Assembly: GCA_029880775.1 (NCBI GenBank)
Contig: JAOUNV010000021.1
Coordinates: 1-11,299, forward strand
Origin: Nitrospinota bacterium
Lineage (GTDB): Bacteria; Nitrospinota_A; UBA7883
Reading direction: 5' to 3'
DNA length: 11,299 nucleotides
Shown here: one piece after another, positions 1-11,299 of the stretch
Layout: the number at the start of each line of letters is the position of its first letter
Numbering within the stretch: position 1 is the stretch's first letter
Notes under the pieces: model-generated
The model's database searches: none
What the model was told of the DNA's origin: nothing
What the model saw: only the letters and a program-made list of their open reading frames with translations
Translations under genes and position numbers: made by a program

Positions 1-100
1 TGTCCTTCTTGCCTTAAGAAAAAGCAGTCCTCAAAGAAGTGAAATCTAAGAAAGAATCGTTAACCTTTTTGGCTCACGTTTTCAGCCCACCATTCCACCA

Positions 101-129
101 TTGACATGTTGCCGCCTGGGGTTTTTAAT
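101..129 (+). promoter_or_regulatory. Candidate sigma70-type promoter for ORF1: TTGACA (101-106), 17-bp spacer, TTTAAT (124-129)
   Basis: Seen in sequence. The -35 is a perfect consensus hexamer. The -10 matches TATAAT at 5 of 6 positions after a 17-bp spacer. It lies about 45 bp upstream of the ORF1 ATG in a locally AT-rich leader. Two GGAG Shine-Dalgarno-like motifs (162-165, 167-170) precede the ATG at 173. Confidence 0.3.
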
Positions 130-172
130 TTAGTAAATCACTAACAGGTAAGCTGACCTCTGGAGCGGAGCG

Positions 173-655
173 ATGAAAATACCAACTACCTTGAAACATA
201 AGCCCGTTATCGTCGTAGAAAACTACGGTGAGGTTGATGGCCGCAATGCCTACAAAACTGACGCCCAGGGGCTCTCTCTCGGGCTCGCCCAGTGGAATGA
301 TCGCGGGAAAGTCGATATCTCCGCCAAAGTATGGCGGCATACCGGCGAAAAATGGTCCCGTCAGTCGGAGGAGCTTCCGCCTCACCGGGTCCTGGATTTG
401 GCGATTCTGGTGTGTCGCTCACGGCAGTACTTTTCGGAAGAAGCTTATCACCATAAAAAGCTCTACGACGAGAACAACACACGGATCGATCGGGTGCCGC
501 TGCAGGGCGACGCCATGACAGTGGAAGTGTGCACGGAGAATCCGATGCTCGACGAAGACATCGCGCTGTTCCAGAAAGCGCTGGGCGAAGATGACGAATT
601 GGTGGGTGAGCGGATGAAAGTGCTGGGCGGGATACTGCGCACATTGGGGTATTAA
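173..655 (+). CDS. Hypothetical protein, 160 aa, no family recognised
   Basis: Longest non-repetitive ORF in this region, with a balanced amino-acid composition, good GGAG ribosome-binding sites and an ATG start. The overlapping ORFs at 207-698(-) and 228-518(+) are Arg/Pro/Ser-rich and typical of high-GC shadow frames. The C-terminus is acidic (EDDELVGERMK). I recognise no motif. Confidence 0.6.
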   Translation: MKIPTTLKHKPVIVVENYGEVDGRNAYKTDAQGLSLGLAQWNDRGKVDISAKVWRHTGEKWSRQSEELPPHRVLDLAILVCRSRQYFSEEAYHHKKLYDENNTRIDRVPLQGDAMTVEVCTENPMLDEDIALFQKALGEDDELVGERMKVLGGILRTLGY

Positions 656-692
656 GCCACGAAACCACTGTCCACCTCAGTTGAGTCCGTGT

Positions 693-774
693 ACCCACAC
701 GTGGGTTGTATACCCGCTCGCGGGTTGTAAACAGGCTAGCCTGCCCGCTAGCGGGCTACAAAACCGCTAGCGGT
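693..774. repeat. Array of five adjacent GC-rich palindromes (possible operator array or REP-like element)
   Basis: Seen in sequence: ACCCAC-ac-GTGGGT (693-706), ACCCGC-tc-GCGGGT (712-725), CAGGCTAGCCTG (732-743), CCCGCTAGCGGG (744-755), ACCGCTAGCGGT (763-774). Three GCTAGC cores fall within 37 bp. Units 1 and 2 are each followed by TTGTA. Unit 4 is followed by CTACAA, the reverse complement of TTGTA. The array lies between the ORF1 stop (655) and the regulator start (885). Confidence 0.6.
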
Positions 775-805
775 TCAACTCCCGCTTCACCCCATCCAAC
801 AGCGC

Positions 806-859
806 CGTTATTGTGGCAAGGGGGTTGTTTGGCCTATAGTATCGTTATTGTGGTACAGG
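806..859 (+). promoter_or_regulatory. Direct repeat CGTTATTGTGG x2 (806-816, 843-853) bracketing a TATAGT -10-like hexamer (835-840). Candidate promoter/operator of the HTH gene
   Basis: Two 11-bp identical copies sit 37 bp apart, with 14 of 17 identity when extended. The TTGTGG at 811-816 could act as a weak -35, 18 bp upstream of the TATAGT. The second copy overlaps the predicted transcription start region, about 30 bp upstream of the ATG at 885. Confidence 0.3.
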
Positions 860-884
860 ATCGGGTTGGCAAAGAGCAATACTT

Positions 885-1664
885 ATGACGGCACTGGAAG
901 GGATAGGCGGAAAGATCCGCAGGCGGCGCGAGGAGCTGGGCTTAAAGCAGGCGGACATCGCCTCCGCCCTGCAGCTCACCGCCCAGGCGGTCTCCAAATG
1001 GGAACGGGGCGAGAACGCGCCAGACATCACCCTGCTGGGCCAGCTTTGCCGCATCCTGGGGGTCTCTGTGGATTGGCTTTTGGGCCTTTACGAGGAGAAC
1101 AAGGATGTGTTCGAGGCCACGGTGCTGGTCTCTGGTGTGCGCGGATTCGCCCGTAAGGCCGCCTCCATGCCCCCGGCGGACGTGGCGGCGTGGGCCAACG
1201 GATTCTTCTACCACCTCACGGAGGCTGCGTTGAAACATGGCGGTGTGCCGGTGAAGCAGATCGGCGACGGCATGCTTTGCTTCTTCTCCGGCGCGAGGCA
1301 TGGGGACAGGGCGGTGGCCGCCGCCAGGCGGGCTGTGGAGACGGGCAGGGATTCCATGACAGTGGCGCTGGTCCGCGGCGAGGTGTACTTAGGGTCACTG
1401 GGGCACCCAGACTATACCCATCCGGACATCATGGGCAGCACTGTGAACGTGGCGTTCCTGCTGTTGGCCGCCGATGGCTCTGGAGCCGTCGGCTCTGGAG
1501 CCGTCGGCTCTGGAGCCGGTGAATCGGATAGCGACACCAGCGTCATCACCGCCACCGCCAATGTGGTGGAAAATCTGGAGGAAAAGGCGCCGTTTGCCGG
1601 GCCTTATAAAAGAAATATCAGCCTTCTGGGCCGCGATGTGGCGGTGTATGAGATCAGGGTTTGA
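885..1664 (+). CDS. XRE-family HTH transcriptional regulator fused to a degenerate class-III adenylate/guanylate-cyclase-like (CHD) domain
   Basis: - N-terminus: LGLKQADIASALQLTAQAVSKWERGENAPDITLLGQLCRILGVSVDWLL is a textbook Cro/C1 HTH.
- C-terminus, CHD-like blocks: TVLVSGVRGFA (cf. V.vLF.DIvGFT), HGGVPVKQIGDGMLCFF (cf. hGG...K.iGDa.mavF) and MTVALVRGEVYLGSLG...HPDIMGSTVNVAFLL (cf. lriGihtG.vv.G.iG...Y.viGdtVNlAsRl).
- Catalytic residues: the first metal-binding Asp is replaced by Gly and the transition-state Arg by Leu. The second Asp (GDG) and the Lys are retained.
- Linker: a GSGAVGSGAVGSGAG stretch sits between the cyclase-like domain and the C-terminal tail. Confidence 0.8.
   Translation: MTALEGIGGKIRRRREELGLKQADIASALQLTAQAVSKWERGENAPDITLLGQLCRILGVSVDWLLGLYEENKDVFEATVLVSGVRGFARKAASMPPADVAAWANGFFYHLTEAALKHGGVPVKQIGDGMLCFFSGARHGDRAVAAARRAVETGRDSMTVALVRGEVYLGSLGHPDYTHPDIMGSTVNVAFLLLAADGSGAVGSGAVGSGAGESDSDTSVITATANVVENLEEKAPFAGPYKRNISLLGRDVAVYEIRV
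1476..1520 (+). repeat. In-frame 15-bp tandem repeat (GGCTCTGGAGCCGTC x2 perfect plus one 13/15 copy) encoding (GSGAV)n
   Basis: Seen in sequence at 1476-1490, 1491-1505 and 1506-1520. It encodes GSGAVGSGAVGSGAG inside the regulator CDS. Confidence 0.85.
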
Positions 1665-1702
1665 TAACAGTTGAACAATAATTATTTAAGGAGAACGAGA
1701 AG

Positions 1703-3121
1703 ATGGGCGCTGTAGCTGAAGCGACGAAAGATTACATCATTAAGGACATCGCGCAGGCGGACCTGGGCCGCAAGGAGCTGGATATAGCCGAGCACGAGAT
1801 GCCGGGGCTGATGGCCACCCGCGAAAAGTATGGCAAAGAAAAACCGCTGAAGGGTGTGCGGATTACAGGCAGCCTGCATATGACCATACAGACCGCTGTG
1901 CTGATCGAGACGCTGGTGGAGCTGGGCGCCGATGTGCGCTGGGCCTCGTGCAACATATTCTCCACCCAGGATCACGCCGCCGCCGCCATCGCCGCGACGG
2001 GTGTGCCGGTCTTCGCCTGGAAGGGGGAGACCCTGGAAGAGTATTGGGACATGACCCTCAACGCGCTCTCTTTCCCAGACGGCAAGGGGCCGCAGCTTAT
2101 CGTGGATGACGGCGGAGACGCCACCCTGGTGATCCATCGTGGATACGCCGCGGAAAAGGACCCGTCCATCCTGGACGAGCCGACCGACAACAAGGAACTG
2201 CAAATCGTCAATAACCTGCTGAAGAAAACCTTGAAGGAGCGCCCCGGCTTCTGGGCCAATGTGGTCAAGGACTGGAAGGGCGTCTCTGAGGAGACCACCA
2301 CCGGCGTCCACCGGCTGTACCAGATGATGGAGCGGGGCGAGCTGCTGGTGCCTGCTATCAACGTCAACGACTCCGTGACCAAATCCAAGTTCGACAACCT
2401 GTATGGCTGCCGCGAGTCGCTGATCGACGGCATCAAGCGAGCCACCGACGTGATGGTGGCGGGCAAGGTGGCCGTGGTGTGCGGCTATGGCGATGTGGGC
2501 AAGGGATGCGCCCAAGCCCTGCGCGGCATGGGCGCGCGGGTGATCGTGACGGAGATCGACCCGATCTGCGCTCTGCAGGCGGCGATGGAAGGTTATCGCG
2601 TGACCACGGTGGAGGACGCCCTGCCGGAGGCGGATATATACGTCACCACCACGGGGAATAAGGACATCATCACCCTGGAGCATATGAAGAAGATGAAGAA
2701 CCAGGCGATCGTCAGCAACATCGGGCATTTCGATAACGAGATCCAGGTGGAAAAGCTGGACGAGTTCGCCGGCGCCAAGAAGACCAACATCAAGCCGCAG
2801 GTGGACAAGTACACCTTCGACGATGGGCGTGAAATATACATGCTGGCAGAAGGACGGCTGGTGAACCTGGGCTGCGCCACGGGCCACCCAAGCTTCGTGA
2901 TGAGCAACAGCTTCACCAACCAGACGCTGGCGCAGATCGACCTGTGGAAGAACAACTACGATGTGGGTGTCTACACCCTCTCCAAGGAGCTGGACGAGGA
3001 AGTGGCCCGCCTGCATCTGGGAAAGATCGGCGTGAAACTGACCACGCTTAGCAATGATCAGGCGGATTACCTGGGCGTGCCGGTGAACGGGCCGTACAAG
3101 CCATCGCACTACAGGTACTAG
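1703..3121 (+). CDS. ahcY: Adenosylhomocysteinase (S-adenosyl-L-homocysteine hydrolase), long bacterial form, 472 aa
   Basis: Diagnostic AhcY sequence throughout. The NAD-binding motif is [34 protein letters not shown]. Substrate-domain blocks are [13 protein letters not shown] and TTTGVHRL. The C-terminal KPSHYRY tail matches the family. A strong AAGGAG ribosome-binding site sits 8 nt upstream of the ATG. The 475-aa ORF on the opposite strand is a GC-driven shadow. Confidence 0.95.
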
Positions 3122-3168
3122 ATTCGAGCCTTCATTCGCATAAGAAAGTCAACGTCGGGTGTCATCTT

Positions 3169-3205
3169 CATAGTGAGCGAGGTTACTCAAGCCTCGCTCA
3201 CTATG
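3169..3205. terminator. Perfect 14-bp inverted repeat hairpin (CATAGTGAGCGAGG / CCTCGCTCACTATG, 9-nt loop) 48 bp after the ahcY stop
   Basis: Seen in sequence. The stem is perfect but no U-tract follows (GTATATCTCTC), so it is not a canonical intrinsic terminator. It could be a stabilising stem-loop, a protein-binding site, or a Rho-dependent or otherwise atypical terminator. Confidence 0.35.
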
Positions 3206-3560
3206 GTATATCTCTCAGGTCGTAATTATTCCCATTAAACCATTGAGCGCATAATGGATTTTTACAGCCCCAGTTCAACTTCAACATAAATAATTATATT
3301 GATTTTGTCATTGAAGCGGATGAATCACTTAACGGTAAAGTTCGAATATCACAATATAGTCGTGGTTTTATTTTCGCGGATTTAAATTCATCAAAGTCCC
3401 GAAGGATCAGAAGGCTAAATGCATATCCTCCTAACAATATGAATGGTATCCCTCAAAGTGACTGTGCGGCGGGATAAAATTAAACGACGCGAAAAACGGG
3501 ATCGTGAAACAACGGGCAACAGGTTTTTCAAGGCGCCTAGACCTGTGACCCATTAAATAA

Positions 3561-3636
3561 TGGTAGGCGGAGAGGGGATCGAACCCCCGACATCCAGCTT
3601 GTAAGGCTGGCGCTCTCCCAGCTGAGCTATCCGCCC
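3561..3636 (-). tRNA. tRNA-Val (anticodon UAC), CCA encoded
   Basis: Reverse complement gives GGGCGGA-TA-GCTC-AGCTGGGA-GAGC-G-CCAGC-CTTACAA-GCTGG-ATGTC-GGGGG-TTCGATC-CCCTC-TCCGCCT-A-CCA. This is a standard cloverleaf with a 7-bp acceptor stem (G1-U72 wobble), 4-bp D stem with GG in the loop, 5-bp anticodon stem, U33, anticodon TAC and purine at 37. The T-loop is TTCGATC and the 3' CCA is encoded. Confidence 0.9.
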
Positions 3637-3986
3637 ATTTATTTGATCACCGGCGCTTTCATAAATTTATGGAAGATAAGTAAAGCGAAATCGCTCCGTT
3701 ATTCTCCTTCAGGCCTGGAAAACATCGCTATTCTACACTGCCCCGACGCAAAAGCAAATTCTTCTTTAAAAGAGTGACGTGGGGCAGTCGCCTCCAATCC
3801 GCTGGCCACGATGATGGCCGGCGCCCTGCTGGTGATATGGCGCTGAGCCTTTTCACAATGTCGACCCAATACCGAAACAAGGCCCATGGCATTCCTCCGG
3901 CTGCAAAAGAGATACCTGATGGATGTGTGGTATGATGCGGGCGTATAAGTAAATATCTGAAATACTTTCTTGTCATTTTTCTATTT

Positions 3987-4733
3987 GTGGTGGCTTACGC
4001 TATCCTGTTGATTCCCAATTATTTCCTGGCCCAGAAGATATTGCGGTTGGAGGAGCACCACCACATTGATATCAAGGATAAAATAGTTCCCGTTCGTTTG
4101 CCTTTGGTCCTGAAATACGAACTGGGCGAGCGGGCCACTGAAAACCCCGCTGTGGCAAAAATAATTGAGCAGGCGGGCTTGAGCCCTGGCGATGCGGCGG
4201 CTCTCCCATCGGAACATCCGGAGCTAGTGGACATAGAGTGGGTAAGACGCGCCAATCCATACCCGCCACTCCTGTATGGATATTACAGTACCGGCTACCA
4301 TTATGGTTTTGTGTCTTTCGGATATATGGGAGTGGATGACGATTACCACCAGATCACTTTTTATCGGGGTGAGGCGGACAGCACCCCCTCATTATTTATT
4401 CCTAAAACCAGAGGATCCCAAACTGGCTGGGGTGATTATTTTATTGAATACACGGTATACCTGACGAGCAATTCATTTAAGAACTCTACCCGCGACACTT
4501 TGGCTTCTGGGAAAGCAAGGGAGCTTTCAAGCCCACTTTATCCGCCTGACATCGACAGGATAGACTGGAATACATATGAGGGAGGAAGCTATAACGGGTT
4601 TGAGGAAATAATCATGGCTTTGATTGGTCCCATATTGGAACTGGGGTTGATCGCATTTTTCTACATGATCTACAGCGCAGGCTACCGGCGCGGCTCTATG
4701 CGCTCTGCTGGCCTGCAAGATGGCTCCGTCTGA
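3987..4733 (+). CDS. Hypothetical Tyr/Gly-rich protein with hydrophobic N-terminus and C-terminal transmembrane anchor, 248 aa. GTG start, start site uncertain
   Basis: This is the only long ORF in 3640-4900. GC is noticeably lower than the flanking genes. The N-terminus AYAILLIPNYFLA and the C-terminus IIMALIGPILELGLIAFFYMIYSAGY are both hydrophobic. The central region is rich in Y/G/S/T (YGYYSTGYHYGFVSFGYMG). There is no obvious Shine-Dalgarno before the GTG at 3987, and the first in-frame ATG is far downstream, so the true start is unclear. Confidence 0.5.
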   Translation: MVAYAILLIPNYFLAQKILRLEEHHHIDIKDKIVPVRLPLVLKYELGERATENPAVAKIIEQAGLSPGDAAALPSEHPELVDIEWVRRANPYPPLLYGYYSTGYHYGFVSFGYMGVDDDYHQITFYRGEADSTPSLFIPKTRGSQTGWGDYFIEYTVYLTSNSFKNSTRDTLASGKARELSSPLYPPDIDRIDWNTYEGGSYNGFEEIIMALIGPILELGLIAFFYMIYSAGYRRGSMRSAGLQDGSV

Positions 4734-4903
4734 CATAACCTCGCACAAGAAAACGGCCTAAGCGCGCAAGGAGGCAAGACCGCTTTTCAAGCCGCCCCAT
4801 TGGGGGAGGTGACGGGTTGTTTGAAAACGCCATCCGGAGCATTTGCGCCCCGGACGGCGAGACTCTCCTGTTAACTTCCTGCTAGAGTTTCCCCTGCCCG
4901 GTT

Positions 4904-6688
4904 CTACTTTTTCTTGGCTGGCGTAGCGGCCACACCTGGCATTCTGGTGATATTGCTATCCCCCAGGATGGCGAAGGCGCCTTCAAGGCTTCCGGCTCCA
5001 CCACTCCCCTGCACCAGGATGCGAGGGACTTTCACTATATTCGGGTTCTCCTTGGCCGCCGCCAGCACTTCCTTGACGATGGCCAAGTGCATCGTCCGCT
5101 CCGGCCCCAGCACCTGGGCCTGGGCCTTCTGCCCATCGGCGATAGCCCGCAGCCGCGCCTGCTCACCCTCACCTTTCAGCTTCAACGCTTCTTTCTGGAA
5201 CTGGGCCGCTTTTCGTTCGATCTCCGCTTTCATCAAGGTGCCTTGCTGATCCGCTTCCGCCTTCGATTTTTCAGACTCGATTCGCTTCTCCTGCGCCACT
5301 CGCTCCTGCGTATATGTCTGCTCCATCTGGGTGGCCAGCTGCTCCCGGCGACGCGCCACCAGCAGCTCCGGCGGGATCACCGGATCGCCGAATCGAATCT
5401 CCGTGACGGTGACGCCTGTTTTTTCCGCCTCCACCTGAATGGCCGCCAGCACGGCGTCCTCCAGTTGTTGCCGCCTATCCTGCAGGTCCAGCACTTGCCG
5501 CACATCACCCTTTTCCGCTTTCCCCGGGTGGCTCTGCACATTGGAGCCGGTCACGTTTCGCACGATGCTACGCACCTTCGGTGTGATGATCTTCTCTTCC
5601 ACTTCATGCAGCCCCCCCACCGACGCCACCACGAATGGCGCGTCCTCCGGCTTCACCTGGGCCAGGATGCGGATCTCCTGAGGCACTTCCCACCCTTCTA
5701 CTCGCAAGATCACCGCGTCTGCGGCGGCGTGCTCCGGAACCGGGATCACCTCTTTGCGCTCCGACTGCTCTATGGAGCCGTCTTGGCGCACTTTCAGGTC
5801 TATAAAGCGCCGGGTGTATCCGCCGGCGTATTCCCATCTTTGCACGCGAGTGTCCACCAGGTGTATCTCATAGGCTTTCTGGTTCAGGTAATATCGCCCA
5901 GGCAGGAAGACCTGGTTCCACACACCCCGACATCCTTTCGGCACCAGCGGCACAGTCAGGGAGCGGTCCTCCATGATGATAGGCTCGCATTCCTCCATCG
6001 GCCTGGTGGCGATATTGGATTTAATGACTCCCACAAAACCGGCCGGCACGTTGGTGGCCCTGAATTGATCCCCTTTGGTCCGCACCTCGAACAGGTAACG
6101 GTTGATGCGATACTTGCCAGGCTTCAGCACTGTGGACTGAGGACCCTTTTGGCCGGGAGGGATGCCCTCCTTGCCATTGATAAACACTTCCGGATCGAGC
6201 ATTTCCTCGATCCGCTCATCCGGCCATGCGCTGGCCAGAAGCTGGTTTTCCCCCAGAGGCTTGCCATCCTTTGCCACGATGAAGCCATAGCTCCCCTCCG
6301 GCACTTCTATGATGGGCAACTGCTCCACCTGGTACAGCACCTTTAACAGCAGGATAATGTGCAGCCCCGGTGGGAGAATCCGCGCCTGGGGCCCCATCTC
6401 TCCATTGGCGGCGATGATCCTGCCCGGCGCCAGGCTACTTCCCAAAAACACCTTTTTCAGGTGGCCTGTTTTGTTGGAATCCACGATCACGAACGAGGTG
6501 CTCAACAGCGCCATCACCAGCGCGCCCACCGCGCCTGCGCGGATGAAAAACGGAATGTAACCGGCCAATGACTTGTTTTGCAAAAGACCGGAAGTGATTA
6601 AAACTGGCGCGATCCTTTCGGCCAAAACCGCCATAAGCAGCAAGCCGACTATGATGACGAGATAAAAGATTAAAGAACCCATGACCAT
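4904..6688 (-). CDS. Flotillin-like SPFH/band-7 protein (YqiK/FloT-type), 594 aa
   Basis: - N-terminal transmembrane segment: LIFYLVIIVGLLLMAVLA.
- Central SPFH core: about 200 aa.
- C-terminal coiled coil: a long Ala/Glu/Lys/Gln-rich stretch (ERVAQEKRIESEKSKAEADQQG...AQFQKEALKLKGEGEQARLRAIADGQKAQAQ) typical of flotillins, and a C-terminal GSGG tail.
- Start: a GGGGGA Shine-Dalgarno is better spaced for the second Met (6682) than for 6688, so the start may be 6682. Confidence 0.8.
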   Translation of the reverse strand: MVMGSLIFYLVIIVGLLLMAVLAERIAPVLITSGLLQNKSLAGYIPFFIRAGAVGALVMALLSTSFVIVDSNKTGHLKKVFLGSSLAPGRIIAANGEMGPQARILPPGLHIILLLKVLYQVEQLPIIEVPEGSYGFIVAKDGKPLGENQLLASAWPDERIEEMLDPEVFINGKEGIPPGQKGPQSTVLKPGKYRINRYLFEVRTKGDQFRATNVPAGFVGVIKSNIATRPMEECEPIIMEDRSLTVPLVPKGCRGVWNQVFLPGRYYLNQKAYEIHLVDTRVQRWEYAGGYTRRFIDLKVRQDGSIEQSERKEVIPVPEHAAADAVILRVEGWEVPQEIRILAQVKPEDAPFVVASVGGLHEVEEKIITPKVRSIVRNVTGSNVQSHPGKAEKGDVRQVLDLQDRRQQLEDAVLAAIQVEAEKTGVTVTEIRFGDPVIPPELLVARRREQLATQMEQTYTQERVAQEKRIESEKSKAEADQQGTLMKAEIERKAAQFQKEALKLKGEGEQARLRAIADGQKAQAQVLGPERTMHLAIVKEVLAAAKENPNIVKVPRILVQGSGGAGSLEGAFAILGDSNITRMPGVAATPAKKK

Positions 6689-6837
6689 CCCCCAGCAATA
6701 TGCCTCGCCTGTTCAGGCGCAGACCTCTGTTACCACCACCGCCGAGGGCCAGCCAGCCTCCGGCGTAATGGATGGCATTATACAGCGCGAGGGAAATAAT
6801 CGACAAAGTTATCTGACACGCCGAGGCGCCAGCGGCT

Positions 6838-7578
6838 TTAAGGCCACGTTTCGCTCTGGGGGGAGTCGTAGTATTCCACCCACTCAAAGCCGAGCCACCC
6901 CGGCCTGGTGTATACGATAACTTCGGAGACGTTAGGTTCCAGCGTTTTGTAGAGCGCCTGGTGTATTCTCACCTGGAAGTATTTGCCGTCTGGAGTCCAC
7001 GGCTTGACGACCATAGAATAGTCGGGCGTTGATTCGTTGGAGCCTGCCGCCAGGAACTTGTCCGCCACTAGGGCGATATGCTCTGTGGCGAAGCTTTCGT
7101 CCTGAGTGCCGTTGAGCACGATCACCAAATAATATCCGTTGTAAATGAATAGCGGCGCGGCCAGGACGCTGGAGAGCAAAAAGTGTTTCCACGAGCCTGT
7201 GCTCCCCCGCATCAGCAGAAAAAATACTATGGCTATAAAAATCGCCAGCGCCACCAGTGAATGCGTCAGAGCGTACTGAAAAACCGCAGGCTCATCCACA
7301 AGATCGCTGTAATCCATTTTCATAAGGGTAAGCACACCGATGGAATTCATCATGAGGAATAGAAAGCCATAAATAAATATAATTTTCCCCAGAAAGGAGT
7401 CCAGCTTGGCCGACACAGCCGGCTTGGGCATAGGCTTGGCGGGTGGATTATCCTTTTTCAGGTTGATCCTGTAGTAAAAAGGGACTTCCTTTTCCGGGGC
7501 TTGCTCCTCGGGAGTCGCTTGCCCATCCGCCTCGCCGCCTAAATCGTTTTCCGGTCTATTCTCCAAAGTATTTCCCAT
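6838..7578 (-). CDS. Membrane protein, 246 aa: acidic/Pro-rich N-terminal tail, three predicted TM helices, about 90-aa C-terminal domain. Possible flotillin-associated partner
   Basis: Predicted TM segments are IIFIYGFLFLMMNSIGVLTLM, LVALAIFIAIVFFLLM and LLSSVLAAPLFIYNGYYLVIVL. It lies immediately upstream of the flotillin gene on the same strand, in the position NfeD/YqiJ-type partners usually occupy. I cannot recognise an NfeD OB-fold signature in the C-terminal domain. GC is lower than the core genes. Confidence 0.55.
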   Translation of the reverse strand: MGNTLENRPENDLGGEADGQATPEEQAPEKEVPFYYRINLKKDNPPAKPMPKPAVSAKLDSFLGKIIFIYGFLFLMMNSIGVLTLMKMDYSDLVDEPAVFQYALTHSLVALAIFIAIVFFLLMRGSTGSWKHFLLSSVLAAPLFIYNGYYLVIVLNGTQDESFATEHIALVADKFLAAGSNESTPDYSMVVKPWTPDGKYFQVRIHQALYKTLEPNVSEVIVYTRPGWLGFEWVEYYDSPQSETWP

Positions 7579-7655
7579 TTTAAACCACTAAATTATCAAA
7601 GTTAATATTAAGTACCAGGGATGGCGTAAAACGGGTATACAAGCCGCTTAACGCC

Positions 7656-8504
7656 TCAAATGAGAGTGAAGCCAAGTCTTAAAAATGCGCCCCAGGTGAG
7701 GAAACTGACTTCCACTTGCCGGGTATCACGTGAATACTCGAACTGTGCGCCCAGAGAAACAAACAGTCTTTTGTACAGATCATAATCAAGCGATGACCGG
7801 ATAGCAAAAGCCTGCAAATTGCCCGGATGACCAAAATTACCTGGAAAACTGTCGTGATAATCCACACTCATTGTGGATGGGCCGTTTCCGTCCTGGAAAT
7901 TCTCCACCGAGTGATTATACCCTGTAAGGGAGAGTACAGGGGCGGATATTTCGACCAAAAGATGAGTTCTGTCGCCAAAGGAGCGAGCCATGGCCATGGC
8001 CAGGCCTGTGGAAAAGCTGAACGCCGAATATAGATCCTGGTTCCGGTAAATATAAGACCTGTATCCGCGCCCACCCATCCCCAGCTTCACACCCAGGTAT
8101 ATCGCTCCGGCGCCTTCCGGGCCCCAATCCGATATTTTCTTCCCCCCTGAAAATTCAAGACCGGCGTTATAAATCTGGTCCGTTGTATCGGGTCCCTTGG
8201 CGCCACTGCTGTCCCCTTCGCTCCAGTCCGCGGCGTAAATGCCATACCTCACCACGATAAAGCCATGCTTACCGGTCCTGATGAATGAAGCCTCAAACCC
8301 AGACGCGCCAGTAGATAAATCACCTTCTTCCCCCAGGCTTTCGTTCACCGTTGACTGATTATACAAAAAACCTAATGCCAGACTTTTTCCTTCATAAGAA
8401 GATTCAGCAAAAGCCTGAGACACAGACAGAATCAGAATCAGCGCGATGGGGGAAACCAGAAAACCACAAATGAACCTGTTGAGTGGCCTTTTTTTAGCAC
8501 GCAT
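7656..8504 (-). CDS. Putative outer-membrane beta-barrel protein with Sec signal peptide, 282 aa
   Basis: The signal peptide is MRAKKRPLNRFICGFLVSPIALILILSVSQAFA|ESS (positive n-region, hydrophobic core, AXA cleavage site). The mature part is Gly/Ser/Tyr-rich with alternating hydrophobic dipeptide periodicity. The C-terminal strands are YDLYKRLFVSLGAQFEY and VEVSFLTWGAFLRLGFTLI. AGGAG lies 8 nt upstream of the ATG at 8504. Confidence 0.6.
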   Translation of the reverse strand: MRAKKRPLNRFICGFLVSPIALILILSVSQAFAESSYEGKSLALGFLYNQSTVNESLGEEGDLSTGASGFEASFIRTGKHGFIVVRYGIYAADWSEGDSSGAKGPDTTDQIYNAGLEFSGGKKISDWGPEGAGAIYLGVKLGMGGRGYRSYIYRNQDLYSAFSFSTGLAMAMARSFGDRTHLLVEISAPVLSLTGYNHSVENFQDGNGPSTMSVDYHDSFPGNFGHPGNLQAFAIRSSLDYDLYKRLFVSLGAQFEYSRDTRQVEVSFLTWGAFLRLGFTLI

Positions 8505-8521
8505 CGATTCCGCTCCTGATT

Positions 8522-8545
8522 ATAATGTTAACGCCTGAACATTAT
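8522..8545. promoter_or_regulatory. Inverted repeat ATAATGTT-N8-AACATTAT in the divergent intergenic region
   Basis: Seen in sequence. It has perfect 8-bp arms and lies 18 bp upstream of the OMP start (minus strand) and about 120 bp upstream of the aminotransferase start. A candidate -35 TTGCAA (8605-8610) for the plus-strand operon lies further downstream. Confidence 0.3.
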
Positions 8546-8667
8546 GAAAGCTTGGCATATGGCTGTCAAACATACCTTTCTCGATCCCTCCGGTCCCCAA
8601 TACATTGCAACGGCGGTGAAAACCATTTAAGATTAGGGGTTCGTTACGCATATTATAGATCAATAAA

Positions 8668-9858
8668 ATGAACGAAGAAAAACCGAAAAGAAAATTCTCC
8701 AGGATAGAGCGCCTGCCACCATATGTGCTGGCGGAGGTGACAAACCTGCGCGCCATCGCCCGCCGGGCTGGCGAGGATATCATAGACTTCGGCATGGGAA
8801 ACCCGGACATGCCCACCCCAGATCATATAGTGGAAAAGCTGGTGGAGGCGGCCCGCAAACCACCCAACCATCGCTACTCCGCCAGCCGGGGCATCACAAA
8901 GCTGCGCCATGCCATATGCGACTGGTACCGGCGCAAGTTCGATGTCTTCCTGGACCCGGAGAGCGAGGCCATCGTCACCATCGGCAGCAAAGAAGGGATC
9001 AGCCACTTGATGCTGGCCATCACCGCGCCGGGGGACTCTGTGCTGGTGCCGTCCCCCACATACCCGATCCACGCCTACGCCGTGGTCATCGCCAATGGTG
9101 ACGTGATCAACGTGCCGCTGACCAAGGATGACGACTTTTTTACGAACCTGACCATAGCTTTCGAGCGGACCTGGCCCAGGCCGAAGGCGATGTTGCTCAA
9201 CTTTCCGCACAATCCCACCACTGTGTGCGTGGACCTGAACTTTTTCGAGAAAGTGGTGGATTTTGCCAAAAAGCATGACGTGATGGTGGTTCACGACCTG
9301 GCCTACGCCGAGATATCCTTCGACGGCTATCAGGCGCCTTCGTTTCTGCAAGTTCCCGGCGCCAAGGATGTGGGCGTGGAGATGTATACCCTCTCCAAGT
9401 CATACAACATGCCTGGATGGCGGGTCGGATTCTGCGTGGGTAATCCGGAGATGGTATACGCGCTCCAGCGGATCAAAGGATACCTGGACTATGGAATGTT
9501 TCAGCCGATACAAATCGCCAGCATTATAGCGCTCAATGGTCCCCAGGATTGTGTGGACGAAATCAGGAACACATACCAGAGCCGCCGCGATGTGCTGGTG
9601 GATGGGCTCAACCGGATCGGGTGGGAGATCGAAAAACCGATGAGCACCATGTTCGTCTGGGCGCCGATCCCGGAAAAGTACAAGGATATGGGGTCGCTGG
9701 AGTTTTCCAAGCTGCTGCTGGCCAAGGCGAAAGTCGCCGTCAGCCCCGGAGTAGGCTTCGGCGATGGCGGTGACGGATTCGTGCGCATCGCCCTGGTGGA
9801 AAACGAGCATAGAACCCGTCAGGCGATCCGCGGCATCCGCGACGCGCTGAAACTTTAA
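8668..9858 (+). CDS. Class-I (fold type I) PLP-dependent aminotransferase, AlaA/AspC/DapL-like, 396 aa
   Basis: The N-terminus [15 protein letters not shown] is typical of this family. The NFPHNPT block is present, and [13 protein letters not shown] carries the PLP-binding lysine. The C-terminal VRIAL motif is present. Substrate specificity cannot be assigned from sequence alone. Confidence 0.9.
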
Positions 9859-9872
9859 GGAATGGCGCCATC

Positions 9873-11186
9873 ATGAAACCTGTACGTATCGGATTAATAG
9901 GCTTGGGAGCGGTGGGAAGCCAGGTGGCGCGGATCCTCACAGAGGAGGCCGAATCCCTGCAAGCCAGAGCCGGGATACCCCTGCGGCTGGTGAAAGTGGC
10001 CGTCCGCGACACGGGAAAGAAAAGGGGTTTCACTCCGGATAGCGGCCTGCTCACAACAGAGCCTTTCGATGTGGTGAACTCTCCAGAGGTGGATATCGTG
10101 GTGGAGCTGATCGGCGGGGAGGACCCTGCCTTCGACCTGGCCATGGCCGCCGCCCGAAAGCGAAAAGGATTCGTCACCGCCAACAAGCTGCTGCTGGCGC
10201 TGCGAGGGGCGGAAGTCTTTTCCGCCTTCGAGAAAAGCGGCGCCCGGCTGGGGTTCGAGGCGGCGGTGGCTGGCGCCATACCCATCATCCGCTCCATCCG
10301 CGAAAGCTTTTCCGGCGATCAGGTGGAGCTGATCCAGGGAATCGTCAACGGCACCGGCAACTATATATTAAGCCGCATGACCGACGAGGGGAGCCGGTTT
10401 GAAGACGTGCTCAAAGACGCCCAGGCGCTCGGTTACGCCGAGGCGGACCCCACCTTGGATGTGGAGGGGATAGACTCCGCCCACAAGGTCGCCATCCTGG
10501 CGGCGCTGGCTTTCGAGACCATGGTCGATTTCTCCGACGTATACACCGAAGGGATAACCAATATCACACCGGAGGATATAATCAGCGCCAGGGAGCTTGG
10601 GTATCGGATCAAGCTTCTGGGAGTGGCAAGGAGAGTGGATGACACCATCAGCTTGCGGGTTCACCCCACAATGCTGCCCCAAAAGGACCTGATGGCCAAT
10701 GTGGATGGCCCCTTCAACGCCATCCATATACTTTCCAGCCAGGCGGGAGCGAGCACTCTTGTGGGCCGGGGCGCCGGAGGAGGCCCCACCGCCACAGCCG
10801 TGCTCTCCGATATCGTGTCGATGGCCAGAGACATCGCCTCTGGCGCAGGCGCGCGAATGGCGCCACTGGGCGCTCCCGTGGGGGGGATGGACAAGCTCCC
10901 GGTGATCCCCATAGATGAGCTGGAGTCGGAATATTACCTTCGCTTCACCGTGCCGGACCGGCCAAACGTGCTGGCGCAGATCGCCGGAGCCCTGGGGGAT
11001 AATGGCATATCCATAGCCTCCATGATCCAGCGTGAGAGAAAGGAAAATCAGCCTGTGAGCGTGGTGCTGATGACTCACAACGCCGTGGAGGCGGACATGA
11101 AAAAATCGCTGGCCCACATCGAATCGTCCGGCATTTGCCTGGCGCCAACAATGATCATAAGGATAGCCGAAAATGGCCGGGACTAA
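9873..11186 (+). CDS. hom: Homoserine dehydrogenase with C-terminal ACT regulatory domain, 437 aa
   Basis: The N-terminal Rossmann motif is VRIGLIGLGAVGSQVA. The catalytic-domain blocks are ANK...EAAVAGAIPII, NGTGNYIL and LGYAEADPTLDVEG.DSAHKV. The C-terminal ACT-like segment is YYLRFTVPDRPNVLAQIAGALGDNGISIASMIQ. It starts 15 nt after the aminotransferase stop. Confidence 0.93.
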   Translation: MKPVRIGLIGLGAVGSQVARILTEEAESLQARAGIPLRLVKVAVRDTGKKRGFTPDSGLLTTEPFDVVNSPEVDIVVELIGGEDPAFDLAMAAARKRKGFVTANKLLLALRGAEVFSAFEKSGARLGFEAAVAGAIPIIRSIRESFSGDQVELIQGIVNGTGNYILSRMTDEGSRFEDVLKDAQALGYAEADPTLDVEGIDSAHKVAILAALAFETMVDFSDVYTEGITNITPEDIISARELGYRIKLLGVARRVDDTISLRVHPTMLPQKDLMANVDGPFNAIHILSSQAGASTLVGRGAGGGPTATAVLSDIVSMARDIASGAGARMAPLGAPVGGMDKLPVIPIDELESEYYLRFTVPDRPNVLAQIAGALGDNGISIASMIQRERKENQPVSVVLMTHNAVEADMKKSLAHIESSGICLAPTMIIRIAENGRD

Positions 11187-11299
11187 ATATGTGATACTCC
11201 TCGGCGATGGCATGCCGGACTGGCCTATCGAAGAGATGGGCGGCAAAACCCCGCTTGCCCTGGCCGCCACCCCAAACCTGGACAGGATGGCTCGCGATG
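11173..11299 (+). CDS. 5' end (42 codons, truncated by window edge) of an ApgM-family 2,3-bisphosphoglycerate-independent phosphoglycerate-mutase-like protein
   Basis: Translation from the ATG at 11173 gives MAGTKYVILLGDGMPDWPIEEMGGKTPLALAATPNLDRMARD. This matches the characteristic N-terminus of archaeal-type cofactor-independent PGM (PF01676/PF10143) proteins: KYVILLGDGMaD...ELGGKTPL...TPNmD.la. It overlaps the hom stop by 14 nt, suggesting translational coupling. It is absent from the ORF track only because it runs off the window. Confidence 0.55.
   Translation, partial: MAGTKYVILLGDGMPDWPIEEMGGKTPLALAATPNLDRMARD

Follow-up and report, generated by a model that had tools for sequence, protein, structure and literature searches.

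A possible strain-specific hairpin-repeat cluster of five packed palindromes between a DUF6530 gene and an HTH-ahcY operon in a Nitrospinota bacterium

Five short GC-rich dyads of 12-14 nt are packed, in a Nitrospinota bacterium, between a DUF6530 gene (ORF1; 173-655, plus strand) and the gene of an HTH_3 (XRE-type) regulator (885-1664), which is followed by the gene encoding S-adenosylhomocysteine hydrolase (ahcY, 1703-3121). This arrangement raises the question of whether the array is an operator platform for the neighbouring regulator, a copy of a dispersed palindromic repeat, or a structure generated locally. The window, by which we mean the whole stretch of 11,299 nucleotides that was analysed, is part of a 33-kb metagenome contig with the NCBI protein label 'Nitrospinota bacterium', and the array is known from this one metagenome assembly and one strain. 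All elements that a preliminary description had listed for the array were found as claimed, and the array is indeed not coding; it starts 38 nt past the DUF6530 stop codon, in the 3' region of that gene.

Architecture, non-randomness, and predicted folding of the array

The five dyads are located at 693-706, 712-725, 732-743, 743-756, and 762-775, and neither they nor the higher-order repeat that they form are assigned to a strand. The span of 693-774 given previously is correct at its start, but unit 5 occupies 762-775 and the array therefore ends at 775. Unit 1 (ACCCACACGTGGGT, 693-706) reads ACCCAC-AC-GTGGGT, with 6-bp arms and a 2-nt centre. It is followed by the linker TGTAT (707-711, plus strand), which forms TTGTA (706-710) together with the preceding T and lies within a 19-nt tandem repeat detected by TRF at 692-729. 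Unit 2 (ACCCGCTCGCGGGT, 712-725) reads ACCCGC-TC-GCGGGT and is set apart from unit 1 by a symmetric A>G / T>C substitution; the linker after it, TGTAAA (726-731, plus strand), again gives TTGTA at 725-729. Unit 3 (CAGGCTAGCCTG, 732-743) is a perfect 12-nt palindrome that has one base in common with unit 4 (GCCCGCTAGCGGGC, 743-756), a perfect 14-nt palindrome. The last linker, TACAA (757-761, minus strand), is TTGTA on the minus strand and thus runs opposite to the linkers that follow units 1 and 2, so the punctuation by TTGTA/TACAA motifs noted earlier is confirmed at all three places. Unit 5 (AACCGCTAGCGGTT, 762-775) is also a perfect 14-nt palindrome, and its right arm, GCGGTT, overlaps the start of a block shared with sibling strains.

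The centres of units 1-5 are separated by 19, 19, 12, and 19 nt. At a higher level, an inverted repeat extends over 714-773, whose 27-nt arms (714-740 and 747-773) are 70% complementary and 6 nt apart, with U2-TTGTAAA-U3 facing U4-CTACAAA-U5 around a centre near 743/744. From this repeat and from the inverted recurrence of the TTGTA linker before unit 5, the array can be resolved into unit 1, a left half (unit 2, linker, unit 3), and an opposed right half (unit 4, linker, unit 5); that is, it consists of a tandem duplication plus an inverted duplication. The half-sites differ among the five units (ACCCAC, ACCCGC, CAGGCT, CCCGCT, and ACCGCT), and the unit-to-unit differences are symmetric changes only. 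The property that recurs among the units is dyad symmetry and not a recognition sequence.

The array is a real, non-random feature. The window of 11.3 kb contains three GCTAGC sites, all of them in the array, and the earlier observation of a triplicate GCTAGC holds, with the copies in units 3, 4, and 5 falling within 37 bp. Within a span of 100 bp, the window has five centres of palindromes with arms ≥6 and a spacer ≤2, a density that was compared with 300 dinucleotide-preserving shuffles under the same arm, spacer, and span settings. The largest cluster held 1-2 centres in 290 shuffles, 3 in 9, and 4 in 1, and none of the 300 reached five.

RNA of the segment 685-790 is predicted to fold with -45.4 kcal/mol (z -3.5), for which 0 of 200 shuffles was equally stable, and the minus strand as single-stranded DNA gives a predicted z of -4.2. 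The strongest predicted hairpin, at 745-773 on the plus strand, has a perfect 10-bp stem (745-754/764-773) formed by unit 4 with unit 5, a 9-nt loop, and no U-tract after it; the segment 740-790, which holds this stem, has a predicted energy of -20.8 kcal/mol (z -4.25). Units 2, 4, and 5 have arms in common, which also allows alternative hairpins from neighbour to neighbour. Single units alone form stems of just 4-5 bp.

The earlier statement that these structures are not terminators is right for the canonical type. No T-run follows the array, the next bases being TCAACTCCCGCTTCACCCC; of the GC-rich stem-loop and U-tract of an intrinsic terminator, the stems are present and the U-tract is missing, with TTCAACTCCC after the last stem. 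A consensus terminator scan of 656-884 likewise gave no terminator-like site. An Rfam search of the whole window and of a small region yielded no family matching the array: between 640 and 900, nothing reached the gathering score, and the best matches scored 21.9 bits against a threshold of 33.2 (L31 leader) and 13.9 bits against 47 (tRNA-Sec). ARAGORN called no tRNA in the array region, 640-900.

A further structure was observed directly 3' of ahcY, where positions 3168-3206 form a perfect 17-bp stem (CATAGTGAGCGAGGTTA / TAACCTCGCTCACTATG-type; z -6.9) without a clean U-tract. In sibling strains, ahcY is followed instead by a textbook terminator with a 13-bp stem, a UUCG loop, and U8 (L132). 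Between ahcY and the next ORF of the window, there is an AT-rich stretch (3150-3640; GC 0.38-0.47), and a tRNA-Val(TAC) gene lies at 3561-3636 on the minus strand. The corresponding spacer of siblings is much shorter and contains no tRNA, which marks another rearrangement point.

The array and the conserved regulator block in related strains

The preliminary description had proposed a multi-operator platform for the adjacent HTH protein and had suggested conservation at orthologous loci as a check. The sibling set consisted of the loci of four other proteins that cluster with the regulator at 90% identity. The L132/L133/L136-L138 loci carry acyltransferase, regulator, and ahcY in this order, without DUF6530; in L130/L131, a divergent gyrA lies upstream of the regulator; and in L134/L135, the regulator is preceded by an AT-rich stretch beside a PIN-toxin gene. 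The regulator and ahcY genes of these siblings are ~87-90% identical to the window at the nucleotide level. Their upstream regions, however, align with the window only from ~770-776 rightwards (GCGGTTCAAC...), that is, from the end of unit 5, and no counterpart of the array was found in any of the three groups of loci. The array is also absent from L002, L003, and L005, the more distant relatives (regulator identity of 64-71%) that keep the regulator-ahcY pair, and ORF1 is kept beside the regulator in no relative examined. In the L132-type strains, where the co-directional acyltransferase gene is directly upstream, a GC-rich hairpin lacking a U-tract (ATGCCGG...CCGGCAT) takes the array's place; no such hairpin was found upstream of the block in L135 and L130, where the upstream gene is divergent.

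The DNA-binding part of the regulator has hardly changed in these strains. The HTH domain is identical in P0243 and carries one conservative change in P0241/P0242, and its recognition region stays unchanged even in relatives with 64% identity. What accompanies it is a promoter/operator block at 776-842 on the plus strand, which is common to all relatives and abuts the array but lies outside it. CAAC (776-779), CAACA (797-801), TTATTG (808-813), and the -10 element TATAGT (835-840) are invariant in the block, and across regulator relatives of 64-100% protein identity the motif can be written as CAAC...CAACA-N6-TTATTG...TATAnT, with AAC-N5/6-GTT dyads. A promoter-like site occupies 813-840, its -35 lying 36 nt beyond the array end. 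The block is thus a credible operator candidate for the regulator and, as judged from sequence conservation, a better one than the array. The element CGTTATTGTGG was seen twice in the window, at 806-816 and at 843-853; the second copy is just past the -10, and other strains do not have it.

Is the array nevertheless an operator or iteron array for a dimeric DNA-binding protein, either the adjacent HTH-cyclase-like regulator or another? The dyads are perfect including their centres, their 19-bp spacing is regular, and unit 5 can be read as AAC-N8-GTT, which recalls the AAC-N5/6-GTT dyads of the conserved block. Moreover, tandem CCGCTAGCGG occurs in an iteron-like manner inside replication-initiator-like ORFs of some phage contigs, and such a palindrome is therefore plausible as a protein site. 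On the other hand, the array is missing in four other contexts in which an identical or nearly identical HTH domain and the promoter block persist, and the motif conserved with the regulator, at 776-842, is a different one. Only unit 5 has its terminal AAC/GTT triplets, at another spacing; the units otherwise bear no likeness to that motif. The half-sites vary between units; units 3 and 4 overlap with their centres 12 bp apart, which would hinder the binding of two dimers at once; and no similar site was seen elsewhere in the ~25 kb of contig covered. As for iterons, which are direct repeats in or beside an initiator gene, a replication-initiator gene is absent nearby, with no rep-like gene among the called neighbours. 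Since the motif at 776-842 travels with the regulator and the array does not, the operator-platform reading is unsupported. A protein-binding array of any kind is quite improbable. Siblings with the same regulator and no array make it more probable that the array is a local hairpin-repeat cluster than that it is the regulator's platform.

The phage copies deserve a separate remark. Tandem CCGCTAGCGG with a period of ~15 nt lies inside ORFs at L170 3345-3384 and L174 5484-5508, and these ORFs share the N-terminal sequence SWxAKGLxxYLxSRPPxW and resemble replication initiators, so the copies are probable origin iterons unrelated to the window.

This negative result on the operator is the more useful outcome of the analysis, compared with the structural reading discussed below. 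The array should not be annotated as an operator of the HTH regulator, and 776-842 is the place to seek the regulation of the widespread pair of the HTH/cyclase-like regulator and ahcY. In every locus examined (the window, L002, L005, and L130-L138), ahcY is immediately 3' of an HTH_3 regulator with a cyclase-like C-terminal part. The regulator has more than 900 homologues, whose source names include Nitrospinota, Omnitrophica, Sumerlaeota, Hydrogenedentes, and Phycisphaerae; homologues are labelled 'class 3 adenylate cyclase' at the source, and some have a precomputed PF00211 match. The protein is a candidate uncharacterised methyl-cycle regulator, and it might sense an adenine nucleoside. 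Its gene contains an in-frame 15-nt tandem repeat of ~3 copies at 1476-1518 (GGCTCTGGAGCCGTC), which encodes GSGAV repeats in the C-terminal half (residues ~198-211) and is indel-variable among siblings (259 vs 254 aa).

The intergenic region of one sibling lineage carries a repeat of its own. In L130 (5214-5274) and L131 (~3640-3750), a GC-rich 24-nt tandem repeat (GGCCCGTACGCGGACCGCGGCAAA) lies between the regulator -10 and the start codon, with 2.6 copies in one assembly and ~4.6 in the other. The hairpin core of this repeat, GCCCGTACGCGGGC, matches unit 4 of the array at 10 of 14 positions. Because this variable-copy repeat lies in the corresponding intergenic region of a sibling, local repeat generation is demonstrably ongoing at the locus.

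The DUF6530 junction and the mobile-element readings

On its other side, the array adjoins a gene of apparently different origin. The DUF6530 protein and its homologues across unrelated phyla (Clostridia, Candidatus Electryonea, and Nitrospinota) share 72-89% identity, and the gene is absent from sibling strains. Its promoter region, 85-172, is conserved with orthologues and contains TTGACA followed by TTTAGTAAATnACTAA, which is an inverted repeat at ~124-141. The cross-phylum identity and the conserved promoter of its own make DUF6530 probably an acquired module; a gene that has its own regulatory site and is missing in siblings suggests horizontal acquisition. Homology with the orthologue loci stops at the stop codon, and the array was rejected as a companion of the gene since none lies downstream of the orthologues at 89, 86, 84, and 81% identity. 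An assignment of DUF6530 as a DNA-binding protein or transposase was also dropped: it has no solved-structure relative, and the AlphaFold model, with a mean pLDDT of 47, is unusable. Compared with the L132-type strains, the interval from the acyltransferase stop codon to the conserved block carries an additional segment of ~0.8 kb in the window, namely DUF6530 and the array. The array, lying between the DUF6530 module and the regulator block, is thus junction DNA that separates two blocks of differing ancestry.

Other accessory genes were observed around the regulator. Upstream of the acyltransferase gene, L132 (168-7055) and L136 contain TCAD9 and AAA_3/AAA_lid_2 genes, which are conflict-system-like and thus make the regulator neighbourhood an accessory-gene hot spot. 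On the source contig past the window (L006 12700-21314), a minus-strand run includes Phage_tail_terminator, Phage_Mu_Gp36, and Laminin_G_3 genes, so a prophage or tail-like cluster begins ~1.5 kb beyond the window's right end.

A junction of this kind could by itself leave palindromes behind. In that case, the array would be a by-product without function: replication slippage or template switching at the junction of a rearrangement would have given rise to a palindromic repeat still too young to have decayed. It is a strain-specific singleton, built by tandem and inverted duplication, and sits exactly between the DUF6530 module, where homology ends at the stop codon, and the regulator block, where it resumes from ~772; the copy-number-variable GC-rich repeat in the corresponding intergenic region of a sibling lineage is in agreement with such an origin. 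All five units, however, keep perfect arms despite their sequence divergence, which points to either selection for the dyad or a very recent origin. We regard a purely neutral by-product as possible, albeit rather unlikely.

An alternative raised previously was that of a REP/BIME-like genomic repeat, for which the architecture proved suitable but the many dispersed copies were not seen within the limited sequence searched. On this view, a RAYT-like transposase acting in trans would have placed here one member of a dispersed REP/REPIN-type family of mobile palindromic elements, of which many others would be present in the host genome or in that of the DUF6530 donor. Its palindromes are extragenic and GC-rich, its linkers alternate in orientation, and a minus-strand GTAG stands directly before unit 4 (TTGTAGCCCGCTAGCGGG), a GTAG head being typical of many REPs. 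It also comprises two ~30-nt inverted halves able to form one long hairpin, and the arms 714-740/747-773 accord with the layout of a REPIN, in which two REP units are inverted and hairpin-capable (PMC3337134). The opposite edge of the strain-specific segment carries GCCCACATGCGGGC (L001 3530-3543), a related but imperfect palindrome.

No dispersal, however, was seen in the sequence covered. In ~25 kb of the source contig, there is neither a second copy, nor anything within 2 mismatches of any unit, nor a comparable palindrome cluster, and the genes called on the contig include no transposase or integrase and, in the 25 kb, no RAYT (Y1 transposase). Only unit 2 has matches in the sibling loci, three isolated ones with 2 mismatches (one locus in L132/L133/L135 and one in L002), and the array is missing there. 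Each of the 24 JGI metagenome matches to ACCCRCNNGYGGGTTGTAWAC, a 21-nt degenerate pattern over units 1 and 2, is a lone unit in an unrelated context, and the JGI samples with the sibling strains contributed none of them; as the window's own array is missing too, the source strain is evidently outside that collection. Matches in the genome collection include no Nitrospinota: a scan for CCGCTAGCGG-N2-30-CCGCTAGCGG returned more than 119 matches in unrelated, mostly high-GC taxa, none with the array architecture, and these CCGCTAGCGG matches are tandem repeats and hairpins that are uninformative. Two viral-contig scans gave unrelated sites only, some of them iteron-like CCGCTAGCGG, and blastn of 656-884 against plasmid and phage collections gave no match. 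The units of 12-14 nt are also short compared with REPs of ~21-65 nt, and the GTTCAA-TCCC similarity of the flanks does not reach significance (286/1000 shuffles). On the sequence covered, a dispersed REP/REPIN element is unlikely. A literature search for the palindrome sequences retrieved cloning primers only.

The capture of DUF6530 as a cassette could also have left a site-specific recombination site or scar, of an attC-like or att-like kind. The ~0.8-kb strain-specific segment consists of one ORF and a structured palindromic 3' end, an outer inverted repeat is formed by AGTTGA (679-684) and TCAACT (775-780), and synteny breaks at one point in four contexts. The coincident breakpoint, however, can be explained more simply as the edge of the constrained promoter block. 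The attC consensus is an imperfect palindrome that opens, 5' to 3', with RYYYAAC (R'') and closes with GTTRRRY (R'). Core sites of the attC type were located by eye at 680-686 (GTTGAGT) and 773-779 (GTTCAAC), and their order is reversed relative to attC on either strand, with GTTRRRY first and RYYYAAC last. No integrase was called on the contig, the direct repeat in the flanks does not reach significance, DUF6530 has a conserved promoter of its own in contrast to typical cassettes, and the five DUF6530 orthologue loci have no such structure downstream. An attC site was therefore rejected on the wrong core-site order, judged by eye against the consensus, and on the lack of an integrase on the contig. 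A tRNA-3'-half/att site was considered for GGTTCAACTCCCGCTTCACCCC and likewise rejected, as the T-arm pairing is non-canonical, no tRNA was called, and the left-edge similarity was reached in 286/1000 shuffles. A recombination site of either kind seems extremely improbable.

A structural reading and its relation to known systems

We consider, at a probability of roughly 0.45, that the array is a strain-specific local hairpin-repeat cluster whose function, if any, is that of a terminator, insulator, or stabiliser. It would have been generated locally by tandem (19-nt period) and inverted duplication, within the 3' untranslated region of an accessory and probably horizontally acquired DUF6530 gene and immediately before the conserved HTH-ahcY promoter/operator block. 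Its non-random arrangement, in which the 19-nt period and the higher-order inverted repeat combine with a recurring dyad symmetry, and its predicted folding, much stronger than that of shuffles, are consistent with this reading. So are the siblings, in which DUF6530 and the array are both missing and the alignment starts only at ~770-776, the U-less hairpins at the corresponding L132-type site and after ahcY, and the copy-variable 24-nt repeat in the corresponding sibling region.

Any function would most likely be exerted via nucleic-acid structure and not via sequence-specific recognition. Transcription that starts at the DUF6530 promoter is inferred to run into the array, where the RNA may form stable hairpins that could pause RNA polymerase, or partly terminate it without a U-tract, and could protect the mRNA 3' end. 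The regulated HTH-ahcY promoter, 36 nt farther on, could thereby be shielded from read-through. Several observations weigh against the local hairpin-repeat cluster. As a terminator it lacks a U-tract, yet the lineage makes canonical terminators (13-bp stem and U8, L132); three units are palindromic through a CTAG centre, which is unneeded for RNA hairpins and more typical of DNA-level dyads; single units form stems of only 4-5 bp; and a purely neutral origin fits the same facts. It is very unlikely that the array is instead a functional compact multi-palindrome platform of an undescribed kind, either as the site of a structure-specific or dimeric DNA-binding or recombination protein behind the DUF6530 capture or, together with the L130/L131 repeats, as a member of a lineage-specific short hairpin family that modulates the HTH-ahcY promoter in a strain-variable manner. 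If the structural reading of a local hairpin cluster is true, a newly acquired gene has been separated from a neighbouring regulated promoter by locally made hairpins, which would be of modest interest with regard to U-less termination and REP-like elements in the Nitrospinota, a poorly studied group.

The array can be compared with four known systems. XRE/Cro-type operator arrays such as lambda OR1-3 also place tandem dyads by an HTH_3 gene and upstream of a promoter; in the present array, however, the half-sites are unconserved and two units overlap, and the array is absent beside the same regulator elsewhere, where another motif accompanies the regulator. With intrinsic terminators, including the U-less 'I-shaped' ones, it shares stable GC-rich hairpins after a stop codon and before the next promoter, and this lineage has further U-less hairpins at gene ends. 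It differs from them in lacking a U-tract, in offering many short alternative hairpins instead of one, and in having perfect central dyads that RNA folding does not explain. The 19-nt period, as well as the 24-nt repeat of the sibling in the same intergenic region, recalls intergenic variable-number tandem repeats, from which the array is distinguished by having only about two clean tandem copies, the remainder being an inverted duplication.

Compared with the BIME/REP clusters and REPINs of enterobacteria and pseudomonads, the units are just 12-14 nt long and perfect palindromes, and the array is confined to a single locus in a single strain, with no other copy in the sequence searched and no RAYT seen. 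In form, however, it resembles a small BIME/REPIN-like cluster: its extragenic GC-rich units are joined by short linkers in alternating orientation, its halves fold into one long hairpin as those of REPINs do, and it lies downstream of a gene, a position in which REPs affect mRNA stability and termination.

Follow-up and report, generated by a model that had tools for sequence, protein, structure and literature searches.

A degenerate class III cyclase domain fused to an XRE helix-turn-helix domain as a candidate adenosyl-metabolite-responsive regulator of ahcY

The question raised by this locus is what a DNA-binding domain joined to a degenerate nucleotidyl cyclase is doing directly upstream of ahcY, the gene for S-adenosyl-L-homocysteine (SAH) hydrolase. 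The locus lies in a stretch of 11,299 nucleotides from a Nitrospinota bacterium, the whole of which we call the window, and an identical regulator protein is present in a Nitrospinota MAG. We take the gene product to be a one-component transcription factor of the methyl cycle, probably one that has not been described before.

885..1664, + strand: regulator gene, an ATG-to-stop open reading frame of 259 aa encoding an N-terminal XRE helix-turn-helix (HTH) and, fused to it, a C-terminal degenerate class III cyclase-homology domain
915..1079, + strand: Cro/C1-type HTH domain, aa 11-65 (Pfam HTH_3, E 7.6e-16)
1107..1661, + strand: degenerate cyclase-homology domain, aa 75-259 (profiles, AlphaFold2 model and Foldseek), with key residues G84, K124, D128, D181, N188, L192 and S246

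The N-terminal domain scores above the curated Pfam thresholds for a Cro/C1-type HTH of the XRE family (HTH_3, 58.3 bits against a cut-off of 23; HTH_31, 43.4 bits against 27). Its closest solved structures in phmmer and profile searches are the P22 c2 and 434 repressors, and the segment QAVSKWERGENAPD within it is invariant throughout the family alignment. Identity as a phage repressor or antitoxin was considered and rejected. The NCBIfam matches to RstR, DicA, HipB and MqsA are sub-threshold and restricted to the HTH, and across phyla the gene order is that of a chromosomal, metabolic locus. Unlike the repressors of the phage 434, P22 c2 and lambda cI type, the regulator has a conserved context with no prophage, and it carries a cyclase fold at its C-terminus instead of a LexA/S24-type or cI oligomerisation domain.

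The C-terminal domain is harder to name from Pfam, where the single sequence gives only a sub-threshold Guanylate_cyc match (E 0.012, 15.6 bits against a cut-off of 21.9, aa 77-141). Since the cyclase domain is weak in Pfam alone, profiles and structure were needed for its identification. A phmmer search with the regulator finds the solved cyclases 2w01 (E 1.2e-6), 6fht, 4p2m and 1wc1, and in family profiles the domain aligns along its entire length with Cya2, CyaB, OaPAC, RhGC and Rv1625c, at E-values from 2e-13 to 6e-7 (2w01, which is Cya2, 2e-13 to 3e-12; 3r5g, 1e-10; Rv1625c, 5e-9). The AlphaFold2 monomer model of the regulator has a pLDDT of 86.9, and its top Foldseek matches in the PDB are class III cyclases only (probability 1.0, E 2e-10 to 1e-7). 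A profile of the C-terminal domain recovers 34,089 representatives of the class III superfamily. By family profile and fold search, although not by Pfam alone, the domain is unambiguously a class III cyclase-homology domain, with the same fold and sequence family across the catalytic domain as the active enzymes Cya2 (2w01), CyaB (3r5g), CyaC (1wc0), Rv1625c and OaPAC. A preliminary description made from the letters alone had proposed this two-domain architecture and suggested Pfam hits to HTH_3 and Guanylate_cyc as the check. The architecture holds on the strength of HTH_3 and of the family profiles to solved cyclases, while only the first of the two Pfam hits rises above threshold.

One segment of this domain is peculiar to the window sequence.

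1476..1518, + strand: 15-bp tandem repeat, in-frame, 2.9 copies (TRF, 100% matches)

The repeat encodes a GSGAV-rich insert (aa 200-215) in a disordered loop, at which 119 of 120 relatives have a gap in the alignment; AlphaFold2 assigns a pLDDT below 50 to residues 201-212 within it.

Can this domain still act as a cyclase? Mapping of the catalytic residues had the same outcome in five independent alignments with solved cyclases. The position of the first metal-binding Asp, aligned with the Asp of Cya2, CyaB, RhGC and OaPAC, is G84 in VSGVRGF. The transition-state Arg position is L192 in VNVAFL, where the transition-state Asn is kept as N188, and S246 occupies the place of the phosphate-binding Lys in the C-terminal KG motif. 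Kept at aligned positions are the substrate-specifying pair, K124 (substrate Lys) and D181 (purine Asp), and the second metal Asp, D128 in IGDG. The losses of the first metal Asp and the transition-state Arg, and the retention of the GDG Asp and the purine Lys, had all been read from the sequence in the preliminary description and are borne out here.

The same pattern is observed across the family. Of the 120 closest homologues, 116 have S, G, A, T or V at position 84 and 112 have a residue other than Arg (L, G, M and others) at position 192; the eight with Arg at 192 never combine it with Asp84, and the full catalytic set is found in none. D128 is present in 117 of these homologues, their 120-sequence alignment shows no variation at K124 or D181, and N188 is invariant or nearly so. 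The signature SKDDNLK, found in 45 of the 120, reflects the many non-Nitrospinota members that retain the KG-motif Lys. R192 is absent from all 31 ahcY-linked members, every one of which has lost the first Asp along with the Arg, and in the clade of the window regulator Lys246 is missing too. The full DKDDNRK set does occur at three loci (L102/L103 and L104), with L094 near-complete, and none of them is ahcY-linked. As some distant members have the full catalytic set, degeneracy is not general to HTH-cyclase fusions; judged from the aligned sequences, it is a property of the ahcY-linked clades.

On the residue mapping in five alignments, together with the family-wide signatures, an active cyclase was rejected here. 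The idea that the protein still makes cAMP or cGMP, possibly helped by a partner subunit, with the HTH serving only to localise it, is scarcely credible to us, even though several members are labelled 'class 3 adenylate cyclase' by JGI pipelines and rare relatives hold the full catalytic hexad. A strictly required metal ligand has become G84 and the transition-state Arg has become L192. One residue is gone from each half-site (C1-type and C2-type), so that rescue could come only from a partner with a complete site of its own, and no second cyclase gene was found near any locus inspected. We predict that the window regulator has no cyclase activity, a statement about cAMP and cGMP formation that is inferred from sequence only. 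The regulator departs from the active class III cyclases in lacking the first metal Asp, the transition-state Arg and the phosphate Lys and in scoring below the Pfam gathering threshold, and it resembles them in keeping the adenine-specifying Lys and Asp, the Asn and the second metal Asp. It also differs in the partner fused to its cyclase domain, a DNA-binding domain in place of a sensor, and for this reason the cyclase domain is presumably the input of the protein and not its output.

The family search returned 939 matches at E<=1e-3, and the best 120 are all proteins of about 240 aa with an HTH and a cyclase-homology domain. The family is found in at least 10 phyla, mostly uncultured. Its members bear the automatic labels 'helix-turn-helix domain-containing protein' or 'class 3 adenylate cyclase', with no function assigned. 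A metagenome scan with a profile of the cyclase domain only returned just 16 loci. The preliminary description would have counted a common fusion of known function against its own reading; the fusion is indeed not rare, with hundreds of sequences, and these are machine-annotated without function. In the literature searched we found no description of an XRE-pseudo-cyclase architecture, nor of an XRE regulator of ahcY; a paper on the cyclase-like DUF2652 deals with another family (PMC4886424).

What the regulator might control is indicated by the gene that follows it.

1703..3121, + strand: ahcY, S-adenosyl-L-homocysteine hydrolase, 472 aa (Pfam AdoHcyase E 6.9e-149, AdoHcyase_NAD E 4e-85)
1688..1693, + strand: Shine-Dalgarno AAGGAG of ahcY, from the sequence, inside the 38-nt spacer

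The ahcY start at 1703 is 38 nt past the regulator stop codon, which ends at 1664, in agreement with the spacing first reported, and no + strand terminator was predicted between the two genes in a terminator scan of 600-1800. In 31 of 51 informative loci ahcY is observed directly downstream on the same strand, in lineages that include Nitrospinota, Nitrospiraceae, Planctomycetota, Hydrogenedentota, Latescibacterota, Sumerlaeota and Armatimonadota, and all remaining genes flanking the regulator-ahcY pair are unrelated between loci. Other partners are MetH (L004), MetE (L096), adenosine deaminase (L003), ThyX (L018 and L024) and a pterin-binding protein (L021). Roughly 40% of loci have no recognisable adjoining methyl-cycle gene, with neighbours such as AcrB, a DEAD helicase or an aldo-keto reductase. 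From this comparison of gene order ahcY appears to be the conserved downstream partner, and we presume it to be the regulated gene. The link to ahcY, which the preliminary description called tempting but speculative, has become the strongest result, supported by the count of linked loci, by the metH, metE, adenosine deaminase and thyX partners elsewhere and by the conserved putative operator described below.

Control of ahcY by RNA was also considered. The SAH riboswitch (Rfam SAH_riboswitch) responds to SAH by controlling ahcY, often along with other genes of the methyl cycle (PMC4239095). Neither the window nor any of 10 related loci contains an SAH or SAM riboswitch that reaches the Rfam gathering score; a tRNA and, elsewhere in L096, a single cobalamin riboswitch were the sole Rfam matches. 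Riboswitch control was rejected for want of a match in this set. Unlike that RNA element, the control element of the window would be a protein and a putative DNA operator.

776..792, + strand: distal operator element (putative), CAACTCCCGCTTCACCC, with its CAAC exactly 21 bp before that of the proximal element and a centre at about -63
797..813, + strand: proximal operator (putative), CAACAGCGCCGTTATTG, whose final TTG is the start of the -35 hexamer, with its centre at about -42
811..840, + strand: predicted sigma-70 promoter of the regulator-ahcY operon, with -35 TTGTGG (811-816), an 18-nt spacer and -10 TATAGT (835-840)

A strict CAAC-N9-[AG]TTG motif was observed in 29 of 45 upstream regions, 47-95 nt before the regulator start, compared with about 0.015 expected per 270 nt; it is missing from the other 16. 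A second CAAC at an offset of 21 occurs in 22 of 27 loci, and any other offset at most once. The distal consensus is CAAC-N5-CGTyA, and the distal element is preserved in the closest relatives (L105-L107). The distal element does not keep the TTG, which therefore seems to be a signal for the polymerase and not a contact of the regulator. A position weight matrix scored held-out loci at 19-27 bits, and comparable matches elsewhere were almost absent (555 kb); in L003 the sole strong site stands before the adenosine deaminase gene. As for the promoter, a consensus scan gave one promoter-like site, ending at 840 (shuffle mean 0.3), and in 15 of 27 loci, under a strict criterion, a -10-like hexamer (TAnnnT) follows the TTG of the operator at 17-19 nt, versus 0-4 at shifted offsets. 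The tandem motif upstream of the regulator, conserved, fixed in position and borne out by the held-out loci, is strong comparative evidence for an operator, although its binding by the protein is inferred and there are no binding data.

Three further candidates for operator parts were set aside. Just past the -10, at 843-853, CGTTATTGTGG recurs and could be read as a third half-site, but this copy is not conserved in L105-L107. A cluster of GC-rich palindromes at 694-775 is unique to the window sequence and absent from relatives. A perfect 19-bp palindrome, TCAACGAC-N3-GTCATTGA, is present in some loci (L088, L085), but distal sites lack its outer right arm, and so the TTG is better explained as a -35 than as a palindrome arm. 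For further regulon sites, the matrix found none above 10.4 bits elsewhere in the window, including upstream of the aminotransferase and homoserine dehydrogenase genes. The other loci were covered by flanks of at most 10 kb, and a regulon outside the operon was beyond the scope of the analysis.

The position of the elements suggests how the promoter might be regulated. Centres at about -42 and -63 are activator-type positions, and their combination with weak -35 hexamers (TTGCCG, TTGTGG) is typical of activator-dependent promoters such as those of CRP class I/II and of lambda cI at PRM. The operator is similar in size to those of the phage repressors (14-17 bp) and likewise tandem beside the -35, and the proximal site resembles OR2, where cI activates PRM. 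Against this, a site touching the -35 could equally repress, and XRE proteins are mostly repressors. In that case the apo-protein would occlude the -35 region and repress the operon until an adenosyl ligand (SAH) frees the DNA. This is the logic of SahR, an ArsR-family, SAH-responsive repressor of the SAM cycle in Proteobacteria with the operator ATC-N10-GAT, and the known SAH-responsive factors SahR and McbR are both repressors (PMC4239095). We find repression unlikely but by no means negligible: the TTG is common to the proximal element and the -35 hexamer and the nearest HTH relatives are phage repressors, yet the elements lie upstream of the -35 and leave the -10 and the transcription start uncovered, CAAC-N5-CGTyA persists in the distal element without the TTG, and the spacing and weak -35s are those of activated promoters. 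Activation remains the direction that we prefer, as an inference from position.

The ligand is likewise inferred. The kept D128 and the Lys/Asp pair would fit ATP, ADP, AMP or cAMP too, and the protein could then sense adenine nucleotides and couple ahcY to energy charge or cAMP signalling. That D128 is mostly kept, that the KG-motif Lys is kept in many non-Nitrospinota members (the SKDDNLK group) and that complete-set members exist, so that the ancestor bound ATP, all speak for such a sensor. We nevertheless think it improbable, given that the residues missing in every ahcY-linked member are exactly the holders of the metal-triphosphate and that the full-set members are without ahcY linkage. 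There might also be no ligand at all. Cyclase-homology domains are obligate dimers, and sites phased at 21 bp point to cooperative binding on one helix face, so the degenerate domain may be a mere dimerisation or oligomerisation module of a constitutive autoregulator. This is more doubtful still, since K124, D181 and N188 are substrate contacts and not structural residues and have stayed invariant or nearly so across phyla while the catalytic residues drift, and the tight and specific linkage to SAH-cycle genes would be left unexplained.

With moderate confidence, a little better than even, we favor an autoregulated regulator-ahcY operon in which the dead cyclase pocket senses an adenosyl metabolite, most likely SAH, and activates the promoter; such a system would be an analogue in function of both SahR and the SAH riboswitch. 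What the data show directly is the identity of the domains, which residues were lost and which kept, the conserved synteny, and the conserved operator motif with its placement at the promoter, whereas the ligand, the direction of regulation and the dimer geometry are inferred. The 434/P22-like HTH would bind the two tandem CAAC-N5-CGTyA elements, 21 bp apart, which abut the -35 of the regulator's own promoter, predicted to drive the bicistronic operon. The C-terminal domain would descend from a class III adenylate cyclase that lost catalysis together with the first metal Asp, the transition-state Arg and the gamma-phosphate Lys, while strong selection appears to have preserved the holders of the adenine ring (Lys, Asp) and of the ribose (Asn). 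A head-to-tail dimer, of which only the monomer was modelled, may form a pocket that accepts an adenosyl compound lacking the triphosphate. From the gene neighbourhood and the kept residues the likeliest ligand would be SAH, with adenosine second. Occupancy of the pocket would then turn the protein into its activating form at -42/-63, and a build-up of SAH would lead to more SAH hydrolase or, in other lineages, to more MetH, MetE or adenosine deaminase.

Comparison with known systems helps to place this proposal. SahR has ahcY as its core target, a regulon that reaches metH, metE and related genes, and a distribution that tracks the AhcY route of SAH recycling (PMC4239095). Our family is similarly local and encoded beside its presumed targets, with ahcY as the core and MetH, MetE or adenosine deaminase elsewhere, but the analogy is functional only. 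The two are not homologous, the regulator having no ArsR domain and only the XRE HTH and the weak Guanylate_cyc match (Pfam, NCBIfam); its putative operator is CAAC-N5-CGTyA, and its site positions suggest activation where SahR represses. A second parallel is with degenerate GGDEF domains that serve as nucleotide sensors, namely the GTP-binding GGDEF domain of PdeA and the c-di-GMP-binding PelD and PopA. There too a palm domain of the nucleotidyl-cyclase type has lost catalysis, kept nucleotide binding and become a regulatory input. The regulator differs in using a class III cyclase-homology domain, in having an XRE HTH as output rather than an enzymatic or localisation output, and in a ligand that is probably phosphate-free.

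There is also a bolder reading, which we offer only tentatively and consider possible rather than probable. The family would be a third, independently evolved sensor of SAH (or adenosine) after SahR/McbR and the SAH riboswitch, in which a dead class III cyclase dimer holds the adenosyl moiety through its old adenine and ribose contacts and acts as a class-II-type activator of a methyl-cycle operon. The family would preserve the series from an active DKDDNRK HTH-cyclase to an S/G-KDDN-L pure sensor, and would provide the first cyclase-homology domain as the ligand input of a transcription factor.

Because SAH strongly inhibits every SAM-dependent methyltransferase, cells have to sense it. To our knowledge the known SAH sensors (SahR, McbR and SAH riboswitches) cover Proteobacteria and Actinobacteria, and the control of ahcY in most other phyla is unknown. 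The compact protein of 240 aa and its 38-bp operator pair could possibly be used as a biosensor of SAH or adenosine. If the proposal is true, this would be the first cyclase-homology pseudoenzyme to serve as the sensor domain of a transcription factor, with natural full-set intermediates. The family is a concrete candidate for the regulator of ahcY in at least 10 mostly uncultured phyla, including Nitrospinota, Planctomycetota, Latescibacterota, Hydrogenedentota, Sumerlaeota and Armatimonadota.

That the regulator joins an XRE helix-turn-helix (HTH) to a class III cyclase-homology domain had been proposed from the sequence, and this architecture is borne out. The gene lies as follows:

885..1664, + strand, regulator open reading frame, 259 aa

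An identical protein is held in a Nitrospinota MAG record, and a 33-kb ENA contig matches the window. The Pfam check suggested in the preliminary description succeeded only in part: a Cro/C1-type HTH was found at residues 11-65 (HTH_3, E 7.6e-16), with the 434 and P22 c2 repressors as nearest solved structures, whereas the C-terminal part, searched as a single sequence, stayed below the Guanylate_cyc threshold (15.6 bits vs 21.9). Using phmmer the regulator retrieves solved cyclases (2w01 at E 1.2e-6), and profiles made from relatives, 44 full-length or 20 cut to the domain, align with Cya2, CyaB, RhGC, OaPAC and Rv1625c across the whole catalytic domain (E 2e-13 to 6e-7). The top PDB fold-search matches to the AlphaFold2 model (pLDDT 86.9, monomer only) are class III cyclases only, at probability 1.0. 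Among 1.84 billion proteins, the C-terminal domain profile retrieved 34,089 class III superfamily representatives, and 49 family members reached E<=1e-30. Since phmmer, profiles, fold search and superfamily retrieval agree, we consider the cyclase homology of this domain settled. At 1476-1518 of the window, 2.9 perfect in-frame copies of a 15-bp unit, repeated in tandem, add a GSGAV-rich 16-aa insert, which is present in 0/119 relatives and is modeled in a loop with pLDDT <50; its appearance suggests a recent expansion by slippage that a surface loop tolerates.

Five independent alignments to solved cyclases gave an identical mapping of the key residues:

G84, first metal-binding Asp, lost
K124, substrate Lys, kept
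D128, second metal-binding Asp, kept
D181, purine Asp, kept
N188, transition-state Asn, kept
L192, transition-state Arg, lost
S246, phosphate Lys of the KG motif, lost

The two losses first noticed, of the first metal-binding Asp and the transition-state Arg, are therefore real in all five alignments, as is the retention of the GDG Asp (D128) and the purine-contacting Lys (K124). A complete catalytic set occurs in none of the 120 closest homologues: the four with Asp at position 84 carry L or I at 192, and the eight with Arg at 192 have either S or G at position 84. Among the 120, K124, D181 and N188 vary little or not at all. The regulator has lost one residue in each half-site of the composite active site, so a partner subunit could not rescue it unless it supplied a complete site of its own. 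Judging from sequence, we conclude that the regulator is a putative pseudo-cyclase, homologous to class III cyclases but failing two of their defining catalytic features, in which selection would preserve the contacts to adenine and ribose whereas those to the metal-triphosphate have decayed.

The suspected relation to ahcY, the S-adenosyl-L-homocysteine (SAH) hydrolase gene, gains support from comparison of 54 further family loci with flanks of up to 10 kb. The pair is kept in 31 of the 51 informative loci, ahcY following immediately 3' in the same orientation, and the remaining neighbours are unrelated between loci. Where ahcY is absent the next gene often belongs to the methyl cycle or one-carbon metabolism, the partners being full-length MetH (L004), MetE (L096), adenosine deaminase (L003), ThyX (L018, L024), a pterin-binding protein (L021) and a PLP enzyme (L013/L025). 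For several loci no such link is apparent (AcrB, DEAD helicase and aldo-keto reductase neighbours), and about 40% of family loci lack an obvious methyl-cycle neighbour. A Shine-Dalgarno sequence lies in the 38-nt spacer before ahcY, where no terminator is predicted, and we thus infer that the two genes form an operon. No SAH or SAM riboswitch was found in the window or in 10 family loci.

Other features were seen around these genes. Upstream, a full-length DUF6530 protein (173-655, Pfam E 1.3e-78) is encoded by a gene that is not a conserved neighbour in other loci. A tRNA gene (3564-3636, - strand; Rfam, 68 bits) lies downstream of ahcY. An aminotransferase (Aminotran_1_2) and a homoserine dehydrogenase with an ACT domain, both aspartate-family, methionine-precursor genes, lie 5.5 kb downstream (8668-11186), and no operator-like site was found upstream of them. 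In L096 a cobalamin riboswitch (1855-2054) lies ~4 kb upstream of the regulator-metE pair; because metE encodes the B12-independent methionine synthase, two layers of control may meet there. The database call at L107 1687-2532 (281 aa) takes as its start a GTG lying 5' of the conserved operator and promoter; this start looks mis-annotated, the real one being almost certainly the internal ATG giving MTLLEGIG...

Upstream of the regulator gene we predict the following elements:

776-792, distal operator element
797-813, proximal operator element
811-816, -35 box, TTGTGG
835-840, -10 box, TATAGT

In 29 of 45 family upstream regions the start codon is preceded, at a distance of 47-95 nt, by the pattern CAAC-N9-[AG]TTG, with about 0.015 chance matches expected per 270 nt; the strict pattern is missing from about a third. 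A second CAAC stands exactly 21 bp further upstream in 22/27 loci, any other offset occurring at most once. Distal copies retain CAAC-N5-CGTyA without the TTG, and a TAnnnT hexamer follows the proximal TTG by 17-19 nt in 15/27 (strict criterion) vs 0-4 at shifted offsets, which is why the proximal TTG is best read as a -35 box. Trained on 27 sites, a PWM gives scores of 19-27 bits in the upstream regions of six held-out loci and finds almost nothing comparable elsewhere in 555 kb; in L003 its sole strong match stands before the adenosine deaminase gene. The closest relatives (63-68% identity) keep both elements and the -10 box. Centred near -42 and -63, the elements occupy the positions classically used by class II and class I activators, and by lambda cI at OR2; apart from their TTG, the -35 hexamers are weak. 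This geometry favours activation of the promoter by the regulator, although the sign is inferred and repression by occlusion of the -35 box remains a serious rival.

Two further observations concern this region. The right half of the proximal operator, CGTTATTGTGG, recurs directly 3' of the -10 box (843-853); this second copy could be an extra autoregulatory half-site, but L105-L107 do not conserve it. Four GC-rich palindromes (CCCACACGTGGG, ACCCGCTCGCGGGT, CCCGCTAGCGGG, ACCGCTAGCGGT) cluster at 694-775, between the DUF6530 gene and the operator; the cluster is unique within the window, folds as RNA better than shuffles (z -3.1) and is absent from the closest relatives.

In the mechanism we propose, for which there are no binding data, the HTH would bind the tandem elements and the pseudo-cyclase domain would dimerise head-to-tail, as to our knowledge all cyclase-homology domains do, the geometry being inferred by analogy with class III cyclases. 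The dimer would hold an adenosyl metabolite without triphosphate in the former active site, and ligand occupancy would control promoter activity. The ligand is likewise an inference; SAH is the most economical choice, because MetH, MetE and adenosine deaminase all remove products of SAH hydrolysis and so draw this unfavourable reaction forward, and because the two SAH-responsive systems known both have ahcY as their core target (PMC4239095). The regulator would act in the manner of SahR or the SAH riboswitch without being homologous to either, and its HTH and operator layout resemble those of the phage 434, P22 and lambda repressors, although its context is metabolic. Full-text literature searches turned up neither a description of an XRE-cyclase architecture nor one of ahcY regulation by an XRE protein.

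The family comprises 939 matches at E<=1e-3, the best 120 of which are all ~240 aa with the same HTH-cyclase architecture. Almost all records are MAGs, from Nitrospinota, Nitrospiraceae, Planctomycetota, Hydrogenedentota, Latescibacterota, Sumerlaeota, Omnitrophota, Armatimonadota, Syntrophia, Polyangia and Treponemataceae. Reading the window protein as a one-component regulator whose sensor domain derives from an enzyme is well supported by these comparisons, without experimental data behind it. A few distant members, P0130 (L102/L103) and P0142 (L104), keep both the HTH and the full hexad (DKDDNRK at the positions aligned with 84, 124, 128, 181, 188, 192 and 246) and are proper Pfam Guanylate_cyc matches; they may be DNA-bound active cyclases, and L102 carries the same operator type as the window. 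None of these loci adjoins ahcY, and R192 is missing from all 31 ahcY-linked members, so the loss of catalysis tracks recruitment to the methyl cycle.
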